A stretch of 43,724 nucleotides of DNA, taken from IMG/VR virus record IMGVR_UViG_3300032303_002529, positions 1-43,724 of that record; one strand, given 5' to 3'. How positions within the stretch are numbered: the stretch's first letter is position 1; every line of letters begins with the position of its first letter. This document shows, one piece after another, positions 1 through 43,724 of the stretch. Source of the DNA: a virus (lineage: Duplodnaviria > Caudoviricetes). The notes below the pieces were generated by a model. The model worked only from the letters and a program-made list of their open reading frames with translations. It was not told where the DNA came from and searched no databases. The position numbers and the translations under genes are program-made.

Positions 1-249
1 AACATAGTTTTCCGCAAATTCTTTAGCTTCCAATAGTGAATTAAATTTGGTTGGTACCAATCTACCAGTACCACCATGTAATCTTTCTACCACACTACAA
101 TCAGGGTTATCAACTACATGCTTCACAGTTTCCCAATAACCCCAAAGCAAGAACTTTCTTTTATACATTATGGTGTAGTGAGTTTTTCCGGTGAATAATT
201 TACCGTGACTATCTACCCATTTGTTTTCTATTATTCTGTATTGTACCAT
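1..249 (-). CDS. hypothetical protein (partial, runs off left edge)
   Basis: Not in ORF track. Manual translation from ATG at 249 gives MVQYRIIENKWVDSHGKLFTG...AENYV, 83 codons with no stop, A-rich upstream. Confidence 0.75.
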   Translation of the reverse strand, partial: MVQYRIIENKWVDSHGKLFTGKTHYTIMYKRKFLLWGYWETVKHVVDNPDCSVVERLHGGTGRLVPTKFNSLLEAKEFAENYV

Positions 250-275
250 AACTTTTATTTTAGTAGATAAAAAAG

Positions 276-347
276 ACCCATTTTCAAGGACACCAACGAT
301 AGATTTTGGAGTATGTCGCCATCCACCTTATTTGGTTTTAAACGGGC
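276..347 (-). other. candidate structured intergenic RNA / long irregular hairpin followed by U-tract
   Basis: Minus strand nested pairings GCCCGUUU/AAAUGGGU, ACCAA/UUGGU and GGUGGAU/AUCUAUC, then CUUUUUU, in a non-coding gap. Confidence 0.35.
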
Positions 348-359
348 AAACCCATTATT

Positions 360-542
360 TTACTCCATCCATATTGTTATAAGCAGTCCTGACAATATTA
401 ATGTTCCTGTGAATGCGGCTAATACCATAGCGTTTTTGAACCAAAATGTTTCTCGCTTTTTATTAAGAATCATCATTACCCAACATCCAATAATGAGAAT
501 CGTCAAAACTACTATTACCGTCAAATTAATTTTTAATATCAT
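360..542 (-). CDS. small two-TM membrane protein
   Basis: 60 aa with two hydrophobic segments, co-oriented with neighbours. Confidence 0.65.
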   Translation of the reverse strand: MILKINLTVIVVLTILIIGCWVMMILNKKRETFWFKNAMVLAAFTGTLILSGLLITIWME

Positions 543-547
543 AACTT

Positions 548-946
548 TTATTTTATTAAATTGGCAATTAATCTACTCTTTTCAACCATTGTCAGTTCCT
601 TGTTTTCAAATAACTTCAGGGTCTGATACACCTTAAACTCGTTTTCGTTAAATTCAGTTGAGTTAGTTTCTTCCATCCATTCAATTTTGACACCAATTTC
701 TTTCATTTGATTTTCCTTTTCAGTATACTCATCACGGAGTTCTTCAATAGAAACTTTGTAGTCACTCATTTCCCATTCATACACCCATCCGGCTCCGGTG
801 CCATTATCAAAACTAATAACCCAAGCTTTATGTATTTCATTATAAGGACCCGTAATAGTGAATCCAATAGAACTTGTAAGATTTGGGTTGCCCGACTTTC
901 GTTTACCCTTAGGCGTTGGTTGTAATTTTACTTTTTTTCCTACCAT
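548..946 (-). CDS. hypothetical protein (start probably 946 MVGKKV or 1000 MKKLLY, not 1090)
   Basis: The track start lies inside the tRNA-like element. An A-rich leader precedes the ATG at 946. Confidence 0.7.
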   Translation of the reverse strand: MVGKKVKLQPTPKGKRKSGNPNLTSSIGFTITGPYNEIHKAWVISFDNGTGAGWVYEWEMSDYKVSIEELRDEYTEKENQMKEIGVKIEWMEETNSTEFNENEFKVYQTLKLFENKELTMVEKSRLIANLIK

Positions 947-1010
947 AGTTTTTATTTTTTGTTTTTTACAATTAAAGATTTTATATAGAAGTTTTTTCAT
1001 AAGTTTTTTG

Positions 1011-1140
1011 TAGCCAGTACAGGATTTGAACCTGTGATAGTATCCATCAGCACATTGGTTAAAGCAGATACTCCGTTGTTTGAGGTTCATGGCAGAACCT
1101 ATTCCAATGTTTCGGTGCGTGTACCTCTCGCCACCTGACT
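1011..1140 (-). ncRNA. tRNA-like RNA with greatly enlarged anticodon/variable region (anticodon not assignable)
   Basis: Acceptor AGUCAGG/ACUGGCU (6 of 7 pairs), D arm GCG-AGAGGUACA-CGC, canonical T arm ACAGG-UUCAAAU-CCUGU, discriminator A, no encoded CCA; ~80 nt between D and T arms. Confidence 0.7.
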
Positions 1141-1146
1141 ATATTT

Positions 1147-1620
1147 TTAGTTTTGGACGAACGCCTTGTCCGCCCAAGTTTTAGCACCCATTCTACCCCA
1201 CAACTCCATATCACACATATCAGGAAATGATTGTCTCATATCACCTACAGTCAACACATCCAAAAATCCTTTATCAATAGAATACCATTTGCCACCTTTG
1301 GTTGTGAATACATTCATCCAAGTAATTTTTCCGTTATCATAGGTGTGTTTCACTTGAATGTTAACCAAAGAATTTTTCTTGAATCCTGAAATAACTTCTT
1401 TCGGTGTTGTAGTCCAATCAGAGATATTGATGAACCCTGCCTGACATTTAGCAGCCACACGGAACTCATATTGTTTATCTTCTTTAAGGTGATTAGACAC
1501 CATAATACGACAAGGTTTTCCTTTAACCATTGTCATATAATTTCCGTAGAATACGTCGCCAGCCATTGTGCCGGTTGTAAGGTTAATTACTGTTGTTGTT
1601 GGGGTGGTGGTAGTAGTCAT
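1147..1620 (-). CDS. hypothetical protein (early/accessory)
   Basis: 157-aa ORF directly downstream of a Bacteroidota-type promoter; starts MTTTTT. Confidence 0.8.
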   Translation of the reverse strand: MTTTTTPTTTVINLTTGTMAGDVFYGNYMTMVKGKPCRIMVSNHLKEDKQYEFRVAAKCQAGFINISDWTTTPKEVISGFKKNSLVNIQVKHTYDNGKITWMNVFTTKGGKWYSIDKGFLDVLTVGDMRQSFPDMCDMELWGRMGAKTWADKAFVQN

Positions 1621-1691
1621 TATTTGTTTGTTTTAGAATGTAAAGATAAGGGGTTATTTTGGTTCTGCCAAAAGTTTTTTTAATTTTTTTA
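1607..1691 (-). repeat. 85-bp direct repeat copy 1 (gene end + promoter + leader + MTTTT start)
   Basis: 77/85 identical to 1997-2081 by manual comparison. Confidence 0.9.
1641..1672 (-). promoter_or_regulatory. Bacteroidota-type primary-sigma promoter
   Basis: TTTG-N20-TATCTTTA; the established consensus is TTTG(-33)...TAnnTTTG(-7). Confidence 0.75.
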
Positions 1692-2010
1692 CACGATTTT
1701 GAAATGTAACATTATAGAAATATTCAAAAGATTTTTCCTTGAATTTGAATTTAATCTCAGTCCCTGATGATATTTTCTTATATGCAGCACCCCAATTCAT
1801 ACCATCATCCACCATATCAACCACGTTAATACTCACATAAGATTTAAGAACACCGCTAATATAAACTGAAATTTTTGTTTCAGGATTATATAAACTTCTA
1901 CTATAATCTATCCCTCTTGGGTCTTCAATAAAACCTTTTTTTCTAAACTCGTTCTGTAAAGAATTTATCATTTCTACGTTAGTCATAAGTGATGTTGTGG
2001 TAGTAGTCAT
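1654..2010 (-). CDS. hypothetical protein (early/accessory)
   Basis: 118-aa ORF bracketed by the two 85-bp repeats. Confidence 0.8.
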   Translation of the reverse strand: MTTTTTSLMTNVEMINSLQNEFRKKGFIEDPRGIDYSRSLYNPETKISVYISGVLKSYVSINVVDMVDDGMNWGAAYKKISSGTEIKFKFKEKSFEYFYNVTFQNRVKKLKKLLAEPK

Positions 2011-2081
2011 TATTTGATTGTTTTAGAATGTAAAGATAAGGGGTTATTATTTAACTGCCAAAAGTTTATTTAACTTTTTTA
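1997..2081 (-). repeat. 85-bp direct repeat copy 2
   Basis: 77/85 identical to 1607-1691. Confidence 0.9.
2031..2062 (-). promoter_or_regulatory. Bacteroidota-type primary-sigma promoter
   Basis: TTTG-N20-TATCTTTA. Confidence 0.75.
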
Positions 2082-2232
2082 AAGGTTTTTTGTCGCCGTA
2101 CCATCCTTTTCCGTGTTTTTTGCAACGTGTGCATCGGTAATCAGCAGTCCATCCATAAACCCATATCTCCTCCCAACGGTGAGAGCAAATTGATTGTTTT
2201 AATTTCAACATCATTTTGTATATCTTATTCAT
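2047..2232 (-). CDS. small Zn-finger-like hypothetical protein (C-x-H ... CxxC)
   Basis: CSHRW...CTRC. Start moved to the ATG at 2232, downstream of the promoter at 2254-2285. Confidence 0.65.
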   Translation of the reverse strand: MNKIYKMMLKLKQSICSHRWEEIWVYGWTADYRCTRCKKHGKGWYGDKKPLKKLNKLLAVK

Positions 2233-2253
2233 ATCTTTGATTGATTTAGAATA

Positions 2254-2285
2254 CAAAGATATACCTTTCCAGAATACCAGCCAAA
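2254..2285 (-). promoter_or_regulatory. Bacteroidota-type primary-sigma promoter
   Basis: TTTG-N20-TATCTTTG, a perfect consensus match. Confidence 0.8.
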
Positions 2286-2286
2286 T

Positions 2287-2517
2287 TTATTTTAAAAATT
2301 GTTTTATCACCACAATATTACCCTGTCCCTCATATATAGTATTTCTTAATATTTCCCCACTATCACCCTTTGTTCCCCTCATTATTTGGAGGTATTCTGG
2401 TTCGTTTGAATAGAACACCTCCAACCACACGTCATCTCCATTTGTCTTTGATACAAAGGAGTTTATATCGGTTACAACGGTTATAAACCCAAGTTCTTCA
2501 AGTTCTGTGTTCGTCAT
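2287..2517 (-). CDS. hypothetical protein
   Basis: 76 aa, ATGA overlap with upstream gene; begins MTNTELEELGF. Confidence 0.7.
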   Translation of the reverse strand: MTNTELEELGFITVVTDINSFVSKTNGDDVWLEVFYSNEPEYLQIMRGTKGDSGEILRNTIYEGQGNIVVIKQFLK

Positions 2518-2939
2518 ATTCTTTCAGGTGATTTATAGTATAATTTTAACCAATCTATAAATGATATTGAGTCCGTAAATGGCCCACCAAATGCCGGATA
2601 TTGTTCCTTTGAGTATTCTTCATATATGTCGTCCCAAATCTTATCATTACATAATGCTAATGTTCCTTCAAGTTCAGGATATTCGGATGTAGTATATGAT
2701 GTTACTGATGGTAAACCACTATACTCACATATTACTTTTTTATCAAGTAATTTAGCATATTCCTTACCTTTACCTGTATAGTGGTCTACTATAACACACC
2801 AATCAAATTCCACTTCATTACCCTCCAAATTTAAATCTAATGGTAAAAAATATTGGTATTCGGGATGTAATGGAAGAAACTGCATATCTCCATATCTTAC
2901 CACCCACCCTTTGTCTGTTTTATTTAATGTTCCTTTCAT
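2514..2939 (-). CDS. hypothetical protein
   Basis: 141-aa ORF, tightly packed with neighbours. Confidence 0.75.
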   Translation of the reverse strand: MKGTLNKTDKGWVVRYGDMQFLPLHPEYQYFLPLDLNLEGNEVEFDWCVIVDHYTGKGKEYAKLLDKKVICEYSGLPSVTSYTTSEYPELEGTLALCNDKIWDDIYEEYSKEQYPAFGGPFTDSISFIDWLKLYYKSPERI

Positions 2940-2945
2940 AATTAT

Positions 2946-4775
2946 TTATTTAAAAAATGGTGGAATTTTTGTTATTGTTCCGTTACTATCGATTTGAAAT
3001 GCAGTTTTTCCGTTTTGAACTCTAATAAGAGAACCTTTTTCCATCCCCAAAATTACAAATTTTTCTTTAGATAATCCACAATTTACAAAATCAAATAATC
3101 CTGCAGGTTGTGTCGCCACTCTTGGAGGTAATTCATTTACAATCACACCAGGAAAATAACAATCTTTAAATAAGAATGGTCCTCCACCCGGTAGTGTATG
3201 TTTTGTTATATATAAACTATCAGAACTTTTACTATTGATGATATGTGCGTTATATCCCCACTCATCAGATATTACATTAACTGAACCTGATGGATTGGCG
3301 TGAATAAATACACCATACTTATTTCCAAACAAACTTAAATCTGTGTATTTGTAAGCATTTACATAAGCCCCGTGTTCCAAACCATATAACCCATTATTAT
3401 AAATGGTAAATCCTTTAACTATATGACTATGTGAATCGTTCTGCCAAGTAAAAATACCATCACATCTATTGTTATGAGATATATTACTATCTAATATCCA
3501 AACATTATCTGTGAAATTTGACGCTTCAGGCCACAAAAATCCTGAAGCAGAACCACTACCATAATTACCAACCGCAATACATCTTTTTGCTGTGTTATCT
3601 CTACCTGAACCCAAATAGAAACCTGTTAATCTATAACCTCTAAATGGTGGGTCGCATTTAGTCATCGCAGCAACACAACCTGTGTATGTTGTATTGTGAC
3701 TATTGTTTGTTGTATCTTTATCACTTGTTGGAAAGTCCCACCAATAAGCCTCCTCAAATGTGTTATAACTTATGCAGTTCTCAAATAAAACTCCGTGAGA
3801 TGCATGAGGAACATACGCGTGTGAACCACAATCACTAACCACAACATTTTTAACATAAGAACCTGTGGTTGCATATCCGTTCATATGTAGGTGAAGTGCG
3901 TATCTACCCGTAACCTTTGTTGTATAACCAGAACCATCTGGTTTTCTCGGTCCCATATATCTTATCTGCACATTTTTCATAGTGAAAGGCGTATTAACCA
4001 TTCCAATATTAATATGACTTCTACCTGTTGGTGTCCCCTCAATTCTAACATTTCTTGTTAGGTTTAATACCTCCGAAGTTAAATAAACTTTTTTGAATGG
4101 ATTATAAACTCTTGGGTGGTTATATATAATTGGACTATCAAGAGTCACGACATTACTTACAACACTAACAATTTTTCTTGTATCAAAACCATTATAAAAA
4201 TTTGGTTGTTTATTATCTTCAGTTGGAGTAATTGCAATAACATCTCCCGCTTTCCAATTTGCAGGTGCCCTATTTAATACTATTTGATTTGAGCCTTTTA
4301 ACACAGAGTCCTTCAAATAGACATATGGAGTTTTATCATTTCCAAGTAGTGATACCGTACCACTATTTCTAACCCAAAGCCCAACATCCGTTCTAAATAT
4401 ATCCATACCTCCACCAACAAATTTACTCTCATCAACATTTTTAAAAACTATTGTATGAATATTACTCATTAGTAATGGGGACATAATAAGTTTTCCAAAC
4501 ACATTTATATTTTCGGTTGAATAAAGTGTAATTGACCTACTTTTTAAAAACTGAAGAGCCCCTGTCTTCATAACCTTTAACCCACCAACTTCTACGGTTG
4601 TATCAAGGGTTAAAACGTGTCCTGAATTTACGGTAATTGCAGCACCCGTAACAGGAACTTTCTTACCAACCCATACACTTTTATCAGTCCATTTTCCGCT
4701 TTTAATTGTTTGTGCAGTTTGAGCACTCAAAATTTGGGTAATAAATAACATACCCAATAACATAATCTTTTTCAT
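2946..4775 (-). CDS. secreted G8-domain / right-handed beta-helix protein (TMEM2/CEMIP/fibrocystin-like architecture)
   Basis: Sec-type signal MKKIMLLGMLFITQILSA|Q. G8-type start SGKWTDKSVWVGKKVP, then NWKAGDVIAITPT, EVLNLTRNVRIEG, GRYALHLH and PbH1-like repeats. Confidence 0.75.
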   Translation of the reverse strand: MKKIMLLGMLFITQILSAQTAQTIKSGKWTDKSVWVGKKVPVTGAAITVNSGHVLTLDTTVEVGGLKVMKTGALQFLKSRSITLYSTENINVFGKLIMSPLLMSNIHTIVFKNVDESKFVGGGMDIFRTDVGLWVRNSGTVSLLGNDKTPYVYLKDSVLKGSNQIVLNRAPANWKAGDVIAITPTEDNKQPNFYNGFDTRKIVSVVSNVVTLDSPIIYNHPRVYNPFKKVYLTSEVLNLTRNVRIEGTPTGRSHINIGMVNTPFTMKNVQIRYMGPRKPDGSGYTTKVTGRYALHLHMNGYATTGSYVKNVVVSDCGSHAYVPHASHGVLFENCISYNTFEEAYWWDFPTSDKDTTNNSHNTTYTGCVAAMTKCDPPFRGYRLTGFYLGSGRDNTAKRCIAVGNYGSGSASGFLWPEASNFTDNVWILDSNISHNNRCDGIFTWQNDSHSHIVKGFTIYNNGLYGLEHGAYVNAYKYTDLSLFGNKYGVFIHANPSGSVNVISDEWGYNAHIINSKSSDSLYITKHTLPGGGPFLFKDCYFPGVIVNELPPRVATQPAGLFDFVNCGLSKEKFVILGMEKGSLIRVQNGKTAFQIDSNGTITKIPPFFK

Positions 4776-4791
4776 TTTTTTCTTGTTTTTT

Positions 4792-5682
4792 TTATTTTAT
4801 TTCAAAGTAATATTCGTCTCTTATTTCACCTCTCAAATCTGCAATGTCTTTTTCATCAGGTAGTTTAACCAACTTAACCCTGTTATATAAAACACCACCA
4901 TTTAAGGTGTGATATAATTCAACGGCGTTATTGAACGCATCTCCGTCAAGACAGATAATCACATTCTTTTTTGCTTTGTTATATAGGTTAGTAAATAAAA
5001 GCTCGGATAGGTGTTTTCCAAGCATAGGAATTGAGTTCTTAACGAAGACGCTATCAAACGCACCTTCTACCAAATAAATATCTTCATCCCAATTAATTAG
5101 ATTTTCGTTAAAGATTATTTGGTCTTTTTCAACCGCAGGATTTTTATATTTCATCTTTGCTCTCGGATTCCAAGAGCGGGCAATAAAATAATTAAGTTTC
5201 CCATCCTTATCATAAGATGGTATGATTATTCTACCCTGAAAGTCTCCCGTCGTGGTGAGCCCGATATTACACCTCTCACAAATCTCATCTGTTATTCCAC
5301 GGCTTTTAAGATAATTAAACGCCTCCTTATGTGGGGGATATACCGGGCTCGCTTCCAATACCTTTGTATAACCTTGAGGTAATCTTAATATGTTCTTTTT
5401 CTTCTCTTGTACCTTGAATTCATCGGGGCGGATAAGAAGATATGTTTTCTTTAATTTCTTATTTCCATAATCATCAAATAACTTTCCAAGTGGCCCTGAT
5501 ACTCCGCACGACCAACAATGGAAAACAAATTTTTCAAGCGATACTTCAAGGTTTCCTTTATGTCTTCCTTCGTCGCATTCAACGCAATCATACGAAAATT
5601 GTAAATTTGATTCATATGACTTCCTCGGCTCCCCAAGGACTTCCTCAATAAGTTCCAATACTACTTCTACTTCATCAGACAT
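4792..5682 (-). CDS. dnaG: DNA primase (Zn-binding domain + TOPRIM)
   Basis: CVEC...FHCWSCG Zn finger, YLKSRGI, RIIIP, LVEGAFD and LDGD motifs. Confidence 0.9.
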   Translation of the reverse strand: MSDEVEVVLELIEEVLGEPRKSYESNLQFSYDCVECDEGRHKGNLEVSLEKFVFHCWSCGVSGPLGKLFDDYGNKKLKKTYLLIRPDEFKVQEKKKNILRLPQGYTKVLEASPVYPPHKEAFNYLKSRGITDEICERCNIGLTTTGDFQGRIIIPSYDKDGKLNYFIARSWNPRAKMKYKNPAVEKDQIIFNENLINWDEDIYLVEGAFDSVFVKNSIPMLGKHLSELLFTNLYNKAKKNVIICLDGDAFNNAVELYHTLNGGVLYNRVKLVKLPDEKDIADLRGEIRDEYYFEIK

Positions 5683-5691
5683 AATACAATA

Positions 5692-6153
5692 TTAACAAAT
5701 TTGATATGCGTTGTGAACAATCTTTTTCATAGATGTTGCATCACCAGTATTACCAATTACAGAACCATTCTTTAATGTGAATGCGTGTCCTTTAACAATA
5801 AGGATATAAGTTCCTGTTGGATACTTTTTAATAAATTGATTAAGAGTTGTTCTTTTAAGCTTATTGGTTGTTTTATCAACAGTTTTTAAAAACCAAATTT
5901 CTTTAATGGTTTTTCCATTTAATGTTTTTCCCTCTTTTGAGAACTGGTCCATTTTAGAAGAAACATACATTGTTCCCTTTCTATTTTTTCTATCAAACTT
6001 TTCTTTAACCCAAGTATGAGCTTCGTCATATGGGATTTCATAAGAGGATGCAACGGCTCTTACAAAGCAGTCATTAGATTCGGATTGTGCAATTACTGAT
6101 TCGGAATATCCGATAATTCCTTCTGTTCGGTTGATGTATGGTAGTTGTTTCAT
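5692..6153 (-). CDS. phage protein with possible papain-like Cys/His dyad
   Basis: NDCFVRAVA...YDEA and YILIVKGHAFTLKNG pattern; function inferred only. Confidence 0.55.
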   Translation of the reverse strand: MKQLPYINRTEGIIGYSESVIAQSESNDCFVRAVASSYEIPYDEAHTWVKEKFDRKNRKGTMYVSSKMDQFSKEGKTLNGKTIKEIWFLKTVDKTTNKLKRTTLNQFIKKYPTGTYILIVKGHAFTLKNGSVIGNTGDATSMKKIVHNAYQIC

Positions 6154-6157
6154 AATG

Positions 6158-6189
6158 TAAAGGTATATAATAGTTTTGAAACTGCCAAA
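6158..6189 (-). promoter_or_regulatory. Bacteroidota-type promoter, probably giving a leaderless mRNA
   Basis: TTTG-N20-TACCTTTA, only 4 nt before the ATG at 6153. Confidence 0.7.
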
Positions 6190-6199
6190 ATTATTTTAA

Positions 6200-6514
6200 T
6201 TAATAGGTAAATTGTTTCTCATCTTTTTTTAATCTAATCCATTCCATTCTATTTTTAACCCATAACGTATCACCTTTTTTACATATTAAGTATACTTTTA
6301 AATTAACATTATCCCAAATTTCGTTATTTTCATCAAGTATAATATGAGCATTCTCGTGCCAATTTCCTGTTCCAAAAACAAGGTCTTTGGTTACTTGATT
6401 TTCGGAATACTTTTCTTTGACTACAATTGGTCTCCACTGTTCTTCGGGATTTATATCTTCACATCCCACTAAAAAAGAACTGATAATTGTTAATGATAAT
6501 AATATTTTTTTCAT
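6200..6514 (-). CDS. putative lipoprotein
   Basis: MKK, hydrophobic core, lipobox LVG|C, then acidic EDINPEE. Confidence 0.75.
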   Translation of the reverse strand: MKKILLSLTIISSFLVGCEDINPEEQWRPIVVKEKYSENQVTKDLVFGTGNWHENAHIILDENNEIWDNVNLKVYLICKKGDTLWVKNRMEWIRLKKDEKQFTY

Positions 6515-6533
6515 TTTGTTTTGATTTAGAATA

Positions 6534-6563
6534 CAAAGATACTCCTTTTTTTGTTACCGCAAA
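6534..6563 (-). promoter_or_regulatory. Bacteroidota-type promoter
   Basis: TTTG-N18-TATCTTTG; 6521-6541 is identical to 2241-2261. Confidence 0.7.
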
Positions 6564-6570
6564 ATTTATT

Positions 6571-6912
6571 TTACAAAGTTCTGGTAATCCAATTACATAT
6601 TGCATTAGACATAGATATATCCTCCTTCGACATATCAATAATTTCATCATATGTCTTAACAATAACACTCCCATATGAATCAATTTTGTGATTTGGGTTG
6701 TTGGTATACACATCCACTATCCCGTTGTCCCCATTATAGTAATTACATAAGTCTTGGACACAGAACTCGTTTTTGTGGGTTTCCCATCTTATGGAGCCGT
6801 AACATCTCAATTGTGTTACATATAAGAACCCATCAGGAGTATCCAATATCTCCATATAAAGTCTGTCGGCTTTTTCTTTAGCCTTTTCATATTTTTCAAT
6901 TAACTCTTTCAT
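6571..6912 (-). CDS. hypothetical protein
   Basis: 113-aa ORF with A-rich leader. Confidence 0.75.
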   Translation of the reverse strand: MKELIEKYEKAKEKADRLYMEILDTPDGFLYVTQLRCYGSIRWETHKNEFCVQDLCNYYNGDNGIVDVYTNNPNHKIDSYGSVIVKTYDEIIDMSKEDISMSNAICNWITRTL

Positions 6913-6925
6913 ATTATTTAATTTT

Positions 6926-7057
6926 TTAATCTAAAACCATTTCAGAATCAAAATACCAAGACGCATACATTAAACTTATCGTTAATGTTAATTTTTTTTC
7001 TCGGCATTTTTTATAACACCAAATAGCCTTTTTAATACGGGGGATAGATATAGACAT
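6926..7057 (-). CDS. small hypothetical protein (43 aa)
   Basis: Manual translation MSISIPRIKKAIWCYKKC...EMVLD*, fills the gap between neighbours. Confidence 0.45.
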   Translation of the reverse strand: MSISIPRIKKAIWCYKKCREKKLTLTISLMYASWYFDSEMVLD

Positions 7058-7058
7058 A

Positions 7059-7229
7059 TTATTTAATTTTATCGTAATCAATTAAATATACTGCAATAAA
7101 AAGTGCAATATACATCAAAGTCATAAATAACATATCGATTAGTGATATGATATTAATGTCGTAATAACAATCACGCATTAAAAAAATGTAAACTAGTGTG
7201 ATGAGAATAAAAATAAGATTTCGTTTCAT
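7059..7229 (-). CDS. small two-TM membrane protein
   Basis: MKRNLIFILITLVYIF...; start moved downstream of the promoter at 7248-7279. Confidence 0.6.
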   Translation of the reverse strand: MKRNLIFILITLVYIFLMRDCYYDINIISLIDMLFMTLMYIALFIAVYLIDYDKIK

Positions 7230-7247
7230 ATTGATTGATTTATGAAA

Positions 7248-7279
7248 CAAAATTAGAAAATCATTTTGAGATTACCAAA
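7248..7279 (-). promoter_or_regulatory. Bacteroidota-type promoter
   Basis: TTTG-N20-TAATTTTG, a perfect consensus match. Confidence 0.75.
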
Positions 7280-7868
7280 TGTTTTTTGATTTTAAATATG
7301 CCAGAGCGCACGTATATGCGTCAGACATATCAAAGTTTTCTTTTTTGAGAGTATTGTTTTTGGTATATAACCAAGTAATTTGAGGTTCTCTTTTGGCAAC
7401 TTGTTCCCAAATTAATATTTTCTTATCCGAATCCCTTGGGTACCCTCCAAATAAAACAAATTTACCTTTATCATTTTCTTTAACAAAAAACGGAAATGCG
7501 AATTTTCTTGAATTATATGTTGTTATTAGTTCAGGAACTATTCCTAACACATCATATACTTCTTTACAAATAAGAGTATTATAACGCATAAGAGTTCCTA
7601 CCGTATATACATTATTTGACCCTAAAAGAGGTTCTTCAATAACAACTGTAGTAATTCCAAGTCCAACATAAGTTTTTATTTTTTCCCTAAAAACTTCCGC
7701 CTTCAAAAGTAGTTCCTCAATCTTATTTTCAGTTTTAACTTTAGGTGAAATGTGAGTTAATTCAAGTAGATTTTTTGACTCAATATCAAATAAACAAATT
7801 CCAACACATTTTGTGCTTACATCTAACCCAAGTATTTTAGGAGAATCTTCCTTTATATCTTTCTTCAT
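7272..7868 (-). CDS. RuvC-like Holliday junction resolvase
   Basis: ILGLDVST, VVIEEP and DMSDAY acidic catalytic motifs of the RNase H/RuvC fold. Confidence 0.8.
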   Translation of the reverse strand: MKKDIKEDSPKILGLDVSTKCVGICLFDIESKNLLELTHISPKVKTENKIEELLLKAEVFREKIKTYVGLGITTVVIEEPLLGSNNVYTVGTLMRYNTLICKEVYDVLGIVPELITTYNSRKFAFPFFVKENDKGKFVLFGGYPRDSDKKILIWEQVAKREPQITWLYTKNNTLKKENFDMSDAYTCALAYLKSKNIW

Positions 7869-7900
7869 ATTATTTTAATAATGATATTAGAACTTAATTA

Positions 7901-10276
7901 TTAGAAGTCAAGTTTAACCACAAACTGTTGTATACCCTGTCTTAATTCAGGTGATTGTAATTTTGTTACAACCAAAAGTTCTTTTTGTTCGTTTAATAAA
8001 CCAATTTCTGTGATGTAAGATGTTGTTCCTGAAGCCCAAGTTGGGTTTGAAGTATTACTAAATTGGTTCCTACCAAGATTACATAAAAATCTCATTTCGT
8101 AAATAGTTGCCATTATATCGGTTTCTACATTACCATAAAAATAAAATTCATCACCGAAATTCATTATATCAGGTGAGCCATTTGGAACCAAATTAATGTA
8201 ATTATTTAAGTTATACGTAGGGGCAGAATTATAATTTGTTGGTGATATTTCAAATGTTGTTCCTGTTATTCCGCTCATAGTTAAAAATCCGTTTACTGTG
8301 GTCGCGCTTATCATATCTGTAACATCAATCATCTTCCACTGCGTTGGGTCCGGTCTTAAAGTATCAACTCTTTTTTGGCAAAGTATTTGTAATTTGTTTG
8401 CAGAAAAACCTGAAAGGCTTCCTTGAGTTAAGAATGGAAATTCAGCTCCAAATCTAATTGCAACATTTTGAGAACTTGTGGTACATCCTGTATCTGGTCC
8501 AAGTATTGACGAATAATAATTACAGTGCAGTGAATTTGTAAATCCTGTATTATCAAATCTATACGTCACCCACATAGTTTCTGCACTTGATGCCATAATT
8601 CCGTTTAACTCGGCATTACTAAAACAAGTATTTGGTGTGATTAGTGATAATTTAGGTGCAGGTAAAGTCCAGTTTCTATTTGACTTATAAGATAAAGCCG
8701 CAACAACTTCCTCATCATCTATTACAATAATTTGTTGGTCCGGAAATACTTTACCAATTCTATTAAGATTTTCATTTAAATCGGGGTTATTATCCCACAA
8801 ATGATAATATCTAATACCAGGGTCATTCATATCACTATTCTCGTTTGATTTAATGTAATAAGGTTTACATAAATCATAATTTTCAGGGTCAATATAAAAA
8901 TCAGCACCTATTGTATCACCTGTACTTTTGTGCCACATAAGTGTTGGTAAACTTAATTTGAAATGTCTTGCTAAACCTACTTCATCTGTTGGATTTTGCG
9001 GGTCAAATGGTTCTGTTGCAAATTTTTCACCATAAACAAAATCAATATCTTGGTTAGTGTAGTGTATAATTGCAATCGCCTTTTGTTCCTCAGGTTTTAC
9101 TGTTATTTTTTCGTCAAATGAATTGTAATAAAAAACTTCACTTGTATCTGTCTGTCCTGTTGGTTCATTATATCCAAGATATTCTTTTGTTCCAACATAT
9201 GTTACAGAACCAAATTTTGAATAATCTTCGTGAGTTGAACTAAATAATCCTGCGGGGCTTTCGGTCCAAGGAATATTCATATTCCAAATAACAGTATTTT
9301 CTCTATTTGTTACATCACAAGGAGATTCAAAATTTAAAGTATCTAACTGCCAAAATGAATATGGTGTTACAGTATCATAAAGTTGCGTCATTCCTGATGG
9401 ATAAACGTGAACTCTTGCATATTGACCACTTGAGGTATTTGCAGTATAATTTGGTACTGTTCTGTCTAAAGTAAGACCATAACTATTTGTATATGCTGTT
9501 AATGATTGAATTTTATAAGTTAATACAGGTACTGTTTCAATATCATTACAAGAACCAATTCCATCTAAATATATTGTAATAAAATCATTAACTTCAGGTG
9601 TTCCTGTTGTTGGAGAACATAAATCAAAATCAATAATAATATCTGTCTGTCCTGATAGTGTACTCATATCAACCCAATAATTAGAGTTCATAGTATATGC
9701 GGAACTATTGTTAACAATCCAATTACTTGTTCCACTAGCACAAATACCAACATAAACATATGAACCAGGCCCCGAAATTTTATTTACACCATAACTATCT
9801 TCAACACAAACTTCATATATATTATCATCAACAGGAAATGTTATCGGTGACGCACCTCCGCAAGGTATAAATTGAAAATACGTTAGAGGTCCTCTTTGTC
9901 CAACTAACATATATTTTGAACACCCAATAGGATATGTAAAAAATCCTTTTGAACCTGCGGCGTTGAATACCTCATCAATTCCACTATCTTGAAAAGGAAT
10001 ACCATATGTATTTCCGTCTCCACCATTAACATAATAAGGATATTTGATGTTTTGTTTGTTTGACTGTGGTGTTCCTCTATCATTTTGAGCACAGAATGCC
10101 GGCATCAAAATATTATTATTTACCTGATTATAGTTTGGAACTGCGGTATAACTAACTTCACTATCACCTATTTGGAAATAAGAAATATTAAAATTACCCT
10201 GTGATATTCTTCTTCTACCAACATCGGTAATCCTTGTGTTAACTAAACCTGAAGTATTTTTTATTATATATGACAT
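7901..10276 (-). CDS. virion structural protein (tail/baseplate-associated)
   Basis: N-term ITDVGRRRIS..YFQIGDSE and C-term YITEIGLLN..ELLVVTKL resemble tail-collar/fibre attachment domains; located in the structural block. Confidence 0.6.
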   Translation of the reverse strand: MSYIIKNTSGLVNTRITDVGRRRISQGNFNISYFQIGDSEVSYTAVPNYNQVNNNILMPAFCAQNDRGTPQSNKQNIKYPYYVNGGDGNTYGIPFQDSGIDEVFNAAGSKGFFTYPIGCSKYMLVGQRGPLTYFQFIPCGGASPITFPVDDNIYEVCVEDSYGVNKISGPGSYVYVGICASGTSNWIVNNSSAYTMNSNYWVDMSTLSGQTDIIIDFDLCSPTTGTPEVNDFITIYLDGIGSCNDIETVPVLTYKIQSLTAYTNSYGLTLDRTVPNYTANTSSGQYARVHVYPSGMTQLYDTVTPYSFWQLDTLNFESPCDVTNRENTVIWNMNIPWTESPAGLFSSTHEDYSKFGSVTYVGTKEYLGYNEPTGQTDTSEVFYYNSFDEKITVKPEEQKAIAIIHYTNQDIDFVYGEKFATEPFDPQNPTDEVGLARHFKLSLPTLMWHKSTGDTIGADFYIDPENYDLCKPYYIKSNENSDMNDPGIRYYHLWDNNPDLNENLNRIGKVFPDQQIIVIDDEEVVAALSYKSNRNWTLPAPKLSLITPNTCFSNAELNGIMASSAETMWVTYRFDNTGFTNSLHCNYYSSILGPDTGCTTSSQNVAIRFGAEFPFLTQGSLSGFSANKLQILCQKRVDTLRPDPTQWKMIDVTDMISATTVNGFLTMSGITGTTFEISPTNYNSAPTYNLNNYINLVPNGSPDIMNFGDEFYFYGNVETDIMATIYEMRFLCNLGRNQFSNTSNPTWASGTTSYITEIGLLNEQKELLVVTKLQSPELRQGIQQFVVKLDF

Positions 10277-10281
10277 CTTTT

Positions 10282-10288
10282 ATAAATA
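10282..10288 (-). promoter_or_regulatory. TATTTAT motif (putative phage late/middle promoter)
   Basis: 5 nt upstream of ATG 10276; recurs before many genes. Confidence 0.6.
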
Positions 10289-10303
10289 TCTTTTTTATTT
10301 TTT

Positions 10304-11674
10304 TTATCTTTGGATTTCGTCTTTAATAATTGATGACGCATTCTTACTAAAATTAACCGTACAACATTGGCACCCACTAACAGGGTTTTGTGAGTTTGCC
10401 GTGTTTTTAACGTCAATAGTATTATTTAATAATGTGGCACATCCCGAAGCATTTACACTAGGGTTTGTTATTATCATTTCACTTATTGAGGTCCCAGTCA
10501 ATCTATCAGCGTTAGTCATTGATATTTGATACGAACTATCTATTGTTGTTCCCGTATTGTTTTCGCCGGCACAAAATGTTCTAGGAGTGACATACGTATT
10601 TGTTACCGTATTTACCGTTGTTTGTAAAACAGAATTCAAATAAACAAGTGTTTGTCCCGAAATTTGACCCGAACCAGGTCCATATATTGTTTGCGTATCT
10701 AAGATTGACATTAAGAAATTTATACTTGTTCCAATATCTATTGAATTATCAAATTGTAATTCCCAATCAGTTTGCACTACTTTTCTTCTTTGTGGATTAA
10801 ATGTATCAATTAAAACTCTTTGATTTGTTGTTACAATACTACCATTATATGTTTTTGGTAAGTTGTCATAGTTTACCGTAGCATTTAATTGTAGTATTGA
10901 ATTATTACTATCTTTAACATTAACAAGATATGTATTTTCACATAAACCATTAAATATATTTGATTGCTGATAGTTTAACCCATTTATTGAATATTGATAA
11001 ACTCCTGTTCCTCCTACGGGATATATAACAATACTACCATTACAAGGTGTTGTGTTTTTACAACTTGTGTTCGTAGTGATAATATCAGCATTTAAAGGTA
11101 ATGCTCCTGTACAAGTTCCTTGTATTACTTGTAAATTTAATACTCCAGCGGCTCCTCTTCCCGTTGCATACCAACCGCTATCAGGTGTATTAGATACATT
11201 TAAAGTTGTAAACACTAATCCTGTTATAAAGGTCATTTCCCATCTACCATTACCTGAACCTGTGTTTGATATTCTTGGATTCCAAAATATTTTATATGTT
11301 GTTGTTCCATCAAAATATTCCCATTTTGTTTTTCCGTTTTCAGTACCATTTGGAGTAAAAGAAAAATTATAAATTCTTCCCTCAAAACTAAAAGTCATAC
11401 ACAAATTTGGTTGTGTTGGTGGGGGTAATTGTGGTTTTATTTGTATTTGTGTGAAGTTTTTACAACTTCCATTACTTTTTATTATTATTGAGGATGAAGT
11501 ATCTGGTATGGTAACTCCAACGCCGATAAATAAGTCATTATAAGTAACCGCTGTCGCATTCAATCCATTTGAAATTAAAATTGCATAGTTTGACGATGAT
11601 ATCACATCATAATAAATGTCATAATTTGCCGTTGAATCTCCTGTTGTTAACTGTACTGTATAATTTACTGACAT
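10304..11674 (-). CDS. modular virion/adhesin protein with one SprB-like repeat
   Basis: TNTSC..NGSIVIYPVGGTGVYQYSING..FNGLCENTYLVNVKD; Thr/Ser/Asn-rich. Confidence 0.65.
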   Translation of the reverse strand: MSVNYTVQLTTGDSTANYDIYYDVISSSNYAILISNGLNATAVTYNDLFIGVGVTIPDTSSSIIIKSNGSCKNFTQIQIKPQLPPPTQPNLCMTFSFEGRIYNFSFTPNGTENGKTKWEYFDGTTTYKIFWNPRISNTGSGNGRWEMTFITGLVFTTLNVSNTPDSGWYATGRGAAGVLNLQVIQGTCTGALPLNADIITTNTSCKNTTPCNGSIVIYPVGGTGVYQYSINGLNYQQSNIFNGLCENTYLVNVKDSNNSILQLNATVNYDNLPKTYNGSIVTTNQRVLIDTFNPQRRKVVQTDWELQFDNSIDIGTSINFLMSILDTQTIYGPGSGQISGQTLVYLNSVLQTTVNTVTNTYVTPRTFCAGENNTGTTIDSSYQISMTNADRLTGTSISEMIITNPSVNASGCATLLNNTIDVKNTANSQNPVSGCQCCTVNFSKNASSIIKDEIQR

Positions 11675-11686
11675 AATTTTATTATT

Positions 11687-13591
11687 TTAAGGACAAATTC
11701 CAATATCTATTATTACTCCATTATTATCGACTTGGAATACATATTTACCAGCCAAATAATTAGCAGATAAAGAATTTGTTCCACACATCTTTAGGGTAAT
11801 CCAATTATTTCCTCCAACTAAAGGAATATTATTTATATAGTCATCATATATTTTATCACCTATTACCAAATTAGATATTTTTCCATATGCGTTGGTGAAT
11901 GATACACCCGTATAAGAATATAATCTATCTTGTGAATAATTTGAACAAGAGTCTGCCGAGGTCGCATATAAAATATTAGAACCGAATGCAACATTGCCTT
12001 TAGGAACCGAAGCCAAACTAGGTACTGCGGCAACATACATCCAACCTTTAGGACTATTAATTATAGTTGAATTATATGAAGTGTTAAGTATTTCTAAATC
12101 AATACCTTTAAACCCTACTTGATTGGTTCCTCCACTTATAAGTAAATCCGCATTGAATGTTGTGAGAGACGATGTCATATTCACATCAAAATATATTGTT
12201 GTTGGTGAAATTTCATTTAATGAGTTTCCATTAACATTTGTACTTCCTGTCAAATAAACCGGTGATATTAAATCTGCTTTAAGATGTACAATATCTCCAG
12301 TTGCCCCTGAAAGTGAAAATGTTCTTGATTGTGAACCCGCAGCTGCAATATTTGAATCAAACCCATAATAAATCCATCTAATTGTTGTTGGAGGATGACT
12401 AGGTGTTGGGGTTTGTGTTGGGGTTTGTGTTGGTGTATTAGTTAATGTATTAGTTGGTGTTTGTGTATTAGTTGGTGTATTAGTTGGTGTTGGTGTGTTA
12501 GTCGGTGTATTAGTTGGTAGTATCTGATTTGCATTCCCATTTAACTCGCAATTTATTTTTGGTGCGGTTACTGTACAAGTTGTTGTTCCCGTATAATCAC
12601 CATAATAATCTACAACCGTACAGGTATAACTTCCCGGTAATAAATTATTAATTGTACTTGTTCTCGCACCCGTATTCCAATAATATGTATAAGGACTTGT
12701 TCCACCTGTTACAACAACTGTTATTGAACCATTATTTGTTGTTTGACTTGTCGCATTTGTTGTTTGACATTTAAGTCCCATAGGAAAACTAACTATAACA
12801 TCGCAACTATTTCCATAAACATAAACAGGTGGTGGTTCGGGTTCAGGTGTAAATGATGGTGTCGGTGTAGGTGTTCCTGTATTTGTTGGTGTTGGGGTGA
12901 ATGTTGGTGTAATACTTGGTGTTACTGTTTGTGTTGGTGTTGGTGAAGGTGTTATGCAAGGATTAAATCCCGCCGTCGGTATGGTAATAATATTTGATGA
13001 GTGACTTAATGATGGATTAAAATTAAATGTTCCAACAGCACTAGTATAAGTATATGCCGAGTAATTATCACAGCAATCATAATAGTAGATATATTCACCA
13101 TCTTGAGAATAACCAACAGTACAACTTAATCTAGAATTACAATCATTACAACCTGTTGTTGATTGTGAAGGTTTTGATTGTTGGAATGGGTAGGCATATG
13201 AAAATGTATCTTCAATAATTGTTACACATCTCTGAGTAAATCCATATGATAAGTCATAAGTTTCAATTAAATATGTGTTACCTATTAATAAAGTATCGGT
13301 TGATGCGGATAAAATATTTTCTGAGGAACTTCCACATTCAATGTAACGATAATTATTAAAACTTGATGTTCCTGTTAATGAAATAACTCCTGAACCACCT
13401 TTAACTAAAGCCCAATAAGTACCTCCACTACAATAATACCCATCAGGCGCTGCCGGTCCTGTACAATTTGAACCAACATAAATTATTCCATTTTGTGTGA
13501 ATGTTGTTACGGAATAACCACTTGTAGCGGCATTTGTTGCAATATAAGCCGTTTGTCCTGACGATAAAGATAAATTAATACAACTAGGCAT
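11687..13591 (-). CDS. modular Cys-rich, Pro/Thr-linker protein with SprB-like repeat
   Basis: Probable start MPSC at 13591. Two PT linkers and a GGTSPYTYYWNTG...LLPGSYTCTVVD repeat. Confidence 0.7.
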   Translation of the reverse strand: MPSCINLSLSSGQTAYIATNAATSGYSVTTFTQNGIIYVGSNCTGPAAPDGYYCSGGTYWALVKGGSGVISLTGTSSFNNYRYIECGSSSENILSASTDTLLIGNTYLIETYDLSYGFTQRCVTIIEDTFSYAYPFQQSKPSQSTTGCNDCNSRLSCTVGYSQDGEYIYYYDCCDNYSAYTYTSAVGTFNFNPSLSHSSNIITIPTAGFNPCITPSPTPTQTVTPSITPTFTPTPTNTGTPTPTPSFTPEPEPPPVYVYGNSCDVIVSFPMGLKCQTTNATSQTTNNGSITVVVTGGTSPYTYYWNTGARTSTINNLLPGSYTCTVVDYYGDYTGTTTCTVTAPKINCELNGNANQILPTNTPTNTPTPTNTPTNTQTPTNTLTNTPTQTPTQTPTPSHPPTTIRWIYYGFDSNIAAAGSQSRTFSLSGATGDIVHLKADLISPVYLTGSTNVNGNSLNEISPTTIYFDVNMTSSLTTFNADLLISGGTNQVGFKGIDLEILNTSYNSTIINSPKGWMYVAAVPSLASVPKGNVAFGSNILYATSADSCSNYSQDRLYSYTGVSFTNAYGKISNLVIGDKIYDDYINNIPLVGGNNWITLKMCGTNSLSANYLAGKYVFQVDNNGVIIDIGICP

Positions 13592-13592
13592 A

Positions 13593-14240
13593 TTATGGAC
13601 AAATTTCAAAATTGTTTATTTGTCCAAAACTACTTATTTGAACTATGTAAAAATCATTACCAAATTTCATTTTTATATAATTGTTATTTCCGTTATATGG
13701 TGTATATAAAACACCACTTATATATGTTTGATATACATATGCACCTATTACAGGAACCGTATTACTTTCACTTATGTATGTATATAAATAATTAACACTT
13801 AATGTATCATAACAAGTGTATCCACTTGTTAAAAATATTGATTTACCTATTAAATGACTTGCAATAACAGGTGTTGTGGTTGGTGTTGGTGTGGTTGTTG
13901 GAGTTTGCGTTGGGGTTTTTGTATTAGTTGGGGTTTTAGTTGGTGTTGGAGTATTAGTGGAAGTTTGTGTTTGAGTCTGAGTCATTGTAGGTGTTTGAGT
14001 CATTGTAGGTGTTTGTGTAGGTGTCGGCGTGATATAAACATTTTCACCTACTTCACACAGCTGAGAATCAACTATTTTAATGACAAAATCAGTATCACAG
14101 TATGGTGATGGTACATCAAATTCATAAGGAAATGTTGACTCTGTAGACACAAAAACACAGCTCGCACTCATCGCATCACAATAGTATATGTCTACAGGTG
14201 TATTTGCGGTTACGGTTGATATGATTACTTTTTGACTCAT
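13593..14240 (-). CDS. two-module protein joined by PT linker
   Basis: Probable start MSQKV at 14240 (TAATG overlap with upstream stop). Confidence 0.7.
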   Translation of the reverse strand: MSQKVIISTVTANTPVDIYYCDAMSASCVFVSTESTFPYEFDVPSPYCDTDFVIKIVDSQLCEVGENVYITPTPTQTPTMTQTPTMTQTQTQTSTNTPTPTKTPTNTKTPTQTPTTTPTPTTTPVIASHLIGKSIFLTSGYTCYDTLSVNYLYTYISESNTVPVIGAYVYQTYISGVLYTPYNGNNNYIKMKFGNDFYIVQISSFGQINNFEICP

Positions 14241-14458
14241 TATGATACAACAGTTTCTCCTGAGATTATGCAATTATTTGCGTCTATTATTTTTAACATA
14301 TATGCGGTTGAGACATTATATGGATATGGTATTGTAAACGTATATGGAGGTTCTGCAATTCTTGTTATATAAAAACAACCTGTTCCTCCACTTTGACATA
14401 TATAAACATCAAATGGTGTTTGTCCCGTTATCGTATTTATTTCAACTTCAATTCCCAT
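14240..14458 (-). CDS. stand-alone ~70-aa beta module protein
   Basis: Visibly paralogous to the N-term of 13593..14240 and to 19874..20101. Confidence 0.7.
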   Translation of the reverse strand: MGIEVEINTITGQTPFDVYICQSGGTGCFYITRIAEPPYTFTIPYPYNVSTAYMLKIIDANNCIISGETVVS

Positions 14459-14459
14459 A

Positions 14460-15251
14460 TCAAATAAATAGGTTATTTGTATTATAATAATTTAATAAAC
14501 AATCATCACAAGTATCAAAACTTTGTGTAATTGTCGGTGTAATTCCTTCTGTATAATTATACTCAGAAACAATTCCTTCGTATGATATTATAGTATAACA
14601 AATATTATCAATATCAATATTAACGACTGATGATATATCCAAAGTTGATGCTGTTGAGCCATAAACAGTTAACCCTGATATAGAACCGTCACAAGCATCT
14701 ACAATATATTTTTTATATAAAGGACAAGTCGTGCAAGTATAATCGTTCCAAGCAGGTGTGTTAATTTCATATTCAGTATCTGTTGGTGTTGTAACAATAG
14801 AATTTAATGTTACACAAAAATCATCTCCATCGGTATTGTTAACTCCAACAACTTGACCTACTGTAGGTATTAACTTTAGTATTCCTGAAGTAGGTCCGAC
14901 ATTACAAACTTTTACATATACCGTATTACCACTATTACAAGTAAGAGCACTAAATACAACTGTTGTACAAGCACTAACCGTAGTTAAAATACAATCATCA
15001 CAAGTTGGATATACAATATCTACAACATTTGTAAAATAGTTTCCGCTATAACTTAATGATAAAACATTAATTGGTGGAATATATGTATCATCACTTTCAC
15101 CCAAATAGTTCCAACAATTACCTAAACTATCTTTAAAAAAAGTGTTTGGTAAATTAGTAAAACCCAATTTACTTGTCTGTATAATTTGCGTGTTGTAAGT
15201 TGCATAAGATGCAACAGGTACACAACTTTGATATATATAAACTTTACTCAT
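14460..15251 (-). CDS. protein of three tandem 4-Cys modules
   Basis: Three C...C...CxxC units ending CDDC, CTTC and CDDC. Confidence 0.7.
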   Translation of the reverse strand: MSKVYIYQSCVPVASYATYNTQIIQTSKLGFTNLPNTFFKDSLGNCWNYLGESDDTYIPPINVLSLSYSGNYFTNVVDIVYPTCDDCILTTVSACTTVVFSALTCNSGNTVYVKVCNVGPTSGILKLIPTVGQVVGVNNTDGDDFCVTLNSIVTTPTDTEYEINTPAWNDYTCTTCPLYKKYIVDACDGSISGLTVYGSTASTLDISSVVNIDIDNICYTIISYEGIVSEYNYTEGITPTITQSFDTCDDCLLNYYNTNNLFI

Positions 15252-15265
15252 TTTAAATTAAAATT

Positions 15266-18200
15266 TTATGGTTCAACTCCCCCATCTGTTATATTCCAAC
15301 CGTATCCTGTTGGTGTTGCACCTGTTAACAAATCTTTACCAGCTTGTCCGTCTGCAGTATATTTTGCGGTATAGAATGATATTGTTCTTCCCGTTTGTAC
15401 TGTTTTACCTCCTGATGTCCATCCTGTGTATATATCTGTTAGATTAGTTGCTGATAACGTTGATGGTGTTTTACCATACATAAAATTTGTAAAATTAGTA
15501 ACTGCAGAAACATTCCAATTACCAATTGGTTGATTAAATTGATTGGCTCCTGGTACCCCATAGAACATATTAATCATATTAGAAACCTTAGATGTATTCC
15601 ATCCACTTAAAGGTTGGTTAAATAATGGTGCCTCTTGGAACATAGAAGCCATAGAAAGAACATTTGATGTATTCCAACTTCCAATTGGCTGATTAAATTT
15701 AAGTGCCCGATAAAACATTACTGACATATTTGTAACCGCACTTGTAGTCCATCCTGAAATTGAAGTTGAACCCGAATTATCAAATTTGGCGGTATTTTGG
15801 AACATAGCAGTTGTTGCGGTAACACTTCCCAAATCCCAATTTCCTAAATCTTGGTCAAAATTATCCGCATTATCAAACATACTTGACATATCAGTAACCT
15901 CCGAAGTAATCCAACTATTTAATGGTTGATTGAATACCGAGCTGGCAAACATATTTGTCATTGTAGTCACACTTGATACATCCCAATTATCTATTGGTTG
16001 GTTAAATGATGTCGTTCCATAGAACATATATGACATATCAGTAACCGCGCTTGTTGTCCATCCACTAATATCAGGATTACCTCCATTATTAAATGGTGTA
16101 CTAAGGAACATACGATTCATAGTTGTTGCGGACGAAACATTCCAATTACTAATATCTTGGTCAAATTTAGAATTTGCAAACAAATACGACATATCAAGAA
16201 CCTTTCTTGTATCCCAACTTGACATACTTGGTGTACCTGAGAATTTAGTTGCGTTATAGAACATTTGTGCCATAGTTGTTACTCCCGATACATTCCAACT
16301 ACCAACATCTTGTGTAAAGTTTGTCGAGCCATTAAATGTTGCGCCCATATAAAGAACATTTTTAGTGTCCCAACTTCCTATTGGTTGATTAAATGCAGTA
16401 TTTGCTTGGAACATACTATTCATATTCTGAAGTGATGTTATTTTCCAATTATTAATATTTGGATTTCCCCCATTATTAAATGGACAGTTAGCGAACATAC
16501 TATCTGTTCTTCTAACATTTGCAAGTGTAGATACATCAGGAGATATTCTCTCCCAATTACTTATATCTTGATTAAACTTACTTCCATTAAACATATTTCT
16601 CATACCACTATATGTTCCGGTTGCAGTAACGTTGGAAACACACCATCCGCTTATTTGTTGGTTAAAGGAACTTGCGGCGTAGAACATATGACCCATATCA
16701 GTATTTGCAGACATACTCCAACTACTTAATCCATCTCCTGAACCATCACCAGATGCCAATCCATTATTAAACAAATAAGCCTGTGAAAATGAATAATTTG
16801 ACGCACCAATTTTTTTCATATCAGACAAATAACCATATTCATTTGGTGTATCCCTTTCCCATCCTGTAATATTTCTATTGAATTTTTGTGCGTTATAGAA
16901 CATATAACCAATCGTGGTGTTTGCAGACATAGTCCAACCACTAATACTATTACTTCCTCCATTATCAAATGCCAACGCTGTGTTAAACATAGCACCTGTA
17001 TTTCCAACTTTATGAGTATCCCAATTACCAATATTTTTATCAAATTTATAAGCATTATTAAACATATTACCCATATATGTTACCGCACTTGTTGTCCATC
17101 CGCTTAAATCGTCATTGAAATTTGTGGCAAGCATAAATGTATTACCCATATTTTGTACATTGGATGTATCCCACTCATTAACTCTATTAATTGTTGTTAA
17201 TGAAGTACATAGATAGAATGCATTAAATAATGTTGTAGTATTAGTTAAGTCTAAAACATCGGTTACACCAGTCAAAACTAAATTTCTACAAGTATCAAAA
17301 TAATATCCTTGAGTTCCTAATCTTAATGGACCCCACTTATTAACTTCTAAAATTTTATATTTTTCAGCTGCATTACGACTATCAGAAATACTTGCACCCG
17401 CACTAACATCATATTGAATACCACTCAAATTACCTGGGTCGGCATAAATATTAATTGTGTAAATTCCAGGTGTTGAGTATTGGTGAGTTCTATTTGTTGC
17501 ACTCCAAGATGATATATAATCTAACGATGAGCCATCTCCCCAATCAACTAAACAACTATAGTTTGTACCAGCACCACTTATAAATGGTAATGTAATTTCA
17601 TCAAATGCAGAACTACTTGTTGGAGTTACTGAACTTAAAGCCAATCCAGTCATTTCAACATCAGCAACACCAAATACATTATTGGTTCCACCCGTTGTTA
17701 TAATATCATATTTGTAACTAACATATGAATTAACAATAACAGGTAATGGGAAGGCATTTTGAATTGATTGTCTTATTTGTTCTGAAGTTCTTTCAGCCGC
17801 AGTTGAAATAACCGTTGTCGGAGTACCATTTAAAGTTATGGTTAACCCAGATATATTTATTTTTCCTGTCGCTCTATTATTACCGGCAAATTGTACTAAA
17901 TCAAATATATAGTTCGTATTTCTTGTATCAAATCTACCTGTGAAATTATCTAAAGGTCTAGTCGGTGTTGGAGTCGGAGTGGTTGTATTAGTAGGAGTTT
18001 GTGTTGGAGTTTCGGTATTAGTTGGTGTTGGAGTTTTAGTCGGAGTTTTTGTATTAGTAGGTGTATTAGTAGGTGTTTTTGTATTAGTAGGTGTATTAGT
18101 AGGTGTTTGAGTTGGTGTTTTTGTATTAGTAGGTGTATTAGTAGGTGTTTGAGTTGGTGTTGGGGTAACCGCTTCTTTTGACGGTGTTGGTGTATTAGTC

Positions 18201-19600
18201 TGTGTCGGTGTATTAGTAGGTGTATTAGTAGGTGTTTGTGTATTAGTCGTTGTATTAGAAGGTGTATTTGTTGGTGTTTGTGTTGACGTTTGAGTTGGTG
18301 TTGGACTTGGCAATGGTAAACAATTTTCACACTTACTAAATAAAGAATAAACCAAATTAATAGTTGAATCGGGACTTAAAGTTGAGTCGTCTCTAATATA
18401 TTGTACGCAGCTCCATCCTGTTCCGTTTGGTGATGTTATATTAGCATTAAATACTGTTCCCGGAACCAATTGAACCGAATTGTAAAGTATTGGACCAGAA
18501 ACATAATAATATGTGTTTACCGTTCCGCATACCAATAAAACTTTAACTGTAGAACAATCAAATGGTGGGTCAATTATTGTAAATGTTGCCTTACCTAAAA
18601 TCTCCAAAATATTTGTTGGTGTTAATGTTGGGGTTGCGGTTACAGATGGAGTAGGTGTTGGTGATGAATAAAATATTGAAAAATTTAAACCCAAACTATA
18701 AACAGGACTTGCAGATGGTGTTGGGGGTATTGGTGAATTTGTAAAATTAAAGTCGATTACCGCACAATCAGTAGATACTGTAGGTGTTACGGGTGGAACG
18801 TATGCAACATCAAAATAGGCATTAAAATCAATTGTAAAATTACCAACAGGTGTTGGTGTTGGTGTGGGGCAAGGTCCGAAATCAAATGAATTTGACGCAA
18901 AATCAGGACAATCTGTAGTACAAGGTGTTTTACCTTCAAGTAAACAAATTCCACCTAAAGTATTACTTAAACACCATCTATCTCCCGTATGATAAATTGT
19001 TCCTCCTGAAATACCATCACCCGTAAAATATGCCTTACTACTGTAAGTTCCTGCAGATAAAAAATTGCCGCTATAACCAGACAATGTTGGATAAGTTGTA
19101 CCAAAGCAAAATTCAATATAACTACAAGAAGGACAAAGTCCGTCATTACAATCAGAAACTAGTGTAAAAATTACTCCCGCACTATCAAAAACCTCACCTA
19201 TCCCATCATCAGTTATTATTGTTGCACAACCATCAAAAAAAGGTGAACCGGAAATATAATACGTATTGTCAACTGTTGATGGTATGCTTGTTCCTACAAA
19301 TCTAAAAGTATTATCACTATTACAATCTTTAAATTTTGTGATATATGAAAAACAAATTCCTGTGGAAATAAGTATGCCTAAAGAATTAACTTCATAACAA
19401 GTGTCTCCTCCTTCCTGTATATCAGAATAATACCCTTGGTTTCCAAGTACGGAACATCCTGGGTCTTGATATATTAAACCACCAATTACAAAATCGGTAT
19501 TATCGGAATAATAACCCTCCTTATCAACGGACGAGCATGCATCATAACAACTAGTAGCACTATATGTTAATTTCCTTGGGAGTGAGTAGCATCCTGGCAT
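15266..19600 (-). CDS. large adhesin-like protein: Cys modules, PT linker, PKD domain, DUF285/BspA-type repeats
   Basis: [18 protein letters not shown] (PKD), then many W[DN]xSxVTxMxxMF repeats and a typical GWNITDGG C-terminal cap. Confidence 0.85.
15470..17200 (-). repeat. DUF285/BspA-like ~25-30 aa repeat array
   Basis: Repeated [16 protein letters not shown] units; SGWTTSAVT occurs three times. Confidence 0.85.
17960..18310 (-). repeat. Pro/Thr (TPTN/TPTQ) linker with exact nucleotide tandem repeats
   Basis: 30-bp unit at 18046, 18076 and 18118; exact 42-bp tandem at 18076-18117/18118-18159. Confidence 0.9.
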
Positions 19601-19619
19601 AATAATAAATTCTTACATT

Positions 19620-19705
19620 ATAAATAACCCAAAATCTGGTTTTATTTAATAATAATTATAGAATTTGTTTGACTTTTATAAACAACTGATTTTCAAAATA
19701 TTTAT
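19620..19705. promoter_or_regulatory. divergent pair of TATTTAT motifs
   Basis: Minus-strand copy 19620-19626 precedes ATG 19600; plus-strand copy 19699-19705 is 5 nt before ATG 19711. Confidence 0.6.
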
Positions 19706-19710
19706 AATAT

Positions 19711-19893
19711 ATGAAATTACTTAAAACAATAAAAAAAATAATTGAGGAATCGGAACAATTATATAATTCTGCGTGTGAAGGAGCAGTTAGTGTTGAGGAA
19801 CTTGATAGGTTAGAAAAAAATTATAAGGACTCTCTAAAATTATTGAAACTCTACAAAATTAAAGAAGAAAAAACTAAAGGGAAGCATCAATAA
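19711..19893 (+). CDS. small charged helical protein; the only credible plus-strand gene
   Basis: Fills an otherwise empty gap and has its own TATTTAT motif in matching orientation. Confidence 0.7.
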   Translation: MKLLKTIKKIIEESEQLYNSACEGAVSVEELDRLEKNYKDSLKLLKLYKIKEEKTKGKHQ

Positions 19894-20101
19894 TCTTAAA
19901 CGTTTCATATCCATTGGCACCACTCATTATAACCATCACCTGAGGTGCGGAATCAAATAAAGAAGGAGGATATTCATAAACAGTTGGGGGTGTTGAGCCC
20001 GTTAGTTGTCCCAAATAATATTTATTATTACCATAATAATCGGCAATGTATACATCAGTGGGTGTGTATCCTGTAAAATATGTTATTTCTAATCTCGTCA
20101 T
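19874..20101 (-). CDS. stand-alone ~70-aa beta module protein
   Basis: Probable start MTRLEI (ATGA overlap); paralog of 14240..14458. Confidence 0.65.
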   Translation of the reverse strand: MTRLEITYFTGYTPTDVYIADYYGNNKYYLGQLTGSTPPTVYEYPPSLFDSAPQVMVIMSGANGYETFKIIDASL

Positions 20102-22233
20102 CCTGTACAATAAATATCATAATCAATTGCCAAATAAACTTTTATATCAAGTTGTGGAACTAAATCTTGTCTATTAACGTCACTTAAAATTATAATCTTA
20201 TTATCAATCTCATCTATTATAACCTTACCAACACCAATTGAACTTGATAACAAATTTTGTATTGAATCATAAAATAAATTTTCAGGTGGAGTATCAAGTA
20301 ATGAGTATGCGGTGTAGAAAGTTTCCGTAACTTCTGGATAAAAAGCTCCGACTTTAACTTTTGTTGTAAATGTTGCAGATGATAAGTTACATCCCGTCTG
20401 TCCTGATGTTATATCTTGGAAACCTTCATTTAACATTTTTGATAAACTATATTTTGTGTTTGTTACTAATTCAAAAGTTTGTTCTCCAACAGTATAAGAC
20501 TGATAAGAATCGAAAGAAGTACTTCCGTTAATAGTTGTCGTTCTTTTTAAAGATGAACCATTTGAATCAATGACCGCCAAGCTATACGTTCCCGCAGTTA
20601 ACCCTGTAACCTTTATTGTTTGTGGGTTACCTACTACGTTGTCCGACCAATTAAAACTGAATGGTGGTGTACCTGAAGACACCATAGCGGTTATTGTGCC
20701 TCCACTATTTGAACCTGCGGATGTAGATACCAATAAGAAATCTACAACAGGAACATATCCAACATTAACATATGTGTTTTGTTTACATCCAATCGAATCC
20801 ACCACAACCACTTCGTGTTGTCCTGAAGATAAATCATAAAATGTAACCGCAGATAAAGATGTGTTAAAATAATTTAAATTACCATCTAATGAATATGTAA
20901 ATGGTTCTGTACCTCCAGTTGTTTTTGTTACTGTTACCGAGCCGTTATTTTGTCCATAAGTTGCGGATACAGAATCTGCTGATATTGAAAATGATATCTC
21001 ATTATAAATTGTATAATTATTTGAATATGTACATCCTGACGAATCTACAACAGATAAATTATAAGTTCCTGCGGATAAGTTTGAAAATAAATTTTGTTGT
21101 ATGTTAGTATTAACTGTTTTATTGCTTGAGTCAGGATAAGTTAAAATATACTGATATGGTATGTTACCTCCTCGAACAGATACTGATATTGAACCCTCAG
21201 AAAAAGAACAATTTGTATTTTTTGTTTGGACATTGACCGCGGTCATTCCGTCCGGTGTATTTAAAACCGTACTAACACTTGTTTGACAAAATCCAGCATC
21301 CGTAACATTTATTGTATAGGGGCCTGCACCAATACTATTAAGTGTAAAACCACTTGCATAAGAAATTTCAACATATCCCGTTGATGCCGAATAATAATAC
21401 GGTGGTGTTCCTCCTGTTATTTGAATACTTAAAGAGCCATCATTTGATAAACAAGATGGTGGATTTGCAGTAATAATTCCAATGGTAACTACACCAACAG
21501 TTTCAACCGTTGCAGATTTAATTAAACTACACCCTAAAGAATCCGTAACATCAACACTATATTGCCCACTTGTTAATCCCGTTATATAGTTTTCTTCACC
21601 TCCATTACTCCATACATACTTATATGGCGGTGTACCTGTTAAACCTGTTACATATAATTTACCCGATGGTGAATATGTACAAGTTGCATTTGGTACATTA
21701 TAAAAACCAAAATAAAAACCATTTGAATCTTCAACAATAAATGTTTCGCTTTTTCCTGTGCATCCACCAATATCATTTGCTATTGCATAATATGTTCCTG
21801 CAGATAATCCTTGAAGAGTTATATATTCATAACTTGTTGTTGCGGATTGTACCAAACTATTATTGGTATCATACAAACTATATAATACAGTTGATAGTGG
21901 GGTGCTAGCGGATATTGTAACCACACCATTATCTAATCCACAAGTTGTTTTTTCAACACTAAGTATGTTAGCACATATTCCACTTGAAATACTAACATTA
22001 ACATAAGTCTCATTATTTGTTGGGGAAGCACTATCAGTAATTAAAACTACGTAAGTTCCAGCACTCATTGTTGCCCTTGTTGATGCACTTACCGAAGTAT
22101 CTGTTCCTAAATTTGGTGTGAGCCACTGAAAAGTATAAGGTTGTGTACCACCATAAGGTATTAGTTCCGCAGAACCAAGATTACTTGAGGTACAGTCACC
22201 TGTGAGATTTAATATGTAAGGAAATTGAGCCAT
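20098..22233 (-). CDS. SprB-repeat protein (virion-associated adhesin candidate)
   Basis: About 7 repeats of C...G.I....GGTxPY.Y.W......L.AG.Y.V.V.D..GC. Confidence 0.85.
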   Translation of the reverse strand: MAQFPYILNLTGDCTSSNLGSAELIPYGGTQPYTFQWLTPNLGTDTSVSASTRATMSAGTYVVLITDSASPTNNETYVNVSISSGICANILSVEKTTCGLDNGVVTISASTPLSTVLYSLYDTNNSLVQSATTSYEYITLQGLSAGTYYAIANDIGGCTGKSETFIVEDSNGFYFGFYNVPNATCTYSPSGKLYVTGLTGTPPYKYVWSNGGEENYITGLTSGQYSVDVTDSLGCSLIKSATVETVGVVTIGIITANPPSCLSNDGSLSIQITGGTPPYYYSASTGYVEISYASGFTLNSIGAGPYTINVTDAGFCQTSVSTVLNTPDGMTAVNVQTKNTNCSFSEGSISVSVRGGNIPYQYILTYPDSSNKTVNTNIQQNLFSNLSAGTYNLSVVDSSGCTYSNNYTIYNEISFSISADSVSATYGQNNGSVTVTKTTGGTEPFTYSLDGNLNYFNTSLSAVTFYDLSSGQHEVVVVDSIGCKQNTYVNVGYVPVVDFLLVSTSAGSNSGGTITAMVSSGTPPFSFNWSDNVVGNPQTIKVTGLTAGTYSLAVIDSNGSSLKRTTTINGSTSFDSYQSYTVGEQTFELVTNTKYSLSKMLNEGFQDITSGQTGCNLSSATFTTKVKVGAFYPEVTETFYTAYSLLDTPPENLFYDSIQNLLSSSIGVGKVIIDEIDNKIIILSDVNRQDLVPQLDIKVYLAIDYDIYCTG

Positions 22234-22236
22234 TTA

Positions 22237-25197
22237 TTAACAAGTTACATTTATATTTATACCGACACTTAAAACTAATGTTTGATTTAAATTTAATTGT
22301 TGAGTTCCCAAATTAACTATTGTAAGTTGGTTACCATTTAAAAAATAATTTAAATTATATTGTAATAAAACAGGTAAAGCAAGAACTAACGCATTTCTCC
22401 AATCAGTGTTAGATGGTGAATTATTTAACCCTGTTCCAACATAAAATTGTTTATGTATAATTCTATTACCCCCTATTGATAAATCAATATACCAAGTAGA
22501 TATTAATGAATTAATACCGTTACAAGTTTGTACCGTATAATTTGGAGATAAAGCATTATTAACGGCATTACTTAATACACCATTAAAGTTTGAGTATGTT
22601 GTATTACCATTTAACCAAGGGAAGATATTAATTTGTACTCTTTCTGTTGCTTGATTGAATTGTGCTAATGGTGATACAATTGTACAGGGTTCTGCTGGTT
22701 TAGATTTAATTAAACATCCTCTTTGTCTTCTATAAACATATTTTTGTCTGTGTAAAACTGAATTTTCAAATTTTGTTCCTGACTGCCATATTGTTGTTGC
22801 GGGTATCATTTGTTCAACAAGTTTCATCCAATATGGCCCCATCCCATTAACATAGTCAATTAATTTTTGATACGTATACTGAAAATTTTGTATTCCAGTG
22901 TTTTGTTTTTGTTGTATATAATTCCACCAAACTGATTGTAGTGTTGGATAACCCCCCGTTTTACCATCCGTAATAACTTGTCTGTTTCTTACGTTAATCA
23001 TATTTTTCCAAAAGGTATAGTAAAATTCAAAGAAGGTTTTCTTTTTTGGTTCAGGATTAATAAATGTTGAATCAACACCACCAGGAACAGGATAGTTTAC
23101 GGTTAAACCTGATTCAGGTATTGGATAATCATATAATCTTGATTGAGTCCAAACGTCATAAACTAATCCTTGAGCGGGATTTAAAAAAATATCAACATTT
23201 TTTACGTTAAGAACTAATTTTTCATCATCTAAATAATAATATGCATTATAATTTCCTTGGCTTGAGGTTCTTAATTTATTATCAGTTGCAATCCAAGACT
23301 TATCATTGTCAATAATTTTTTCTAATTTAAACCCATCATTTATGTATGGAAACGTTCTAAAATAATTTAAATAATCTTGTCCATATGTGAATGGTGTTAA
23401 TTGGGTTTGTATATTAGTGTTTTGACCTGAGTATATATTACCTGTAATAACTAATTGTTCGGGACTTCTGTGTGATGGTGTTTGTTCATACCAACCTGCA
23501 CCTTTTTGGAAAAATAAATTTTCTGTTTGTGTTGGTGCACTTGGATATCCTTCATTATCGATAGGATAATCTGACGCGTTTATATTAACTGATGTATATT
23601 CTGATTCTGTTGTAAACCCTGTAAATGTTCTACCTTGTATTTTAAATGTGTTACCGGGTTCATATGCGGGTTTTTCATTTACATATGTACCACCTGAAAT
23701 TTGACCATATTGTTTATAGAAATTTTCCATATCAATTTTTTGGTCCGCCAAGTAAATGTGTTCGTTATATTCTATTAAAGACTCGGGAGCACCGATTAAA
23801 TTCAATAAAAATTCAACCGACCTTCTTGTTCCTTTAGATTTGAAGATATAAGCAGAATTTAATATTAAATTTCTATAAAAAGCATAATTTAATTCTGTTG
23901 TTGTGAGTGCTCTCGCATAACCAGGGTATGTTGATGTCTGTTTATTACCAAATAAAGAACTTAAAAAGTTCTCATTAGTGATTGGTGAAAAGTTTGAACT
24001 CCAACCTAATGTTTGTGATAAGGTCGCTAATAATTCTGATGGAATATCATTTGATGGATTATAATTAACCGAATTCATAAAAGTTAATCCATCAACAAAC
24101 TGTTTTAATTGGTCAAAACTTCTACCGTAAATTTGAAAAACTTTTTCAACTTTTCGTCCTAAAGTATCAAACTCTTTTAAAGAGCCTGAAGTTAAAAATC
24201 TTGATATTAAATTTGTTTTAAATGAATCCAAATTTTCTGCGATACTTTGTAATTGAGTAAGATAATCATCAAACTGTACCGACCTTATATCTAAATTCCA
24301 AACACCGTCTTTAGGCCATGTGGCCTGTTGATAGTTGACGTAAAATTGTCCGTCGAAGTCTTGAGCGGGGACTTGAAAAAATGCGGTATATACTGGTTGA
24401 ATTAACCTATTTAATAAAAATTGTTGTATTTCATCAAACTTTTCGGCAAAAACGGTATCAACAACAAAATCATTAGGTCTAATTTGAAAACTTTCTTGTG
24501 ATGTTGTTGCGGTTGTGCCAAATGGTGTTCCTGAAACATAAAAAGCTAAATACCCTGATGTAAGTGTCTGTGAGGGTTGAAATGAAACTACTTTATATTC
24601 TACATTATTTATAACAATTGCATAATCTAAATAAGTGTCTTGTATATTTCTATATTGTGAAAACCCGTCTTTTGTTGTTGCGGTCACACTATAATCAATA
24701 TCGAACGGATTATGTAATCTATCAAGATTAACTTCAAAGTATGTTTCATCAGTTACAGAATCATATGCCACATTAACCGCAGTGTATCCTGTTGTATAAT
24801 TTAAACTTGTAAATAAAACGTCTAATGATGCGGGAAAATAGTTTATTATTTCTGTTATTGAAACACTAAACCTTTTAGCCAAAGAACCATATAAAGAAAA
24901 ATTTAAAACTTGTGAAACATCGTAATTTGGATAAACTCTATATTGTTGTTGTAATACCGCACTTTGTAATAAATTATTAACATTCATATCGTCCAAACTC
25001 ATAGGAGTTGCAAACGCTCCGACACCAAAAGTACGATTCACTTTATCTACAACACCTGTGGTAAACTCAAAATTACCTTGTGTTAGTCCTCCTCCATCAA
25101 CAATTTGTAACCCAACAATATTGTCTGAAAAAGTACCAGCACCACTCGCAGGTCTTGGCGGATAAAAATATTTTGTTTTTTTAATTGTTACGGCCAT
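22237..25197 (-). CDS. baseplate wedge/structural protein (P2 gpI-like motif)
   Basis: LLATLSQTLGW and YIFKSKGTRRSVEFLLNLIG resemble the gpI/gp7-type KGT motif; structural context. Confidence 0.6.
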   Translation of the reverse strand: MAVTIKKTKYFYPPRPASGAGTFSDNIVGLQIVDGGGLTQGNFEFTTGVVDKVNRTFGVGAFATPMSLDDMNVNNLLQSAVLQQQYRVYPNYDVSQVLNFSLYGSLAKRFSVSITEIINYFPASLDVLFTSLNYTTGYTAVNVAYDSVTDETYFEVNLDRLHNPFDIDYSVTATTKDGFSQYRNIQDTYLDYAIVINNVEYKVVSFQPSQTLTSGYLAFYVSGTPFGTTATTSQESFQIRPNDFVVDTVFAEKFDEIQQFLLNRLIQPVYTAFFQVPAQDFDGQFYVNYQQATWPKDGVWNLDIRSVQFDDYLTQLQSIAENLDSFKTNLISRFLTSGSLKEFDTLGRKVEKVFQIYGRSFDQLKQFVDGLTFMNSVNYNPSNDIPSELLATLSQTLGWSSNFSPITNENFLSSLFGNKQTSTYPGYARALTTTELNYAFYRNLILNSAYIFKSKGTRRSVEFLLNLIGAPESLIEYNEHIYLADQKIDMENFYKQYGQISGGTYVNEKPAYEPGNTFKIQGRTFTGFTTESEYTSVNINASDYPIDNEGYPSAPTQTENLFFQKGAGWYEQTPSHRSPEQLVITGNIYSGQNTNIQTQLTPFTYGQDYLNYFRTFPYINDGFKLEKIIDNDKSWIATDNKLRTSSQGNYNAYYYLDDEKLVLNVKNVDIFLNPAQGLVYDVWTQSRLYDYPIPESGLTVNYPVPGGVDSTFINPEPKKKTFFEFYYTFWKNMINVRNRQVITDGKTGGYPTLQSVWWNYIQQKQNTGIQNFQYTYQKLIDYVNGMGPYWMKLVEQMIPATTIWQSGTKFENSVLHRQKYVYRRQRGCLIKSKPAEPCTIVSPLAQFNQATERVQINIFPWLNGNTTYSNFNGVLSNAVNNALSPNYTVQTCNGINSLISTWYIDLSIGGNRIIHKQFYVGTGLNNSPSNTDWRNALVLALPVLLQYNLNYFLNGNQLTIVNLGTQQLNLNQTLVLSVGININVTC

Positions 25198-26105
25198 TAT
25201 GATGTTATATTGTTAAAATTTTTACTAAAATCAATGTTATTACCTCTACTTTGTCTAACCTCATAAAGTAACTCATTAAATTGGTCTCTAACTTCAAATA
25301 AGTTATATTGTCTAAATATATTATTATTTGAGTCGTAGATTGTGTATATACCGTCATCAATTGATTTAGATTGATTACCATACAATGCAAGTGCCAATGT
25401 GTCAATATCGTACTCAGCCATTTGAATATCTAAGGTAATAGGGTTAAAAAATGTATTTGTTATTATAATATCTTGGTCTGGTTGTCCTATGAAAGGTGTT
25501 GCATTTGGATTATTTGTTGGTGATGATGATGGTGAAACAGTTAAAAATAACAAATTTGATATTCCATCAACATATCTATATCTAATAGATTTTTGTGTTG
25601 TATTTGTTTGATTGCTCACAACGGGTTCACAGAAAAAACAAGATGTTATAATTCTAAAAAAATTAGGTATCTTACTTCCGTCAGGATTTAAATATTCAAT
25701 TCTAAATCCAACTAAACCTTGTGGAACAAATTTATTTATGTATTGTGTTGGGACGTTTGCCAAATCAATAATAATACCTTTAACATTTGGTAAAGAACTT
25801 AAAACGCCACAATCTGTTATTGATGTTCTTATTTGTGCGGGTCTAATATATAATGTATAAAAACCTAAAGCATTAAATGTGTCGGCAGGTAAAGTTAGAT
25901 TATATAATCCACCAAGAATTTCAACACCGGCATTACCCCCTGTCTGTGCATTATTAAAATATGGTCTAAGTAATGTTGATGCATCTAATTTTTTCAAAAT
26001 AAAATCATCGGTTACGTCTCTACTTTTTGTGTAGTTAAGTATTATTTCAACATCATCGGGTGACACATCACTAGGTCTCACCGTTCCATATGTTCCAATT
26101 GCCAT
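25197..26105 (-). CDS. putative virion structural protein
   Basis: 302-aa ORF in the structural block with TATTTAT upstream (26121-26127). Confidence 0.6.
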   Translation of the reverse strand: MAIGTYGTVRPSDVSPDDVEIILNYTKSRDVTDDFILKKLDASTLLRPYFNNAQTGGNAGVEILGGLYNLTLPADTFNALGFYTLYIRPAQIRTSITDCGVLSSLPNVKGIIIDLANVPTQYINKFVPQGLVGFRIEYLNPDGSKIPNFFRIITSCFFCEPVVSNQTNTTQKSIRYRYVDGISNLLFLTVSPSSSPTNNPNATPFIGQPDQDIIITNTFFNPITLDIQMAEYDIDTLALALYGNQSKSIDDGIYTIYDSNNNIFRQYNLFEVRDQFNELLYEVRQSRGNNIDFSKNFNNITS

Positions 26106-26129
26106 ATAATTATTTTATTTATAAATAGT

Positions 26130-27209
26130 TTATATCTTTTTTTCTACATTAAAAAACCCATACCCATAATTAACCATATCACCAATATTGTCAACCTCAC
26201 CAATTCTTTGCACCCTTTCATAAGCACTATTCTTACCCCTTTCAACATAAACATTAGTTTGGATTTGTGGTTGGTCAATCATATTTAATAAAACTTCTTG
26301 TTTAACTATTGGTGTTGAACTTATATTTTCTGTTGTAAATCCTGATGACTGCATAAAAAATATTGTACTACCATCAGAATAATCGTAATAATCTATATCT
26401 TGTATAGTGTATGCAGTAAATGTTGGATTAATATTTGTTACAACACCAAAAAATTCTCTATTTTTATAAATTTGTTTACCCTGAATATACTTTACAGACC
26501 CATATTGTTCTAAGTCTTGTAATCTTGATACCGATTCTCCTGAAACAACAAATGGTGTTGTGACATAGGTTGAGGAAGTTTGAGCGGATACAGAATTATT
26601 TGAGTCCCCCGAAAATATATAGTTATAACTTACTGGTGTTGCCGACCAATTTCCAAGGTTAGAGACAAAATAAGCGTTACCTTTTGGGTTATAGATAGGT
26701 ATGTTTGTGTATGGTAATTTAATTTTTTTAGTTACTTTACTAATTCCCCAAGGATTTTTTTGTGATAATGTAATTTCATATTGTTTTGCCATTTGGGGGT
26801 AAGAGTGTGTTATGTAATTTGGTGCTAAGGTAGTTATCGGTTGTGGTGTTGTTCCATCACCCCAATCAACAGTATAATTAGATAAATCTAAAAATTTCTG
26901 ATAATTCTCGGAGGTATTATAAAAATACACATCATATGGGTTTGATGTTGTTGCAGAAAAAATAAAATTAGTAACCACGTCTTGTTGCATAATTGCACCA
27001 TCAAATGGGTCAAAATAACCAACATCATTAATTGTTTCTGTAAATAAAATTGGTATTGTTAATCCCGTTAATAATGACTTTCCGTTTGTTCCTCCGGTTA
27101 ACATTGATGTCATTGCAGAATAAACACCGACACTTTGCCCACTATAATTAACACTAACTAACTCAGAACTAATTGTTTCAGGCGATATAATAAGTTTATA
27201 AGAATCCAT
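26130..27209 (-). CDS. putative structural protein with PKD-like domain
   Basis: YTVDWGDGT...THSY motif. Confidence 0.65.
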   Translation of the reverse strand: MDSYKLIISPETISSELVSVNYSGQSVGVYSAMTSMLTGGTNGKSLLTGLTIPILFTETINDVGYFDPFDGAIMQQDVVTNFIFSATTSNPYDVYFYNTSENYQKFLDLSNYTVDWGDGTTPQPITTLAPNYITHSYPQMAKQYEITLSQKNPWGISKVTKKIKLPYTNIPIYNPKGNAYFVSNLGNWSATPVSYNYIFSGDSNNSVSAQTSSTYVTTPFVVSGESVSRLQDLEQYGSVKYIQGKQIYKNREFFGVVTNINPTFTAYTIQDIDYYDYSDGSTIFFMQSSGFTTENISSTPIVKQEVLLNMIDQPQIQTNVYVERGKNSAYERVQRIGEVDNIGDMVNYGYGFFNVEKKI

Positions 27210-28018
27210 TATACAGGGTTTACATATTCATACCATTTTATTGGAGTCGTTGTACCAACTCTTATGTTTGTTGTAGTATTTGCCGGGTCAAACTCATAAA
27301 CTCTATATGTTTGATTAATATAATCAAATACAACTCTATAATAAAAATATTTTAATGAGTCAAAACTTGTTGGGTCAGCAAAAAATGTTGATTGTGGTTG
27401 GTTCATCATTTTAATAAACTCGCCAGTTTTTGCATTATAAAATTTTGCAGTCATATAAAATGTGTTTATATTTAAAAAATCTAAACTTTTTAACCAATAA
27501 ATAAAAAACCCTTCTTTATCCCCAACATAATCTAATTTAAATTTTGGTGTCTTTATTTGAACCGGTGTTATACCTAATATACTACTTGTTTTAAAACCTT
27601 GCGTCGTTGGCAAAATTACAGTTAAATAATTTGTTTGTCTTTTGTTATCAATTGAGTCATAAAAATCCAACTTAAAAAATGATTTGGTAAAATCATTTGA
27701 AAAATAATATAAGTCTTTAACTGTTAATCCTTCCGAAAAATAACTCATATTCCAATTTGATTGGTTATTTATTCCTCCACCAGAATAAAAATAAAACTCA
27801 TAATTAATATCTGTTTTATTGGTTATATTATCTTTGTCGTGAGGAAATCTAGTTACCTCAAAATCATACCCATTACCAATAATTTGTTTTGTAACCTCGT
27901 CTTCATAAAGTTCAACAGATTGGTCTTGCCCTGTAAAATCCCAATTAATTTCAATAGGTATTGAAATTTGTTTGTCGTTTGTATTATCTAATCTTATAAC
28001 AAATTTATTCGCATCCAT
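27209..28018 (-). CDS. putative structural protein
   Basis: 269-aa aromatic-rich ORF with overlapping gene packing. Confidence 0.6.
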   Translation of the reverse strand: MDANKFVIRLDNTNDKQISIPIEINWDFTGQDQSVELYEDEVTKQIIGNGYDFEVTRFPHDKDNITNKTDINYEFYFYSGGGINNQSNWNMSYFSEGLTVKDLYYFSNDFTKSFFKLDFYDSIDNKRQTNYLTVILPTTQGFKTSSILGITPVQIKTPKFKLDYVGDKEGFFIYWLKSLDFLNINTFYMTAKFYNAKTGEFIKMMNQPQSTFFADPTSFDSLKYFYYRVVFDYINQTYRVYEFDPANTTTNIRVGTTTPIKWYEYVNPV

Positions 28019-29711
28019 CTATTAAAGGTTTAATTGGTTGGTTTATTCCATTTAATGTGTCATTTGAATTAATTCCCTCCGGCGTTAATCTAAAAATAAC
28101 ATCCTTATATGGATAATGTGAATTATTTAAATATGGATAATTTACTCCTCTCCCAAGTTCGTCAATATAACCATATGTATATAAATCTCTCCATCTAAAA
28201 GTATTATCCGCATTTGAATAAAAAGACCAAAATGGTACGAGGTCAACATTATTAACATCACCAGATTCAATATAATTTGAGAATACTCTTATCGTTATTG
28301 AATTATGTGGTCTATAATAATATCCGTCAGCATTTGTTGTTGGTGTTTGATTAATTTGAAAATTGTTTTGATTAAATTTTAATTTGTGATAATATGGTGA
28401 AATAACTCTTTCAACTTGTTCGTAATCGTTCCATTCACAAAAATCTCCATCTATTGTATCTCCAACGTTTAATTGATTATTGTAATAAAATGTTTTTGTA
28501 TTTCCCGAAATATCTGTTAATGAATATGATGATACCGTTATATTACTATTTGACCGTATGTTATTATCGCTCCACCATTGATTTGTTGTTTCAGTAACAT
28601 TAAACCCCCAACCTTGTTTTAATCCAACATTATTAAAGGGTTTATTAAAATATCCTGAATAACCTTTATTTATAATCGTTAAAAAAAGTTCAGTTAGCGG
28701 TCTTTTTTGATTGTCGGATAATCCACTAATATTAATATCTCTTTTTGTTGTTATTGTGTAAGCGTTTGAGCTATCATTTTTACAAATTCTTGTTTTTAAA
28801 TTTGGTGTAATTGAGCTTAAATATATTTTACTATTTTCTTGGAATGCGTTTTTTTGAAATCCGGTTTTTGTAATAACTAAATCTTCAGGAACTGATAACA
28901 CTTTATGTTTTCTAACATAATATTTTGATGTTGATTCAGACAATAAATCGGGATAAATAACTCTTTTAAATGAACCTTTCCTTCCATTAAAAAATGTTGT
29001 TCCTGTATACCCAACATTATACACATTAAAAATGTATTCTTCACTACCCAATAATCCATTACCCAATGAATACACTTCAAAAAGATTTTTATTAGCATAA
29101 CTAATAGTTAATTGAACATTCTCACCAATACTTAATCCGTGAGGTGCAACACATTGAAATGATATTAAATTGTCACCATTTATTGATATATTATCAATTA
29201 TAAACGGTATTCCATCTTTTGCAATCCATTGTGATGTAATATTGTTAAGTTGGTAAAATAAAACTTCATTATAATTATTTTCAAATGGATATGTTATGTA
29301 AAATGACCAATTGTATGTGTATGCACTTACTGGTTCATAGGTAAAGTGTCCATCATTTACTTCAGGTCTAAAAAAATCAAATTCATAAAATTGTGGTGTT
29401 CCACTCCAAACATTATTCAATACAGATAATTCGGGATTATAATAAACTAAATTATTAACAAATGGAACGTAATTTGTTACCCCAATATACTTGTTATCAT
29501 ATATGTAAGTAATTTCAAAAGTTGGTCTGAATAGAGTTGAATTTTGTCTTTCGTCATCATAGACTTGTGCAAGATTGACGGTTCTTATTCTATCAAACTC
29601 ATTTAAATTTTTTGACTCATTGTCCAATGGCACAACAAGTTTTTGGTCAACTGATGGTGCTGATTTATATTTTAAATTACTTGGTATTATTCTATAATCA
29701 GATAGTTTCAA
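28005..29711 (-). CDS. putative structural protein
   Basis: 568 aa; contains a PHGLSIGENVQL beta-module seen in phage structural proteins. Confidence 0.6.
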   Translation of the reverse strand: MKLSDYRIIPSNLKYKSAPSVDQKLVVPLDNESKNLNEFDRIRTVNLAQVYDDERQNSTLFRPTFEITYIYDNKYIGVTNYVPFVNNLVYYNPELSVLNNVWSGTPQFYEFDFFRPEVNDGHFTYEPVSAYTYNWSFYITYPFENNYNEVLFYQLNNITSQWIAKDGIPFIIDNISINGDNLISFQCVAPHGLSIGENVQLTISYANKNLFEVYSLGNGLLGSEEYIFNVYNVGYTGTTFFNGRKGSFKRVIYPDLLSESTSKYYVRKHKVLSVPEDLVITKTGFQKNAFQENSKIYLSSITPNLKTRICKNDSSNAYTITTKRDINISGLSDNQKRPLTELFLTIINKGYSGYFNKPFNNVGLKQGWGFNVTETTNQWWSDNNIRSNSNITVSSYSLTDISGNTKTFYYNNQLNVGDTIDGDFCEWNDYEQVERVISPYYHKLKFNQNNFQINQTPTTNADGYYYRPHNSITIRVFSNYIESGDVNNVDLVPFWSFYSNADNTFRWRDLYTYGYIDELGRGVNYPYLNNSHYPYKDVIFRLTPEGINSNDTLNGINQPIKPLIDGCE

Positions 29712-32700
29712 CTCCTAAATATTTTTTCTTAAATTTATCAATTGCGTTTGCCCCTCTTACTAAACCGAAATAAAAATAAAATGGTGCGCCTACAGTATAA
29801 CTACCACTCTGATTTGTCATAGGTCCTGTTCTATCTCCTTCAAAAACATATCCCGTATTAGGTGGTGTTGCTGGTTTCACATTAAATATATATCCTTTAA
29901 AGAATTCCGGTATGTTTGTTTGTCCCATAAAATAATTAGAGACGGTGTTAATTCTATCTAAAGATTGATAATTAAATTTCTGTATATCTCCTTGATTTGT
30001 TGCCCATTCATTTTTTTCAGTACCAAATATTGTATTTGAATTTTCTATCTTCCACTTATACATTGGAACTATTTGACTCTTAACAGGAAGGTAGTCGTAT
30101 ATTCCAGGGTTGATTAAATCATTTCTTATAATTCTTCTTGGTGTTAAATAATCTCTTGTTTGTGTGTCCGATGAAAAGAAAATACCAAAAATATTATTAT
30201 TAACATAAAAAGAGTTATTACCTGTTGAACCTGTTGAATAACTATAAGAATCAAAACCAAACTCATCTACACCTATTTCGGAGTTTATTGAAATTGACTG
30301 AGTATAATCACCATCAAATCTTCCAGGTAATAGTGGTAGATATCCTCTTCTTGAAAAGAAACCATTAATTGATGCATCTCCTAACCCAAGAACTTTTTCC
30401 CAAAAATTAGCACTTACCTGTCTTGATATTATAAATAAATTTAAAATATCACTAACATCTTGATATGTTGTTTGTTCAAATTTGTCCATAACATAACCAA
30501 AATAATTTTCGGATAATATTAATTCACTTGCAAAATCATCTCTGGGTCCTAAATCCATAATAGTTGTTGGGTACAATAGTTGTACTTTATTTCTATGAGT
30601 AGGGTTTGGGGGCGTCATCCCAACAAAATTATCTGCCTGTGCGTTATATGGGCTTGACCTATAAAAAAAGTTATTTGTTGTTGGATGTAACATTGCAATA
30701 TCCTTACAATATTTGTTAAATGGTTTATTGTTTGAATCAAATAATCTTTTATTTTTTATCGGAAACGCAAATAACGTTCCGTTGACCCAGTTATTATTAA
30801 AAGAATGTCCAAAAACCCCTCTGCAAGCACCTAAATTAACTCTAAATCTAGTTTTCCATTCTCCTATTTGGGTAGTCATATCTCTTATTAAAGATAATAA
30901 TGGTGGGCTAACAAAAACGTAACACCCTCCCTTCACAGGTGCTTTATCATAACAACTATCACCAATAGGTTTTACACCAAAACTTTCACCATTACCTGAA
31001 TAACATCCTAAAGGAGCTAAATTAGCGCAGTTAAAGGTTGAAACTACAGATTGTTCAAATTGCGATTCAAAATCTTGGGGTCCGCTTAATCCACTACTAT
31101 ACCCTTGCGAAATATTAAGTGATTCATTATTTGCATTTCCCGCATCATCATATGAATAAACCGAAAATCCTTGATTTTGATTTAAGATAAAAATGTTATT
31201 ATTTTGTTTATCATCCCTATAACTTGAGCTTGGTAATCTATCGGTTCTCATTACAATTTTTTTAGTACCTGTCAAAAATTGTGTTGTTATACCTGACGAA
31301 TATACAGGTGAGAAATAAATAAATGATTGAGGTAAAATTCTATCAATAGATAATATTTGAAAACCACCAAAACCTGTTGGTATGTTGATTCTTTGCACCT
31401 CGGTTGGATTCATATAAAAATATGCACCCCCCTCAACATATTCATTATTATAATATCCTCTATGTTGTTTATTAATACCTGTCGATAATAAATCTAAATT
31501 ATGTGTTGGATTATTAGTACTATTATACGCAGCAGAATTCACAAGACCGCTATTATTACTTATTAACGAATAAGAACCTCCTCCAAACGCATTTGTTGAA
31601 TTATTTACTGAAACATATCCATTTGTAACACTTATCTTATTTGTATCTAAAGTGGTTGTTGTTGTATTATTAACCTGAAACACATTTAATTGTGTTGAGT
31701 CTAATGAAGAATAATTTGATATTAAATTCGTATTAAAACTTCTAAATGTTGATGATGTTGAATATAAAAATGAATCAAAAAATATTCCTCCTTGCGGTGT
31801 TACGGTCTGATTTGTAGTTATTAAATTATGTCTTGGTATCTTTAATTCAGGTTGTATTGGTATGTTTAATTTATAATTACCTGTTATTTTAATATTTCCA
31901 TAGTTTTGACCCATAAGTCTACTAATATCAACTTCCATTGTTTGTCTCGCCGAATGCGGGTCAACACCTCTAACCAAAAAAGTAACTAAAAAATCTTTCT
32001 GTTCCGGCATTGCAAATATCGGTCTTAAAGTATTATATTGACTAACATATTGAAATGTATTTATAGGCCCAATTAAAGGAATAAATGTTGTGTTGGTAAT
32101 TTCAGTAAAAAAGGTCATAAAATTATCAATATACCTATATCTTAAAGAATTGAAATTAGGAATTAAACTATTATTATATTGACCTGTTGGTACTGTAGGA
32201 TTTAAACTACAAAACTGACTATAAGTCATTGATGTTAAAACTTGAAAATATTCAATATCTGTAGGGAATTTTTGTATTATATTTTGGGTGTATTGCTGTG
32301 TTGTTACTCCCGACACGTTTACCACTAAAACTATCTCGTTATCAACGCCACCAAATTGTGTATCAAAAAAACTGATAGTGTCTCCCTCGTAATACCCTAC
32401 ACCTGCGTTATTTAAAATAACGGTTGTAATAAGTCCTGAGGATATCGTGATATCAAATGTTGCACCAGAACCGTTTGTGTTTGATACCCCACCAACATTA
32501 TTGTATGTATTATCAACTAATGTTCCTCCACCACCTTCATATGTAAATCCGGTTATTATGCCTTGAGTATTGGGTACTTCGGCATTAATTATCTCAGCCG
32601 TTTGGTCAACAACATAACTAACTGAAACGCCCGCAGATGGGTTTGTTGGGTTAGCGTATGTCAAATTAATTTGACTCAATGAGGTTGGAGTTCCTATAGC

Positions 32701-35139
32701 TGCGGTTGTTGTAAACTCATCTCCATTTGCATCAATATATGTAGTTTCACTATATCCTGTTAAGTTGTTGTCACCAGATTCTGCAGGATTATTAAAAGAT
32801 ATTAATTTACCTGTTGAGAATTGGTCTGCACAGCTACTATCAATCATCATAACCATTACGTTATCGTGATGAAATTTTTGTGGGCTAGGGTTTAAGTCCG
32901 GTCTTATTTTAACTTTAATTTGATTCCATCCACCTCCTTGTGAAGATAAACTATCAAAATATTTTCCCTTTGTGTTAAATAAATTTAATCTTTCCGCCAA
33001 AGTTAAATCTTGTGAATGTAAATTGGTTGCAACTCCATTACAAGTACCGAAAACCGTAGCAGGAGTTCTTTTCCAAAAATCACTCAAATTGTTTCCCGCC
33101 ATAAGTTCTTGTAATATAAAAACACCATCTTCACAAGTACTTGTAATAATATTACAAGAGGCACTATTACCATTTATAAATGGGTCATCATTACAATACT
33201 CTTGTTGATTATAATTTGAATATCCGACAGAATCTGCAACATTAACATTACAAGAAACAGGATTATTCGCGGCCGCGGTATTTGCTGCGGTTAAAGCCTC
33301 AGAATTTTCACCATCAATTGTTTCTTGTTTACAACTACACATTTCACACTCAGGGTATGTAATAATTGGTAGTGAAAAATTAACAAAAGGATTTTTTGGG
33401 AACTTATTCCATACATCACCGATTGATTTTGGTTTATTACATTTTGTACTCCATTTTATTAATTTTATAATTCTACAGAGACCATAAATAAGATATTGCA
33501 AGAAGAAATAAACAAAAACAAATATCGCTTTAATTACAGGAAACAAAATACATAGTACGTGTAGTGTTGGTATGAAAGATATTATTGTTATTGTATAGAT
33601 TGTTAAAATAAAATTAGTTATTGCAAATAAAAAATCAAAATTTTTAACTCCGTCGTTGGTTGGAAACTTGTAGTTTGTACTATCACAATTTGTGTCGGTA
33701 ATTTGTTTAATCCCTATGAACCTTCCGTTAGCCCACCCTTTATGATAAAGGTCAATTAAGTTAGAAACAGTATATACTTTATTATAATTAAACTCATAAA
33801 ACCTATCTTCGCAATCAATAGCAGTTTGTATTATTTTATTTCCAATTGTAGTACCTGTATCTCCATAATCATTCCAATCTAAACTAAATGCATATGATTT
33901 AACAAATTGAGAATAAGCAGCACCTGTTGATTTTCTTGGGTCGTTTGACGAACTATTTCCCCAACCATTTTCTCTTATATTAGGTACTAAATAATAACCT
34001 CTTTTGACAGGTTGAGCTAAATCATTTGGTTGTTTCCATTTTATTTTAAATCTATATTTTCCCTTTGTCGGTATGCCAACCTTTGGGTCGTTAGAGATGA
34101 TTCTTTCACCAAACTCATTTATTGAAATATAGTCAAGGTTCATTGGTAAATCAGCCATCCAAACTCCCTCCGTATCAATAACATCATTACCTCCATCAAA
34201 ATTATATTGTTCTAATATCGGTCTACCATAAGCATCCTGATAAATTGTTTGTCTTATTGCCAAAATTTCACCGGGACCTGCAACTAAATTACATAAATTA
34301 CCCATTTCAGTTGCCGGTTTACAAGCAACTCTAACAGGTTTATTTTCTATTGATGACACCATTGACCCCATAAAAACAGATGTTGGTTGTATATCAATAT
34401 TAGCCTCGTCTCTCAAATCAAAATCAACTCTATTAACAGCTATTTGACAAGTTGATGGGTCTCCCCATAATGGTGAAACATCTATAGATTTTGTTATTGA
34501 AACTATTTGTGGTAAAGAATTTAAATCTGTTGAGCTTTTAAATTGTCTTCCTGCAATCTGAGCTTCGGTCGCTCTTCCCATTCTTATTAAATCCTGTGGT
34601 GTTAATGAAAATTCTCCCATATCAGATAAATCCAAATCCATAAAAACGGTTTGAACTCCTAATGGAACTCCCATAATCATAAAGTCACCACTTTCATTTG
34701 TTTTTACAACATATTTGTAATATTTGTCATAAATCTCAATTGCAAGTCTATCTGTTAACGCATCTTTTCTTGATGGAAATGTACCTGTTGGTACGTGATT
34801 TGAATAAGATTGTTCATAAGGTAATAAATTATACCTATACCCATCTTCATTTCTATCTTGTGGATTTGTATATGGGTATATTGCCAATATTTCAGGATTT
34901 CCCTTATCTTCATTTGTAATTGGTATAAAAACCGATATTCTAGTGTTAGGTACACCATATCCACCGTTGGCAATTACTCTACCAACAACAACACCATACT
35001 GCGAACAACTTTGATTATATAAATCCTCTTGTTGAATTTTTAAAGATAAAATTTCAAGAGAATTAAAATTTTGTTCTAATTCAACATTTAATGTTTTATT
35101 GATACCAAGTTCAGTTCTAAGTCTAACGGAATTTCCCAT
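29698..35139 (-). CDS. very large baseplate/tail-associated protein with internal hydrophobic segment
   Basis: N-terminal carboxypeptidase-regulatory-like beta sandwich (VVGRV...TNESGDF), ~55-aa hydrophobic stretch, GSGATFDIT..GVGYYEGDTI motif; adjacent to baseplate genes. Confidence 0.65.
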   Translation of the reverse strand: MGNSVRLRTELGINKTLNVELEQNFNSLEILSLKIQQEDLYNQSCSQYGVVVGRVIANGGYGVPNTRISVFIPITNEDKGNPEILAIYPYTNPQDRNEDGYRYNLLPYEQSYSNHVPTGTFPSRKDALTDRLAIEIYDKYYKYVVKTNESGDFMIMGVPLGVQTVFMDLDLSDMGEFSLTPQDLIRMGRATEAQIAGRQFKSSTDLNSLPQIVSITKSIDVSPLWGDPSTCQIAVNRVDFDLRDEANIDIQPTSVFMGSMVSSIENKPVRVACKPATEMGNLCNLVAGPGEILAIRQTIYQDAYGRPILEQYNFDGGNDVIDTEGVWMADLPMNLDYISINEFGERIISNDPKVGIPTKGKYRFKIKWKQPNDLAQPVKRGYYLVPNIRENGWGNSSSNDPRKSTGAAYSQFVKSYAFSLDWNDYGDTGTTIGNKIIQTAIDCEDRFYEFNYNKVYTVSNLIDLYHKGWANGRFIGIKQITDTNCDSTNYKFPTNDGVKNFDFLFAITNFILTIYTITIISFIPTLHVLCILFPVIKAIFVFVYFFLQYLIYGLCRIIKLIKWSTKCNKPKSIGDVWNKFPKNPFVNFSLPIITYPECEMCSCKQETIDGENSEALTAANTAAANNPVSCNVNVADSVGYSNYNQQEYCNDDPFINGNSASCNIITSTCEDGVFILQELMAGNNLSDFWKRTPATVFGTCNGVATNLHSQDLTLAERLNLFNTKGKYFDSLSSQGGGWNQIKVKIRPDLNPSPQKFHHDNVMVMMIDSSCADQFSTGKLISFNNPAESGDNNLTGYSETTYIDANGDEFTTTAAIGTPTSLSQINLTYANPTNPSAGVSVSYVVDQTAEIINAEVPNTQGIITGFTYEGGGGTLVDNTYNNVGGVSNTNGSGATFDITISSGLITTVILNNAGVGYYEGDTISFFDTQFGGVDNEIVLVVNVSGVTTQQYTQNIIQKFPTDIEYFQVLTSMTYSQFCSLNPTVPTGQYNNSLIPNFNSLRYRYIDNFMTFFTEITNTTFIPLIGPINTFQYVSQYNTLRPIFAMPEQKDFLVTFLVRGVDPHSARQTMEVDISRLMGQNYGNIKITGNYKLNIPIQPELKIPRHNLITTNQTVTPQGGIFFDSFLYSTSSTFRSFNTNLISNYSSLDSTQLNVFQVNNTTTTTLDTNKISVTNGYVSVNNSTNAFGGGSYSLISNNSGLVNSAAYNSTNNPTHNLDLLSTGINKQHRGYYNNEYVEGGAYFYMNPTEVQRINIPTGFGGFQILSIDRILPQSFIYFSPVYSSGITTQFLTGTKKIVMRTDRLPSSSYRDDKQNNNIFILNQNQGFSVYSYDDAGNANNESLNISQGYSSGLSGPQDFESQFEQSVVSTFNCANLAPLGCYSGNGESFGVKPIGDSCYDKAPVKGGCYVFVSPPLLSLIRDMTTQIGEWKTRFRVNLGACRGVFGHSFNNNWVNGTLFAFPIKNKRLFDSNNKPFNKYCKDIAMLHPTTNNFFYRSSPYNAQADNFVGMTPPNPTHRNKVQLLYPTTIMDLGPRDDFASELILSENYFGYVMDKFEQTTYQDVSDILNLFIISRQVSANFWEKVLGLGDASINGFFSRRGYLPLLPGRFDGDYTQSISINSEIGVDEFGFDSYSYSTGSTGNNSFYVNNNIFGIFFSSDTQTRDYLTPRRIIRNDLINPGIYDYLPVKSQIVPMYKWKIENSNTIFGTEKNEWATNQGDIQKFNYQSLDRINTVSNYFMGQTNIPEFFKGYIFNVKPATPPNTGYVFEGDRTGPMTNQSGSYTVGAPFYFYFGLVRGANAIDKFKKKYLGVETI

Positions 35140-35152
35140 TTCTCCTTTTTGA

Positions 35153-35220
35153 ATAAATAGTTTAGCGTGACTTTTTACAAGTCACTCATCTTAAAAAATA
35201 ATCGCTTAATTCAATAAATA
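35153..35220 (-). promoter_or_regulatory. two TATTTAT motifs flanking a hairpin
   Basis: Motifs at 35153-35159 and 35214-35220; hairpin GTGACTT-N5-AAGTCAC at 35167-35185. Confidence 0.55.
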
Positions 35221-35226
35221 AATTGG

Positions 35227-37065
35227 TTATGAAAAAGAAACGGACTGGAAGTTTTTAACCGAAACTTTGATATCCTTATTTGGATATCTTATTTGATATA
35301 TCTGAGATGGTTCTGCGAATATTGTGTCGTCAACAGGTTGTATTTGTTTTGTTTCACTATCAAGATATGCCATAGATGTTTGAGATGAAGAATATTGTCC
35401 TCCAACATTATTAAAAACATCTATCCCTGTCACCGTAATAACCCCATTTTGACTTTGTATTATACTTTTTAATTCTGAAAGATATACATTTTGACCCATT
35501 TGTCTTGATAATGGATTGAAGTAATTTGAAACATTATTAATAATATCTGAAATTATTTGACCTGAATTTTGAGTTGCTTGTAACACAACAGAGACATTTA
35601 TTGATAAATCAATAACTTCCGCACTCATAACTGAAATATAATCATTCATCATTCTATAGTTAGATAAATAATTCGCAATATTTTGCATTAAAGTATTTGA
35701 AACGATACTTGTTAAACTACCTGAACTATCATATGATAATAACTTAATCTCAATTTTATTATTATTTTCTGTTATAGATACTTTAGCAGGAGCTCCGAAC
35801 TGTGCTGGCATATTTCTAAGCAACGCCTCATAATCTTGTATTGTTACGGCTCTTTTTTGTGCTGCGAAGTTAAAAGAAACAAAATTTCTAACTTCCTCAG
35901 TTGTTGGTGCGTTTGCACCTCCAATAGCCGCGGTTACGTTATTACAAATTAAAGAACCAATAACCGCAGTGTTAGTGGCTTCAGATGGGCCATTAACAAA
36001 GAAAGATACCGTACCAATTTGATTTATAACATTAACACCCATATTTGTTGATAATCCACCTCCTACTCTATATTGAATAAAAAGTGTTGAGTTTGGTGTA
36101 AGTGTTGAGCCTAAAGAAAAATTATTAAAATAATTCTGTAGATTAAGTGTTGAGCCAACAGATGTAAATTGATTTAATGCATCTTGAGCGGAGTTTGTTC
36201 CTCCTCCAAATATAACTCTTTTAAATCCTTCGGGTGTAAATTCAGATATAAATCTGTTATTTGTTTGAATGTATTTACCGACTTTAATTCCTGGATTGTC
36301 CGAAACCTTAGTTGGGTCTTCAACAAATATTCTGTCTTCCGCCAATGCATCAACTTCATACCATCTATTATCTGTCCCTAAGAATTCCGCGGCCGTAGGT
36401 ACGTTTGTATAATTTGTTCCACTTTTTAAAAGAACACTTGTTATTCCCAAAACATTTTTTTCAGGTAAAAATAATTCAAAAAATGGTCTAACATCACTTG
36501 CATTAATAACTCTTTTGAATACTTTTGTGATACCATTAACAACAAGTTCTCTTTTTGTTATTGTGTAATTTATCAGTACACCATTACCATTAAAATTTGG
36601 TTTCTTTAATCTATTAAGAGCCCCTTGAGCATTGTAGGGTGATGCAAAATCCACATCATATAATGTTTCAAAAACTTGTCCAGCACCAATAACTTGTGAA
36701 CCTCTAAGTAATGTTCCCAAATATCTTTCATCTTCTTTATCTCCATATGCAGGAACTGTTATTGAGAAATCAACTAACGAGATTGATGGTCTCATTCCAG
36801 GTATTTTCAACCCGTATGTTCTTGCGATATTATAAATTGAACTTTTTTGTTGAGCATATTGAAGAACTGTTTCTTGTATACTTCTATCAATATGGTAGTG
36901 TAGGTTATCCGCAACCGCGGCATTCAAATCTAAGAATACAGAAAATACCGATGCATCATTAAAATCCTGAATTAAATCAGGATAATATGTTCTAACATAA
37001 TTAAGGAGTTCTGTCCTAATTCCTTGATAGTCTCTGACCGTGTAAGATATTTTTCCGTTTGCCAT
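35227..37065 (-). CDS. baseplate wedge subunit (T4 gp6 / baseplate J-like)
   Basis: YTVRDY..IR..L, DFNDAS, IARTYG, YRVGGG and QKRAVTIQDY motifs. Confidence 0.85.
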   Translation of the reverse strand: MANGKISYTVRDYQGIRTELLNYVRTYYPDLIQDFNDASVFSVFLDLNAAVADNLHYHIDRSIQETVLQYAQQKSSIYNIARTYGLKIPGMRPSISLVDFSITVPAYGDKEDERYLGTLLRGSQVIGAGQVFETLYDVDFASPYNAQGALNRLKKPNFNGNGVLINYTITKRELVVNGITKVFKRVINASDVRPFFELFLPEKNVLGITSVLLKSGTNYTNVPTAAEFLGTDNRWYEVDALAEDRIFVEDPTKVSDNPGIKVGKYIQTNNRFISEFTPEGFKRVIFGGGTNSAQDALNQFTSVGSTLNLQNYFNNFSLGSTLTPNSTLFIQYRVGGGLSTNMGVNVINQIGTVSFFVNGPSEATNTAVIGSLICNNVTAAIGGANAPTTEEVRNFVSFNFAAQKRAVTIQDYEALLRNMPAQFGAPAKVSITENNNKIEIKLLSYDSSGSLTSIVSNTLMQNIANYLSNYRMMNDYISVMSAEVIDLSINVSVVLQATQNSGQIISDIINNVSNYFNPLSRQMGQNVYLSELKSIIQSQNGVITVTGIDVFNNVGGQYSSSQTSMAYLDSETKQIQPVDDTIFAEPSQIYQIRYPNKDIKVSVKNFQSVSFS

Positions 37066-37070
37066 TATAA

Positions 37071-37541
37071 TTAAATATTGATAATTACAAAATCACTCTG
37101 AGCGAATGTACTACCATCCGTAGAGTAATCTATTCTTATTTTTGCAGTATAATCTGCGGTTCCTTTTCCGGGTACTCTGTAAATATATGGAACATCGTCT
37201 GTTGTTATTCTATTTTCAACACCAACAGGTGATTCATCTTCAACACTCGCAGGTTCTATTGTAATACTGTTGACCAATAAATTTGGCATAAAATTATTTA
37301 TCGCATCTCTTATATCTGATTCAATCGCCGAAAATGTTAATCCATCAAAAGGTTCAAATATGAATTCATATAATCTCGTTCCAAAAGTTGGTAAATAATA
37401 TCTTGAACCCCTTCTTGTTAATAAAAGATGGATTAAGTCCGCCCTAACTTCGTCTTTTTGATATTGCGTTAATTGTAGATAATCACCTCTTTTAGAATCT
37501 CTAAAAGGAAAATCAATTCCATATGTCCTTCCGTCTGCCAT
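37071..37541 (-). CDS. baseplate wedge subunit gp25-like (GPW/gp25 family)
   Basis: LLLTRRGSRYYLPTFGTRLYEFIFEP signature; TATTTAT 5 nt upstream (37547-37553). Confidence 0.9.
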   Translation of the reverse strand: MADGRTYGIDFPFRDSKRGDYLQLTQYQKDEVRADLIHLLLTRRGSRYYLPTFGTRLYEFIFEPFDGLTFSAIESDIRDAINNFMPNLLVNSITIEPASVEDESPVGVENRITTDDVPYIYRVPGKGTADYTAKIRIDYSTDGSTFAQSDFVIINI

Positions 37542-37561
37542 ATGTAATAAATATATCTACA

Positions 37562-37747
37562 TTATTTTTTTATTGTAGTGTTGCCTTTTTGTCCTTTCGG
37601 TTCATAAGGACAATGTCTACATCCATTTACAGAACCACAACAATATCCTCTATCCTTGTGATATTCTTCTGTAAATACAAATCTTGTTCCATCCATATAA
37701 TAATGAGAAGGGAGAAGTTTAGGGAGTTTCTTTTCGTTTTCTTTCAT
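37562..37747 (-). CDS. DUF5522-like small Cys-rich protein
   Basis: FTEEYH..RGYCCG...CRHCPY motif. Confidence 0.8.
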   Translation of the reverse strand: MKENEKKLPKLLPSHYYMDGTRFVFTEEYHKDRGYCCGSVNGCRHCPYEPKGQKGNTTIKK

Positions 37748-38300
37748 TTGTTATTTTTTCACACATATCTAAAAAGTAATCTTGGTTGAAATGATTTTTC
37801 ATTAAATTTATGTCCTTGTGAATCCATTGTATATTACCAACCACATATCCTTCATTTGAATCTATTCTGTCTATGGAAGCCGTTGCCTCATAATTATCTT
37901 TTTTAGAGTGTGAAAAATAGATTGGTAGTTTAGTGAGGTTACATTTGAATTCTTGGTTAAGCAAAGTTTGATTCATATATTCTATGGATATGTCAAACTT
38001 AATTCCCCTTTTAATCGCGTTTCGTTTTATTCTACCATAGTATTTTCCGCTTATGTTTCCAAATCCACCCCACGATGGGTTACTTTCCTTAGGTCTTGGG
38101 TTATTACATTCTAAACATCCTTTAGATTTTCCGTTCAATAATGTATAACAAGAGACATAATTTTCTTTACCACATTCACATAAACATAAAATTTGTGCTT
38201 CTCTTTTTAATTCTATATTTTCATTTAGAATTGTATATTTACCAAATTTCTGTCCCTTTATAAATTTTCCAAAATATTTTGAATTTCCTTTTTTTCCCAT
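37719..38300 (-). CDS. HNH-like endonuclease (free-standing homing endonuclease candidate)
   Basis: CLCECG...GCLEC, then ASIDRIDSNEGYVVGNIQWIHKDINLMK beta-beta-alpha motif. Confidence 0.75.
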   Translation of the reverse strand: MGKKGNSKYFGKFIKGQKFGKYTILNENIELKREAQILCLCECGKENYVSCYTLLNGKSKGCLECNNPRPKESNPSWGGFGNISGKYYGRIKRNAIKRGIKFDISIEYMNQTLLNQEFKCNLTKLPIYFSHSKKDNYEATASIDRIDSNEGYVVGNIQWIHKDINLMKNHFNQDYFLDMCEKITNERKRKETP

Positions 38301-38315
38301 ATATAATAAATATAC

Positions 38316-38349
38316 AAAAGGTGTGTGAAAATCAAATCACACACCTTTT
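38316..38349. terminator. intrinsic terminator-like hairpin after RNR (bidirectional form)
   Basis: AAAAGGTGTGTGA-N8-TCACACACCTTTT. Confidence 0.8.
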
Positions 38350-38372
38350 TATACTAACTTTTTTTATTTTTT

Positions 38373-40226
38373 TTATACAATTTCACATAATCCTCCTCCG
38401 CAAGCAACGGAATCTGTTAGTGTTGTATCATCATCCATTTCAATTATCTTGGATAAATCAACATCTTTTAAGGTTTCCATTAATTCGTCATACTTTTCTT
38501 TTGTACAGTCCTCAAATGGTGCTTGTTTATAACTTCCAGAATCGTAGGGCAATACAGATAATCCATTGTAGTGTTCCCTTTCAGTCCACATCCATTCACC
38601 AACCGCAGGCCATTCGTGTTCTCTAACTGAAATAGTCGCCGAAACATTATGTGAATTACTTCCTGTTCTGTGTCCTGGTTTAATCCATTCCATATGAACT
38701 TTCTTAACTCTCTCCAATAATTGAATTGGTGATTCGTTTCTTAAAATTGAACCTTCAGGAGATTTCTGTGGAATACCAATAACCGAAGTGTCGTGTGGAC
38801 GGAAATACTCATCTTCAATAAGTTCAGGATGATTGTTTTTCAAATATCCGTAGATTGCTTCATTCTTTCCAACTCTAACTCTTCTAATGTAATAGTCATT
38901 ATGCCAAGCGTGAATACCTGATGATGTTCCAAGTGTTAATGAAGTAGTTCCCGCTGGTTTAACTGTAGTTGTTCTTGCCGCTTTGTTAATTCCTAATAAT
39001 CCCGAAACTCTTTCATTCTCAGCCTTTACAACTTTTGCACCTGTCTTCATATCCAAACCTAATACCGCACCTGAACCAATACCTGTCATTGACACACCAA
39101 TAAGTGCATCTTTTTCAGTTGTTCTTTGCCAAATTGGTCTTAAGTAATGGAAGTTTGTATATCCTGCTTGAAGTGTTCCGATAAATGTTGCAGCCTTAAT
39201 TCTAGCTTCATAATCTTCTTGATTAACAACATTTGAAACATTCACCTCGCAAAGATTACAGAATTGAAATGGTCTAAGTGCAATCTCACAACAAGGGTTA
39301 GTTCCCCAATCTTTATCATTTGTAAAGTAGATTCCCGGTTCACCCGCACCACTTGCTTCAATTCTTTTCCATAAGTCCATAAAGTAATCTTTGGTAATCT
39401 TATGTCTTACAAGAGCCGCTGAGTTATTTGCTCTTCCTCTTTGTGGGTTAGTTTCCCACCAAGCACCTGACTTACAACTAATCATCTCATCATCTGTTGC
39501 TGAGAATAGAGAGATAAGTGCCGCTCTTCTAATTCCCCCCGCCAATACTGCGTCGGCGATATGACAAACCATATCGTGAACCTCAATTGGTCTTAACCTG
39601 TCACCATCTTGTTTTGCTTCTAATATACCTTCCAATTTAATCAAACACTCTTTAAGTGGTTGAGGTCCAGGGGCTTTACCACCTGATGTCACAAGCCTTG
39701 CACCTTTTGCTCTAATGTCACTGAAATCAAATTCAATTTTTGAACCTCCAAAGAAATATGATTTAACCAACACTTTAACTGCGTCAGCCCATCCTTCAAT
39801 TGAATCAGCAACTAACCATCTTCTTGTTCTTTCATTTGGTTTTCTAATTTCAGGTAATTCATCTACGTGATGTTTTTGAACTGAATAACCAACACCTGTT
39901 CCGCCAAGCAACAAGAACATAATTTCTGAGAATACTCTCCAATCATCTACAGGGGCGTATGCACAGTTATATATTCTGTTCGGTGAAATCTCAATTGGTT
40001 TTCCTGCGAACTGCATTGACCTCATAGATGGTAATACTTGCTTGTTATAAACAAACTGATAATTGTCTCTTATCTCTTGTTCTAAATGGGGATACGACTT
40101 GATGTGCATCTCCATATTTCTTGTTACTAATTCGTACCAAGTTTCTCTTCTTTTTAACTCCGGCAAATACTTTGCGTATTTCATATACACTGTGATTTCC
40201 GAGAGAATTCTGTTTGAAATTTCCAT
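38373..40226 (-). CDS. nrdJ: class II adenosylcobalamin-dependent ribonucleoside-triphosphate reductase (monomeric RTPR type)
   Basis: LPSMRSM, YNC, GTGVG, GGIRRAALI, GTNPCCEI, VKPAGT and C-terminal CGGGLC; no beta-subunit gene adjacent. Confidence 0.92.
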   Translation of the reverse strand: MEISNRILSEITVYMKYAKYLPELKRRETWYELVTRNMEMHIKSYPHLEQEIRDNYQFVYNKQVLPSMRSMQFAGKPIEISPNRIYNCAYAPVDDWRVFSEIMFLLLGGTGVGYSVQKHHVDELPEIRKPNERTRRWLVADSIEGWADAVKVLVKSYFFGGSKIEFDFSDIRAKGARLVTSGGKAPGPQPLKECLIKLEGILEAKQDGDRLRPIEVHDMVCHIADAVLAGGIRRAALISLFSATDDEMISCKSGAWWETNPQRGRANNSAALVRHKITKDYFMDLWKRIEASGAGEPGIYFTNDKDWGTNPCCEIALRPFQFCNLCEVNVSNVVNQEDYEARIKAATFIGTLQAGYTNFHYLRPIWQRTTEKDALIGVSMTGIGSGAVLGLDMKTGAKVVKAENERVSGLLGINKAARTTTVKPAGTTSLTLGTSSGIHAWHNDYYIRRVRVGKNEAIYGYLKNNHPELIEDEYFRPHDTSVIGIPQKSPEGSILRNESPIQLLERVKKVHMEWIKPGHRTGSNSHNVSATISVREHEWPAVGEWMWTEREHYNGLSVLPYDSGSYKQAPFEDCTKEKYDELMETLKDVDLSKIIEMDDDTTLTDSVACGGGLCEIV

Positions 40227-40279
40227 TTTTAATTCTTTTTGTTTTTTATAAAAAATCCGTGATTTTAATATTAAATATT

Positions 40280-40300
40280 GAGCCGCTTGGTTTGCGGCTC
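40280..40300 (-). terminator. GC-rich hairpin between helicase and RNR (terminator or regulatory)
   Basis: GAGCCGC-N7-GCGGCTC, followed on the minus strand by a TATTTAA variant (40271-40277); weak U-tract. Confidence 0.55.
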
Positions 40301-40354
40301 ATAATTTTGTTAAAAAAAATAAAGTTTTTTTGTGAAAAAGTAGATATTTAATAC

Positions 40355-41737
40355 TTAATTATTTTGAGTATTTTGCTCTCTTTGTTTCCTTTTCTCCATC
40401 AATTCTTTAACTCTGTCTTTTTTTCTTTCTTCTTGTTGTTCTTCAAATCCTAAGAATGTTACTGATGTATCTATATCTATCTCAAGTAATTCATTATTAA
40501 ACTTACAATTCTCAAACACCACACCATCTTTACCCAATCTTGATTTTGTAATTGCAATTGTTGCCAAGTTCATTTCTTTCTGTTGGAGTGTTTTTGCAAT
40601 TGATATAATTACGTGTCCAACTTGTGCCTTTTTAATTGAACCACCCATTTGGTCTGTAGTTACAACCTCAGATGAAATTGAACTTCTATTACCTTGTGTT
40701 GCAGTCCATCCGACCAAATCAAGTTCGTGACACATCGCTTCAAATCCTCTCATAACCGAACCTTCAGCTTTCCACTCATCTTTACTTGATGATTCAGGTG
40801 TAACACAATCAATGTAATCCAACATAATCAAATCAATCTTATTTCCATCTGCAATCATCTTTCTTACCATATTCTTTATTTGAGACATATTGTAAGTGTC
40901 TGAAGCTAATTTCTGTAAAACTAATCTGTTGTCCATTGAACTTTTAATCTCTTCGACTTTTGCAAGAACTGTTTCTTTGTGTTTATTAAGATTATCAGGT
41001 TCAATACCTGTCCATAGGGTAAAGTGTTTTCTTTGTACAATCTTTGGGTTGTCCTCAAAAAATATTTGTAAAACATTATATCCCAAGTTGTAAGCAGTAT
41101 TTGCGATTTTGGTTAAGATAGTTGTTTTACCAACACCCGTAGGAGCTAATATAACACCTATCTCACCCTTCGCAAGTCCACCCTTAAGTAGTTTATCAAT
41201 ACCGGGAATTCCCATAGGAATTGGATGTCTGTAATCCTCCTCAAGTACTGTATCAAGTCCTGAGAAGATGTCAGTAATTCCCGTATCAGTTTGTCCCACT
41301 TGTAAGGCATCCCTAACCAACCCTTCAACTTTGTCATAAGATTCAAAGTCACCTTCAGTAATTATTTTTTGAGCTTTCTCCATTGCTTTCTGTAACTCTT
41401 GTTGTTTACAGAATTTCAATGCTTTTTCTTGGACAAATAGTGTCCCTTCAAAAGGCGCATCTTTAACTTGTTTTAGTGTGTCCAAAACAATTTTTTGCAC
41501 CAATTCTTGTGATATTTCTGACTTGACTAATTGTTCTATCGTGTCAAAAGAAGGTGTTGATTCATACTTTTTGTAATACTCTTTTATGAGTTGGCTAATA
41601 ATTTTGAAATACTTGTTGTCGAAATAATTACCATCCAGGACATCAATTATAGTGTTTGAAAAGTTCTTGTCTACAATTAACTGATTAAGTAATTGTATCT
41701 GAAATGTGTTCCCTAAATAGTCAAAATTTTTCTTCAT
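40355..41737 (-). CDS. dnaB: replicative DnaB-like (SF4, T4 gp41-type) helicase
   Basis: Walker A APTGVGKT, FFED, Walker B MLDYID, WTATQGNR and KSR motifs. Confidence 0.92.
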   Translation of the reverse strand: MKKNFDYLGNTFQIQLLNQLIVDKNFSNTIIDVLDGNYFDNKYFKIISQLIKEYYKKYESTPSFDTIEQLVKSEISQELVQKIVLDTLKQVKDAPFEGTLFVQEKALKFCKQQELQKAMEKAQKIITEGDFESYDKVEGLVRDALQVGQTDTGITDIFSGLDTVLEEDYRHPIPMGIPGIDKLLKGGLAKGEIGVILAPTGVGKTTILTKIANTAYNLGYNVLQIFFEDNPKIVQRKHFTLWTGIEPDNLNKHKETVLAKVEEIKSSMDNRLVLQKLASDTYNMSQIKNMVRKMIADGNKIDLIMLDYIDCVTPESSSKDEWKAEGSVMRGFEAMCHELDLVGWTATQGNRSSISSEVVTTDQMGGSIKKAQVGHVIISIAKTLQQKEMNLATIAITKSRLGKDGVVFENCKFNNELLEIDIDTSVTFLGFEEQQEERKKDRVKELMEKRKQREQNTQNN

Positions 41738-41778
41738 AGTATTTGTTCGGGTAAACCCCTTTTATTAATAAATATCTT

Positions 41779-42231
41779 TTAAGTCGTGCGATAATCCAAA
41801 TATTCGTAAGATAATCTGTAATCTGAAAAGATGTCAGTGAGGCCTCTCAAGATTTCTTTCAGATATGGTCTTACATCAACCGTATACCTAACTTTTGGTG
41901 GAAACATTTTTCCGTCAAAAATTCTGTGACAAATTGTCTGTTCTCCCAACTTAACATACAGATTAAAATACTCAGCATCTTCTGTATAAGATGTGTTCAT
42001 AACTGCGGGGTCGTGAATGATTGCTTCCATATTGTCCATCATATAGACAACTGTTTTCATCTTCAATCCGTACAATAACGTGTCCTTTGTGTCCTTCAAA
42101 AACTCATAAAGTTCATACGAGTTCTTAGCCTTTGGGTTAAACCCTCTCACATTGAAAAATCTTTGTACAATGATGTTGTCATTCAATGTTAAAAGAAACT
42201 CAAGTTTCGTGCTGTCTTGTTCTTTGTTCAT
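41779..42231 (-). CDS. hypothetical protein
   Basis: 150-aa ORF in the replication cluster. Confidence 0.75.
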   Translation of the reverse strand: MNKEQDSTKLEFLLTLNDNIIVQRFFNVRGFNPKAKNSYELYEFLKDTKDTLLYGLKMKTVVYMMDNMEAIIHDPAVMNTSYTEDAEYFNLYVKLGEQTICHRIFDGKMFPPKVRYTVDVRPYLKEILRGLTDIFSDYRLSYEYLDYRTT

Positions 42232-42241
42232 ATTTCTATTT

Positions 42242-42430
42242 TTAATTGTGATTCGTTTTTGATGAAGTTTTATCTTCTTTATATGGGTAGTAACGAATTC
42301 CGTTTAGTTTAACAGATTCAACTGTGTGTCCCATTTCATTTTTTATTTCTATCTTCTTTAATGAGTTTGTACTGTAATAAATTCCATCAACAAAGATGGT
42401 CTCATCATCAATTCTTTTTAAACTGTTCAT
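42242..42430 (-). CDS. small hypothetical protein
   Basis: 62 aa, ATGA overlap with the exonuclease stop. Confidence 0.65.
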   Translation of the reverse strand: MNSLKRIDDETIFVDGIYYSTNSLKKIEIKNEMGHTVESVKLNGIRYYPYKEDKTSSKTNHN

Positions 42431-43419
42431 AATTTTCTTTTTTCCTTTCTTGTTAATTTTAAAAATGGTTTAAGGAAATTAACCCAAGCATTATCATCTT
42501 TCGGTAAGTACTTGAATAATCCGTCAGCCATCATCATCTTCATTAGATTTTTATATCCCCTATCCGTCGGGTCAATTTTTTGTTTATAAACTTCTTCAAC
42601 TAATACTTTTGCCTCATCTGTAATTAGGGGGTTTCCTAAATCAATTATTTTTAGATTTGTATTATAAAACTCTTCACCAAGTATACCATTTTTTGAGTGT
42701 CCAGTCAAAATTTTACCAATAATTTTTGGAACTTTCTTTTCCTGTCCGATAAGTTTGGCGTTCTCCAAAATTTCGGTTATACTGCAAGATTTCTCCTGTA
42801 ACATAGGAAATAACTTAACCAAAGTTTTTACACCAAGTCCATCAATACCAGAAATATTATCTGACGTATCACCAACAAACACCTTCGTCAGTAATACATT
42901 TTGATGGGGGATATTAACTTTATCAAGTAATATCATATCACCTAATTTATAGTATTCTTTCTTAATAGGATAGTAAATTTGGACTCTTTCTGATATGAGC
43001 TGTGTAAAGTCCTTGTCTCCTGAGAATATGGTTATATTCTCATCTAATGCAATCTTACAGTATTGTGCTATTAAATCGTCGGCTTCATTATTTGGAACTT
43101 CAACTTGTCTAACAAATACTTCTTCCAAGTATTGTTTAACTCTTTGTCTTTGATGGAGGTAGGATTCGTATTGTTCCTCACTCATCTCGTTTTTTCTTTG
43201 TACTTTATAGTTAGGATACATCTCTTTTCTAACCGATGTATTGGACTCGCTGTCCCAACAAACAATTACCTTGTCGTAATTGCTTTCCTCTAAATGTTTT
43301 CTGATTGTATTAATGAAATGATATATCCCACCGATATGCTCGTTCTTATTAAATAAATCCCTAACCCCATTATAACCTATCATATACAGGTTATTTCCAT
43401 CAATTAAAAGTGTCTTCAC
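42427..43419 (-). CDS. 5'-3' exonuclease / flap endonuclease (T4 RNase H / PolA N-terminal-like)
   Basis: LLIDGNN, YKVQR, EADDLIA, SGDKDF and GDTSDNISGIDGLG motifs; GTG start. Confidence 0.92.
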   Translation of the reverse strand: MKTLLIDGNNLYMIGYNGVRDLFNKNEHIGGIYHFINTIRKHLEESNYDKVIVCWDSESNTSVRKEMYPNYKVQRKNEMSEEQYESYLHQRQRVKQYLEEVFVRQVEVPNNEADDLIAQYCKIALDENITIFSGDKDFTQLISERVQIYYPIKKEYYKLGDMILLDKVNIPHQNVLLTKVFVGDTSDNISGIDGLGVKTLVKLFPMLQEKSCSITEILENAKLIGQEKKVPKIIGKILTGHSKNGILGEEFYNTNLKIIDLGNPLITDEAKVLVEEVYKQKIDPTDRGYKNLMKMMMADGLFKYLPKDDNAWVNFLKPFLKLTRKEKRKL

Positions 43420-43458
43420 TTAATCATTTGTGTGGTGATAAAATATTGTTTCTGATTA

Positions 43459-43487
43459 AGTATAGTTGTAAGTAATAGGTAAGTCAA
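43459..43487 (-). promoter_or_regulatory. candidate promoter upstream of the replication genes
   Basis: TTGACT-N17-TATACT on the minus strand. Confidence 0.45.
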
Positions 43488-43489
43488 TT

Positions 43490-43724
43490 TTATTTTTTTT
43501 CTTTACCATTTTCTTGAGTAGCATATTTAATACCCATAATTGTACCAACTATTGAAAAAGCGTTTGTTAAAAGGACACTAAACATATTACTCCAAGTTGA
43601 ACCAATAATTTGCGTTTCCTTTCCCATCACAATTGCCATCCAATAAAGAGAAGTTGTTACAAGACCCACACCTATTATTACCGATAATGCACATTTAACT
43701 ATTATTTTTATTAACTCACTTTGA
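43490..43724 (-). CDS. membrane protein, C-terminal part (two TM segments), partial
   Basis: Manual translation ...CALSVIIGVGLVTTSLYWMAIV...MFSVLLTNAFSIVGTIMGIKYATQENGKEKK*. Confidence 0.75.
   Translation of the reverse strand, partial: QSELIKIIVKCALSVIIGVGLVTTSLYWMAIVMGKETQIIGSTWSNMFSVLLTNAFSIVGTIMGIKYATQENGKEKK

What the first reader, a model, noticed from the sequence alone, without database searches (positions are those of the whole stretch)
1011..1140. tRNA-shaped RNA whose anticodon/variable arms are replaced by ~80 nt of structured insert
Seen: acceptor stem, D arm and a perfect T arm (UUCAAAU loop), but 130 nt long. The insert contains hairpin AGGUUC-UGCCAU-GAACCU inside an extended CCG/CGG stem, and a second arm AGUAUC...GAUACU. 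A 7-nt complementarity, ACAUUGG/CCAAUGU, links the two arms and could form a pseudoknot or alternative fold. No canonical 7-nt anticodon loop, no CCA, and too short for tmRNA or a group I intron. Inference: a tRNA-mimic ncRNA that keeps the elbow/acceptor surface. It could act as a decoy for anticodon nucleases, an RNase P/Z processing signal in the early transcript, or a ribosome/synthetase ligand. The ORF track hides it by extending an ORF through it.
Basis: partly seen in the sequence, partly recalled or inferred. Interest (0 to 1): 0.8.

Follow-up and report, generated by a model that had tools for sequence, protein, structure and literature searches.

The report
Knotted RNA riding a tRNA frame
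A large uncultured phage carries a 130-base gene shaped like the upper half of a tRNA but with the decoding arm replaced by a conserved RNA knot found in many other phages and mobile elements, and the tRNA frame likely serves to get the knot cut out and protected so that it can bind a still unknown host target.

Summary
Real and conserved. On the minus strand, 1140-1011 has a tRNA acceptor stem, leucine-type D arm and T arm, but no anticodon. The anticodon and variable arms are locked together by a 7-bp loop-loop helix. I found 47 distinct relatives in phages, a prophage-like contig and GC-rich contigs. All keep the knot through compensatory changes (7 of 7 pairs covary), plus a near-invariant AA / CUGC / GCUGAUGG core. 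No Rfam family covers the knot, and no cultured phage or paper was found. It is not a decoding or spliced tRNA, tmRNA or fluoride riboswitch, although it shares that riboswitch's GC...GCUGAUG stretch. The tRNA frame belongs to a very large phage family with swapped inserts, which this scan noted before on other DNA and which resembles T5 RNA1; this insert had no earlier look-alike. One RNA-library contig joins the two ends with an extra C, weakly suggesting a mature CCA-tailed RNA. Best reading (0.5): the frame gets the RNA processed and stabilised, and the knot binds a host factor in trans. Function is untested.

The parts
1011..1140 (-). whole tRNA-framed RNA gene (130 nt, position 1 to discriminator A73; U at -1 is 1141, C74 is 1010)
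   Evidence: (121.7 bits with model R1, which was built with this sequence)
1134..1140 (-). acceptor stem, 5' strand
   Evidence: 7 of 7 pairs show two-sided changes in 36 aligned members; members were filtered for at least 5 of 7 pairs
1117..1131 (-). leucine-type D arm (3-bp GCG/CGC stem, 9-nt loop with GG)
   Evidence: 100% paired; second loop base covaries with the base before the T stem, G/C 36, A/U 5, mismatch 1 of 42
1113..1115 (-). stem a, 5' strand (stump of the anticodon stem)
   Evidence: 88% paired in 36, 100% in 18; absent in the 102-nt member L027
1111..1112 (-). invariant AA linker before the kissing strand
   Evidence: invariant columns; not demanded by the pattern
1104..1110 (-). 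kissing (pseudoknot) helix, 5' strand ACAUUGG
   Evidence: 7 of 7 pairs covary; at least 5 Watson-Crick pairs in 47 of 47 members, 21 different strand sequences
1076..1103 (-). variable insert holding the AGGUUC/GAACCU hairpin; not conserved
   Evidence: 2-76 nt across 47 members; alignment
1073..1075 (-). stem a, 3' strand CGG
1064..1072 (-). stem b 5' strand AGUAUC (variable-arm position) followed by conserved UGC
   Evidence: 5 of 6 pairs covary, 18 different versions; full pairing was a filter
1052..1058 (-). kissing helix, 3' strand CCAAUGU, in the loop of stem b
1045..1051 (-). near-invariant core GCUGAUG (GC pairs with the GC of UGC; UGAU bulge; last G can pair with the U of UGC)
   Evidence: exact in 19 of 20 family loci from a scan that did not ask for it, one G-to-A change
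1039..1044 (-). stem b, 3' strand GAUACU
1019..1035 (-). T arm
   Evidence: 3 of 5 pairs covary; Rfam tRNA fragment
1012..1018 (-). acceptor stem, 3' strand
1147..1620 (-). upstream ORF (157 aa, no family match); ends 6 nt before the RNA gene, so the two are likely co-transcribed
1604..1700 (-). promoter-like leader repeat, nearest likely promoter; second copy at 1994-2090
   Evidence: 97-nt direct repeat, 88% identical; -7-box-like TATCTTTA in both (consensus recalled)
548..1000 (-). downstream ORF; in-frame ATGs at 1000 and 946 are the likely true starts, not the ATG at 1090 inside the RNA
   Evidence: no family match, no cultured-phage hit

Best explanation
This is a non-decoding RNA gene in which a tRNA frame carries a conserved pseudoknot domain; the frame likely lets host tRNA-processing enzymes cut it out and add CCA, and the knot likely acts in trans by binding and sequestering a still unknown, widely conserved host factor. 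Shown by sequence comparison: the frame, the loop-loop knot between the anticodon and variable arms, the near-invariant core, the dispensable insert, one copy per genome, and no fixed neighbour gene. Inferred from established tRNA processing (RNase P at the 5' end, RNase Z then CCA-adding enzyme; PMC10424219 passages): release from a polycistronic transcript as a stable RNA of about 133 nt. Weakly supported: CCA addition. Inferred and untested: that the core forms a binding pocket or surface, and that its target is a host protein or small ligand.
For: Structure of 33 pairs on 36 of the 42 members: 96.7% of cells paired, 24 pairs with two-sided changes, 0 of 500 shuffles as high, slid controls 31-42% paired; knot alone 99.7% paired in 18 members. 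Helix sequences drift freely while AA, CUGC and GCUGAUGG stay: shape selection on helices, sequence selection on the core. The same knot sits on a second, GC-rich frame with different D and T arms (L344, L381, L412). The leucine-type frame carries unrelated inserts elsewhere: 107 distinct cassettes, inserts 23-229 nt in 85 clusters, none with the core; about 15 in one genome region. One family copy in each of 4 genomes searched. 18 of 42 lie within 1 kb of a tRNA, two of them 4 nt away; others sit 2-10 nt behind a stop codon; next ORFs differ and mostly match no family. U at -1 in 37 of 42, C74 in 38 of 42 and no encoded CCA, as in the ordinary tRNAs of these phages (CCA encoded in 7 of 84); 2 of 5 carrier genomes encode a CCA-adding-type enzyme. 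One 161-nt contig in RNA run X2 joins the 3' end to the 5' end with one extra C, reading A73-C-C-A at the joint.
Against: No target is identified and nothing here measures binding. The core could be invariant only because it holds the fold together. The end-joined contig is single, at depth 2.2, from a relative whose DNA I have not seen; a C at -1 (4 of 42 members) or a tandem copy would give the same joint. The other RNA-run contigs (X4, X6, X7, X10) run on into flanks or end without a mark and do not show a discrete RNA. CUGC, GCUGAUGG, the T loop and stem b pairing were demanded by the main pattern and filter, so their invariance outside the main clade is by construction; the independent test covers the main clade only. 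A73 is kept in 38 of 42, which fits an acceptor-end role too. The frame has co-evolved with the knot (altered D loop and linker), so the two parts are not fully independent.
Confidence: 0.5

Rival explanations
1. Whole-molecule tRNA mimic: the working surface is the acceptor end and elbow, and the knot only makes a rigid, nuclease-proof substitute for the anticodon arm. The RNA would then bait or modulate proteins that read the top half of tRNA (LeuRS, EF-Tu, RelA/SpoT, toxins that modify the CCA end).
For: Acceptor, D and T arms are all kept with covariation; A73 in 38 of 42; a Levitt-type D-loop/linker pair covaries in 41 of 42; E. coli LeuRS ignores the anticodon and variable arms (PMC9976931, passages).
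Against: Acceptor-stem sequence varies at all 7 pairs; A15-U48 is replaced in 37 of 42 and U8 is A in 17 of 42; G005 carries about 15 other frames with a more typical leucine core, so a further top-half mimic would be redundant there; the second frame type differs in D and T arms but keeps the knot.
Confidence: 0.25
2. The knot is a new small ribozyme (self-cleaving or ligating) mounted in a tRNA frame.
For: Compact pseudoknot with covarying helices and a short invariant core, the usual signature of small ribozymes (general knowledge); HDV-like theta ribozymes occur next to phage tRNAs (recalled, not read).
Against: No Rfam ribozyme match in the window or in 31 member and look-alike loci; hammerhead-like letters are not kept as such (the G before AA and the A-U pair covary as ordinary pairs); cleavage inside the knot would destroy an RNA whose whole frame is conserved; RNA-run contigs span the core.
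Confidence: 0.08
3. A cis-acting element: a riboswitch for the next gene, or only a processing mark that cuts the early transcript.
For: Sits between genes, 6 nt after a stop and 10 nt before an ATG in the window; shares GC...GCUGAUG and a following 6-bp helix with the Rfam fluoride riboswitch consensus.
Against: Downstream ORFs differ and in several members the next feature is a tRNA; no terminator-like site on this strand; CrcB in 0 of 5 carrier genomes; RF01734 does not match the window and the knot model does not match a true fluoride riboswitch; a plain frame would suffice as a cut mark.
Confidence: 0.08
4. An intron-containing tRNA (as proposed for Lak phages) or a decayed tRNA pseudogene.
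For: Oversized phage tRNAs have been read as intron-bearing (10.1101/356790, passages); ARAGORN with intron search of 42 members.
Against: Those 11 calls give nine different amino acids at shifting positions and the window is not among them; 0 of 42 are called without the intron option; the insert pairs across both arms; covariation excludes decay.
Confidence: 0.03

Closest known systems
Phage T5 RNA1 and RNA2 (NC_005859 misc_RNA T5s03, T5s06, annotated 'tRNA-like stable RNA with unknown functions') and T4 species 1 RNA (rnaC, NC_000866 T4s001)
   Same: 120-145 nt RNAs in phage tRNA regions with a T arm and no usable anticodon; T5 RNA1 has a leucine-type D arm.
   Different: None holds GCUGAUG or matches the knot model (best score in the T4 and T5 regions 9.8 bits, against 70 for the window). 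This family has a covarying knot and core shared across unrelated elements.
Phage leucine-tRNA frames with variable inserts
   Same: Same or derived acceptor, D and T arms; occur in the same arrays.
   Different: Those inserts are hypervariable (85 clusters among 107, largest 4). This insert is conserved, single-copy, has a remodelled D loop and linker, and also rides a second frame.
Class II tRNA-Leu (Rfam RF00005)
   Same: 3-bp D stem, long variable-arm helix, short linker to the T stem, A73; one member (L559/L588) even passes RF00005 at 38.4 bits.
   Different: No 5-bp anticodon stem with 7-nt loop; the two arms kiss; A15-U48 replaced in 37 of 42.
Fluoride riboswitch (Rfam RF01734, crcB motif)
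   Same: GC...GCUGAUG followed by a 6-bp pseudoknot-associated helix, and an A-rich linker after a short stem.
   Different: Strand order differs; the 5' GAUG segment is absent; no mutual model match; no CrcB, no expression platform.
tmRNA (Rfam RF00023)
   Same: tRNA top half joined to pseudoknotted RNA in place of the anticodon arm.
   Different: No coding domain, about 130 nt, has a D stem, U3.G70 rather than G3.U70 in the window; not called by ARAGORN or Rfam.

Membership tests
decoding tRNA (RF00005) | acceptor stem, D arm, T arm | tested here: met
   window acceptor has 6 of 7 pairs
decoding tRNA (RF00005) | 5-bp anticodon stem with 7-nt loop | tested here: not met
   ARAGORN 0 of 42; loop is used in the kissing helix
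decoding tRNA (RF00005) | mature 3' CCA end | tested here: inconclusive
   encoded in 0 of 42, but also in only 7 of 84 ordinary tRNAs of carrier phages; one RNA contig joint reads CCA
decoding tRNA (RF00005) | aminoacylation | not testable with these tools
   needs a charging assay
intron-containing tRNA | removal of a fixed segment restores one consistent anticodon | tested here: not met
   11 of 42 called with -i, nine amino acids, shifting positions; window not called
tRNA-Leu identity set (E. coli, PMC9976931) | discriminator A73 | tested here: met
   38 of 42, window included
tRNA-Leu identity set (E. coli, PMC9976931) | A15-U48 Levitt pair | tested here: not met
   A/U in 5 of 42; G/C in 36, window included; my numbering of the D loop is inferred
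tRNA-Leu identity set (E. coli, PMC9976931) | G18G19 and A20a in the D loop | tested here: inconclusive
   GG then UA in the window D loop; loop is one base short and varies among members
tmRNA (RF00023) | G3.U70, tag reading frame, model match | tested here: not met
fluoride riboswitch (RF01734) | covariance-model match | tested here: not met
   reciprocal test
fluoride riboswitch (RF01734) | GC...GCUGAUG before the 3' pseudoknot strand | tested here: met
   consensus line
fluoride riboswitch (RF01734) | 5' GAUG segment in the loop of the first stem, and strand order | tested here: not met
   the matching positions are variable paired bases of stems a and b
fluoride riboswitch (RF01734) | upstream of fluoride-resistance genes | tested here: not met
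   CrcB 0 of 5 genomes; neighbours
hammerhead ribozyme (features recalled) | invariant CUGANGA and GAAA around three stems | tested here: not met
   CUGAUGG; the G before AA is G, C or U and pairs in stem a; no Rfam match
T4/T5 tRNA-like stable RNAs (descriptive class) | oversized anticodon-less tRNA-like gene in phage tRNA regions | tested here: met
T4/T5 tRNA-like stable RNAs (descriptive class) | homology of the insert to T4 rnaC/rnaD or T5 RNA1/RNA2 | tested here: not met
T4/T5 tRNA-like stable RNAs (descriptive class) | accumulates as a discrete stable RNA in infection | tested here: inconclusive
   only assembled contigs were available

The most novel reading that the evidence does not exclude
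The knot is a natural aptamer, with a metal-lined pocket related to the 3' half of the fluoride riboswitch, that phages and other mobile elements mount on tRNA frames and express in trans as an RNA sponge for a small host molecule such as a nucleotide immune or stress signal. The hundreds of other frame inserts would then be a library of phage RNA effectors.
Probability: 0.15. Interest if true: 0.92.

Novelty: new variant of a known kind. Interest (0 to 1): 0.66.

Why it matters
Phages T4 and T5 have been annotated with tRNA-like stable RNAs of unknown function, and large uncultured phages carry such genes by the dozen, but their inserts are too variable to say what matters. This family gives a handle: a covariation-backed fold, about a dozen near-invariant bases, a natural 102-nt minimal version and two different frames. 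That makes 'what do phage tRNA-like RNAs do' testable with point mutants, probing and pull-downs. If the knot binds a small molecule or defence protein, it would be a new RNA-based way for phages to steer or disarm their hosts, and a natural counterpart of the engineered tRNA scaffold (recalled).

Tried and rejected
Single-sequence folding was uninformative: z = -1.41 on the RNA strand, -0.67 on the other. A 14.9-bit PreQ1 match over the T arm and trailer (gathering 39) was treated as chance; trailers are not conserved. Loose patterns gave mostly chance hits. No cultured phage or plasmid holds the element: window, L374, L004, L559, L412 against phages, L344 and L559 against plasmids; only T-arm fragments matched. 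A knot-only model found nothing in 151 genomes of one phylum and only the known member in 151 of another; only 31 candidates per genome were scored and the model misses the GC-rich sister members, so this is weak evidence. GTDB scan: 2 of 120 loci were members, from 52 of 64 parts scanned. Host not established: helicase hits are about 27% identical, bS21 is in 1 of 5 carrier genomes, a TAnnTTTG box lies within 60 nt upstream in 4 of 42 members (consensus recalled). Other GCUGAUG-bearing tRNA-like RNAs (L011, L019, L026, L037, L067, L090) did not fit the knot descriptor or model and were left out. A script with a faulty pattern was redone. Ten literature searches (listings only) showed no paper on this family; supplements were not searched, and large candidate-RNA tables (for example PMC8040213, listing only, or those of PMC7162821) could hold it.

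Full report
Setting. The window is a 43.7-kb piece of an AT-rich phage genome (primase, DnaB helicase, ribonucleotide reductase, baseplate genes), estimated 15% complete, so probably a large phage. The element reads on the minus strand from 1140 to 1011, 6 nt behind the stop of ORF 1147-1620 and 10 nt before an ATG at 1000. ARAGORN and Rfam call nothing in the window; by E-value only the T arm resembles tRNA. On its own the fold is not significant, and a 7-bp helix arises in 10% of shuffled inserts.

Relatives. An exact 17-base 5' pattern gave 10 viral loci, 9 of them true relatives. A pattern on the 3' core and T loop gave 30 viral loci (28 members), 119 metagenome loci (about 33 members or fragments; 20 of 64 parts scanned) and 120 GTDB loci (2 members; 52 of 64 parts). 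Parsing gave 43 distinct full-length sequences; I set one (L344) apart as a sister type, leaving 42. Adding L331, L572 and the sister members L344, L381, L412 makes 47; two truncated loci and one near-duplicate were left out. Lengths in the 42 run from 102 to 175 nt. Carriers include complete or near-complete phage records of 149-289 kb, a MAG contig with integrase, replication initiator and ParA (L559), a contig with a tail-fibre gene (L331) and a short MAG contig with a toxin-antitoxin gene (L453). No cultured phage or plasmid matched.

Structure. All members read: acceptor, D arm, short stem a, AA, strand x, variable insert, stem a closing strand, stem b, UGC, short loop, strand x', GCUGAUG, stem b closing strand, 2-3 nt, T arm, acceptor. 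On 36 of the 42 (six near-duplicates left out) a 33-pair structure is 96.7% paired, 24 pairs show two-sided changes, and 0 of 500 shuffles reach any of the five measures; slid controls give 31-42%. The x/x' helix has two-sided changes at 7 of 7 pairs; on 18 diverse members the knot domain is 99.7% paired. All 47 keep at least 5 Watson-Crick pairs there, with 21 different x strands, and x of one type fits x' of another in only 20 of 420 combinations. Stems a, b and x covary in the same molecules, so this is a loop-loop pseudoknot between the anticodon-position arm and the variable-position arm rather than two alternative folds. Caveats: the shuffle control ignores relatedness; stem b, the T stem and part of the acceptor were filters; CUGC and GCUGAUGG were in the pattern. 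Helix x, stem a, AA and the D arm were not filters. A scan that left the core free returned 22 loci, 20 members, 19 with the exact core and one with a single G-to-A change, within the main clade only.

The frame. The second D-loop base and the base before the T stem covary (G/C 36, A/U 5, one mismatch), position 8 is U in 25 and A in 17, the discriminator is A in 38, C follows in 38, CCA is encoded in none, and -1 is U in 37. Ordinary tRNAs of carrier phages encode CCA in 7 of 84 cases, so its absence is normal; 2 of 5 carrier genomes have a CCA-adding-type enzyme. ARAGORN of 42 as tRNA, and 11 of 42 with intron search, with nine different amino acids, which rejects the intron reading proposed for oversized Lak tRNAs (10.1101/356790, passages). 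E. coli leucine identity rests on A73, A15-U48, G18G19 and A20a and tolerates loss of the anticodon and variable arms (PMC9976931, passages); the main clade, window included, lacks A15-U48 by my numbering, so charging is doubtful there and possible in 5 divergent members.

One insert among many. A model of the whole RNA also scored 35-55 bits on neighbours that share the frame but not the knot. The exact 5' half of that frame occurs in an estimated 810 IMG/VR stretches. Of 127 sampled matches, 118 had the 3' half, giving 107 distinct cassettes with inserts of 23-229 nt (90 longer than 42 nt) in 85 clusters, none with the core. One genome region holds about 15 such cassettes, yet each of four genomes has exactly one copy of the knot family. 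Conversely the knot, with AA, stems a, b, x and the core, sits on a different GC-rich frame in L344, L381 and L412/L413. Earlier notes of this scan describe the leucine-type frame family on other DNA; I had noted it, and took the T5 RNA1 and Lak leads from those notes. Sequence and place look-ups found no earlier look-alike of this insert.

Context and expression. 18 of 42 members lie within 1 kb of an ARAGORN tRNA, two only 4 nt away; many others follow a stop codon by 2-10 nt; flanks were short for several; downstream ORFs differ. This fits a trans-acting RNA cut from a longer transcript, not a switch for a given gene. In the window a 97-nt leader repeat at 1604-1700 and 1994-2090 is the nearest promoter-like feature. 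Contigs of relatives cover the element in RNA runs X2, X4, X6, X7 and X10 (five studies), mostly running into flanks. One X2 contig (161 nt, depth 2.2) joins position 1010 to the 5' end with one extra C, so the joint reads A73-C-C-A; this is what a CCA-tailed mature RNA joined end to end would give, but a genomic C at -1 or a tandem copy would too. It is a hint, not proof.

Comparison. The closest known kind is the annotated tRNA-like stable RNAs of T5 (RNA1, 144 nt, leucine-type D arm; RNA2) and T4 rnaC; they lack the core and do not match the knot model. The Rfam fluoride consensus shares GC...GCUGAUG and a following 6-bp helix, and in the B. cereus switch the top pseudoknot pair is a wobble, with a long-range A40-U48 pair (PMC11077080, passages). 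But strand order differs, the 5' GAUG segment is missing, neither model finds the other and CrcB is absent from 5 of 5 genomes. It is a lead for how the bulge may fold, not membership. tmRNA and hammerhead features are not met. PMC7162821 (passages) reports many tRNAs and tmRNAs in huge phages and no such RNA in the passages shown; its supplements were not read. Ten literature searches listed nothing on this family.

Mechanism. Shown: a conserved knot with a near-invariant core on a tRNA frame, single-copy, without fixed neighbours. Inferred from standard tRNA maturation (PMC10424219, passages): RNase P and RNase Z release it and CCA is added. Inferred and untested: the knot binds a host factor conserved across distant bacteria and sequesters or modulates it (0.5). 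Rivals: top-half tRNA mimic (0.25), ribozyme (0.08), cis element (0.08), intron or pseudogene (0.03).

Verdict. A real, uncatalogued structured RNA family; a new variant of the phage tRNA-like stable RNAs, with unusually strong structural evidence and no known function. Interest 0.66.

Noticed in passing
L716 (G005:C1:163000-182500), L719, L393, L572, L395; loci L594-L715: Arrays of leucine-type tRNA frames with unrelated 23-229 nt inserts, about 15 in one genome region; ARAGORN miscalls some as tRNAs (22 of 107 sampled).
   Followed up: partly
L344:1280-1403 +, L381:1986-2106 -, L412:286-409 -: Sister type: same knot on a GC-rich frame with a 5-bp D-like hairpin and a longer T stem; the frame looks selenocysteine-tRNA-like (recalled, not tested).
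   Followed up: partly
window 1099-1088 (-) and L381:2016-2079 (-): The variable inserts of the window and of the distant sister member L381 share a 12-base stretch (GGUUCUGCCAUG); L559 has part of its complement. Unexplained, may be chance.
   Followed up: no
L342:124-265 +, L359:896-1037 +: Members with a 30-nt hairpin inserted in the D loop and an acceptor that may extend to 8 bp.
   Followed up: no
L026:814-913 +, L041, L019:1421-1546 +, L011, L067, L088, L037, L090, L092: Other tRNA-like phage RNAs with GCUGAUG just before the T arm but different folds; no Rfam family beyond tRNA. The stretch may be a recurring motif.
   Followed up: partly
window 1604-1700 and 1994-2090: 97-nt direct repeat (88%) holding a promoter-like leader and the start of two ORFs that begin with a threonine run.
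   Followed up: partly
L004:491-568, L008:1419-1496: A tRNA with CUA anticodon (ARAGORN 'Pyl', possibly an amber suppressor) lies 4 nt upstream of the family member.
   Followed up: no
L305:664-3892; L374:2516-2831: One member lies directly upstream of a tRNA-His guanylyltransferase (Thg1) gene; another is 460 nt from a tmRNA gene.
   Followed up: no
window 15266-19600, 20098-22233, 2946-4775 (all -): Large phage proteins with DUF285 repeats, SprB repeats, and G8 plus CEMIP beta-helix domains.
   Followed up: no
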